Source: Octopus sinensis
Lineage: Eukaryota
Assembly: GCF_006345805.1 (NCBI RefSeq)
Contig: NC_042999.1
Span: 144,150,001-144,214,000, forward strand
Reading direction: 5' to 3'
DNA length: 64,000 nucleotides
Under the pieces are notes generated by a model, which was not told where the DNA came from, made no database searches, and was given only the letters and a program-made list of their open reading frames with translations. The translations under genes were made by a program, and so were the position numbers. Of the stretch, positions 1 to 64,000 are shown in pieces (within the stretch, counting starts at the first letter, position 1; each line of letters begins with the position of its first letter).

Positions 1-550
1 CAAGGTCACGCAGCTTGTGACATATAACTCCATGATCAACTTTATCGAAGGTCTTGGCAAAGTCAAGATAACAGTAGAGCTGTTGTTTCAGTACCCAGTC
101 AAAATGCTGTAGTATTGACAAAAAAATGACAGGTCCTTCCTGGACGGAAGCCATGCTGTGTGTTTGTGGGCAAGCCTTTTTCCCTCTAAAAACATAATTA
201 TCTACCTTCTGACAATGCGTTCCATAGCTTTGCTGCCATGTAAGATCAGAGACATACGCCTGTAATTTTTAGCATCTCTAGCAGTGCCTTTTTGAAGTCA
301 GATTCTCACTGTCATTAATTTCTTTATTTGAGCGATTTAAAACTTTTGTTCTACGTTTCATAAGGACTCAGCTGTCACGAGGAATAATGCTTTTGCATGG
401 ATTGGCTCTTCTCTTAGGGACAACTTTAGTGGATATGGCTTGCATTATTGGCATAAATTCTTCGAATTTCATATTAACGTCTTACATGGAGATTGTTGAA
501 CCAATTTTGTTTGAGATTCTCCTTTTGAACCGATTTCCAGACAGCCCTGT
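1..550 (-). mobile_element. Degraded CR1/L2-type LINE ORF2 fragment (linker plus start of RT)
   Basis: Manual minus-strand translation gives KNYRRMSLILHGSKAMERIV, QHGFRPGRTC and YLD..KTFDKVDHG (RT motifs NYRPISL/QHGF/KAFDKVDH) with stops, frameshifts and an internal deletion; runs off the window start. Confidence 0.75.
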
Positions 551-594
551 AGGAATGATGATTTTTTTTTCTAATATTATTGGTTATCATCGTA

Positions 595-800
595 AGACAG
601 CGAGCGAGTAGAATCGTTACCACTCCAAGCAAAATGCATAGCGTCGTTTCGTCCGTCTTTACGTTCTGAGTTCAAATTCCGCCGAGGTCGACTTTGTTTT
701 TCATCCTTTCAGGGTCGATGAAATAAATACCAGTTGAACATTGGAGTCGATGAAATCGACAATTCCCCTCCCGCAAAATTTCAGGCCTTGGACTTACAAT
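595..800 (+). mobile_element. tRNA-derived SINE, family A (Meta-core-like)
   Basis: B-box-like GAGTTCAAATTCC followed by core GAGGTCGACTTTG..TTCATCCTTTC.GGGTCGAT.AAATAA.TACCAG; the same sequence recurs at 53914-54095 (-) and as fragments near 7320-7410, 21555-21770 and 21925-22027. Confidence 0.75.
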
Positions 801-1860
801 TAGGAAGGTTTATTAGTCATTATCGTCATTATTGCAATTATTGTTATTTATCATCCGCCATGTCACCTTCTAATCAATGATGATCGTCATGTTATTTTTT
901 TCTTTTCAGACATACTGTATTTGCATTATTCTACATACTATATAAGTTACGTGGCCTAATAGTTAGGATGTTGCACTCATGGTTTCGATTCTCAGACCGG
1001 GCGACATGTTGCATTCTTGGGTAAAATCATTTTATTTCACGTAACTCTGCAATAACTTTTACGTCTGACGTATCGCACACAATATTTTTGCGGGTCCATA
1101 GTTGAGATTCCTTCCTCTGCTTGGGATGTTGGTGTTGGTGGTGATTTTGTTATTGCTTAGTCCAAGTCAGCACTTATCACGTAGACCTGTGACGAGAGAT
1201 GTTCCAGCCGTGAATTTCTCGTTTCATTATTATCTGCATGCTCAACCATGACCGATGTTCCTCTTCACGGCACAGGTCTCCCTAGTTAGTATTAAGATTT
1301 AGAAACAAGAGAGAAATCTCTAATAAAATCACCTCACTGAAATTTTCAGAAAATAAAGAGAATGATGTATAAGAAAGTAATTTATTTTCAAACCTGGTAA
1401 AAGCAACAGGTATGATTCGGTCTTATTTGAATATCAGTCTGGACTGGTAGAGTATATTTCTCATTGAAGCATCTGGACTCAGTTAGCAAAACTAAGAGTG
1501 TTTTATATATAAGAATAGAATTTTTCCCCAGTCAGATTTTTTATACCATTATCTTACCCGTTAACTCTTACGTCTAATTTTAATAAAGTCCTTCAAATTT
1601 AAGATTACCCATTAAATACTCTTTCATAAGAAGCTAAGTTAAAGCGCATAGGCTTTATCATTTAATCTATATGTACCATAAAAATAAGTTCGCAAAGACG
1701 CTCATTCGACCTGGGAGAAAGAGAGTCCAAATCTCCTTCAAATCTTAGACTATCACCTAAAAAAGAACGCATATGACAAATATAACTCACGATACATAAA
1801 GTCACAGAATTATCAAAGCAAGAATGCTCTTGATTATAGGACTGCTCGATCAGAATTCAG

Positions 1861-2292
1861 GGATCTTTTCGGTTTGAACGGCAGTTATTCTAGCGGTGTC
1901 ATATGAAATTGTCACCCATAATTATGACCCTAGTATCGATCTATTGCATTTCAATTTGTTTTAGGGTTAGGGTTAGTTAGGGTTAGGGTTAGGGGTGGGA
2001 AGAAGGGCATCTTTTTTTCTTCACAAATGTAAATAAACCTAATCTGTTTCTTAAACGAGCGACATATTCATACGGCACAGAATGTTTTTTACCTCAATGG
2101 ACGTAATTGATTGGTTGAAATTGCAGAAAGTGAAGAAAAAAAACAACAAATATCTTACAAACCATAGAATTTTCTCAATAAAGCCAAGAGAAAAAGATGT
2201 TTTATAAACACATTCTACCAGTATACGAAGTTTAAAATTTTTTAGTTACCTAGAAATTATGTTAAAAACTGCCGTTCAAACCGAAAAGATCC
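1861..2292. mobile_element. Non-autonomous DNA transposon (MITE), Merlin-like, with internal TTAGGG repeats
   Basis: Perfect 26-bp TIR GGATCTTTTCGGTTTGAACGGCAGTT (1861-1886 / 2267-2292), exact 8-bp TSD GAATTCAG (1853-1860 / 2293-2300). GG termini with an 8-bp TSD fit Merlin (superfamily call is an inference). Confidence 0.85.
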
Positions 2293-2610
2293 GAATTCAG
2301 CTGTAATTAACAGTAACTTGAAGAACTCAGCTTTAAAAAATGTTTTCTCTTGATTATAATACAATATGTAGTTTCATAAACTAAAAGTGCATATAGAAAC
2401 AGCCCTGAACAGTAACAAATATGATAATTCTAGAAAGTTATTCCTAATCAAAACAAACCACGCAACACTTAAACTTGATGAAAAATTTACGTTACACTAC
2501 CATCCTATTATTCTAAAAATACTACGTTCTTGTACCAATGAAAGTTACATGGAATAATTTTTAAAAAGTCGAATATAGCAATGAACAGTAAAATTCTTGA
2601 ATCATACACC

Positions 2611-2760
2611 TAGTGGCGTAGCGGAAGTATGTGGTATGTGCGAACCGTGCAAGGCGGCCACTTTAAATACGTGCGTTTCTTCTAGTCGAAGGTATGATAC
2701 ATTAAAGGAAACGAACGACTAGCTTGACTACTGTACAGGGTGGTGTACGCTACACTACTG
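2611..2760. mobile_element. Old hAT-type MITE relic
   Basis: Ends TAGTGGCGTAGCG ... CGCTACACTACTG (imperfect TIR); 8-bp flanks catacacc/tatacact match at 6 of 8 positions. Confidence 0.4.
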
Positions 2761-3344
2761 TATACACTAACATTACGTATAAAACCCCACAAAAGAATGC
2801 GGCATCTTCCGATGGAAACAAATGCTAATATTCCATCAAACTACATCTATCAAGATAAAATCGTAATGCCGTTAAACTTAACCGTTCATGTTTCCGTAAA
2901 AGCCACAATGTTTTAAGATAGCTATTGACTAGATATCCTGAAAATAGATCTCATTTCCATAATATCTAGTCAATGGTTATTTTTATGCGCTCATCATCGA
3001 CCAAATCTCTCTAGGAAAGCTTATATTATGAGCTGCAAATGTAATACAGAACATATATACACAGTAAAATACAGCAAAACTGGAAAAGAAATGTTTGCGC
3101 TGAATTTTCAAAACACACGCAAATATTATTGAACCTAATACATATTTAAAGAATATGAGATTGAAAAATAACTATGATATTGATAGCAACCAGCCTCACA
3201 CACACGTAAACATACATACACACGCACTCAAATATACACGTGTATACAAATATGCGTATATCTATATATGTATGTGTGTACGTGTGTATGTGTGTATGTA
3301 TGTTTGCATGAAAAATTATTGAGAATCGCATAGAAGCACTATCT

Positions 3345-3384
<40 letters not shown>

Positions 3385-3612
3385 GTACCTATAATAAGTG
3401 AACAGTGTACAGTTAAACAAGTAAATATACTAGAAACATGATCTATTTGTATACATATACAAATAAATATCATGATATTGATATTTATGCATCAATAATA
3501 TAGACCATTGCATATAATATAGAGTATTGCGTATAAGTATGAGCATGTGTATGTATGTAGGTGTTATATATGTATATATACACACACACATGTATGTATG
3601 TAGGTATGTATT

Positions 3613-3955
3613 ATGTCATTCAGTTTTATTTCAAGATTTCTGGTCAACAGAGAAACAACTGGTTTCTAACCTAGATCCAAGGTTCCTTCATTGGAATTTC
3701 AACATCAATAGGGTATTTTTGTATGTATGTATGTATGTATGTATGTATGTATGTATGCATGTATGTATGTATGTATGTATGCATGTATGTATGTGTGTAT
3801 GTATGCATGTATATTTTCAGATTTGTGTTTTGTTCCGTGTATGTATTCTCATGCATATAGTTGCATGTCTAGACATAGTCATATATATACTTAAACGATA
3901 AACTTTTGGAAGGTTTAGCCTTCGAATCACCTTTTACCTTACTGGTTTTGAAAAG
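3613..3955 (-). mobile_element. 5'-truncated 3' end of the (TACA)n-associated R4/Dong-like retrotransposon
   Basis: Repeats both 3' segments of the large copy at 4021-7090 in the same order, separated and flanked by (TATG)n. Confidence 0.8.
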
Positions 3956-3983
3956 TATGTATGTATGTATGTATGTATGTATG

Positions 3984-4015
<32 letters not shown>

Positions 4016-4020
4016 TGTAT

Positions 4021-7000
4021 GTCATTATTCAGATTATTTCAAAATTTCTTGCCAATAGAGAAAGAACCGATTTCTAACCTAGATCCAAGGCTCCTTCATT
4101 GGAATTTCAACATTAACAACAGAGTATTTTCGTATGTATGTATGTATGTATGTATGTATGTATGTATGTATTATGTATGTATGTATGTATGTATGTATGT
4201 ATGTGTGTGTGTATGTATGTATGTATGTATGTATGTATGTATGTATGTATGTATGTATGTATGTATGTATGTATGTATGTATGTATGTTTTATCTATGTA
4301 TTCCCATGCATAGAGTTACATATCTAGACATACTCATATATATGTTTAAATGATAAACATCTGGAAAATTTTACAGAATTTTACAATTCCAGTGATGGAT
4401 TGGATCTGTAGCCTTCGAATTAGCTTTCTCCTTTCTGATTTTGAGTAGCCTAATTTCTCAATATTGGTATTTAGGCAGTGTGTTACATATCCCAGGCCCC
4501 CAATAATTACAAGTATAAATCTGAACTAGTAATCTGAATAGAGTAATTGTAGATTGCACAATAGTCCAGCATAGGTGTTCTCTTTTTCATTGATCTTTAG
4601 CTTTATGTTAACATCCGCTGGGCAGATAATTTCCACAACTGTGCACAGTTTCTCTTCTCTATCTCAAATCATTATATCAGGTCTGTTGTACTTACATTTT
4701 ATTGAGGTCTTCACTGGTACTTTCCACCAGTATTCTTTTTCATTATGAGTGGCTATGGCTTCTACCATATTGTGGGGTTTTATTTTTTTGTCCTCGGGAT
4801 TGTCCTTCCGACGGATTTCATTATAGAGTGTCCTAGCTACAACGACATGACTCATCGGTAGATATACCGTGATAACATATTCGGACAACTGCTTATAATG
4901 TGGGTAATATCTTCAGTGTGAACTCCACAAAGTCTACATCGGTTGTCACATTTTACGGCTTTTCCCTTTTATGCATCAAATACTTGGTTGATATTTCCTG
5001 TTCCTGGATTGCAAATGCTTACTCTTCAACTTAGAGGTAATGCTCCGGCTATTCATCCATGATAAACTGCTTTGATGATCGATGTTACTATCATCACGGA
5101 GCTTTCTACTAACATATCCATTCATAGTCTTCTGCTCATACAGGCTCATCCTTTCATCTTATGATATGTTGCGGTAGAGACGTGCGACTTCTTTGGGCAT
5201 ATATTCTAGGTTATCAGACAAAGAGTGTTACTTAAGGAGCTGCCTTCCCAGTCTTATGATGTTATCAGCTTCATGTATGCAAACTTGGTTACGGGATGCA
5301 CTTCGATGCTTGGTGGTTAAAAGATGTTGTCAAATGGATATGATGCGACATTCAAAGGCATTTTGGATCGATGTTAAGCCTCCATTAGGTCGAGGCGGTC
5401 TATATCACTGTTTATGTGGAAATTATGTATGCTTGCTAGTATTTTTCGGGTTTTGACATTAATGGCTCGGATCTCATCAAGCGACTAATCAAGCAGCCTA
5501 AATGTTAGTATGAGTACTGACACTGCAAACACATTGTGGGCCACTGCTTTATTGAATGCAGAGAGTTCTGTGGTCCAAATTTTCTTTATTCGGCTGTAAT
5601 ATTCTTTAGTAACACGTGTTTTGTTACAGGTGCCACTGTAAGATATATTTTCATCCACCCCTAGATACCTGTAACATTCCTCGTCAGATACAGGTGAAAC
5701 AGTCAAAATATTGACAGAGATGCTACTAGTCTGGTTTATAGTTTTCCCCCTTTTCACAACCATATAACAACTTTTATCCTGACCTGACTCCATCTCTACA
5801 TCCTTTGAGAATGTTGTAACTAGGTCAAGGCTCTTTTTCATCTCATGCATATTCTTTGCATAAAGTTTCAAGTCATCAACAAAGATACAGTGTGTAATTT
5901 TGGTCCTTCTGTTTCCTTGTGAACCAGTGAGATACCCTTCAGACTTCTTTAACATGAATGACAAGGGGTTTACAGAAAGTATAAACAACATCAGAGAGAG
6001 GCTGTCTCCTTGGAATATGCCTTTGCGATATTGTATTTTATCGGTGATAATACAGTCACTCGTTGTGTCTAATTCCAAGATGGTGGCCACGATGAAGTCA
6101 GGTCAGCTATGGCTTTTACTATTCTCACTGGAACTTTAGCAATTTGAAGGGCTACTAGCATACATGAGTGGGGAATAGAGTCAAAGGCTTTCATGTAATC
6201 TAGCCACATTGAAACTAGATTCCTCCTATGCTCTCGCACATCTGACATCACAGTTTTGTTGATTAGCACTTGCTCGGTACATCCCCATATTCCCTTCTTC
6301 CCAGCTGCTTGTTCTGCTGTGATAATGTTATTAGTTTCACTATGGTCTTGGAGGAAGAAGTTTAAACATGGTGTATATATCTTATGCATTAAGTTCTGGC
6401 ATGCAATTGGCCGGTAGTTTTTTGCCATGTGGGTGGTTCTGCATTTTGGGGAACAATTTTGTCTCTGCCAGAGCTAGCCAGTGTGGTATGCTACTGTACC
6501 CAATGAAAGCTTGCTGGTACAGATTGATATGGTATGGACGGTAGAATGTTAGCTTCTTGTACCAATATCTAACAATTAAGTCTCTTCCATGTGCTTTTCC
6601 ATCCTGGAGTTTCTGGATCACAGTTGCAAGAGTCTCACCATCAATGTTGTATGTCTTGGATGTAACGCAGGAGCAATAACTTTTTCGGATTTCTTCCAGC
6701 CACAGGGCATCTTGGTTAAATTCCTTCTCTTCACTCCAGATTTTCCAACAAAAGAATTCTATGTCTTCTCGTGAAGGAGCTTCCATAATATTTACTGCTC
6801 CTCCTCTCATGTCTCTGTATATTACTGCCTGGTTTCGGTTAAATTTTTGTTTATTGTTCTCTCAGTTATACTCTTCTCATGTCGGAGTTTTTCACTGACA
6901 GCTTTTAGCTCTTGCTCTAGGGTAATCAGTTTGCAAGTGAGTATCCCCTTTTTGCTGTCTCCAAAGATCATTTCTATCACCTTCTTTACTTTCTGTTGGT

Positions 7001-7090
7001 GGAGCGAAAAGTGATTTGCTTGTTTGCATGCAATAAACATCATTACCTGACTGATGGTCTTCCGTAGACCAGTTATCTTTTTTTCCTGAT
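4021..7090 (-). mobile_element. Degraded R4/Dong-clade non-LTR retrotransposon (RT + CCHC + restriction-like endonuclease)
   Basis: Frameshifted ORF pieces: KNYRPIAC, WLDYMKAFDSIPH, KGIFQGDSLS, HCIFVDDLKLY, YRYLGV; zinc knuckle CRLCGVHTEDITH; RLE motif WWKVPVKT..CKYNRPDI..VEIICP; both ends abut (TACA)n. Confidence 0.9.
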
Positions 7091-7940
7091 TGTATGTATG
7101 CATGTATGTATGTATACTAACATACATATACATACAGATTCACGCTCTCCACATACAGATTCAACCGCACTCACTCCACCACATAGACAGACAGACATGC
7201 AGACAGACAGACAGACAGGCAGGCAGGTAGACAGACAGACAGACAGATAGATCTGGGCACACCAATAGAACGTCTCTCTCTTCTAACTGAAAGATTAGTT
7301 CGTTCGAACATGCTAAAAAGAAAGATCGTCCCTGGCGGAATGTATAGGCAGACGAAATGCCGCTAAACATATTGCCCGCCGTACTGATGATTCTGCCAGC
7401 CGGCCGCTTTCAATTGCTTAAATATTAAACTTTAAATATTGCTCCGCCTCTATAACTAAGTCAATGCAGTTAGGCACCAATGTTGTATCAAAATACGTAT
7501 TCTGTTTTGCTCGAGGCCCGTGCTGGGATTACTCTCACTTACTACTCAAACATTTAACTAACGGGACAATGGGACAGTGACTATAGGCGAAGGTTATATG
7601 AGAACAATCTATCCACGTAATTTAATAAAAGATTCAGCTAGAAATTCCTTTAACGTTACCAAATAACGGTAGGGACCTAAAATCACAAGCCAGAAAGTAC
7701 GACTGCCGAAGTATTATAACAACCAAAATTAGGCTACTGGTGCCATATAAATTAGTGTACAATAATGATAATTCCTCTCATGTCATATATATATATATAT
7801 TGGAAGAATAGGCAAATGAAAGGAAGTTTCATCCCATCTCAAAATATCAGTCGCCATGTCATAAATCATCTGGCTCATAATAAATGTAAACTCTATATTG
7901 TCTGTTTAATACTCTTTTTTGACTTGTGAGCGCGCTCACG

Positions 7941-8002
<62 letters not shown>

Positions 8003-11000
8003 CGTGTACGTGCACGCGTGTATATGGTTTTTCTGTCTCGTATTGCGAAAACCATTTTTATGCTGCTCATTATTTACATAGACGCATATCATAAGAGCCA
8101 GTTCATCTTTGATCAAGTAGAACTTTTTACAAGGTTGTCGATTTAGAAACTAGGTATGATCTACAGAATCAGTGCTCCAGACATACTGTGACTCAGTATA
8201 GTTTTGTACTCGTATGATACTACAATATGGAATGACTGTTTGCAATTTCAGGAATGTACATTTTCTTCACTATTTGAAGTTTCTTGTGGAGACCACAATG
8301 GAATCAGAAAGATAGACACCTGTCCTGGATGGTGTACCTAACAAAACATATTTGAAGCTAACGGAAAGTGACGCTGACGTTTCATGTTTATATGCTGTTT
8401 ATGTTAATTAAAACTGGATAGAATTATTAGGATGATATTGCTAATAATGTTTTGGGATGTTTCAATATGTCTAGATAATTGAGATTTTCGAACATGGAAC
8501 TCAAATAAATTAGATGTTTTTGTAGATTTGACGTTAAGATGGTGATTGAAAATAAGTTTTGGAGATCAAACGCAGTATTTTGAATGCTATCATCTTTCAC
8601 GTGCCTCTGGGTTGGATTATATCTACCATACTCCGTCTTCTCTGTACTGGAAACAACACACATTCATCTGCAAATGATATTCTAGTTCCACTTCACTCCT
8701 TCTTAACCTTCCACACACATAATTTCCACAAGCAACCAAAATATTTAAAGCTAGACCTATATTACTTCTATGAACAAATACATCGAAAACATTCTGTAAT
8801 GGAAACACGACAATCTATTCATTTTTGATAACTGCATGATACAATCACTATGTATCTCAAGAACGCTTTCATCTATTTAATATCATTCTTTTTAGTTTAT
8901 AAAGAGCATAGATAATTACATTTTGCAATGCTACTTCCGTTGACTGTGGCAGATATTCCTTGGAAAAACTTCAGCTACACAAATAATATCTGAATAAGAA
9001 TGATTACCTGTAACAACTTCTTCATAGAGAAATAGTAAATTTTACCAAAGAAACTTCCTAGGGATGATGAATACAGTGTATTTTATTTTTAGTAAAATAT
9101 TTCAATTTGTTTATGGGAAGTACATAAGAAAGTAAATGGAATATTGTTCAAAAACTACTTTCGCTTCTATTGAGAATATGAGTCAAGTTATTGATAACTG
9201 TGCTATCACGGATGTCAAAGCAACGTTATTTTCAAGTAATTCTCCCTCGTCTTCTCTCGACTTCTCTCAAAATGCTTGATTAACATTAAATAGAAATATG
9301 TGTCACTTAAAACAACAACACTGTCAATTGCTGTTTGTTGGTGATTTACTAGCTGGTGATTTATTAGCATTGTATTTTCTGGATTCATTCCTGCGAAATA
9401 TACAGCTTTCGAATAAAAAAAAATACTGGTGTCTTCATTGTGGCTGCTCGAGTTGCTAGAAAAAGAAGCCCAATCCTCTTCTATCAAAGAAAGAATGAAA
9501 TATTGGAAATGAAACTGTAGTAATTGGGTATACAAAAATACAGCAAGGTCACAGCTGAATCGTTTTAGAGTTTAGAAATGCTTGATCACGATTCACAACA
9601 TGAACAACAACAACAACAATATATTTCAGTGTCAGAGCTGCAGCTTTTATGATTTAAACAAGGAAACAAACCTTCATAATTAATTAGTTTGATGACGGTG
9701 CCCCAGCACAACCACAGTTTCTGATTGAAACCCATAAAACAATAACTGAATCGAGCTACGGTTGTTCAAAGAACATTTTTTTTTCTGTTCACGGGTCAAC
9801 GAAAGATAATAAAGCACGAACACGAGCTTGCTTTTCTAAAGTTTTAAAAAACGAAAAGCAAAATCTCTTTCTTTTTTTTTATCATTGGGAAAAACAACTT
9901 ATTTATTTCCATTTTCAACGGGAATATTTATTGAAATATTTTAAATTTCGTCTTTCGCATTAAAGTCAATAACGTTGGCTTTTAATCTAAGGGAGGCTAC
10001 TCTGCATTTCTGTCTCCCAGACAATCAAGGTTGTTCTTGCTTTAGTTATATAAGTTTATAAACTTAAAAAATTAAACTTTATAGTTATTACTTCAAATAT
10101 TTCCGAGATTGATAACAGTGGTGCCACTAAGGGAAGTTGTAGTTTATTTTGCAACTCGGTTTTTGTTTGCTGGCTGGTTTTGTTTCTTAAAAATTTTATA
10201 GCTATAATCAAAGGGAAGCAATTAATTTATTATGGGAAGTAAATCTGCATCACTTGGCGTGTTAATTTCATATTTAGCCTCTGCTTAATAGAGTCCAGAC
10301 TGTGGTCATCCCATATTTTTCAAGAGGGTACGGTGTAGTTTTGGCGGAGACTCAGCAGTCAGCTACTATTTCTAGCTCTATTATGTTGAGCGACAATGCA
10401 GAAGCCCCCATACTGTCTTGTTACTTCAGAAATACGATCATCTAAAGTTTAGATGATCACATTTCCGTGTTGCTCATAACCTGAGCTGAGATGATAGGTT
10501 ATAAGACTACCAAATAAGGCATCAATAGATTATATCAGGTCGCGGATACTGTGTTCTATACATAAAAAATTCCCTTTGGAATAATTCTCCAACAGAGAGA
10601 ATCGAGTAAAGATAGTTGTTGTTGCTGCTTCTACTGCTATTGCTGTTGTAGTTGTTATGCTGCGGGGGGGGGGGCGACGGCAGTGGTGGATAATTCCAGT
10701 TTCAGCCTTGAACGTGAAACAATTTCTTGATTAAAAGTATTCCAGCCTTGGCCCTACCACCTTTTTAATATGTAAAAAGTAAATTTTCTATGGAGTTTTT
10801 CTTGTTTTAAGACGGTCGGTTATGGTTTGAGAGAATTTTGTTACTGTTGTAGGTCAACTGACAACTCGGAAGTACCTCTCTTGGTTCGATATGAAATTAA
10901 AATCTTCAATTGTGCCTTTGTGTAAGTCACGACATATAGTGCTGTACTGAAATTTTCTTCATTAAACACTCCTGGAGAAATTGTGATGACCAATGTTTTC

Positions 11001-11029
11001 TTCTTGTTACATTGGGCCATTGAAAGTGC

Positions 11030-11343
11030 TGAGAACCCCTTCGGTCATGACTGACTATAGGATTGCACCTAGAAAGTTACCCTCCCAGGTACAAGTCCGA
11101 GCAAGGTTGTTTATGGAAGACCAGCAGTCGCCCATGCATAACGGCCTCCCCTCTCCACGCCACCAGTGTTATCCAAGGGAAAGGTAAAGGCCGATACAGC
11201 TTGGCACCTGTGACGTCGCAACTCATTTTTACAGCTGAGTGAACTGGAGCAACGTGAAATAAAGTGTCTTGCTCAAGAACACAACACGCAGCCCGGTCCG
11301 ATCGTAAGCTCGACGCTCTAACGACTGAGCCATGCGCCTTCAC
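11030..11343 (-). mobile_element. tRNA-derived SINE, family B
   Basis: Head GGCGCATGGCTCAGTCGTTAGAGCG, then TTCTTGAGCAAGACACTTTATTTCACGTTGCTCCAG; near-identical headless copy at 56045-56318 (+). Confidence 0.8.
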
Positions 11344-11545
11344 ATTGAAAGTAAATCTTAAATAATTCAGTGTTACTTTGGCGTGTGATCTACAACTTAA
11401 AGGGCAATTACTTTAGATTACTTTTTAGTTTAATTTTCAATTTCTAAAGGAAAAACGGAATTTTTGATTCAGTACCTCTACCAGTTAACTGATGCACCTC
11501 ATCATAAGAGAAAGATTTCAAAGGATTTTGTTATTTATATCAGTA

Positions 11546-11762
11546 TACAATAATCTCTCCATATCACGGCTCACCTATCGCGGTTTATTATTTAAGCTTA
11601 CGTCGATTCCTCCGTAGTGTTGTTTTGCTTTTATAATAAAATAAATATATATAAATAATAAAAATAGTAAAAAATATATAGTATAGTTTCTACTTCGCGG
11701 ATTTTCACCTATCACGTAGGGTAATGGAACGTAATATCCGCGATAGACGAGAAATTACTGTA
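11546..11762. mobile_element. Tc1/pogo (Tigger-like) MITE
   Basis: Ends TACAATAATCTCTC ... GAGAAATTACTGTA (TA-flanked imperfect TIR) with repeated CACCTATC.CG subterminal motifs. Confidence 0.5.
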
Positions 11763-13869
11763 ATAGTAATACAAAAAAATATTTCCAGTGCAAATAGACT
11801 AAGTTTGGCAGCCGTGAGTTTTGCAATGCAAAGTTGGCAAAATTTCCCGGTCTTACCCTTTTTTCCGAACTTCTTTCATTTCTCCACCACAACGATAACA
11901 TGGTGCAACATTTTCATCATCTAATAGGTCATTTCTTTGTAAAAATGCAACTACCTTTGTCTCATCGCTGATCACATTGGAAAAATATTTAGTTAACATT
12001 TTAAGGGTTTTTAGAAATTGAGAAGTAAACTAGAAAGTAACCTAAAGTAAATGTCCTTTAAGCTGTAGATCACGCGTCAAAGAAGCAAAGATAATTTTCT
12101 TTCTGTAGATTGTCCATTTATTTTTTCTGCAGTGCAAAATTCAGGAAATAAGATATAAACGTGAATCCTTATCATTTTTCGGGAGTCTTTAAAGGAAGAT
12201 AACTCGGCATGATGTTCTGTTTTGTAAAAAAAAATTTTAAAAGATAAAAAAATAACAGAAAAGAAAAGAAAAGAAAAATTAAAAGTTGTTGCATTTGTAT
12301 TCCAAACAAAATCAATGACAGAAATGTTGTAGAAAGATTCCAATCGGAAGTCGAAACCATTTCCTTAATACCTGATTCTCATTGTATTGTGTTGGTGAAC
12401 AGTAGTATATAAAAGATATCAGTAGCAGTATCACCACCGTTGTCATCATGGCAAATATCAGTATGAATTTTACCACCATTAGAGTTACCATAACATGAAA
12501 TCCTATTACAGTCATCACATGTCCACCATTACCGCGACAACCATCACAACCATAATCATTGTCACTACAATCAACATTGGCTACAGCAAGAAAACTCACT
12601 TTTACCACGATCATCTCTATCACCATCACTACCAGGATCATAATTACAATCACTAAACATACCTATCACCAAACCGAAAATCACCGCAACTATAATTACT
12701 ATCGCTCTAATTATCTCTGCAACTATATTCATCACTACAACTACCACTAGAAACACTATTATAACCATCACATACCCAGCATTATCATCATGTTTAACAT
12801 ACCTACGTGTACTAGACTGGTTGATTGGGTAGATGCTGTTATGCAATGTTAGATTATAAATGGTCAAGAAAAACCTGTTGATCTATTCTTCCAAATAAAC
12901 ATACTTTCATCTACCTAACGATTATACTGTACACTCCGATATGCGCTAATTGATTGTACATGATACAACGTCAGAGCATTGTATACCTTCTTCACTCTCC
13001 ACTCTGTTTTTGCTGTCTCGTTATAACCGTCATTGTTGTTTTTCCCCTTGTTATTGTTCGTGTTTGGTCTTAAGCGCATTTCGACTACGTAAAAATAACC
13101 TTTAACCAAATGCATTGCAACTGCGATCATCGAGTTATTTTTAAGTTGGTAGAGTGTAATATTTTATGGAAATTTGTTTGCTATTCCTATAAGTCAAACG
13201 ATCACGAAAAGATGTCTTCATTTATTGTACGCATGTAGATTCTTACTGAGATCATAATAGAGTCGAACAACGTGAACAGGGCCACAAATGATTGGTAGGT
13301 GTTAGTATAGTACCATAGGTGTGTGAAGTTGTGGACATGTTTAGATGAGGTGTGGGAAGATCGTGCAAGCAGATATTTAAAATGAATAGCTGACGGGAAG
13401 GACCCCTTTCTACACCACTCAAACAATCGCAAATCCTTGACGTGTTGGTGTGACGAGTCGGCAGAGTGTTGGATAGAATGTATCGCATTATTTGCTCCAA
13501 CAATCTGCCTTTTGCATTAAGTTGAATCCAATTCAGATCACCTTTGTATTTCATCCTTTCGGGATCGAGAAAAAAGTTTCAATCCAAGGCGGTGGGTTGG
13601 TGAAACTGTTAGAAGGACGGGCAAGATACTGCTGCCAAGTCGCATCAGCTCTAAGTTAGCAACTTTTCCCATAAGTGGGGTGGAAAGAGGAATCTTCCTC
13701 AAAACAACTTTCCCTGGTACTTACAAATGCAGTTCAATATTCCTCAAAGGTAGATAACATTGATAATTACACGATCCAATGTTGATATTAGAATTGACAA
13801 ACAAAATACGTTAAGTAAACAAAATTCAAATAATTTTATTTCTATTAATTGTTAAAACAACAGTGAATG

Positions 13870-15180
13870 TACACTTTGTGCAGAATATGTCGGCAAACTT
13901 ACCAGCTTGGTAAGCTTGGTGAGAGTAGTTTTCGTTGGACACCATGCAAGACAAAAAAAACAAAACAGATGACCTCAGTCAACAGCTGGAAGTGAGAGAC
14001 CCCTAGTCTTTGCTAAGACATCTCTCTTGGAGAAGAAAAACTCTGGTATTACACCTGCGACTTCGTTTACATCCAATGATGTAAACATTTTCTTTTTGGA
14101 CAAATACGTGCGTTGTTTACAGAGTATGATTGGCCCTGTGCAAGGTTTTCCCTCGCGTTAAAAGACCTCAGAAACAGGCATCGATATTTAACATTTCTAT
14201 TATGTGCTTCCAACTATGGCTGGCCTTTATCGAAGAAGACGAGAAATTCCATGACGGAATAAAGAATTGTGTCAGTGTTAGCGGTAAGGATTCTGATAAA
14301 CCTGCAGAAGGGGCACTCATCGTTGCCACCTCTGTGCAAAAGTGTGTAGGTCCCTAGCAGGGCTGAAAATCCATTTCTAAGCTATTGATGTTTAATAGAA
14401 CAATCAAGCGATGATATTGCTCAGGATCCAGCTGAAACCATCGAGTATGCATTAAGAACGGCGAATGTCCACAAGTAGTGGAGCATAGGAAGATAAAGTT
14501 TTGCGGGAATGGTGAACGCTGCAAGTCAACCACCGTAGGGGATAAGAATTATCTAAAATGAAAGCGGGGCTGGGAGATCTCTGTTGACCTTGATTATATA
14601 TGTTACTTTTTGCCACCGAAAGAGCCAACCTTGTCATGTGGTGCAAAGAAAGGAAGGTGGTAGAGATTTCAAGCTGACAATTCTCCGAGAAGCAAACATC
14701 GGAAATGCTTTCCTATGAAAAAAACCCCAGAAAATACAGTGAGTTGATCGAACTCTGTCAAAACACTGAATGGGAGGCAATGCACCTTCATGTACAGATA
14801 GATATTAGAGGATTTGTTGACACCAGGATTTACTCGATGCTCAGGAGCTTTGCACTAGCTGTGAAGGAAGGCGAGAAAAAGGTATTGCCACAAAGTTCTC
14901 AAAAGCAGCAGAATAAGTAAGTCATTACGTCTGGCTCAAGAGAGAGAACGAGTGGTGCCGTAAGAATAATGATTGTAAAAACATCTGACCCAGAGTCGTA
15001 ACATCTGTTTTAATAAAGCTCATGTTTTTGTACGAGAGTTTTGACGCCTACATTGGTAGATGGCCACGGGCAGTGTCTCAGTGGAAGGGGCCAAAACACC
15101 TACAGAGCTGTTTCGCCGCCTAATGAGATATTGACTACTGCATTCAGAGACAGAGTACAGCAGCATCCACAGCACATCGG
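13870..15180 (+). mobile_element. Highly degraded RLE-type (Hero-like) non-LTR retrotransposon
   Basis: 14600-14950 translates to ERANLVMWCKERKVV..KYSELIELCQNTEWEAMHLHVQIDIRGFV..QKAAE..HYVWLKRE, resembling the Hero/NeSL RLE C-terminus (RPDIVLW..KY.DL..C...GW....VEVGCRGF..AAE..WLWLKR). Boundaries are approximate. Confidence 0.5.
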
Positions 15181-15477
15181 TGTTTACTCTAAATGCTTGT
15201 ATGTATGTATGTATGTATGTATGTATGTATGTATGTATGTATGTATGTATGTATGTATGTATGTATGTATGTATCTATGTATGTATGTATGCATGCATGC
15301 ATGCATGCATGTATGTATGTATGTATGTATGCATGTATGCATGTATGCATGTATGTATGTATGTATGTATGTATGTATGTATGTATGTATGCATGCATGC
15401 AAGCATGCATGCATGTATGCATGTATGTATGTATGTATGTATGTATGTATGTATGTATGTATTTATGTATGTATGTA

Positions 15478-15926
15478 CAGATTTGTATGTATTATCTATG
15501 TATTCTCATGCATATAGTTGCATATCTAGATATACTCACATATATAAATGATAAACTTCTGGAAAGTTCTACAGATTTTTACAGTTCCAGTGTTGGACTG
15601 GATCTGTAGTCTTTGAATTAGCTTCCTCCTTTCTGGTTTTGAGAAGCATAATTTCTCAAGATTGGTATTTAGGCAGTGTGTTACATATCCCAGGACCCCT
15701 ATAATTACAGGTATAAACCTGAACTTGTAATCTGGATAGAGTAACTAGATTTTTCAATAGTTCAGCATAAGTGTTCTTTTTTTCACTGATCTTCAGCTTT
15801 ATGTTAACATCAGCTGGACAGCTAATTTCCACACTTGTGCACAGTTTTTCTTCTTTATCCCAAATCGTTATATCAGGTCTGCTGCACTTACCTTTTCTTG
15901 AGGTCTTCACTGGTACATTCCACCAG

Positions 15927-15927
<1 letters not shown>
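15478..15927 (-). mobile_element. 5'-truncated copy of the (TACA)n-associated R4/Dong-like element
   Basis: [37 protein letters not shown]; closely similar to 4290-4730; ends in the (TATG)n array 15198-15477. Confidence 0.85.
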
Positions 15928-15966
<39 letters not shown>

Positions 15967-16017
15967 CTAACATATATATATATATATATTATATATATAT
16001 ATAAGCTAACATATATA

Positions 16018-16055
<38 letters not shown>

Positions 16056-16772
16056 TCTATCTCTCTCCCTCTCTTGTTCTTCATTCATTCTGGTTTTCTC
16101 TCCCACCCTTCTCTATTCTTCTCCTCTCCTCTTCACCGTTCCCTCTCTCTCACTCCTCCTCCTCCTTCTCGACTCTCTCGTCGCTGACACGTGACGAAAG
16201 AGAATCGACCTTTCTACCCACAACCTTCGTTAAGACTAAACGTGCTTATACTGTCTACTTCATAAGCTCGTCTTCCTAAGCGTTCATAATGTTTCTATCG
16301 TCTTGATTTAACAACCCTTACCGTTTATTTTTACTATTTTGTTCTCACTGTTCTATTTTTTACTGTTTTTACCTTTTTATTGTTTTTACTTTATTTTCTC
16401 ACTGTCCTGTTCTTGTTACCACTTTCACCCTCCACAAAAAATCACAAATTTTATTTAATTTGCTTTGCGGGAAGGACTGTTTCAACTAAGTTGCGTCTTG
16501 TCCTGGCCCTCGGAACTTGGAGTAGTTGAAACAGGGACAACTGAAGAAGGGGAATATTGTTTATGTTGTATGTCTCGTTTCTCTGTTTGTTTTTTTTCGT
16601 TGTTCGAAAAAAAGTTCGTTTTTATGTTTTTGTTTTTATGTTTTCGTTTTTCATTGTTCAACGTTTTTTTGATGCCCTGTACCCATATATGCATGTATAT
16701 ATACATATATATGTAGGTATGTACATATACGTATGTATATATGCATATATTTATATATATATATTGTGATAT

Positions 16773-16849
<77 letters not shown>

Positions 16850-17697
16850 GTGTGTGTGTGCGCGTGTGTGTGTGTGTTCATACTAGGAAACTTGATTAGA
16901 GAAATTTTGAAATGCTTTGCACATCTTTATCTTACTACTAATCGACTGGATTTGTAGGATGCAAGTCAGTTCGCTTTCTTCTTTCTTGGCAAACCTCCAG
17001 ACTTTAATGTGAATCTGTTGTTACATAGCCTTGTTCATCGATGGTAGCGCACACACACGAGAAAGTAGACGTAGACACACACACACATACTTATATCTAT
17101 GTATATATGTATGCATACATGTATGTATGCATGCATGTATGTATGTATGTATGTATGTATGTAAGTATGTATGTATGCATGTATGTATGTATGTATGTAT
17201 GTATGTATGTATGTATGTATGTATAGTTGGATGTATGTATTCGTACGCATGTATGTATGTAGCAAGTATTGCAGATTACAGTTACCGAAACAATTAAATA
17301 GCTATCACAAGTATTTATCTCTCTTGTCTGGCTGGTAATGTCAGATGGGGTAAGTTATTGCTGTCTAATACCTTTAGAATGGAGAGAGGTAACGGCTGGG
17401 TTGCAGACAGGGAGGAAGAAGCAATTTGTAGTTTTGGAGAATCACATACAGGCTAGTTCGTTTGTTCTTTGGAAATATTAAACTGTTGTTGTTACTGGGG
17501 GGTGGGGGTGATATTATAGTAATGTTTGTAGACATGGTGTACAACCTGCCATTTTTTACATTTTCGCTTTGATCCCAAATCAACGGTGCCAGTCAGGGAG
17601 AACGTTAGGAAAAGAGAGGAGGAGCAGGAACACATTGCGAACTTTAATAATTCCGTTAGGAAAAGTCATCCATCATTTTGCAGAATATTTCATTATC

Positions 17698-17812
17698 TTG
17701 TTGTTGCTGTTGTTGTTGTTGTTGTTGTTGTCGTCGTCGTCGTCGTTATTGTTGTTGTTGTTATTGTTGTTTTTGTAGTTGTTGTTGATATTGTTTTTGC
17801 TGCTCTTGTTGC

Positions 17813-17845
<33 letters not shown>

Positions 17846-17888
17846 GGTGGTTGTGGTGGTGGTGGTGGTGGTGGTGGTGGTGGTGGTG

Positions 17889-17923
<35 letters not shown>

Positions 17924-18019
17924 GGGGGGCTGCGGTGGTGGTGATTGTTGTTGTTCATACTACTATTGTTTTCTTTATTTTATAGTTTACATATTGTACT
18001 ACCTCTGCAACTACTATTT

Positions 18020-18067
<48 letters not shown>

Positions 18068-18158
18068 TTACTATTACTACTACTACAACTACTACTACTA
18101 CTATTACTACTACAACTACTACTACTACTTATAATAATAATAATAATAATAATAATAA
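17698..18158. repeat. Compound trinucleotide microsatellite (GTT/GTG/GTC, then TAC, then TAA)
   Basis: Directly visible. Confidence 0.95.
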
Positions 18159-18159
18159 T

Positions 18160-19953
18160 TCTTTTCTCGGCCACAAGAGCTTACATAAAAACAACATGAA
18201 ATAACAAAACAGAACGATACAAAGTGTTTTAGAACGCGTAAATAGACTAACAAACAAATTTAAAACAAATAATACTTCCAATAGGAGGAGACGCTTTAAA
18301 GCTACACGTGGAAAAACCCACAAAAGCCACGGGTTCCTGACCAACAGGGCAAGAGCCCTACTCCTTATATTTTTCATAGGCGCATCCTCAAAATGGGTCC
18401 TTTCACATTGGACATTTTCCCGACATTCACCCACCTTTCAACAAATTTGCTAGAAGGTAAAAACTTTCCTCTCCACCCTCACTTTCCTTTTCAAGTAAAA
18501 CTTGAAAATCTTTATGAGGCCTTGGCCATAGAGGACAGTATCTGTCTTTAGCTCTTCAAACGTGTCCGCCACACTACCTCTTTTGCTACAGCCACCAAGC
18601 AAATAAAAATTGCCTGCCCCTCCCGGTTAAAGGAGGTCGACGAGGCAATCTTCACTATGGATTAAGCTGATAGCTGGATCCGTCCTACACGAGACAGCAG
18701 GTGTTCGACATAAACCCACAGGTCAGCAATGCTCGGGCACTGGGCGATGGCGTGCAGAACGGTTTCGTCGCTCTACGCGCACTACGAGTAGGCTCGGCTG
18801 ACGGCACTTTAGTGCCTGTAAAGTTTATCCTGAACAGGCAGCGCCCCTCGATAGTACTGCCAGGTGAGGGATTTCTGGAAGTTATCCATAGACCCCAGCC
18901 CGAAAGTTCTCCGAAACAAAGCGGTCAGTTGATCTTCGTCGACGCCTAGAGTTTCTCCGAGAACGTCGTCACACTTTTCCTCCACTAACCCTCTATACAA
19001 CGCTAGAGTGAAACTACCATCGACCATGTTTCCCGCCAGGCGGAGGGCTGTGAGCGCTTGACGGCACTCGAAGTGTCAAGCGCCCCTCCTCGGTCCACAT
19101 TTAATCCAGGATTGCAGCTCAGTCAAGGAGGCGAGCTGTGGAAGAGCGAGTCTGACAAACGGCGACCACACTTGCTCACCGTCAAAGAAACGCTGGAGAT
19201 GCCGCAGCCTGAGCGTATGTTTGCGCATCAGCAACTAGGGCATGCCCAGGCTCCCATTCAGCGGCTATTGATAGCAGATGGAGCACCTTACCAGCGGAAC
19301 GAGACCCTTCTACAGAAAGCGGAAGAGTAAGGGAACAAACTTGTTCAGCCAACATAAGGGGCAAGGGAAGACTGTGAAGTGGTAATAGATGACGGATGCG
19401 ATGTACGCATTCGCCACCTCGGCTCGACCTTTCAGGGACAGCTTCCCCTCGGCTCATTTCTGGGTGAGATTGGCCACCCTATTCGTCACCTCGTCCCAGT
19501 TTTTCTCCACCTGGGGGTCTGGAGCAAACCAGACACCGAGCAATTTAACCGGACCGTCTGACCAGCATCCCACAATGCTGTTGGGCGGCGTGAACTTGCC
19601 TCTCCAGGTATCGAGTTGCAAGCTCACTGACTTTTCTGCGTTTATCTTTTCTCCTGTCACCACTTCATATTCTTTTAGTGTGTCGTTTAGCAGATCTATA
19701 CGCCTGTGGATCGACACTATCACAGTGACATCGTCGGCGTAAGCAGAGTCAGTACATACAGAAGAGAGGAGAGAGGGTACCCATGACGGACCGAAAGCAA
19801 GATGCTGAGTGGCTCTGACAAGTGATCATTCACCCGAACAACCGAGCAGATGCCGCTGTACAAAGCAGCGATCCAACTGCGAAAAACTGGACCGAAACCG
19901 ACTGCCGTGAGAACACCTGCCAAGTATTGATGGTCGACCCTATCGAAGGCTTT
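18160..19953 (-). mobile_element. 5'-truncated L1/Tx1-clade LINE
   Basis: KAFDRVDHQYL, GFGPVFRSWI..LYS, SVRHGYPLSSLLYVL, AYADDVT, VKLLGVWF, RGALPVQDKL and a C-terminal ETVLHAIAQCP knuckle; (AAT)n on both sides. Confidence 0.85.
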
Positions 19954-20031
<78 letters not shown>

Positions 20032-20048
20032 TGATGATGATGATGATA

Positions 20049-20107
<59 letters not shown>

Positions 20108-20110
<3 letters not shown>

Positions 20111-20640
20111 GCTCTGATGCAGTACCTGGCAGTGACTCTCATGGCTCCTGATCTTAACTGATTGGAAATGTTATCATGTACATTGTTTTGTCTTGGTATA
20201 AAAGATGGGCTACAGCAAATATTCTACTCGATACCACATATTTGCGTGTCAGTTGTTTGACCTTAACCAGTTGAGCATGTCTCTTAGTGGCTGACGATAT
20301 GTGCATCTCTGATTACGAGCAGAAGTAGTGGGGGAGCATCATAGCCGTGTGTTGAAAGAAATTCACTCAAAGGTTTGGATAATTCACCTTTGGAAAAATG
20401 GGTGATTCGTTCACCATCCTTAAACAATCCTTATCCAGGGACCTTTTGAGTGGGATGGGTTACCCAACCAGAAGAAAATTCTAACTGGGCCCCACCTGCA
20501 AGGTCCTGCGCTGTTTATCTTGATATGAAATCATGTCGCACACATATGGTTGTGATGCATGTGCCTGGTGCACCCTTATCAAACGGGTAGTCATGATGGG
20601 TGCCACTTTGATGGCATGCGCTGCTCTCTCACTCACTCAA
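20108..20640 (+). mobile_element. Unclassified ~530-bp non-coding retro-repeat in (AAT)n, copy 1
   Basis: Closely similar to 20713-21180; both copies end ...CACTC(AAT)n; no ORF. Confidence 0.7.
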
Positions 20641-20660
20641 TAATAATAATAATAATAATA

Positions 20661-20705
<45 letters not shown>

Positions 20706-20712
20706 TAATAAT

Positions 20713-21180
20713 AAAGATGGGCTACAGCAAATATTCAGCTCAATACCACAGATTTGCTTGTCAGTTATTTGACCGTAACCAGTCGAGCATGTCCCTTAGT
20801 GGCTGACGATATGTGCATCTCTGATCACGAGTAGAAGTAGTGGGGGAGCATCATAGCCATGTGTTGAGAGGGATTCTTTGGGGTTTGAATGATTCACCTC
20901 TGGAAACATGGGTGTTTCATTCAACATCCTTAAACAAGCCTTAATCAGGGACCTTTTGAGTGGGATGGGTTACCCAACCAGAAGAAAATTCTAACTGGGC
21001 CCCACCCGCAAGGTCATGCGCTGTTTATCTTGTTATGAGATCACCATGTCGCGCACATATGGTTGTGATGCATGTGCCTGGTGTACCCTTATCAGACGGG
21101 TAGTCATGATGGGTATACTGGGCTTTGTACATTTTACCCCAGTGCTACTTTGATGGCATGCGCTGCTCTCTTATTCACTC
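20713..21180 (+). mobile_element. Unclassified non-coding retro-repeat in (AAT)n, copy 2 (5'-truncated)
   Basis: Starts at AAAGATGGGCTACAGC, about 90 bp into copy 1, and shares its 3' end. Confidence 0.7.
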
Positions 21181-21258
<78 letters not shown>

Positions 21259-21261
<3 letters not shown>

Positions 21262-21540
21262 GAAAAAGAAAGAAGGTGAAGATAGTGCCAGTTATTATTG
21301 AGTCCTTGGTGACAGTATCAGAAGGCATCAAAAGGAAATCGGAAATAAAGGAAATCAGAATGGAGGGCCCAGTAGAACTGTTACATAAGGTTCGTCTCCT
21401 TGGCATTGCCAGGATGATCAGGAAAGTATTAGGTATTTGAGAAGAACAGATAGTATAGTGCCGTAGACTGCAGGCAGCAAGCCCGCTCCGCATGCAAGAC
21501 TCCAGGAGTTCCAACAAAACCTGAGATAAAAAGAAAAATG
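21259..21540 (+). mobile_element. 3' end of an (AAT)n-associated R4/Dong-like retrotransposon
   Basis: KVKIVPVIIESLVTVS..ELLHKVRLLGIARMIRKVLGI* (R4-type C-terminus) plus 3'UTR and AAT tail; second copy at 24808-25012. Confidence 0.75.
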
Positions 21541-22025
21541 ATAATAATGATGATGATTTCAAATTTTGGCACAAGGCCAGCAATTTCGAGGGTAATAATT
21601 TGTACTCATAACATAAAGACAGACGAAATGCTGCTAAGCATTTTGCCCGGGATGCTAATGAATCTGTCAGGATGCAAGACAAAGTCGACCTCAGCGGAAT
21701 TCAACTCAGAACGTAGCGGTAGGCGAAATATCGCTAAGTGTTTTACCCGACGAGTTAACGATTCTACAAATGATTATTGATAATAATAATCTGGTGTGTT
21801 TAATTTAATGGCTTACAATGTATACAGTGAGTTTCTTTGCCCTAAATGTCGGGAAGAAGACAGTCGACAAGAAATGGAAACAAAATTGAAAGAAGAGGAT
21901 AATGATAATAATAATAATAGTAATTCTTTTGAGGTCGATAAAATAAATGCCAGTTAAGCATTGGGGTCGATGTAATCGACTTAACCCCTCCCCCAAACTT
22001 GCTGGCCTTGTGCCAAAATTTGAAA

Positions 22026-22266
22026 TCATTATTATAATTATTGTTATTATTGTTATTATTGTTATTATTGTTGTCCTCGTCGTTACTGTTGTTGTTACTG
22101 CTGCTGCTCCTGAAGAAGAAGAAGAAGAAGAAGAAGAAGAAGAAGAAGAAGAAGAAGAAGAAGAAGAAGAAGAAGAAGAAAGAAGAAGAAGAACAAGAAC
22201 AAGAAGAACAAGAACAAGAACAAGAACAAGAACAAGAAGAACAAGAAGAACAAGAACAAGAACAAG

Positions 22267-22297
<31 letters not shown>

Positions 22298-22312
22298 GCA
22301 GCAACAACAACA
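22026..22312. repeat. Compound microsatellite (ATT/GTT, GAA, GAACAA, CAA)
   Basis: Directly visible. Confidence 0.95.
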
Positions 22313-22679
22313 CTGATAGTTCCTTTACCTCTTCTACCTGATTCTCTGATTCGTTTGTTGAAATGTACTTTTTTATGTTTTTATTTTTCTTGTTTCCCCA
22401 CCCCTTCCTAAATTCAGATCTAATGCCAAAACATCACTATGGAGAGAGGAGCTTGTTTATGTATGAGCAAAAAGAAAAAAGACTTACACACACATACATA
22501 TGTATGTATGTATGTATGTATGTACGCATGTATGTACGTATGTAAGTATGTGTGTATTTATGTATGTATGTATTTATGTATGTATGTATGTTTGTATGTA
22601 CGTATGTATGTATGTATGTATGTATGTATGTATGTATGTATGTATGTATGTATGTATGTATGTATGTATGTATATATAA

Positions 22680-22845
22680 GCTGGCACTCCGCCGGTTACG
22701 ACGATGAGTATTCCGGCTGATACGATCAACAGAACAGCCTTCTTGCGAAATTAACGTGCAAGTGGTTGAGCACTACCTTTAATGCAATTCTCGGGGAAAT
22801 TGAGCGTGATTCAGAATCTGACAAGACTGACCCTTTGAAATGCAT
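22680..22845 (-). mobile_element. 3' part of SINE family C
   Basis: Reverse complement of the tail of 27326-27643 (..CACTTGCACGTTAATTTC..CTGTT..GATCGTATCAGC..CGTCGTAACCGGCGGAGT). Confidence 0.7.
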
Positions 22846-22943
22846 ATACAGATCATTTTTGCCAGATGAGTCGAGACACAATACGCAACCAGGAATATAT
22901 GTACATATATTTATATGTATATACGTATGTATATGTATGTATG

Positions 22944-22975
<32 letters not shown>

Positions 22976-24003
22976 TGTATGTATGTATGTATGTATGTAT
23001 GCGTACATGTATGTATGTATGTGTGTATGTAGAGAGACAGACAGAGACAGGAACAGAGACAGAGGCAGGAGGAGGGGAGAAGAGAAATATAGGTATATCG
23101 AATAATATAGAACATAAATTCTTGATTCATTTAGATTATCTCCGCCTCTAGCGGATCTATCACAATTACCAAATGACAATTGAGAATAGTTTCATATTGA
23201 GAAAAGGAGATTGTCTCAACAATCAAGAATTTTCAAAAGAGAATTGAGGAAAAGGACAGGCTTAATTTCAGGAGATAGGGGAATAGTTACGGAGGCGTGT
23301 TTTCGCCTTAATATGCGTCCTCAGCGTAACAATTGTCTAAATCTATCTCCCGCACCTAAGAAACATAGACATACAAAAAAGTGCAGAACATATTGATGGC
23401 TGAGGTAACTTGCATAGAGCAAGCAAAAATTAGCTAAGAGAAATATCTCAGCAGCCAGTGGCATGTATGTATAAGAACAGCACACGCCTATATATTTGCA
23501 GGAATATTTTAAATCATTTTGTTGAATTAACGAACTCACAATTCATATATGTATTAAATACCTTGTTCAAGAGTGGATAGTAGGAAATTATCCAGCTGTT
23601 GTCAATTTCATGTTGTCCAACCGAGGTTGGAAGCTTCAATATTCTGGTACTCTACTGTAAGACATATAAACATCTTCCCCTATTTGGATATCCTTGACAG
23701 ATGGTTTTGAAAATCATTTAGGACATTTGTTGTTTTCCATGTGAAATTACGTCACAGGAACGATAAATAAAATCTGAAAATTCTGCAGATATGATGGAAT
23801 CAATTTGCTTGAAATGAATCTTATTTGTAAACCAATCAAGATGTGTGCATGTGGTACCAAACTGTAGTTATGTAAAACCTTTCATAAATGTAGAAAGCAC
23901 CACATCACATTAATGTAATTAATGTAATAATTTGTTTGTGGCATTGCTGATGACAACATCATTTGTAGTTAATTTCTCGCAAAAGACTACATTTGATAAT
24001 TAA

Positions 24004-24242
24004 CACATCCAACTTAAATCGGATGTGTTGCTTATATCGTCTTAAACTTCTGTTAACGTCCAGAGATACTATTTCATGTTGACATGTGCTAATTAAGCAC
24101 TTACTATATCGGCTGATGAGAAAATCGTTTGCACTAGTAGTCGGTACTACCTATCACGTGATTTCACTGGTTCTACAGATCCTCAGCGACATCCTGCCTC
24201 GCACCGAATGTCAAACAACACATCCAATTTAAGTTGGATATG
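24004..24242. mobile_element. TTAA-flanked MITE whose TIRs are themselves palindromic
   Basis: Inverted repeat 23997-24030 / 24216-24249 (2 mismatches in 34 bp); TTAA at 24000-24003 and 24243-24246. Confidence 0.7.
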
Positions 24243-24807
24243 TTAATTAATATTCGTAACAAACAGCTACTGTCGCTAATTTAGGCTATATTTAGTGCTA
24301 ACCATAATTTGAACTCGCGTCTTCCCGCTTAAATTAATTAAAGTCAGCTGCTACACCAAACTAATCTTCTGCTAAAACTTTTATTTTGCAACTGACTTCT
24401 AAAGGCAGAGAGGAAGATAAAAAGAAAAACAAAGAAGGAATGTATGTGACAGAGAGAGGGGAGAGAGAAAGAAACAGAGACAGAGACAGGCAGACAGAGA
24501 CAGGCAGAGACAGGCAGACAGAGACAGATAGAGGGAGACAGAGTTATGTAAAAAGAAAGGGAGGATAAAAGGAGAGAGAAATAGACAGAGATAGTTTGAA
24601 CTAGAAAGAAAGGAAAGAGAATCACTGGAAGTAGCGAAATTTTCAGTGAGGTGTAAAAAACAGGAACAATAGTAAAACACAGATTCAATACGATGTTGGC
24701 AGGGAGGAGAGCTTTAACGAACAAAAAGAGAGGCGGTAAAATAAAAGAGGGGAGGAAAAGATGAACATACAAAATTTCTAAAACATATAATCAAATGTAA
24801 TATTACA

Positions 24808-25012
24808 CAAAATGGAGGAATATAAAGGAAATTGGAATGGAGTGCCCATTAGAACTGTTGCAAAAGGTTTGCATACCTGGCACGGCCAGAATAATCAGGA
24901 AAGCATTAGATATCTGAAAGGAACGAATAACATGGTACCGTAGGCTGCATGTAGTAAGCCCGCTACGCATGCAAGACTCGAGGAGCTCCAACAAAATTTG
25001 TGATAAATAGAC
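24808..25012 (+). mobile_element. 3' end of the (AAT)n-associated R4/Dong-like element, second copy
   Basis: KEIGMECPLELLQKVCIPGTARIIRKALDI*, same 3'UTR as 21259-21540, followed by (AAT)n. Confidence 0.75.
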
Positions 25013-25061
<49 letters not shown>

Positions 25062-25220
25062 TCGAAAATGTATCTCTGCAAAATTTTGTTAAAAAGTATG
25101 CATTTGTCAGAAAGTTGTGAAGTAACAAATACAAGGGGACGGGACACCAAACTGTAGTTATACCAAAGCATGTTAGATGTACAAAGCACTATCACATTTG
25201 CGAATTAATGCAATATTCTT

Positions 25221-25706
25221 TTAATAAATTTGGGATCTAGTCTTTCTCATCCGCAAAATTTGCTCCGCTTAATTTTACTCAGATTGCCTTCATTTTTGGT
25301 GTATCGATACAACTCTGAATTTTTATTACGATCAACCAATTACTTTATCTCGTAAATTAAAGAATCTGATGTTATTTGGAATCAAATTTGGGAAATTTGG
25401 GTAATTTTAGCCAATCAACAGACAGCGTGGCATTAGCGTGGCATGACAACAGGACGCTGTGTTGTGATTCACTTCACTGTTGTCTGTGACGCACGTTGTT
25501 CGATGTTGATTTTTTACAATTGATTCTTCACACCACGAGATTCTTTTCACCAACGTGTTTTGTTTTAATTTTCTATGTTAGTATATTACATATTTTTCTG
25601 TGCTTCAGTGTGTTAGTATTTTTCTGTGCTCTTTGTGTATTTATTCTTATCGTAGTTTACAAATTCAAGCATGAAAACGTTACTCAACTTTGGAGTTTTG
25701 GAGACA

Positions 25707-25745
<39 letters not shown>

Positions 25746-26243
25746 TAATGATGTACATATATACATGGTAGGTATACGTAATACTGAAATATGCATAAAG
25801 GAAACACATGCAGACAAATATATTAATATAACAAATTTTTAAAATAAAAAAATGCAATTAATGAATGAGAAAGACTAGATCCAGATGATACAGGTTGATT
25901 TTATTAGGTATTTCTGTTTATTTGCAAACCTACATTGAAACTAGGTATTTCTGTTTATTTACAAACCTACAATGAACAAGTCAGACGCTACATTTCACGG
26001 GATACAACTTTAAAGTTAAAACCGCTCTGCTAAACGCAGGAAAATTCTCGCTATTGGCTAAAAAGGCCCAATTTTTTTTTTAAACATCTGTAACTTTTTC
26101 CGATTTTTTTTCTCCACAACATCACACCCTCAAAGCAATGAGACTGGAATGCTACATTATTATCGCCAATTTTCAGATTTTTTACAGTCTTCTACAAAAA
26201 GCATATTTTACGAATGAAAAAAACTAGATCCTAAATTTGTTAA
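25221..26243. mobile_element. ~1-kb non-autonomous DNA transposon with ~43-bp imperfect TIRs, TTAA at both ends
   Basis: TTAATAAATTTGGGATCTAGTCTTTCTCATCCGCAAAATTTGC versus reverse complement TTAACAAATTTAGGATCTAGTTTTTTTCATTCGTAAAATATGC. Confidence 0.65.
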
Positions 26244-26349
26244 TGTTTTCTCCAATTATTTTTAACGTATGCACAATTTGCAATCTTTAACAAAACTACC
26301 ATCATTTTTTACGTCACGGGTATACCAGTAGATATTGTAATATAATATG

Positions 26350-26381
<32 letters not shown>

Positions 26382-26420
26382 CATACATACATACTAATGT
26401 GGGTCTTGTATTAGCATACA

Positions 26421-26582
26421 TATATATATTAGACAAAAATGAGGTAACAAAGCCAAGGCTGCGAGGAGTTTTCAGAACATCTATAAGGAAAAAGATATAG
26501 ATATAGTCTATATTTTTTTCCTTATAAATGTTTCGAAAACTCCTCGAAGCCTTGGCTTTGCTATCTCACTTTGTCTAATATA

Positions 26583-26584
<2 letters not shown>
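26421..26584. repeat. Long imperfect palindrome (fold-back, ~78-bp arms)
   Basis: ..CAAAGCCAAGGCTGCGAGGAGTTTTC..TAAGGAAAAAGATATAGA versus TCTATATTTTTTTCCTTA..GAAAACTCCTCGAAGCCTTGGCTTTG. Confidence 0.9.
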
Positions 26585-26648
<64 letters not shown>

Positions 26649-26703
26649 TGCGCGCGCGCGGCGTGCGTGCGTGCGTGCGTGTGCGTGTGTGTGCATGTAT
26701 GTT

Positions 26704-26746
<43 letters not shown>

Positions 26747-27134
26747 TGATACATATAAATATTTATATATACATATACACATTTATATATATGCATCTAT
26801 ACATGTGTGTATATATACATATATATGTGTATATATATACATACATGCACACATACACATACATACAGGATGTATATTATATCATATATATATGAGTATG
26901 TGTATGTATATGTGTGTACATATGATATAATATATATATATAAAGCGATCTAAAAATACTTAATCTTTTTTTTTTACCTCTAAAATCTGATAATCGCCAG
27001 ACATGACCTATGAAAAGGCAATAAAAATTCCTTGGTTTCCTCGTTGATGTACGCTGTGCCTCGTTTAAGTAGACTTTTTCTAATACCTTCTGTTTATTAT
27101 ATATACATAGATATTTACAGATACATTTACACAC

Positions 27135-27165
<31 letters not shown>

Positions 27166-27325
27166 TGTATGCATGCATGCATGCATGCATGTATGTATGT
27201 ATGTATGTATGTATGTATGTATGTATATGCATAAATATATATGCCGACATACAGGCATCTATACATACATCCATATATACATATAAATAAATATGTGTGT
27301 ACGTATGCATATATAGGTATACATA

Positions 27326-27643
27326 GTGAGGGCGCGTGGCTTAGTGGTTAGGGCATTCGGCTCATGATCGTAAGGTTGTGAGTTCGATTCCCGGCGACGC
27401 GTTGTGTCCTTGAGCAAGACACTTTATTTCACGTTGCTCCAGTCCACTCAGCTGGCAAAAATGAGTTGTACTTGTATTTCAAAGGGTCAGCCTTGTCACT
27501 CTCTGTGTCACGCTGATTATCCCGAGAACTACGTTAAGGGTACACGTGTCTGTGGAATGCTCAGCCATTTGCACGTAATTTCCACGGCAAGCTGTTCCTT
27601 GATCGTATCAGCTGGGACCCTCGTCGTCGTAACCGGCGGAGTC
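27326..27643 (+). mobile_element. tRNA-derived SINE, family C (full length)
   Basis: A-box TGGCTTAGTGG, B-box GAGTTCGATTCC, core TCCTTGAGCAAGACACTTTATTTCACGTTGCTCCAG shared with family B but a different tail; other copies at 22680 and 46672. Confidence 0.85.
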
Positions 27644-27768
27644 TTTTTAAAGGTATACATATGCGTGTTTGTACGTATGTATGTATGCACACAAGCGTAT
27701 ATATATATATATATACATACATCATACATACATACATACATACATACATACATACATACATACATACA

Positions 27769-27804
<36 letters not shown>

Positions 27805-28299
27805 TATATATACAAACATACACATATACATACGTACACACATACATACATATATATTCATATGGCATTGAGATTACTATCTTTTATTACTCAGAGTTTG
27901 GCGAGCATCTAAACATGATATGATATTTATAGAAAAATAATACACGGGCGCAATCATTGAATGTAAGCAAAGTGTTGTGGTGAAAAGGGCGAACAAGAAA
28001 ATAATCTGGCCTTACCTCAGTTCATGAATTCGTATTCTAGATGTTAGCTGTTGGCAAAGAAAAGTGGAAAAAGAATGCGCTTATTCTTTCTTAGCTGAGA
28101 AAAGCCAAATAATTTAGGTTTCAATAGTCCACTGAATCCGAAATTCATCCCCTCTTGCCTATTAATCATCAAACACTGTCTCCTTTCCACCTGCTCAATA
28201 CACAAACAACCTCTCTCTCTCACTCTCTCTCACCCTCCCTTTCAGTCCTTAATGCCTCTTCTTGACAGTCCTCAATACACTCTCCTGATCTAAAGATGA

Positions 28300-29780
28300 C
28301 TTTTTACAACCGCAAACTAAAGAAATAAAACTTAATCACCAGAAAACATAGAATCAGCAATAGACTCCTTTCCACTTCATTCCTGTGTGCTGCTATTTGG
28401 AATCGAAAAGTCCTCTCTAAATCTCATAACTCTTACAACATTTAATACTCGTTCACCGAATTGAACGTCGCTCCTCCTACAACTTTCATAGCACCATGAT
28501 GCTAGTCACGTCATCTTCACTTCCGTCGCCCACTTTTATCGTTCCTTGATGTCCCTTCTTATTCCGAAGTGTTCTCTGAAGTACTGATTCTTCCTCTTGG
28601 CCTAACTTTCAAGGTGTGATATGCCAGAACACTACCTGGATTGGGTAGAGATGCTTCGGTGGTGGCCTTGATGTTTCTCTCTATGATTCCATTTTTCTCG
28701 ATATGTGTACAGCTCTAAAAATGCGTTTGATATCCCATCAGAAAAAAAAACACTCACAGTTAAATTCAGCGATTTTGAACGAAATGCAATACTATTGGAT
28801 ATGAATCCATCTGGCTCAAAGACTGTTTTGCTCAGATCCTTCGAAATTTCAGCCACAGCCTCCATCATGTCTTCTCCAAATCCATTTGGTACATATTGTG
28901 AATTCTCTTCAGCCACACTTCGGTCACTTCCCTCCCTTAATTCTAGGGCACACCCACTCAGGTTTTCCTCAATCAAAGCATTCACTTTATTCTTCTCTGA
29001 GGCAGAAAAAAAACATTCCCAGTTAAATTAAGTGAACTCACCGGGCATTCTCCATAGTAACATCTACTCACCCTATCTCACTCGTTCTTAACGCTACACT
29101 AGCACTTTCAACGATGTAGTTGATCACAATCACCTTGACCTTCAGTCGTTTTCCACGTATAGTCAACTCTTCAATGCTGGTGCTGCTTCGATTAACATTC
29201 TGTTCTTTTTTTCCATCGATTGCCTCCTGCTCCAGCTATACACCAAACTTAACAACGTTAAAATGGTCGTTTAGCTCGTGTCAACGAAGGTTCTCGCTTC
29301 CTTCCCACTCGAGAAGTTCTACTATTGGCAATAAACTTTAAAATGCGTCTATTATGTTAACATCCCAGTTCTAGTCACTAAATCTTACATAGCAACAGTT
29401 TCAATATTAGCAACTGCTGTCACAAACCCTAATTTAAGTAATTTTCCTAACCCTTCTCTGGTGAATCCGTCCATCCTTCCCAACCTTCTAAACCCATTAG
29501 CAAACATATCCACCTCTTTTCCATCCATTCTATTTCCCCTGCGACTAGTTGATCTTCCTCATTCATCTCTAAAAGCAAGTCAGCACATCTCTTTTGAATA
29601 CTACAGCATAAAACACGATACATCTTGTATTCTTTGCTGTTTTTTCCCCCAATCTCGCTTTCTTCGGCTATGTGACCAGAACTCTGCTTTATCGTTTCAC
29701 TACCGATCCTAATAATGCCCGATTTATTACATCTATAATTCAGCAATACGGCTGGTCGAAGTACAACAAAATAATTTTAC
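28300..29780 (-). mobile_element. Possible highly eroded LTR retrotransposon (BEL/Pao-like) pol fragments
   Basis: Non-microsatellite stretch with weak motif echoes (FIANSR..EL, F..DGFISNSIAFRS, TIKVGD..EDD); no intact motif or LTR seen. Confidence 0.3.
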
Positions 29781-29974
29781 CTTATCTCGACGTACGACTC
29801 TGCACAAGGAGGCGTCAGAGCACAGACAAAGAATAAAGAAAGCATCTGTTATTAACTCAAATAAGCAGAGACTAATATTCAACAGCCACTAGAAATGAAA
29901 TTATCTGCTCTTGCTTATCACTCACCAATCATGCTGTCTCTTCTTCTTGCTCAGCGCACAAACACCATCACTGT

Positions 29975-30056
<82 letters not shown>

Positions 30057-30806
30057 CTCTGATGTCCCTTATATTTTCAGGTTGTGTGTAACGAAATTTC
30101 TGTCAGTCGATTGTAAATGGTGGGAAGTGTGATGAACATAATGGTAAGAGGATAAGTTAGAAAGAAGGTGGGTGGTAGATGTATTTCCAGATATATGGAG
30201 TATATATGGAGTAAGTGTGTGTATGATGAGGAGTAGGGGAATATAATAATTAATAATCTCTTATACGTTGAATGAAGTCGTCAGGGTTGTTGAGATTCCA
30301 GTCGATGTTCCTCGGCATGAAGTAAGGGTGAAGAATGTAGGATGTTGTGAAAACTTATTTCTCATTAACCATCGATATCATTTTATTATTTCATTATTTT
30401 AACACATATAAGCTTGATGTCCTATTACCCTACATTAGCAATCACACCAACACGAGATGAATCGGAAAGCTATATTCTGTAATAGTATTTTATTGGGCGA
30501 CAAATATTTTATTGGTTAACAAGAACAGCGAATTGAAGATTAAAGCACTGAATAAACACCTCGACTTGATAAAATCTAGGGCAATAACCAATTTTGCTTT
30601 CAGATGACCGAATTAAATATATTATATTCCCACCAATACTGAATACTCTTTTTCCGCTCGTTATTATTTGTGCACCAATACGTCCTGCGAATCCCAGTCG
30701 GTTGATCATCGTATACTAGCTGGAAACAATATGTTGAAATATGGAAATTCACTCAACGAAATGCGTAGACATCCTAACAAGAAAATTTGACGAAATTCTA
30801 GTTTAA

Positions 30807-31298
30807 GCACCCCATATAAACTCTCACAACTTTTTTTAATTTTTTGGCATTTTCAAAAATTGTGCGAATTTGTGTTATACACACAGGAATTCATGCGATT
30901 ATGGAAAAACAACTACCCATAAATCCTAAAAATTTCAATCTTTTTCGAATTTTTTTTGTTTTAATCAGTTTAGAATCTGTACAGTCCGAAGTTTTTGCTT
31001 AAATCCTAGCAATAGACCACTCTGATAGCATCATATTCCATTAAAGATATTTATGAGGAAATAAAAACTGAAAATCGTCAATACGTGTAAAAGTGACAAA
31101 GAAACGAGGAAGGTGTCAGGTGGTCGTGAGATGAGCTAAAAATAAAAGCGAAATCGCTCTTAAATTAAACACAATTTTTGTTATTGTTTTTGTTTTGTAT
31201 AATTGTATGTATTCCGGTGTGTAGAACATAAATTCGCAGGAAAATTCTGAAAATTCCAAAAAATAAAAAAAAAGGCATGGGTGAGTATATGGGGTACT
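30807..31298. mobile_element. MITE with ~110-bp imperfect TIRs
   Basis: GCACCCCATATA..TTTTTTGGCATTTTCA..GCGAATTTGTGTTATACACACAGGAAT mirrored by ATTCCGGTGTGTAGAACATAAATTCGC..TGAAAATTCCAAAAAA..TATATGGGGTAC. Confidence 0.7.
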
Positions 31299-32556
31299 AG
31301 AATTCCGCCAAACATTTTAATCAAGAGAAAACTGAGTGTGCTAAGAAGATTAAAATGGAAGGGCGTCATTCGTCATAAGTTGGTTCTACGTAGTCAGACG
31401 ATCAGTAGTTTTATTTGAAGATTTTTAACATCCTGTGTTAGAAGTATTGCGTAGATACTGTACTATTACAAATCACTTGACTACATATTACTCCTTATCC
31501 ACGATATTTTGGTAGAGTAAGGTACATCTCTCATTCCCCAACCGCATTAGCTTTTCTTTTTTCTTTCCTCCCAAAATTGAAATCCACCGCATCCTATTTC
31601 AGATAATAGAAGAGATCGGAGAAAATTCACTAAGAGAACTGCACGTTTCTCCCGAAAACGCGTTCCAAAACTACAAAAACGTTGTGAGTGGTATATCAAC
31701 ATTGCGGGGGGGGGGGTTTAAACGGGGTAAGTTTAATTAAATTGTATGAAGCATAGTTTTGGGACAAGGCTCATATGGAATAGACAGGCTGAGATCCTCT
31801 GTCTGGTGGCTTTAGCGAAAGAGTTTATGTGATGGTGGTGCTGGTAGTGCTGGTGGTGCTGGTGGTGCTGGTGCTGGTGCTGGTAGTGGTGGTGGTGCTG
31901 GTGGTGCTGGTGCTGGTAGTGGTGGTGGTATTCAAAAGACTGAGGGCATCTTGCATATTTTCATAGCTCTTGCATAGCTCTTGAAACAAAATTATATACA
32001 GGGTATATAAGATATTTGAGGACAGATTTATATTAATAAAAAAAAACAGATATATAATAACAGATAATAACCTTATTTATCAAAATACGCTATGAAGATA
32101 AAAATAAAGCTTATTTTCTATAATTTTATTCAATAAAGCCATCTTCAGCTTCAACTGATTTAAATCATCTACATACTCGAATCAAGCGGTGCTGGTTCAT
32201 TACTCTGGCTATGGCAGCTTTCAAAGAATCTTTGGTGTTATGGGCATGTTCATTGATCTCTCTCTCAACGACGCTCCACATGTCCAATGGATTGAGATCT
32301 GGGGAATTAAGAGGCCAAATGTTATGGGTTATGTGATCATGAAAATTTTCAGCCATCCATTCCTGTGCTACTAGAGCCATGTGTGATAGTGCAGAATATT
32401 ACTAAAACATACATGGCCTTCCATTACATGCACTGTGTATCCAGGTCTTAACAACTATTTCCAGGACCTCAATGTAGGCGGCAGAGTTAACTCTAAGGCC
32501 TTGTGGAAAGAAGTAAGGAGGCAGCACATGTTCTTCCTTGCTGACAACCCCTAAAA

Positions 32557-35483
32557 CAGGGGTGGGCGAACTTTTTTGATCGCGGGCCGCACAGTGCGTC
32601 TTTGGAATCTTGGCGGGCCTCATTTATAAAAATCAAGTGAAAATATTTTTAAAGGCGGTTATAGACCTATAAACACACAATTGATTGAAAGGAAATTTTG
32701 TGAAATATTCCTGGTTTAAGTGATTTAATTTATTTTTTAGAGTATCGGGTTCATGTTTTTCGGTTATTTGCTCCTATAGTTGAAATTATTACAGGAACCT
32801 CGGTTATTTTGGACAACCTGTTATTGCTTACAAATTGCCAGGAACGGAATTTTCCTAGTAAAATCTGCACTAATTGTGGACAACTACCTCTTAATATTAT
32901 GGACAACCATGATGAATATTATACTTAAATTCTAGGATACCCAAAATAAAAGATTTTAAAGAGAAATAACAGTATATTAATATGAATTGATATCTGAAAT
33001 TAGAAACGTCACCTGAAGCATTTATTTGAAAAACAAAGCGGCTCTGTAAATAACAATGTCAATGAGAATGATGCAGCTGACTACTGTCATTTACCAGTTT
33101 GTCAAAATTAGGTGTCAAGTTGCTTGTGCTGATTCTTAACACTGACTGAAGATTTGAGTCTGTGAGAAGTGATCGATTCTTCCCCTTGTTAATTTTCATG
33201 ATGGAGAAAGTCTGCTCACATATGTAAGTTGATGCAAACAACACAAACATCTTTCTTGCAAATTTTTTTAGATTTTGAAACTTTTTTGAATGTAGAGAAG
33301 CATAAAACTCGATCAGTGGTTTACTTTCAAACATCATCTTTAAAGAATTGTCGGCTTGCAAATGAATCAGTTCTATCTGCAGTTCCTCGGTAGTTGTTTC
33401 AATGTCACAGGCAAGAGGTGAGTTAAGCAAATCGAACAGGCCTTCAACTGCCTTGAAATCAGCAAATCTTCTAATGAATTCCTTTTGTAAAGCCATCAAC
33501 TGGGAACTGTACTTGTCCGATGATTCTTGTGTAACAGACTGTGCTTTCAGCAGAGGGAAGTGAATAAATTTTTGCTCATTCAGCTGCTCGGCAAAAAGTC
33601 CAAGCTTCCATTGAAAAGCTTTCACTTCCAGGTACAATTCATGAGCAAATATACCTTTGCCTTGCAGTTTTGTGTTAAGTTCACTCAGCTTCTGCATTAT
33701 GTCCACAGCAAATGCAAAATCACAAACCCATTCGTCACTCCTCATTTCGTTTAAAAAGTCACAGGAGATGTCTTGCATTTTGAGAAACATAAGAATCTCT
33801 GCTTTGAGGTCCCATACTCTCTTAAGAACTTTTCCAATGCTTAACAAGCGGACATTTGTGTAGTACAGCACATCAGTAAAATCAGCCTCCACATCCTCCA
33901 AGAAACTTCGGAATTGCCTGTGTTTCAATCTCCGTGATCTTATTAAATTCACTGCACGCACCACAGGTTCGATGACATGTTTGAGTTTTAAAGATGACTT
34001 ACAAAGGCTTTCTTGATGTATGATGCAGTGAAAAAACAACACACTGTGTAGTGGAAAATCTTCTTTGATTTTGTCATTCAACAACTTCACAAGGCCGGAA
34101 TGTTTACTGGTGAGTGAAGGAGCTCCATCGGTTGTAATGCTGGCCAGTTTATTTAAGGTTAATCCAGACCTGATTGAACTGTTAATGACACTGTTGAACA
34201 AATCTTTTCCAGTAGTAGTGTCTTTGAGAGACTCCATAGATAACAATTCCTCTGTAATTTCAAAGTTTTCGTCAATTCCTCTGATGTAGATGAGTAACTG
34301 AGCAGTATCCTGAATATCAGTACTCTCATCTAAAGCAATAGAAAACCACTGAAATCGACCACTGGCTGTTAACAGCTGTTCATGAATATTCACGGCAATT
34401 GCATCAATGCGACGAACAATAGTTCTTCGTGACAGGGAAATGGCTTCTACTTTTGACTTAACTTCAGGACACACAACGCTGACAGCATCAACCATACAAT
34501 CTTTGATAAATTCTGCTTCTGCGCATGACTTGTTTTGCTTTGCAATTTTGTTGGCCAATATAAAACTTGCCTTTGTCGCGTTCCTTTGTAAAGAGGAAGT
34601 TTTATCAAACACATTTTGCTGTTGCTTCAAACGTTTAGTCAGATCATTTGCTTTCTTTTGCAGTTCTTGTTTTGATAAATTGTGTCCAAAATTGGCGTGC
34701 TTCGTTTGAAAGTGGCGTTTCAAATTAATATTCCTTGAACACAGCAACTGTTTCAGAACAAATCAAACATTCAGCTTTCACTCCAACGTCGGTAAAGAAA
34801 TACTTTTCAGTCCGATTTTCATTAAAAACACGACATTCCTCTTCAATTTTTCGCTTTTTAGATAGCTTCGAACAACTCATTTTGGGTAAATTTTATCAGA
34901 CAACAAAAGCTAGTTTGAAACACTCGTGTCTGTACTAAATTCAAATAATCGATAGAGTGAATGATAACCAACCACAGCTCTGTGTCCAGAAAAAGCTGGT
35001 TCAAGCCTTTTTATTAACCTGGCCGGCTTCTTCATTGGAACGAAAGGCATCGTCCATCATGCCCTCTTCACCATCTATCACGTGATTTATTTATTTGAAT
35101 GTTTCAAGCATATCGATTGGCTCGTTGTATTGCCACAATACTTGTTTCATTGTTCTATTAATTTTTGTTTTTGTAGGGTCTTACGAGAAAACACAGAAAA
35201 GATATCTTCACCCGGAAATGTGTTTTATTATGATGTCATGGGAATATTTCTCGAAATTTTTCATCGCTTCACGGTAGCTGAAAAGAGACAAACAGCGGAC
35301 AATTTTGTGAAGGCGCGAAACAGTGAACTGAAATAAAATGCAAACTATTGTGAATTACCGTACAACTGAAACAGTTACGAAGTATCTGCATAGAAGTTGG
35401 GATTCATAAAAGCTCTCGGCGGGCCGCATGAAAACCTATGGCGAGCCGCATGCGGCCCGCGGGCCGTAGGTTGCCCACCCCTG
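32557..35483 (-). mobile_element. Full-length hAT transposon (SPIN/Charlie/Buster-type), 2927 bp
   Basis: TIRs CAGGGGTGGGCGAACT / CAGGGGTGGGCAACCT, exact 8-bp TSD CCCTAAAA (32549-32556 / 35484-35491), subterminal GCGGGCCGC motifs, transposase inside. Confidence 0.95.
33059..34880 (-). pseudogene. hAT transposase (GTF2IRD2/SPIN-like, ~606 aa) with a single +1 frameshift
   Basis: ATG at 34880: MSCSKLSKKRKIEEECRVF..CLICSETVAVFKEY, then one extra base near 34727, then NLKRHF..SIALDEST..ITTDGAP..HCIIHQE..STYICEQTFS. The DDE triad is intact; the conserved RW motif reads RL. Confidence 0.9.
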
Positions 35484-36158
35484 CCCTAAAACCATGGCAG
35501 TTGCAGGAAATTTTGTTTGCATACCACCTGGAACTTCAGAAGGGTCTGCACATAACCATCTGTTATTTCTTCTGTTAACTTTTTTCTCGTTTGAGAAAAA
35601 CCAAATCAAATCTTCTGCTGGATTTTTCAGTTTGTTTAAGAACCTTTTAGATCTGATGTAGTGATTTGCTTTTGCTTTTTCTGAAAAACTGACATTTCCT
35701 CATCATATAAGATTTATATCATGTCTTCGAGGACAACATTTCTGACTGTTCCTTCTGATATATGGAGATCTTTAGCAATTAACCTCATGGACTTTCTGGG
35801 ATTGTAATCAAGGGTCTGTTGAACTTGCTAGATAAATTCAGGTGTTCTGATAATTTCAGAGCGTTTAGAATGCTTTTTATGCTTTGATACTGGTGATACG
35901 CTTCCATATTCAGTCTCTAGCTCCTTACAAACCTTGTAGACGAAAGATCTGGCAATTTATAAAAATCGAGATATTTCTAAATCGCTATGCTCAGCTTTTA
36001 TAACCACAATAACAGCATGCCTCTTCCTTTCTTGAGTAAGCTGAGGGTCTGCCATTATTATTTTCTGAAACAAAGATTATATAGAGTTAGCAAAAAACGC
36101 AGCAATGACCCAAAGAAGGTATATCTTCAAATACCTTACGCACCGTGTATATATCCAC

Positions 36159-36206
<48 letters not shown>

Positions 36207-36769
36207 GAGAGTGAGTAAGGCAGAGATGTATGTAATTATTAAAATGAAGCCCGGATCAATGGGGTCGATATAATAGAACTAAACAACCTCCTCTAAAAAA
36301 AATTGCTGGGTGTGTACCAATATCATAAAAACCACACTTATAGTGTTATCATATGGATGGATGTGTGTGTGTGCCTGCGTGTGTGTTATACTGAGATAAG
36401 CGTATCCTCGTAATATATTTATCTTAGAGATATTTCATAATTTTGTATGAGTACATCATAGTTTGTTTTAAACCAGTAAACTTCTTAAATCCGTCATCGA
36501 CTTTTTGGACATTCATACTTTCATCTTCTAGTCGAAGTGTTGTTAGCGTATATTACAACTTCTTTGTATTAGGCAGAACCAATTTATGTGGTGTAGATAT
36601 TGCAGCCGGGACTTGAATTTTGACCGTCAGAGTCATGAGTCATGGGCTGGGACTCCAAGTTTCATATAGCTTAGAGCTCACCAAGTCTAAATCGGGCACA
36701 GGCGAGAAACCTTAAGGGAACTTAAACGTCCAGTGTGAAATTTTCAATGAATAGTATAGCTAAACTTAT

Positions 36770-36955
36770 TCGGTCGCTCACGTTACTAGAAGTAACAATC
36801 AAATCTCTCTCAAATCTCACTCTACTATCTTAGAGAGAGATACACTGAACAATGTAGTCATTGATATAAAAAGAAAAAAACGGATTAATCACGACTAGAA
36901 CGCCGTTGTTCATAGATTTCTTCGATGACAATTGACCTGGGGCCAAACAATAACG
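36770..36955 (+). mobile_element. Old dispersed retro-repeat tail (many diverged copies)
   Basis: CTAGAA.TA.CA..CAAATCTCTCTCAAATC..GATCATAG..TGACCTGGGG..AAACAA; diverged relatives near 1700-1860, 9445-9615 and 41560-41730 (+), and 1140-1230, 10260-10420, 10695-10890 and 42150-42320 (-). Confidence 0.55.
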
Positions 36956-37839
36956 ACTTAAGGCATAGATTTAGAACTTTAAGCAGATAGTATATAGGAG
37001 GAAACACTTATGTATGAATGTAAGCATGCTTTAAAGTATGAAAAAAAAAGCATTTGTGCACATTTTCTAGATTGTATTCTTTTTCTTACTGCTTTATTTA
37101 ATATCATTCTGTGAATGTTGCGCTGGTTAGAATTGCAAAGACTAAGAAAATACCTAGCATGTCTGGCAAGGCAAAAAATGGGGAAAACCAAAAAGAAGGA
37201 AAAAAAGAAAGAAATGAGAGACAGAGACAGGGAGAAAGTGGTGGAGAAAGAGTGAAACAAAGAGAAACATAGGAGAGATGGTGGGAAGATAAAAGAATTT
37301 ATAGCAATTGTGCGGTGATTACGAATTTCACATTTGAGCATCATCGCCTCTCGTATTACTTTCACGCTGGTGTTGATATATTACCGATGTGGGTGTGATG
37401 AGAGTGATGATGATAGTTATGATAATGATGAGGAGGGTGGGGTGGGGGGAAGGAGGCCGACGACGACGACGACGACGATGATGATGATGATGATGATGGC
37501 GACGACGACGACGACAACAAAAATAAAAATGATGAGGTTGGAAAAAAATCCCGTCGTATTCAAGATAGGAAAGCGACACATGCTTCTGTATATATTTAAT
37601 CACGATAATAGTTCCCCTTGTTATTGATAGCACAATCCCATCTAAAAGGTAAATTGTTGACCCCCTCGGACGTAAAATTCTTCACGTTTCAAAACAAAGA
37701 AACACTCAATAACATTTTTAACCTCTTTACAATTACAATTAATAGTTTTCCTTTTAAATAGTATTGCAATGATCTGAAAAGATGACACCTAATTGGAGTA
37801 AGGTCGAAAGGGTAGGGAGAATGTGGTAAACGTTCCATA

Positions 37840-38722
37840 TTTAGTACCATAATCTTGTCTTGAGTGACTTGGACAATTGGTTGCCTTGCTTTATCGTAGA
37901 TGAACGACCCCCTTTATGACTGATCAATGATGGGCACTTTTTCTGCAAATCTTTTAGCAATACTCCCACTTGACAAACAATACCGCTCATCGTTAACTGT
38001 TTTGTTTCAATGGTTGACGACGTCCTTCATATCCACCAAACACAGAACGTAACTTTCCTAACAGATTCTCCTTTTCTACTGGACTCTCCTATTTCATTGG
38101 GTGCTAACCATTGGCGTTTTCATTTGGTATGATTATAGAGAACCCACATTTCCTCATTTGTGATGATTCTGTTCAAGAAAGGTTCGGTAGCAAGTGTATT
38201 CATCATTGATTAAACTGAGAAGCAGTCAAATGATGAATTAAGACACTTTTCATAGTTTGTGAAGTTATTTTATGATCATAGTGAGACTTTAATTGAACTG
38301 TTATGCATATTCTTTTGCAGTTTCCTCAAGAGTTTCCTCAACTACGGTTTTCAGAAGTTCAGTAATGACAGAACATGACCGTCCAAAACGAGGGAAATCT
38401 GCGAGAGATAGAATCTCCCAAGTGAAACTGACCAAACCATTGTTGGCATATCTGGACACTTAAAACATCATTTCCATAATCAGAGCGAATATATGTTACT
38501 GCTTCAACTGCAAAAGAGCACCTTTTGTATTCATACAGAATGCAGTGTCTCATATGACTCTAATCTAAACTCATTTTAATGGAGTAAAATTGATACAAAT
38601 TTAACCACAATGATATAAAGTAATCTGTAAAAAAAAGGAAAAGAACTTATTTGACCGTAAGTATTGAAAATGTATCCTCAATGTGATCGCGTCAAAACTG
38701 CGACGGAACTTTCTTTCCAACC
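37840..38722 (-). mobile_element. Degraded mariner (Mos1-like) element
   Basis: HMRHCILYEY..YGNDVLSVQICQQWFGQF (mariner HTH), RIITNEEMWVLYNH and FIYDKARQP (decayed catalytic motifs). Confidence 0.7.
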
Positions 38723-38943
38723 AAACACACACATACACACATGCAAACGTACACAAATATATATGTCTAAATATACGTATGTATACACGAATGCATGTAT
38801 GTGTGTATATGAATGTATATATGTATGCATTTATGTATGATGTATGTACGTACGTACAGACAAATAGACAGGTAGATACATACATACATACATACATACA
38901 TACATACATACATACATACATACATACATACATACATACATGC

Positions 38944-39023
<80 letters not shown>

Positions 39024-39177
39024 ATTTTAGGGATTGTTTTTGATAAAAACAATTTTACATTAAACTGAAGGATCACTCAGTACCTTTTGTAGCGTGCATA
39101 TTTACTGTTGACTGTGACTTTCAAGTTTCGGCTTGCTTAACCTTCATCAGACTATGGTACATTTGGGTTCCTTTTGG

Positions 39178-39341
39178 CGAAGAAGAAGAAGAAGAAGAAG
39201 AAGAAGAAAGAAGAAGAAGAAGAAGAAGAAGAAGAAGAAGAAGAAGAAGAAGAAGAAGAAGAAGAAGAAGAAGAAGAAGAAAAGAAGAAGAGAGAAGAAG
39301 AAGAAGAAGAAGAAGAAGAAGAAGAAGAAGAAGAAGAAGAA
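39178..39341. repeat. (GAA)n microsatellite
   Basis: Directly visible. Confidence 0.95.
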
Positions 39342-39754
39342 GGCAATACTTAGTCATGCATAAAAAAATTTTATATGGATAATCTAAAGAGCACTGTAGC
39401 ACCTCAGACAAGTCTCAAGTCTTCTGCTATGGCCTTACAAAATGCACAAAAAATACTTTTCACCCCTGCATTTAAAGCATCTCTACACTCCTGTTTGTTC
39501 ACTGTCAGGTGATTCCTTTTCGCCGAATATACTATCCCTGAATCATTATCCTCTTCACTACTGTGCTTGCTGTCAGTTACTTGTATCTTTAACCGACTGA
39601 CTTGCAGATTTTAATTTCTTTTGCCTGTGTACTTGTTTAGTTATAATGTTCCCAATAACTCTTTTTATCGTGTTCCATGTAGTCCCCATGCAGTATTTAC
39701 ATATGTAGTATACGTAACACAAATTGGAACAAGTAAATTGTTTTCTTCAATATC

Positions 39755-40222
39755 ATAGGCGCAGGCATAGCTGTGTAGTAAGCAGCTTTCTTCCCAACCA
39801 CTTAGTTCCGAGTACAGTCCCACTACGTGACTCTTTCGGCAAGTGCCTTCTACTATAGCTGTGGGCCTTGAGGGTAGATTTGCTAGACGGAAACTGAAAG
39901 AAACCCGTCGTATATATGAGTGCGTGCGTGCGTGCGTGTGTGAGTGTGTGTGTGTGTGTACGCTCGTTTATGTATATATATATGTGTGTGTTCGTGTGCG
40001 TGTGTGTGTGTATGTGTATTTGTGTCTGTGTCCTTCACCACCGCTTGATAACCGGTATTGGTTTGTTTACACCCCCGTAACCAAGCGGCTCGGTAAAAGA
40101 GAATGGTAGAATAAGTACCAGGCTTATAAAATAACTACTAAGGTCGATTTATTCGACTAAAGCCTTCAAGCGGTGTTCCAGTATGGCCATAGTCCAATGA
40201 GCAGAACATGTAAAAGATAAAA
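39755..40222 (+). mobile_element. tRNA-derived SINE, family D, with a central (TA/TG)n tract
   Basis: Head TAGGCGCAGG..GCTGTGT.GTAAG..CCAACCAC, GACGGAAACTGAAAGAA.CCCGTCG(TA/TG)n, tail ..TAGAATAAGTAC..GGTG.TCCAG.ATGGCC.AGTC.AATGA; copies at 42525-42981 and 49642-50036. Confidence 0.85.
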
Positions 40223-40505
40223 ACTGAAAGATTCCGATTATTTTGTGTTTAAAAATTCTCATGGAAGAAAACATTTGTGTATGCTTGAAAACTTTTGGAA
40301 CCGACTTGATATCAAAATTGTTGAAAGGTACAATCCTCGTCGGATTCTTTGTTTCTGTTGAATAGGAGATGTTTCATCCTAACTAACTCCATTTTTCTCA
40401 ATCTTATTGAGTTGGGTTTAAAACCAAAACAATAATTACAAAAAGTCTAAATATGATTATTATATATATATATATATATATATTGGTTTGTTTACACCCC
40501 CGTAA

Positions 40506-40997
40506 CTAATAAGCGGACAGCTTTTTTCTTATTTTTATAAGAATGCCATATTAGTATGGCGATAACTATTATTTTCCGGGAACGCTGCCGCTGTTCTCTT
40601 TTAGAGAGACTTAGTTATTTTAATATTTCTATTATTGAAAACAAGTGGATGTATTCCACCGAAACTAGGTAAATAAAACCATCGAACAGAGATTGTCGGA
40701 AGCGACACCTACTGGCTGGCTACGCTGCATTGAAAAGGGGCAATACCCCGAAACGCGTCTGTAGCTGCCGGTCAAGTAGTGTGGAGCGACTGACCTCCCT
40801 TGTTCGAAGGTTATATGGATACAGTTTGTGTATCAAATAACTAACTTAAGGCGATGGCCTCATGGAGCTAATAAGCGGACAGCTTTTTTCTTATTTTTAT
40901 AAGAATGCCATATTAGTATGGCGATAACTATTATTTTCCGGGAACGCTGCCGCTGTTCTCTTTTAGAGAGACTTAGTTATTTTAATATTTCTATTAT
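40506..40997 (+). mobile_element. Penelope-associated / retrozyme-like element: 362-bp monomer plus 130-bp perfect direct terminal repeat
   Basis: 40506-40635 is identical to 40868-40997; the unique part contains a hammerhead ribozyme; sits between TA-rich tracts; no ORF. Confidence 0.8.
40709..40779 (+). ncRNA. Minimal type I hammerhead ribozyme (U3-A8 core variant)
   Basis: Stem I GCTGCA (40724-40729) / TGTAGC (40760-40765), extended by TGGCTGGC/GCCGGTCA and CTACT/AGTAG; core TTGAAAA; stem II GGGG-CAATA-CCCC; GAAA; palindromic ACGCGT stem III; GTC cleavage triplet (predicted cut after 40759). Confidence 0.8.
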
Positions 40998-42524
40998 GTA
41001 TATATTTATATTTATACGGAAGTGGATGGCAGAATCAGTACGGCATAAAACAAGATATTTGTTATTTGATTACCTCTTTTAACGTTTTTCGAAATTACAA
41101 TCCTGTCCAAGTCGACATTACTTTTCATTCTTGGAGTTCAGTAAAACAAGCGCTACCCTAGAAAACGGTACAGCAGCAGTCAGATGATTAAAATCAGAAA
41201 TAACAGTTTACGTCTAACACTTCGTGGTGAAAGATATAATGAGAGCAAGTTGGTCGATGTTTATCAAATTATGACTACATTCCAGTAGGTAAAAGAATGT
41301 ATATATCTACATCTAATTCAGAGAGCATTGACAAGTATAGCAAATCTGAAGATAGTCTTAGGAGATTCTGATCTCTTTAGTCTGATTCCTATTAACATAA
41401 GGTTATTATCACTTGCTTTAACTCAGGGCAATCTTTACAATAAGACTAAGTATAAGATACATATATATGATAAGGTAAACTCTCAGACAGTTTCAATAAT
41501 CCCCATCGCCAATTCTCACACATATATTGACGAGCCAACGATGGATTTTCTGAGTAGTCGCTCGGCTCACTAGAAATAGCAGCCAATTCTCTCTCAAAAC
41601 AAACTTTACAGTTTAATTAAAGAAAGAAGGCATTATATAATTTGATCCTATATACTTCTAGAAAACAGGGCGATTGCCACTGGAATGCTCTGAATCATAA
41701 TTTTGTGAGATCAGGTAGCAACACTAAATATTGCTTTCTTTTGACAAGGCCTTTAATTAAAAGAATGAAAATGAACGATGTTGTAATATTCATGTACGAT
41801 ATCAATACCTTCAAAGTTAAAGTAACAAAGAGATCGAACACAGCTAAACGCTGGAAAAATGGTTGAAATGGAGTTCAATAAGCAGATACATATTCCTAAG
41901 ATGTATGCCATCCAGAACATGAATGTGTATGCGCGCGCGTGTGATAGTGAGTGAGTGTAGTGATTATATGAATACTAATTTATGACCTGTTCAGAAGTTA
42001 ACGGTAATAATTTTTGTCATTAAGATGTAACCCAGTCTTAGTAGTGCATTATCAGCTGTATAACGTATATATAGGCATCTTGGGAAATAATGGAAAGTGG
42101 TAAGGCCTGATATTTATAAAAAGAGAAACAGCTTTTAGCAGTTATTGTTGTTCAACTCCGTATTATAGAAAGTGAACAAAACTTCAGCCATCATTTTGTT
42201 TTCATATATAATAATCTGGTGTCGCATTGTCCAACTTATCGTTCTTGTTTTAAAACTGTTGGATCTGATTTGAGGGTGATTTGGTAACAGTTTTTAATAA
42301 ATCGAGCAACAGCGTAGATACTCCGAGCAATCTTTTCTTTGAATGATGCAGTGGGTATGAGTGACATTCAGATAAGTTTAACTTAGATATGTAATCAGAC
42401 AGTTTATCTGTTTATCAGTTAAGGAATCCGTCAGCTGCCTGCCTAAATGATGAATTATCCGCCTGTATGTCCGTCAGTCGGATATTCTGTAAGTACGTCG
42501 GATAAACACCGCCTAGATTACATA

Positions 42525-42752
42525 CTCTTTTCTCTTTTAATCTTTTACTTGTTTCAGTCATTTGACTGCGGCCATGCTGGAGCACCGCCTTTAGTCGAGC
42601 AAATCGACCCCAGGAGTTATTCTTTGTAAGCCTAGTACTTATTCTATCGGTCTCTTGTGCCGAACCGCTAAGTTACAGGGACGTAAACACACTAGCATCG
42701 GTTGTCAAGCGATGTTGGGGAACAAACACAGACACACAAACACACACATATG

Positions 42753-42817
<65 letters not shown>

Positions 42818-42981
42818 GACGCGCTTCTTTCAGTTTCCGTCAACCAAATCCACTCCCACGGCTTTGGTCGGCCCGAGGCTTTAGTAGAAGGCACTTGCCC
42901 AAGGTGCCACGCAGTGGGAGTGAACTCGAAACCATGTGGTTGGTAAGCAAGCTACTTACCACACAGCTACTCCTGCGCCTA
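42525..42981 (-). mobile_element. SINE family D
   Basis: Homologous to 39755-40222 and 49642-50036; internal (TA)n. Confidence 0.85.
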
Positions 42982-43184
42982 TTGTGTACAAAGTCGTACA
43001 CAATGATAGCTGAGTCAACTACATTTATCGTACAACACACTAATTCAGCTGGTACTTAGAGATAAATTAGATCAGTAATGAGAACATATACATCCATAAC
43101 TACATATAATTTTGCATACGCACGCACACATACACACACGAACACATACACGTACGCATGCACATACACACACATACACACGCG

Positions 43185-43215
<31 letters not shown>

Positions 43216-43409
43216 ACACATGCACACACACACACACACTTGCAGGCACGCACACATGACCAAGAGAAATTTTGCAAGAAAGAGCCTCCTTCTCACAAAA
43301 TTTATGGGGCTGTACGTTTTTGTGGCTTTTTTGTTGCATCTTTATATATTTACTTAATTGAGAGTAAACCATATTACAGTAGTCCTTCTCTATGCTTCTT
43401 TGGCTTTTA

Positions 43410-43910
43410 ATAGACGGCATGAGAGGCATTGATTATTGAGGTCGACTAAAAAAAACTCATTCTCTACTCTCTCCAACGTTGCCGGGAGCACTACATCATT
43501 TGTGTTATGTGGAAAATATTCCATCAATATTGCATAAATGGTGTTGGCATGAATTTTAAAATCCATCCAAGACTTGGCCCCTGTGCTATCCGCCGACTAC
43601 AAAAATCGAACTCGGTACATATAGCAACATTACGTCACAATTACTTTACGTCAACCGGTCCAGCTCTCTTTAATACCATACCAAAATACGTCAAAACAGA
43701 AACGGATCCCATAAAATTCAAATGTTCATTGGACAAATTTCTTCAAACAATCCCTGACCAACCTTCTACACCCGGATATATCTCCAACAATAATAAATCT
43801 TTGCTAGAGTGAGCCATGGTGCCCCATATATGACTAAAAGACTTCACCAGGTGGTGCTATTAAATTAGATGTAGCCTGGGCCTATACTGGCCGAAACCTA
43901 ACAAAGTTAT
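43410..43910 (+). mobile_element. 3' end of a CR1/L2-type LINE
   Basis: RLKKLILYSLQRCREHY..GPALFNTIP..FKCSLDKFLQTIPDQP, followed by a short 3'UTR stem-loop. Confidence 0.75.
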
Positions 43911-45063
43911 CAAAATTGATTTCTGCCAGAAGTGTTATAGCCCTGGACAATAAAGGAACTTTTAGCAGCTGCACACAACAAATTCTGCTCCAAGGAGATA
44001 ATTAGAAACTACTATGTGGTTACAAGATATATATTAACAAACGAAGCATCAAAGTCTTATTATTCTAATTAGTTACTTAACAATGCTTATATCTCATAAG
44101 GCTCGATGCTTCGTCCATTTCTGTTTCACATTTTCATAAAGACCTATGGAAATGAGATGTGGCTACCACAACGTTTGTACCACTATGCTCTGATGCTGAT
44201 AGCGACCGCGCAGTAACCAACTTTGAGAAGATTAAAATATTGATGAATGACAAAACGGCATAAAGTAATGATTTTATCAGGGATAAAATCATCAAACCTT
44301 CAGTTTTGCTTTGCGAATTATACGCTTTGAAAAAGTAGCTTGAAATTCTGTTTGTAACTATATACGTTAGCTGGTGGTAGCAAAGCATCTTTCGGTCATA
44401 TGTTGCTGAGCAGCATAGAGGTGACGTAAATTGCATAGAGCAGCATAGAGTGCGACGCAAATTGCAAGCAAGCTGGATACAGAAACAAAAGCAACTATGC
44501 ATAGATTGCATATCTGAAGCATCATGAAATAACGTCTGTCTATCTCAGATAAATGATTCACATATACTTAGCCATCGTAACTCATTCCCCTCACGCCGTA
44601 CCTCCAAAAAAGAAAACTATTCTCAGGATGAACGCAGCTAATGGAAGACTACCAAAACACTCAACATCAACAAACTATATCACAAGGGACAATTTACTGC
44701 AACAAGTGTACTCAATAAAATACGCACAGGCTACAACCAATATAAATTCAGGTTTTGCTACAGAATTAAATACATCGTTGAACAGATAAGTACTTTCACA
44801 CGTGCGTACACTAACTCGACACCTATTGCCAAGACCCAAAGATTAGAAATGAACGTTCTGCACTAGATTATCAAACATATGGAGCACTCTTCTTTTCAGA
44901 ATAAGCAATCGGAACGATCTCACCCGACGAAATGCAAACATTCCAGAGCAAAATATACCAAATCCTGTTACTCTCGTTCGAAACAATGAACTAAAGTGAT
45001 AACTGACCTGTTCGAGCTACTTCCACATGACATAGCAATTAAGGTTATGGTGTGTGTGTGTGT

Positions 45064-45115
<52 letters not shown>

Positions 45116-45730
45116 CGTGTCACGAGTGTGCGTGCGCGCGCCTGTGTATACGTACGTGTGCGCGATCATGTATGTCCACACATATATGTACATTTATATA
45201 TTTATATATATATATATATATAATTATATATGTACTTGTATCTATAGATACATACATACACACACACACGCAGACACACATACACGCACATACACTCACA
45301 CACAGAGTGAAAGAGATCAACAAGGAAACGCGAATGAATTTAGTTTATTTTTTTTATACTTACGGGTGAATTAGGCCTGAGCGGTGAACATGCTTACGTT
45401 CCTATAAAAACAGTGTATGAATGTAGATATTCAAATACACAGAGCTAACAGCATAAATGGTATCTCCTTTTCTTATTTAGGTTTGCCTTTGTATAGCTGC
45501 ACAACAGCAGTTTAGAGATAGGCAAACAACATTTCTATATATACAAACACATACACATTCATTTGCACTTACACACACGCACGCGCATACAGACGCACAG
45601 ACACAAATATACATATACATATGTGTGTGTAGGTATATATGAGTGTACATGTAACTATGTTTTATATGAATAACGTGTCATCACCACCATGTTATACATA
45701 CATACATACACACATATATACATACATACA

Positions 45731-45764
<34 letters not shown>

Positions 45765-45834
45765 CATACATACATATATACATGCATGCATGCATGCATG
45801 CATGCATGATGCATACGTGCATACATACATACAT

Positions 45835-46350
45835 CTTGAGAAATTAGGCTTCACAAAACCAGAAAGGAAAAAGCTAATCCGAAGACTACAGATCCAATCC
45901 ATCACTGGAACTGTAAAAATCTGTAAAACTTTCCAGAAGTTTATCATTTAGATATATACGAGCATGTCTAGATATGCAACTATATGCATGAGAATACATA
46001 CATAAAGCATACAAATCTGTACATACATACATACATACATACATACATACATACATACATACATACATACATACATACACACGCACATACATACATACAT
46101 ACATACATACATACATACATACATACATACATACATACATGCATGCATGCATGCATGCATACATACATACATACATACATACATACATACATACATACAT
46201 ACATACATACATGCGTACATATAATAGATACACGCAAAAATACCCTGTTGTTGATGTTAAAATCCCAATGAAGGCTCCTTGGATCTAAGTTAGAAACCGG
46301 TTCTTTTTCTATTGGCAAGAAATCTTGAAATAAACTGAATAATGACGTAC
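45835..46350 (+). mobile_element. 5'-truncated 3' end of the (TACA)n-associated R4/Dong-like element
   Basis: Same two 3' segments and intervening (TACA)n as 4021-4460, in the opposite orientation, flanked by (TACA)n. Confidence 0.85.
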
Positions 46351-46367
46351 ATACATACATACAACAT

Positions 46368-46655
46368 CCCAATAAAAACATCAATTCGGTGCAAACATAA
46401 CAGGCTTAATATTGTTCTGTGGGACAAGGAACCAAAGCCATGCTCTGTTGTAGAGGTCAACTGTCCAGGAAGATGTGAGCGTACAATCAAAAATTCAAGT
46501 TAAAGAGAACATTTAAGGCGAATTAATGCGGAACTTTCAACTCTTGTATCCTGACTATGAATTCTCATTCGTACCTATCATCATTAGGTCAAGTACCAAA
46601 CTATTTGCACAAAAACCTAGAAATGCTTGGTTTTCACTCAAAGAAAAATCATACA
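46368..46655 (+). mobile_element. Older related R4-like RLE-domain fragment
   Basis: PIKTSIRCKHNRLNIVLWDKEPKPCSVVEVNCP..GELMRNFQLLYPDYEFSFVPIII. Confidence 0.65.
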
Positions 46656-46671
46656 TATAAACTTCACTCTC

Positions 46672-46943
46672 AACTGGCACCTCGTTACGACGACGGGGGT
46701 TCAACAGAACAGCCTGCTCGTGAAATTAACGTGCAAGTAGTTAAGCGCTCCACAAACACACGTAACCTTAATGTAGTTCTCGGGGAGATCCAGCGTTACA
46801 AAATATGATAAGGTTGGCCCTTTGCATTACAGGTACAACTTATTTTTGCTGAGTGGATCGAAGTAACGTGCTCATGGACACAACATGCCATCAGGATCTT
46901 ACGATCGTAAACCGAACACCATAACCACTAAGCCACGCACCTT
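46672..46943 (-). mobile_element. SINE family C (internally deleted)
   Basis: Head GAAGGTGCGTGGCTTAGTGGTTA..CGATCGTAAG and tail matching 27326-27643. Confidence 0.75.
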
Positions 46944-47869
46944 CACAAGCTTCGCTCAAGTGGTACACAGAGTATAAGCGCAGTGATTCATCATCTAAGG
47001 AAAAAATACATACAATATATATTGAGTAACTTTTCTCCAGTTTGTACATCCAAATATACATATACACACATACGCAAGCATCAACAAAAGCACATATGTG
47101 TTTATGCGTGTGTGTTTGTGTGTGTGTTTTGGGGGGGTGCATAAACACAGACACACACACACACACACATACACACACACATACCTACGTACGTACATAC
47201 ATACATACATACATACATACATACATACATACATACATACATACATACATACATGCACTGAACAAAAATTACGTGGGGTAGTGATAAGTATTTCATATAA
47301 AACAGGTAATTCGAAACAACATGATGTTTGGAATTGGAGATAAATGACAATGATGATGGCGATGTTAATGGTAGTAGTGATGATGATGATGATGATGATG
47401 AGGAGGAGGAGGAGGAGAGGAGGAGGAGGAGGAGGAGGAGGAGGAAGAGTGGAGGTGAGAGAGGTACATTTTGTGGAGGTGGTGGTACCGCTTGTATTGT
47501 TTGTGATGGGAGTGAACGAATGTAGGAGTGTTGGTGGTGATGGTGCTGTTGATATTAACAAGAGGCCAGAGAAATTCGTTGCTAAAGTTGAACTGATGTT
47601 ATCCCAGCTGTAAGATATCTTTGTGTTAAGAGGAATGTATGTGTGGGTAGGTGGGAGCGCGCACGCATATGTATGCGAGCATGTATACATACAAAAATAC
47701 ATACATTTATACTTACATGCATATGTATGTATGAATGTATGTACGTACATATATGTATGCGTTTGTGTGAGTGAGGTGTCTGTGCATAGGTAAAGTATGC
47801 CCGAACGTGTATGTGTGCATAAATGGGCGAGACAAAACATTTTCTCACTTCTACGGAACAAATGTATAT

Positions 47870-47931
<62 letters not shown>

Positions 47932-47945
47932 GTATATATATGTAT

Positions 47946-48107
<162 letters not shown>

Positions 48108-48283
48108 ATATGTATATATATATACCATGTGTACATATATGTATACACATATAACACGTATAAATAAACATTATACAAATATATGATTGTATATATATGT
48201 GTATATGTATGCGCGATCACTCATACACCCATACACAGAATAAGGATAGACAGACAGACAGGCAAACAGACTGACAGACACAC

Positions 48284-48378
<95 letters not shown>

Positions 48379-49065
48379 ATTTCTATTTAGTCATTTTATC
48401 TGTTAACGTAAGAGATATGTGATTTAGAATAAAGAGAGTCTTCACCATGTCAATATTTATACTTTTGATGTGGAATTTTGTCAGAAGATCCTTGGAATAA
48501 ACAATTTTCTGCTATGAAAATATTGAATAATATATATTACCTTAACTTCTTTTGTCCTAATTTCATATTCAACCAAAAAGGAGACGTTACATTCATTTGC
48601 TCCATTGTATGTAGAAGAATGTACTGCATTACACTTTAATATTGATTCATGCGATGGCAACTCCGATACACTTACCGTATTTAGATATTCTGTTTTCGAA
48701 GCGACGTCTTGATTTGAACATTTACGATAACTGAACAATACCTTTTGATCTCCTGTATTCTTCAGAATCACTTCATTGATTAAATCAATATCAGTATCTT
48801 AGAAAATTAAAATTCACATTTTAGAAAATGCTCAAGGTTTGATAACTTTATTATGGACTGTAGACTCCGACGACTTACCAACGATGTCTCATTTTTCTGG
48901 GATCTTATTTTCTTTCTTTGTTTCTTCATGTTCAGTGGCACCCCATACACAAAATGAAACTGTTGATTTCAATGTGCTGCTTTTATCCCGCTGAATTTTC
49001 TGGATATAATTTAAACCACGTGTTTTCACATGAATTATTAAAATTATTGCTAATATTTGTCTTTT

Positions 49066-49111
<46 letters not shown>

Positions 49112-49152
49112 TAGCAGAACCAGCTCTACTATAATAAATATTATTAAATACA

Positions 49153-49641
49153 TATATTAATGTATATGCTTTGTGTATTTTCCGGTGGCTGCAATGGTTG
49201 CAGAGTATGTAACTCTCAAGACACTGGTGCTAAAAACACCTTAGAGTCATGGACTGACCTTCAGTCCCATTTGGGATTGATGGACATCGATGTTTCGCCA
49301 TTTTTGTGCCTTCTCAACACCACGCACCTGCCTAGTTTGAAAGCAAATTTTCTCTTAGTTATGCAATTTCTGAGCATACCAGCTCATGATTTTACAATCC
49401 ATGTGTATATAAGTTGTTGGACTGGTTAGGTGACTTACCTTCAACCTAAGCGGGTATGTGGTGCTGAAAGCCATGAAAATGACGAAACATTGATGCTCAT
49501 CAATCCCAAATGGGATGGAATTTGAGTCATCCCGTCTGCTCACGACTCTAAAGTGTCTTTAACACCGGCGTCTTGAGAGTTATATACTCCGCCACGCCAT
49601 TGCAGTCACCGGAAAATACACAAATTATATACATTAGTATA
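49153..49641. mobile_element. MITE with ~100-bp TIRs
   Basis: TTTGTGTATTTTCCGGTGGCTGCAATGG..TAACTCTCAAGAAC-like arm (49153-49250) mirrored at 49542-49641 (GTCTTGAGAGTTA..CCATTGCAGTCACCGGAAAATACACAAA); TA-rich ends. Confidence 0.8.
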
Positions 49642-50036
49642 CTCTCTTTTACTTGTTTCAGTCATTTGACTGCGGCCATGCTGGAGCACCGCCTTTAGTC
49701 GAGCAAATCGACCCCGGGACTTATTCTTTGTAAGCCCAGTACTTATTCTATCGGTCTCTTTTGCCGAACCGCTAAGTTACGGGGACGTAAACACACCAGC
49801 ATCGGTTGTCAAGCAATGTTGGGGGGGGGACAAACACAGACACACAAACATATGCACACACATACATATATATATACATATATACGATAGGATTCTTTCA
49901 GTTTCCGTCTACCAAATCCACTCACAAGGCATTGGTCGGCCCGGGGCTAAAGCAGAAGATGCCACGCAGTGGGACTGAACCCGGAACCATGTGGTTGGTA
50001 AGCAAGCTACTTACCACACAGCCACTCCTGCGCCTA
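49642..50036 (-). mobile_element. SINE family D
   Basis: Close match to 42525-42981. Confidence 0.85.
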
Positions 50037-50039
50037 TTT

Positions 50040-50077
<38 letters not shown>

Positions 50078-50944
50078 TATTACATACATACATACATACA
50101 TGCATACATACATACATACATACATACATACATAGACAGTTTTCGTGAGATCTATTAACATTCTAACCAATACTTCTCGGAGGAAGCCTGAGACACGGGC
50201 AATTCACCTCAGTGATTAACATCAGTTTTAGTAATTATAAACAACTTTTTCACTCTATAAAGCGCCATTAAATGGAATGAATTAAAAGCTTCGTGCGGGC
50301 TGAGCTATTTCTCCTGGTGAAACTCGCCAAATATCTATAGCAAATGAAGAATATTAGTCCTATTTATCCAGGAATCAGAGAAATTGTAACTGTGAAGTTC
50401 TTGTCTATTTTAGGTGTATTCGCTAATATAACAGATTTCTTCATAGAAGTATAGTCTAACCAGTATTTGTTCGGCTCAAGATGATTGAGTATAAGGATTT
50501 TGAGTGAACAAACACTGTGTAGAGGGGATTACAAACTTCTTTATGGAAGACAAAACAGTTACGTGAGAGCTAACATATTTAACATAAGTATTTAAAGTGT
50601 TTAGCTAACAATATTCACCATGTTATATACTACTAAACAACAAATGTGTATATTTGTGCGTGTGCGTGTACGTGTATATGTGCTATTAAAGTAAACTCAG
50701 ACACATCCTTTAAAGTAAACATAATGAACCTATTAAAGAACAATTGGAATTATAAAATGTATTTGATAAACATTATTACAATAACTTCTGATAAATATAA
50801 TTAAAATATTACGTTTCATCTGGACTGAGCCAAATTGCGTTTATATTTCCCTTTACAGGAACGCTGTACATTTCGACCCTCTTTTTCAGCAATTTTACTT
50901 TTATTTTCGGTTTTATTTTACATATTTTATAATAATAATAATAA

Positions 50945-51435
50945 TAATGAAATTATTGTATACAGTGCTCAGGTGCACCACAACTTGTCAGAAAGTGCAT
51001 ATAAAGTACATGCAGTAATGTAGAAATGTCTGGAAAGTGAACATGCTTGTGTGTGTATGGAGGGGAGAAAATCAAGTGTAGTGTTGGCGAATCTCAGGAA
51101 GCATGGAAGTCTTGAAGGATGCAGTGCTCCGACAACTAACAACCGATGCCGGCAGTTTGTTCCACGCTTCAGCAACTCTCAGCGTGAAAAAATGTTTCCT
51201 GAAGTCATGGGAGCTGTGCTGTTTTCTTACTTTGTAAATATGTCCACGGGTGTTAGATGGGTGGAGTTTGAAGAGGTGCTCAGTGTTATTGTTTGTGCGA
51301 TGGTTGATAATTTTATGGGTGTCTGCCAGGTCAGCTGCCAGACGTCGGAGTTTCAATGTGTCCATGCCCAGGGAAGTAAGGCGTTCGGGATATGGCAAAT
51401 GCCTGATGGAGGGTATTCTTTTGGTTGACGTTGAT
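50945..51435 (-). mobile_element. 3' end of a CR1 LINE with (ATT)n tail
   Basis: LPYPERLTSLGMDTLKLRRLAADL..TRGHIYKV..RKHFFTLRVAEAWNKLPASVV (canonical CR1 ORF2 C-terminus). Confidence 0.85.
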
Positions 51436-51490
51436 TTTTAATATGTGTATGTGTGTGTGTGTGTGTTAAGAAGTAAAAATTGTTATTGCA

Positions 51491-51496
51491 TTTATT
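51491..51496 (-). promoter_or_regulatory. Candidate polyadenylation signal AATAAA of the M4 protease gene
   Basis: AATAAA 10 nt downstream of the TAA stop; another AATAAA overlaps the stop. The AT-rich context weakens this evidence. Confidence 0.45.
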
Positions 51497-51506
51497 GATG
51501 TATTAT

Positions 51507-53431
51507 TTATTTTGTAATGTTTGTGTGGTTTTGTCGATTATAATGATCTTTGTACTTACATGAAACGTTTAGAGTGACGTCAGTCAAAACAAATTTTGTC
51601 TTTGAAACGAGTTCTATGTGAATTCGATTTACTATTGACAAGTTCCCGAAAAGTTTGATTCTATTCACACCTTCGATTAAAAAATACGTATTGTTAAGTA
51701 TTAAGTCTGATTTAGAGACTTTAATGAAGAAGGTTATATCGTCTGTTTTATTTATTTCAAAATGGAAAATAATATCTTGTGGATTAGTTATTTTAATTTG
51801 GACGGTACTGTAATTTCTAGAACTTGCTTGAATCATTATAGCAGATATGCAAAATGAAGGATTGTATGAAAAAAGAGGTGTTTTACCGTCACCAACTTTT
51901 ATATTCGAAAGTGTTTTATTTGTATTCAATAAATAAATATCGTTCGTCAGTATACAAGTTTTGACACCCACCTGTTGAAAAGCCATTCTAAAAGGGTTAA
52001 CATCAAGACCAATATAATAAGCAGCGCGAATAACATCACAAGCTCCGGTTGAAAAATCCGATGTTGGATGCCAATACAAACGATTGGCTAACATAAATGC
52101 GTGATAGGCATCTTTGATTGGAATTCTATAATCCTGGACCACGTAGTAGAATGCTTTGTTATAAATACCACAACCAAAATGAGGGTCTAAGCTTTCGGTG
52201 TAATTATCGTAATGGTTCACAGACAGTTTATCCTTTGAGGGATCATCCAAAGATCTAAATCCTCTATCATCAGATTTTGTTATATACTTCCCTATTGACC
52301 AGTCATTTTGTCCGAGATAAGCTTCCAGAGTTTCACCTGTTATGTCAGAGAATGATTCGTCCATAGAGCCAGACTGTCCGAAATTCAAAAGACAGGAATG
52401 TTGTTCGGTGAAGCCATGTGCCACTTCATGACCTATGATATCAGCCACTGTATAAGGATAAGAAAACTCTCCTCCGTTACCAAAATTGCATTGCTTTCCG
52501 TCCCAGAATGCATTGTCAATATCATAATATACTCCAATTATTAATTTGTTCCGTAAAATTTTAGTCCCGTACCAGGAAAGAAACATATCGAAAAGAGCAC
52601 TGCCGTAATACAGAGCATCACGGGCAGGAGAATTAGCTCCATTAACTGAATCATCAAAATTATCGAAGCATTTATAGCTGACTACATTGTCAGTATCCCT
52701 ATAGGTTGGACGTCCACTAAAATTGAGAACTTTTACATATTGGTTCTCCAGAAAACAGGTATTCCCTTGATTTCTCTTTACAAAAATTTTCCGATTGTCT
52801 CTGCTGTAAACAAACGTTCCACTTTTCTCATTACCACCGTGACCAGTGAGTAAATGGGTAGCAAAAGTATCAAGTTTCGACCATTGTAACAAAATATCTC
52901 CGGTATGAGCGCTTATAAGAAACGCCGGTCGCTTAACCACTTCATCAGTATATATTAGGTAATCAATTTCGTAGATCAAACTTACATCGCCGAAATCATC
53001 AACGTAAACTTTTCTGTGCGAATTATAGTTGTAAATGTTCTTTTTAAACTGACCGTGCCCAGCCGAGATGATTGCAATATCTAAAGCTTCTTCCTTGGTT
53101 AATGTCGCCGATAATAATTTATCCCAGTGATGATAGGTACTCAGCCCCTGGATAACAAAACCGCTTGCCAAACCGGTTAGTTCACCATTAGATTCGATTA
53201 CGACCGAAAGTGTTCCATCGTAGATAGGAATATCTTTGTACAATTGTCGCAACTTTAAGATCCGAAGTCCTTGGCTCGTGTTAAATTGATCAATAACATC
53301 GAAACTGTTCGGTGGCACAAGACCAAAGAGATCTGTGAGTGCAGTTGCTTTATTCAGCCGGTAATTGTATTGTAATTGTTCTTTAACATTAATACGGTTC
53401 AAACGTCGCCCAACGGGTCTCGGCATAAGAA
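51507..53431 (-). CDS. Thermolysin-family (M4) zinc metalloprotease, pseudolysin/vibriolysin-like: propeptide (FTP/PepSY-like) + catalytic domain + ~140-aa C-terminal domain; probably the large last exon of a spliced gene
   Basis: Uninterrupted ~640-codon frame with RQLYKDIPIY (FTP), FLISAHTGDIL (PepSY), GHGGNEKSG, VNGANSP, NAFWDG, HEVAH (52430-52416), GSMDESFSD (third Zn ligand), DPHFGCGIYNKAFY, ANRLYW and AFQQVGV. The 5' boundary is set at a pyrimidine tract + CAG acceptor; the first in-frame ATG is at 53426. Confidence 0.92.
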
Positions 53432-53465
53432 CTGTAGAGACAAAATAAAGAATTAAAATAAGCAA
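53432..53465 (-). promoter_or_regulatory. Candidate 3' splice site (polypyrimidine tract + CAG), phase 1
   Basis: Minus strand TTTTAATTCTTTATTTTGTCTCTACAG|TTCTTATG; the ORF track start here is a TTG. Confidence 0.7.
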
Positions 53466-53724
53466 AGTATATATTCATGCATTTCCATGTGTACACACGC
53501 ACACGCGTGCGCACATACACACACACACACAAACACATTTAATTTCAGTGCAGTTCAAGTATGGGGACATGAAATCCTAAGTAACTGTAGAGGAGTGTAA
53601 GCTGTAGTTATAACCCAACCAGCCAATTTTATTATGATTTACATTATGTTACTCATTCTTCTGAATGAAACGTAAGAGAGTGCAGTAAAATAATTTTATA
53701 CACAATTTCACCTGTTTCATTTTG

Positions 53725-53764
<40 letters not shown>

Positions 53765-53767
53765 TTC

Positions 53768-53799
<32 letters not shown>

Positions 53800-53913
53800 G
53801 CTATATATATATAGAGAGAGAGACACACATACATTCAACACATATACGTGTGGGTGTGGGTGTGTGGGTGTGCATATGTTTATAGGTTTTTTTTTCTATA
53901 TCCTTTTCTACTC

Positions 53914-54095
53914 TAGGCACAAGGCCCGAAATTTGGGGGGAGGGGGTCAGTCAATTAGATCGACCTCAGTACACAACTGGTACTTAATTTATCGACCCCG
54001 AAAGGATGACAAGCAAAGTCGACCTCGGCGGAATTTGAACTCAGAACGTAAAGACAGACGAAAAACCGATAAGAATTTCGCCCGGCGTGCTAACC
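53914..54095 (-). mobile_element. SINE family A
   Basis: Reverse complement of 595-800. Confidence 0.8.
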
Positions 54096-54491
54096 TTTAT
54101 GACTAAGCTCAGAATGCCTCGGTTTGTTTGTTACTGAGGAGACTAGACGAGGTGAAACATTAACATATATTCACGCGCATATGTATGTACATATGTATAT
54201 ATATATGTAGGTACGTATTTTGTATATATTATCACGTTTTTGCTTTTCCATAAATTTGTTAAATGCGCATACAGACATTTAGCGCTCTTCATTTATCATT
54301 GTCATTAGTGACAAGGTTCATTATAGTTCAGATGCTGCGAATAGATCAATCTGCGATATTATCCTACCATCTTCGTTTAGTTAACCTACGATTTCTTCTG
54401 TCTTTAACTAGTCTCTTAAGACATTCTGTTGAGAGGACTTAGTGGAGATTTAATATACCCTAAGAGTTTTAAGATTTTTAGATCATAAATA

Positions 54492-54522
<31 letters not shown>

Positions 54523-54554
54523 CATTAAGATCTAAAATTTATATAAACATATGC

Positions 54555-55826
54555 ACTCGGGGAAGTCAAAAGTTATCCGTACTTTTACCGTTGGCTACAC
54601 TGCCTTCAGCGCTCGCGGGCGAAGAAGTTGGTATTCTTGTGTTTCTGTAACCGAGGTTTGACCTTGATCGCTCCAGTTTTCTTTCTTGTGTTACAGAGTA
54701 AACAAGACCAGACCGCTGGCAGTGTGCAACAATGAAGAACAGAGATCAGTGACCTGATTTTTCTGGTCTGAAACTGTGTCAGGAACTGAAATTCATTGTA
54801 ATTTAGCGCTCTACCGCGTGGAACTGTGTATGAGAGGATCGAGAAGTTTAAAAACGATCGAACAAACGTGAAGCACGAAGAGGGAGCAGAATAACCATCA
54901 ACCTCCACCATTGATGTGAAGATTCAACAAGCTCGAGTGATGGTTCAGTCAAAACAACGAATAGTTATCGATGTTATGTTCTCTGCAAGTAAGTTATAGT
55001 TCTGCATTCGAAATCCTTCGTGACAAACTTCGCTTACGTAAAATATATGCGAGATGGGTACCTAGTGAGCTTACTAAAGCACATAAGTGCAATTGTGTGG
55101 AGATCTGTCAATGCCTACGTGACTGCTACAACGATGAAGTCGAAGCTCTTTTGAAGAGAATAGTTACAGAAGATACAACCTGGGCCCCATCACTTTGAGC
55201 CAGAATCCAAAAGTCAGAGTATAAAGCGGATACACCCGGAATCGCCCACGAAAAAGAAATTCAAGGCTCAACCTTCCATAGGAAAAGTTATGCAACCGTT
55301 TTGGGTAACGCAAAAGGCCTATACCAGAATATTACCTGGAAAAGGGGTCTACAGACATCAGTGTAGGATACAGTGAAATGCTGGTCAACAAAACTGAAAC
55401 CAGCAATTCGCACCAAACATTGAGGTTTATTGTTAAAGCAAGTGTTATTGTTGCACGCCAATGCACGTCCATATATGGCCGCCCATATCGTTGAAATCAT
55501 TGAAAAATTGGAATTCTTGTTACTGGAACACCCTGCATACAGTCCGAATCTTGCCCATTCCATCTATCACCTCTTTGGACCGCTCAAACATTGTTTACGA
55601 GGTCGTTGATTTGCTACAGACGAAGAAACGAAGGAAGCGGCACATAAATGGCTGCGCAACCAACCGAAAACCTTCTCCGATGGAATAAGCAAGCTAGTGG
55701 ACCGCTGGAAGAAGTACATTGAAAAGCATGGAAATTATGTCAAAAAATGATGTAATTGTTCAGCCCTGCTTTATTTTTAATAAATTATGGAAACAAGAAT
55801 GCCTATAATTTTTGTCTTACCATCAT
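54555..55826 (+). mobile_element. Full-length degraded mariner element
   Basis: RKIYARWVPSEL, RIVTEDTTW, HANARPY, HPAYSPNLA, LVDRWKKYIEKHGNYV; decayed TIRs; multiple stops and frameshifts. Confidence 0.88.
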
Positions 55827-55835
55827 ATATATATG

Positions 55836-57685
<1,850 letters not shown>

Positions 57686-57742
57686 TTATATATATATGTG
57701 TAATATATATATTATGTATATATATATATATACATAGATATA

Positions 57743-57815
<73 letters not shown>

Positions 57816-57832
57816 ATATATATTATATATAT

Positions 57833-57865
<33 letters not shown>

Positions 57866-57929
57866 CATATCATATTATATTATATTTATATATTATATTA
57901 CTTTATATCATTTTATATACTATGTTTAC

Positions 57930-58036
57930 TATGTTTTTCAGCGGCAGAAAGATACAAAAGTGACATAAGGCTCGAGAATTTCGTGCATGGCACATATCAC
58001 TGTCACTTTTGTAAATTTCTGCTGCTTAAAAATATA
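57930..58036. repeat. Small fold-back (~35-bp imperfect arms), MITE-like
   Basis: CAGCGGCAGAAAGATACAAAAGTGACA / TGTCACTTTTGTAAATTTCTGCTGCTT. Confidence 0.6.
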
Positions 58037-58115
58037 AATAAGTATATATGGTCATGTATTGATTTCTATTTCTTTTGTCTGTAGTGCTATGTGTGTGTAT
58101 ATATATATATTATAT

Positions 58116-58161
<46 letters not shown>

Positions 58162-58188
58162 ATATATATAATATATATATATATTATA

Positions 58189-58220
<32 letters not shown>

Positions 58221-58690
58221 GTGTATGTATGTATGTATTTATATATATATATATGATGCAACCATAGACATACCATACATAAACATGCTAGCGCGCACAC
58301 ACATACATCCATAGAACATAGAAACCCACACGAATAACTAAACATATTATGTACGTATAAATATATAAACATAAAAGCAAGTAAGAAGAAATTAGAAGTA
58401 AATACTCACTGACAACCAATTCAAAATAACACCAAAAATATATTCTAAAATATAGCATTGTTTAGCATCACTTCCTGCAAAAACACATGGAGCTTGCAGA
58501 CGATTCGTTCGCCATGACGTGTAGGAAAGCTATCCCAGAATTCCTGAAAACACGCAGTTCGTTGAGTTAAGAGCTAATGTCAGTTTATCTGATAATTTTT
58601 TTAAAGTTGTATCAGTCTGGTAGAGAAGTTTATATACGGCAGTAAACTTCGTGGGGAAAAGAAGGAAAGAATATGCAAGCAAACCGAAAC

Positions 58691-58830
<140 letters not shown>

Positions 58831-59046
58831 GAAAGCTGGAAAGTAAAGGAAAGCGGAGAAAAGAAAAGCAGTGAAAACAGAAAAGTTGATAGAAGCACTG
58901 AGAAATACAAAGATATAGAGATTATTGGGGAAAGCGAGGTGGGGGTTGATAGAAAAGAGAGGAGAGAAGAGGAGAAGGAGAAAAATAGATAGATAGGTAT
59001 GAGATAGGTATCTAGGTAAGTATGTAGATACGTTGTTAAGAACAGG

Positions 59047-59148
<102 letters not shown>

Positions 59149-59544
59149 CCTGAAGTTTCAAAAAATTAATTAATTAATTAATTACGGTGAAACATCGATG
59201 AGACTGATTTTGGTGCGATGTGGGTGTAAAAAAAGGTTTAAGTTTCATTTAAAAAATACGCACGAAAACGCACACCTGGACAATTGCTTATAAGACATAC
59301 ATTCACTCACACAAATACAGGACGCACAAATAAAACAATTTTGTTTATGTTGTCAATTGATCTGAAGGAGTACATGAATATTCACGCAATTACATAAATA
59401 CCCTATCAACTACTTAGAAATACATAGACATTCAGATTCATATCGCTGGCCACATGCAGATAGGGATATGCAAGCAAACCTACTCTCACAATCGTATTCA
59501 CACATACACACGAATTACACACACACACACACACACTCTCTCTC

Positions 59545-59575
<31 letters not shown>

Positions 59576-59591
59576 CCCTCTCTCTCTCTCT

Positions 59592-59627
<36 letters not shown>

Positions 59628-59886
59628 CAAACATACAGTGCGTGCGAGCAAATACACCTGCACACGCATAAATAACAATACGAATACGTACACAAACACA
59701 CGATACAAGAAGCGTAAAGATCAGTCGACCATTACCTTTTATCAGCCAAGATATTAAGATGATTATGTATCATATTTACTAATAATATACATATATTTGT
59801 GAGTACGTAGATTATGTATGTATGTATGTATGTATGTATGTATGTATGTATGTTTGTATGTATGTCTGCATGTACATATGTATGTA

Positions 59887-60757
59887 CTAGGGTTGATCAA
59901 TAAGTATCCGGACTGGTGCCATAGTAACGAAGTTAAATCATGCAGAGTAAAGCCGCTTGGCACAGATTGATCTTGAACTCTGCAGTGCATACGCACTAAG
60001 TTTTAACGTTCTAGCTCACCTTCGCTGTTTACAGAACTGTTTGGAAGGAGGATGTGTAGCGTGTGATCGTCGCATTGACCCCGACAGAGAAAGTTGTCAT
60101 GGCGATACCTGCTCAAAGGCCTGCGCAAAGTTGCAGGAAGTGTATGGAGTGAAGTGTATGAGCCGCACACACGTGTACGAGTGGTACAGACATTTCCAAG
60201 ATGGTGGAAAAAATGTCGATACTATCGAACGTTTTCGGAGACCCGCAACCAGCAGAACTGAGAAAAGCATCGCAGATGTGTGTGTAGCTGTGAGGGGAAA
60301 TCGTCGAATCACCATCCGTGAGTTATCAGAGGATGTTCAGATTAGTTACGGTTCAGTTCAGTCCATTATCACTGAAGATTTAGGTATGAGACGTGTATCT
60401 GCCAAAACTGCTCACAGCTAACCAAAAAGACACTCGGGTTTCAGTTGCACAAGATCTCTTTGATTGTATCGAGAACGATGAAAACATTTTGAAAACTTTG
60501 CATAGGCCTCTGAGCAGGTATCGCCAAGCTTTTGGCAAAATTTGATGCAGATTCTCTGCTCAACTTTCTCTGTCATGATCAACGCGACGACCACACGCTA
60601 TACAAGTTCCTTCGAAGCACTGCTGTAAACAGCGAAAGTGAGCTAGAACGTTAAAACGCAGCAGAGTTCAAGCTCGATCTGTGTTAAGGGGCTTTACTCT
60701 GCGTGCTTTAGCTTCGTTACAATGACAACGGTCCGGATACTTATTGATCATCCCTCT
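59887..60757 (+). mobile_element. Non-autonomous mariner derivative whose 3' end is an inverted copy of its 5' end
   Basis: Transposase N-terminus (LQEVYGVKCMSRTHVYEWY..NRRITIREL..LGMRRVSAK); 60494-60757 is the reverse complement of 59887-60132. Confidence 0.88.
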
Positions 60758-60769
60758 GCGATACATTTG

Positions 60770-61085
60770 ATGAAAAAATAGACCATCTCGTCTCGAGATG
60801 TCTTGTGCCGACACCAAACGAATACAAAAATCACCCACGATAGGGTAGGACAGAATTTACATTGGAAAATATGCAAAGATTACAAAATCAGCACTCATGC
60901 TTACTGATATGAACATCATCCGGAATCAGTCGATGAAAGCAAAAATGTCACTATCTTCTGGGATTTTCCAGTCAACACGGACAGAACGATCCGGGTTAAT
61001 CGATAAAGACAGAGAAGAAAATACTTGTACACAAACAGATGTAAGTGTTCCCACTGATGAAAATATATCTGTAAAGGTATTTGAT
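60770..61085 (+). mobile_element. R4/Dong-like CCHC-RLE fragment
   Basis: EKIDHLVSRC..HDRVGQNLHWKIC..VTIFWDFPVNTDRTI..DVSVPTDENISVK. Confidence 0.75.
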
Positions 61086-62665
61086 CAACTCCTGATAGAC
61101 AAAACTGTACTTAGAGACTGCAAGGGGAGGAAAAATAACTTAACCATGTCATGGATCGACTATCGTAAGGCGTACGATATGATACCACATTCTTGGATTA
61201 TGGAATGTATGAACCTATTTGATACTGCATCGAATGTTGAGCGATTACTTGGAAAAAAATATGGCGAATTGGAGGACGGACCTGACAGCATACGGAAGAA
61301 GTTTTGGGACAGTAGAAATCAGGAGCGGCATCTTCGAAGGGGATTGCCTGTCCCCAATGATCTTTGTCATGAGCTCGATACCACTAACACTGGTTCTGAG
61401 GAAAGCAAAAATTGGGTATGTATTTAAAAGCCGCCAACAAAAAGTCAACCATTTGTTATTCATGGATGACCTCAAACTTTATGGTAAAGATGCAGTTCCC
61501 CCATTGATACGGTGTATACCTTCAGTGCTGATATCAGAATGGAGTTCGGACTGAGAAAGTGTGGTGTCTTAGTCTTGAAGAAAAGCAAAATCAAATGTAT
61601 GGACGAACTAACGATACCGTCGAGGGATGTTATGAAGCAGGTAGAAGAGACGGGCTATAAGTACTTGAGGATTTTGGAAATGGAGAAATTGATGGAGAAA
61701 GAAATGACAGAAAAAATTAAGGTGGAGTACTTGCGCAGACTGAGACTGATCTTTAAGTCAAAATTAAACGGACGGAATAAGATTGAAGCTATCAATACCT
61801 GGGCGGTTTCGCTCCTTAGATATGGAGCAGGGGTAATCGCATGCGAACACAGCAGAAGAAAACAACATAATATGGTATGTAAAAAAGCCACTGAAGTAAG
61901 AAGGTCAGGCTTGTGTAGGATGGAAGATTGCAAAGATAAAGCACTGTACAAGCCATTGAAAACGAATGACACTGAAAATAGGTGGGTAAAGAAAAGAATG
62001 GACAATTTCATAGGGATGTTGAAGATAAAACAGAGATAAAAAAAGATGGCTGTGGATGACTAAAAATGATTTAAAACCGGAAACGGAGGCTCTAATCTGT
62101 GCTGCCCAAGAGCAAGAGAAAGTGATAAGTGCAGAATTTGTGGACAAAATGGTGAAAGCGTGTGACATATTCCCAGTCAATGTACGCCACTAACCCAGAA
62201 AGAATATAAGAGACGCCACGACGATATAGCCAGGCTTGTCCATTGGACACTTTGCAACAAGTATGGACTTCACAGGGCAAAAAATTGGTACGACCATAAA
62301 CCCGAAGGCATCATCGAAAATGATAATGCAATGATCAGCCAAACATAGTCTTAATTGAGAAAGAAAGCAAGCTGTGCTGGACCATAGATATAGCATGAGC
62401 AGCTGACAAAAATGTTTGCGATAGGGAAGAAAGAAAAATCGATAGATATGACATGTTAGCTTGGGAGGTAAAGCAGTTATGGTCGATGAAAAAAGTGGTA
62501 GTAGTACCAATAATTGTCGCAGCCCTGGGAACAGTGAGTAAAAATTTTGAGAAAACAGCACTGCTTGGAACCGCTCGAATACTCCGGAAGGTGCTCGAAA
62601 AATAAGGGGTGTTACCTTAGTTCACTAGTAGTACATCTCCAGTGTTAAAATCTGTGCAAAGGCAA
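61083..62665 (+). mobile_element. 5'-truncated, degraded R4/Dong-like retrotransposon ending in (GAT/AAT)n
   Basis: DQLLIDK..WIDYRKAYDMIPHSW, GIFEGDCLSP, NHLLFMDDLKLYG, YKYLRI, KPETEALICAAQEQ, RRHDDIARLVHW, ALLGTARILRKVLE. Confidence 0.9.
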
Positions 62666-62673
62666 TGATGATG

Positions 62674-62784
<111 letters not shown>

Positions 62785-62788
62785 GTGG

Positions 62789-62879
<91 letters not shown>

Positions 62880-63430
62880 TGAACCATTTGATAACCAATA
62901 AATTATTATTCTATAACGGAAGAGAAGTTGCCAGTGAAATGTTAAAAATGGTGGAATCTAAAGTATTTTTACTTAACGTACCGATATCATTTTCATCTAG
63001 ATTTATTATTTATTACGGGCTTGGCGAGAGAGATTTATGGCTTTTAAAAGTAATATATGGTCCGCACAAAGTTTCTACTTTATCATCTATTTTTAAACTA
63101 AGAGCTACTTTTACTTTTTTTGCTTCTAAATTAACAAATACGGTAAGTACCAGAATTGCTTTTTTATATAGGTATTAGTGATATAGTTGAAAAGGTGTCT
63201 ATGTCATTTACGGATATTAGTTTCGCGTATATTTTTGGTCTTGTCTGATTCAAAGGGATTAAGTTTTTAATAAATATATATAAACTATACTTTATGTATT
63301 GAGTACATTTTCTTTCGTTAGATATACAAACGTTCACCAATCCACATGTACTATTCATATGTTTGGGGGTCTAAATGCATGTGTATTTACGTATCTTTGT
63401 ATACATATGCATGTGTGTGTGTGCGAGTAT

Positions 63431-63507
<77 letters not shown>

Positions 63508-63557
63508 GATAGATAGATAGAGATAGATAGATAGATAGATATACGCATATAAAGGTT

Positions 63558-63597
<40 letters not shown>

Positions 63598-64000
63598 ACA
63601 CACACTCAATCTTATTGTAAATGGAATTTAAAGGGCAAAAATGTTGAGATCCCTATGATTTCAAAGCTTAAAAGGTGTTTTACTTTATGCCTCTACTTTT
63701 AACCCAAGAAATAATAACAACATAAAAAACAACATTCATATTCTGCTTGAAAATAAGAATGAGAAATCTTAGAAAATCAACTTATCAAAAGCAAAAAGCA
63801 ACTGAAAACTTTGAAGAACATTCTAACTTCAGCAAAAGTTTTCAAACAAGTGCCCAACCCCAGGATTACTAAATCTGGTAGACAAAACTATGGTACGTGT
63901 TTGTACATAATTGAAGGTTCGGATTTCAAATTTAAAGATGGACAAGTCTTCAAAATGAATAAAATTTCACTTGCAAAAATCAAAATTTAATTTAGGTTTA

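Follow-up and report, generated by a model that had tools for sequence, protein, structure and literature searches.

A spliced vibriolysin-type M4 protease gene of Octopus sinensis, probably captured from a Gram-negative bacterium at or before the origin of the molluscs

Vibriolysins are M4 metalloproteases of bacteria, described from MCP-02 of Pseudoalteromonas (PDB 3nqx and 3nqz) and HapA of Vibrio, in which a signal peptide, an FTP motif, a PepSY-like region, the M4 and M4_C domains and a PPC (pre-peptidase C-terminal) domain follow one another in this order. Their nearest well-characterized relatives include Pseudomonas LasB (pseudolysin; PDB 1ezm and 8cr3), whose chains of 498–514 residues stop after the catalytic domain, and Legionella ProA (NF045902). 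To our knowledge, animals are usually described as lacking M4 proteases. Bilaterian GH13 amylases are reportedly one case of a bacterial gene domesticated in animals, and domesticated bacterial genes are also found among centipede venom families (PMC7864903). Here we analyze a window of 64,000 nucleotides from an octopus chromosome (the whole stretch of DNA considered) that holds a gene with the same order of domains as the vibriolysins, but which differs from them in having an intron, a PPC domain too diverged for Pfam, an Asn where nearly all M4 proteases have a Tyr and two further cysteines close to the active site. Like the centipede and amylase cases, it represents a secreted protein of bacterial type that an animal lineage has retained and multiplied; unlike them, it belongs to a different family, and one that reaches across at least four classes of molluscs. 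We think it probable (about 0.7) that this is a spliced two-exon vibriolysin-type gene that goes back to a single capture from a Gram-negative bacterium at or before the origin of the molluscs and that encodes a predicted secreted, self-activating protease. The genes are annotated, the enzyme family is known and so is this kind of event; the transfer to molluscs, a clean case in view of its pan-molluscan age, common intron position and PPC domain, is apparently undescribed as such. No paper on molluscan M4 genes, as a transfer or otherwise, was found in the literature searched, and subscription papers, MEROPS or supplements may list them.

The M4 sequence lies in a stop-to-stop frame of 655 codons on the minus strand (51507–53474). 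The initial annotation had taken this frame for an intron-free gene; it is instead exon 2 of a two-exon gene, the coding part of exon 1 lying 4,978 nt upstream (Table 1). In the frame, Met first appears at residue 17 of the product, and a pyrimidine tract with a terminal CAG at 53432 stands before it; the hydrophobic start of the frame (IYTLL...), considered as a signal peptide without an ATG, was rejected because it is this intronic tract. Exon 1 was located by searching with the N-terminus of the O. bimaculoides model, to which it gave the best match, with 14 identities in 16 residues; its coding part encodes the opening half of the putative signal peptide. Contigs from sequencing runs X9 and X16, which belong to different studies, end exactly at 53431 with 311 and 146 letters left over, and the same contigs cover exon 1 (58410–58690 and beyond in X9, 58410–58555 in X16), where their loose ends are the opening letters of exon 2; among the four runs compared on the frame, the RNA status of X9 and X16 is a guess and the junction is direct. 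The DNA-sized run X2 continues past the junction into the intron, to 53499. It gave no contig on exon 1, and runs X6 and X14 gave none on the gene, which carries no information either way. At least half of the gene's words are present in 20 of the 24 listed runs (9 studies), none of whose records marks RNA. Contig and gene differ at three positions, all residue-changing and none in the active site. Since only one locus in the genome search matches at 100%, the junction is unlikely to come from a processed copy. The spliced product of 657 residues is identical to P0347, RefSeq XP_036357344.1 of Octopus sinensis, named “elastase-like”; such names, like “neutral protease-like” in other RefSeq mollusc models, are automatic, and the annotation seen carries no origin, PPC tail or shared intron. 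The gene is integrated in the host chromosome, spliced and transcribed. Its composition is host-like (GC 36.2% and GC3 32.4% in the exon, 33.5% GC in the intron), in line with the earlier description of it as AT-rich like its flanks.

The surroundings of the gene were described at first as bounded by (CA)n tracts, a CR1 fragment and a SINE. The (CA)n tracts are there on both sides, but the upstream one falls inside the gene's own intron, as does the SINE-like repeat at 53900–54100 (67 blastn pieces in 344 kb). In addition to microsatellites and this repeat, the intron contains a fragment that we take to be mariner-like. Downstream of the gene, the high-copy repeat fragment, presumably CR1-like, reaches a summed DNA depth above 100,000; that of exon 2 is 8. 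The M4 frame is real, but it is not the only long intact frame in the window: a frame of 567 codons at 33059–34762 encodes a hAT transposase with its dimerization domain. It sits in an apparently intact hAT transposon at 32557–35483, with terminal inverted repeats and an exact 8-bp target duplication, that may be young. Mariner-like fragments occur at 59951–60421 and 54520–55500 (Mos1-type HTH), the latter being the intronic one, with short matches near two M4 copies on contig C11, and a short interstitial TTAGGG array lies at 1961–1994.

Table 1. Coordinates, within the window, of the parts of the octopus M4 gene and of the adjoining repeat.
Feature	Position	Strand	Basis or detail
Exon 1, 5' untranslated part	58459..58690, reaches at least 58690	-	Contig coverage
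Exon 1, coding part, 49 nt	58410..58458	-	ATG, 16 codons plus one base; GTGAGT donor next
Phase-1 GT-AG intron, 4,978 nt	53432..58409	-	Contig junction and sequence
Exon 2, coding part	51507..53431	-	Residues 17-657 and stop
Propeptide: FTP motif at residues 59-103, PepSY-like region to about residue 207	52860..53306	-	Pfam, Foldseek
M4 catalytic domain, about residues 208-510	51951..52859	-	Pfam, PDB alignment, 557-protein alignment
Diverged PPC domain, residues 511-645	51546..51950	-	Profile-profile comparison, Foldseek
High-copy repeat fragment, downstream of gene	51040..51425	.	DNA depth

The Pfam scan places FTP (E 1.7e-5), Peptidase_M4 (71.5 bits) and M4_C (86.8 bits) above their cut-offs. 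PepSY was not found by Pfam in the octopus protein, and it falls below the cut-off in three of the ten animal relatives scanned; the FTP/PepSY propeptide proposed earlier is thus recovered in its FTP motif and in its fold, but not in a Pfam match to PepSY. The fold was read from the AlphaFold model of the O. bimaculoides orthologue (96% identical; pLDDT 78), in which Foldseek matches the propeptide to that of MCP-02 (3nqz_A; E 1e-12) and recognizes the thermolysin fold, with MCP-02 (3nqx) as the best match to the model (E 1e-27; 35% identity). The C-terminal tail has no Pfam match and, taken as a single sequence, matches no PPC profile, but a profile of 20 subfamily tails matches one of 23 bacterial PPC tails with a probability of 95.8 and an E-value of 8e-9 over 100 columns, scoring 52.9 against 16.7 for the best of 20 column-shuffled controls; the tail profile of subfamily B (see below) matches bacterial PPC at 98.3% probability. 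Foldseek of the tail returns collagenase PPC and collagen-binding domains weakly (E 5e-3 to 2e-2), and a single-sequence fold prediction was unusable (pLDDT 37). Together with the propeptide and catalytic matches, the tail argues that the captured gene encoded a full vibriolysin-type precursor.

By sequence, the best PDB match is the pro-elastase LasB (E 6e-66), followed by MCP-02 and ProA, with thermolysin far behind (E 8e-21). LasB is colinear with octopus residues 163–508, and all five motif pairs given in the initial annotation are present in the alignment; the octopus protein nevertheless adds a 135-residue PPC tail to the LasB plan, so that its closest architecture is that of a vibriolysin rather than of LasB. 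ProA matches at E 1.6e-76, but with 258 bits against an equivalog cut-off of 900 the protein does not qualify as ProA. Four conserved cysteines of the catalytic domain, Cys242/271 and Cys481/509, are shared with the vibriolysin group and are presumably paired as disulfides as in LasB.

The gene is one of a family within the octopus genome, where 11 matches from a protein search mark 10 M4 loci on five contigs: C3 (the gene in the window), C11 (five loci), C30 (two), C27 and C10; a Pfam search gave nine above the cut-off. The exon-2 frame is unbroken at seven loci and broken in the assembly, by split frames or an early stop, at L004, L006 and L010, which could be assembly errors or pseudogenes. 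With a fixed count of 15 codons back from a shared motif, blind to the AG, a splice acceptor (AG with a pyrimidine tract) was found at the same codon and in the same phase (phase 1) at all ten loci. Six exon-1-like stretches, five of which have a GTAAG donor of matching phase, accompany four copies in the C11 neighborhood, where exon 1 comprises 16 codons plus one base; with C11-type queries, no first exon was found for the C10, C27 and C30 copies. The simplest reading of the common acceptor position within the signal-peptide region is that the intron was gained once, ahead of the spread of the family. Four C11 copies (L002, L003, L005 and L006) stand in tandem some 20–30 kb apart and differ from one another by 1.0–3.3% in propeptide DNA against 3.6–18.6% in the cleft region. 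The subfamily-B copies L007–L009 (C27 and C30) have a GC3 of 49–52%, compared with 24–33% in subfamily A, and L009 adjoins a zinc-finger frame. Purifying selection is seen both in the gene itself, where substitutions relative to the O. bimaculoides orthologue (633 of 657 residues identical) number 4 in the 303 residues of the catalytic domain and 20 in the 354 elsewhere (Fisher p 0.003), and among the three subfamily-B copies (dN/dS 0.16–0.20); the C11 copies give 0.37–0.82. Values of dN/dS between the octopus gene and its paralogues were discarded as saturated (dS above 2).

Named relatives come from three Octopus species (including the orthologues of O. bimaculoides and O. vulgaris), Argonauta, four Haliotis species, Liolophura, Physella, Gigantopelta and Ylistrum, that is, from cephalopods, gastropods, a chiton (Liolophura) and a scallop (Ylistrum), at least four molluscan classes. 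The suggestion that the transfer was ancient rather than lineage-specific accordingly holds across octopuses, snails, chiton and scallop. Among the matches listed, every named non-molluscan one is a bacterial or metagenome entry, with no named non-molluscan eukaryote among the best 120–150, beyond which distant eukaryotic relatives may exist; the Atlas search returned only bacterial M4/M36 clusters. In a FastTree phylogeny of 557 catalytic domains the named molluscs fall in one clade of 53 proteins (0.91), which has 94/90 support in an IQ-TREE analysis of 71 hand-picked sequences (LG+G4 without a mixture model, 306 columns, bootstrap not fully settled). In the same analysis molluscs, a second clade described below and the Gram-negative LasB/vibriolysin/ProA proteins form one group (100/99) set apart from seven outgroup M4s (Bacillus, Streptomyces, Nostoc and Burkholderia protealysin-like). 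The designation of the gene as a bacterial-type M4 is supported. An origin from this Gram-negative group is likely. The molluscs lie inside bacterial M4 diversity, but no named subgroup holds them: the AU test does not reject a tree in which the bacteria of the Gram-negative branch all stand together and the animals fall outside them (p-AU 0.497), and ProA, their weak sister in FastTree (0.79), loses that relation's support in IQ-TREE. Nesting within a single proteobacterial lineage does not emerge from the tree or the AU test. Subfamily A comprises cephalopods, gastropods and the chiton, and subfamily B octopus and the scallop. Since subfamily A spans the chiton and other molluscs, the family predates the chiton–conchiferan split, which is Cambrian or earlier.

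The transfer may also be older than the molluscs, having taken place in a lophotrochozoan or bilaterian ancestor with subsequent loss in most animal lineages, a possibility that we take seriously but hold to be less likely than not. It would account for the second clade, likewise of 53 proteins, which groups with the molluscan clade (FastTree 0.89; IQ-TREE 81/79). These proteins look like animal ones, since megabase contigs carry numerous copies of them together with fragments; they form multi-copy arrays, have longer tails (e.g., P0023, P0097, P0169, P0215 and P0216), and 15 of the 26 checked have the post-signal motif of the molluscan proteins. The support for this clade is, on the other hand, below the starred level, and its members could be molluscs or the product of a separate transfer; joined at only 81/79, it leaves room for a greater age or for two transfers. 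Tentatively, a single pre-molluscan capture of an entire vibriolysin gene would have founded an overlooked protease family of several invertebrate phyla, with one signal-peptide intron, repeated expansion and a rebuilt active site in octopus. Were this so, some “bacterial vibriolysin” transcripts from mollusc tissues would be host genes.

Under the favored capture at or before the origin of the molluscs, a bacterial vibriolysin gene would have been acquired complete with its FTP, PepSY-like, M4 and PPC parts, would then have gained an intron in the signal-peptide region and would have duplicated into at least two subfamilies, with further expansion afterwards. By analogy with MCP-02 and LasB, the N-terminus would direct the protein to the secretory path, the FTP-PepSY propeptide would fold and block the enzyme until self-cleavage near residues 205–210, H351, H355 and E375 would hold the zinc while E352 activates water, and the PPC tail would bind insoluble substrate. 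With grazers and a filter feeder among the carriers, the family most likely served at first in extracellular digestion of a general kind or in the turnover of matrix. For the octopus protein the most likely role, at about even odds, is to digest food or matrix protein outside the cell as part of a secretion of gland or gut. Alternatively, the octopus copy might have been taken into service as a spreading enzyme of saliva or venom. A secreted-type protease with a predicted matrix-binding-type tail and a lineage-specific expansion in octopus would suit such a role, and bacterial genes supply other venoms (PMC7864903), but we consider it unlikely; the same grazing and filter-feeding carriers mean that venom cannot be the ancestral role.

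Whether the octopus copy still works as a protease depends on its active site. The HExxH motif is present as H351, E352 and H355, with E375 as third zinc ligand, so that the protein carries the M4 zinc motif, although the third-ligand motif reads DESFSD and not the NE.FSD first proposed. H351, E352, H355, E375, D379 and R409 are invariant in all 557 aligned M4 proteins and H434 is kept in 555. Position 366, which by its spacing from HExxH we take to correspond to thermolysin Tyr157, is Tyr in 541 of the 557 and Asn in eight, four of these being the octopus gene and its Octopus orthologues. In thermolysin, Tyr157 stabilizes the transition state (PMC7021514), and the prediction for the octopus copy is thus a lower rate or a changed specificity. 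Cys437 occurs where 544 of the 557 have Ser, and Cys363 is likewise unusual; the two may possibly form a new disulfide near the active site. The signal region is also atypical, with Glu13, a Pro-Val-Gly-Arg-Arg stretch in place of the paralogues' small-residue site and a hydropathy peak of only 2.3 in the putative signal peptide, which makes the predicted secretion less sure than for the paralogues. On these grounds, together with Asn366 and Cys437 in the Octopus orthologues, the copy could be a weakly catalytic or non-catalytic binding or membrane-anchored protein, with proteolysis left to the paralogues. We find this improbable: zinc ligands, general base, R409 and H434 are all kept, conservation within the protein is highest in the catalytic domain, and the other four Asn366 sequences are those of other aligned M4 proteins. 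N-glycosylation sequons were considered as a mark of eukaryotic adaptation and rejected, since a catalytic domain has on average 3.3 of them in the molluscan proteins (n = 28) and 3.4 in the bacterial ones (n = 70; p 0.93).

Vertical descent of the family since an early eukaryote, or a transfer in the opposite direction, with animals as donors to bacteria, would fit the failure of the AU test to put the animals within a bacterial subgroup; we hold either to be very unlikely given the purely molluscan make-up of the named eukaryotic matches listed, the position of the LasB/vibriolysin/ProA branch within wider bacterial M4 diversity, and the whole bacterial architecture, PPC included, combined with a single intron. 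Bacterial contamination or misassembly, which 1.9 kb of uninterrupted coding sequence and bacterial best PDB matches might suggest, is excluded by the exact spliced junction in contigs of two studies, with the 174-Mb contig, the orthologues and the paralogues among the 10 genomic loci pointing the same way; the initial annotation, too, had argued against a contaminant.

For the study of molluscs, best-hit labeling can take host M4 transcripts for microbial ones: in a study of whelk egg fluid, two vibriolysin-named transcripts are assigned to bacteria (PMC10913743, Table 2), and these might be host M4 genes. A family common to four molluscan classes would be among the older lasting transfers of an enzyme from bacteria to animals and would put a date on an intron acquired once a transferred gene had settled in its host, with the donor-type bacterial group being the same whose vibriolysins damage shellfish. 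For cephalopod biology, it offers a candidate digestive or glandular enzyme.
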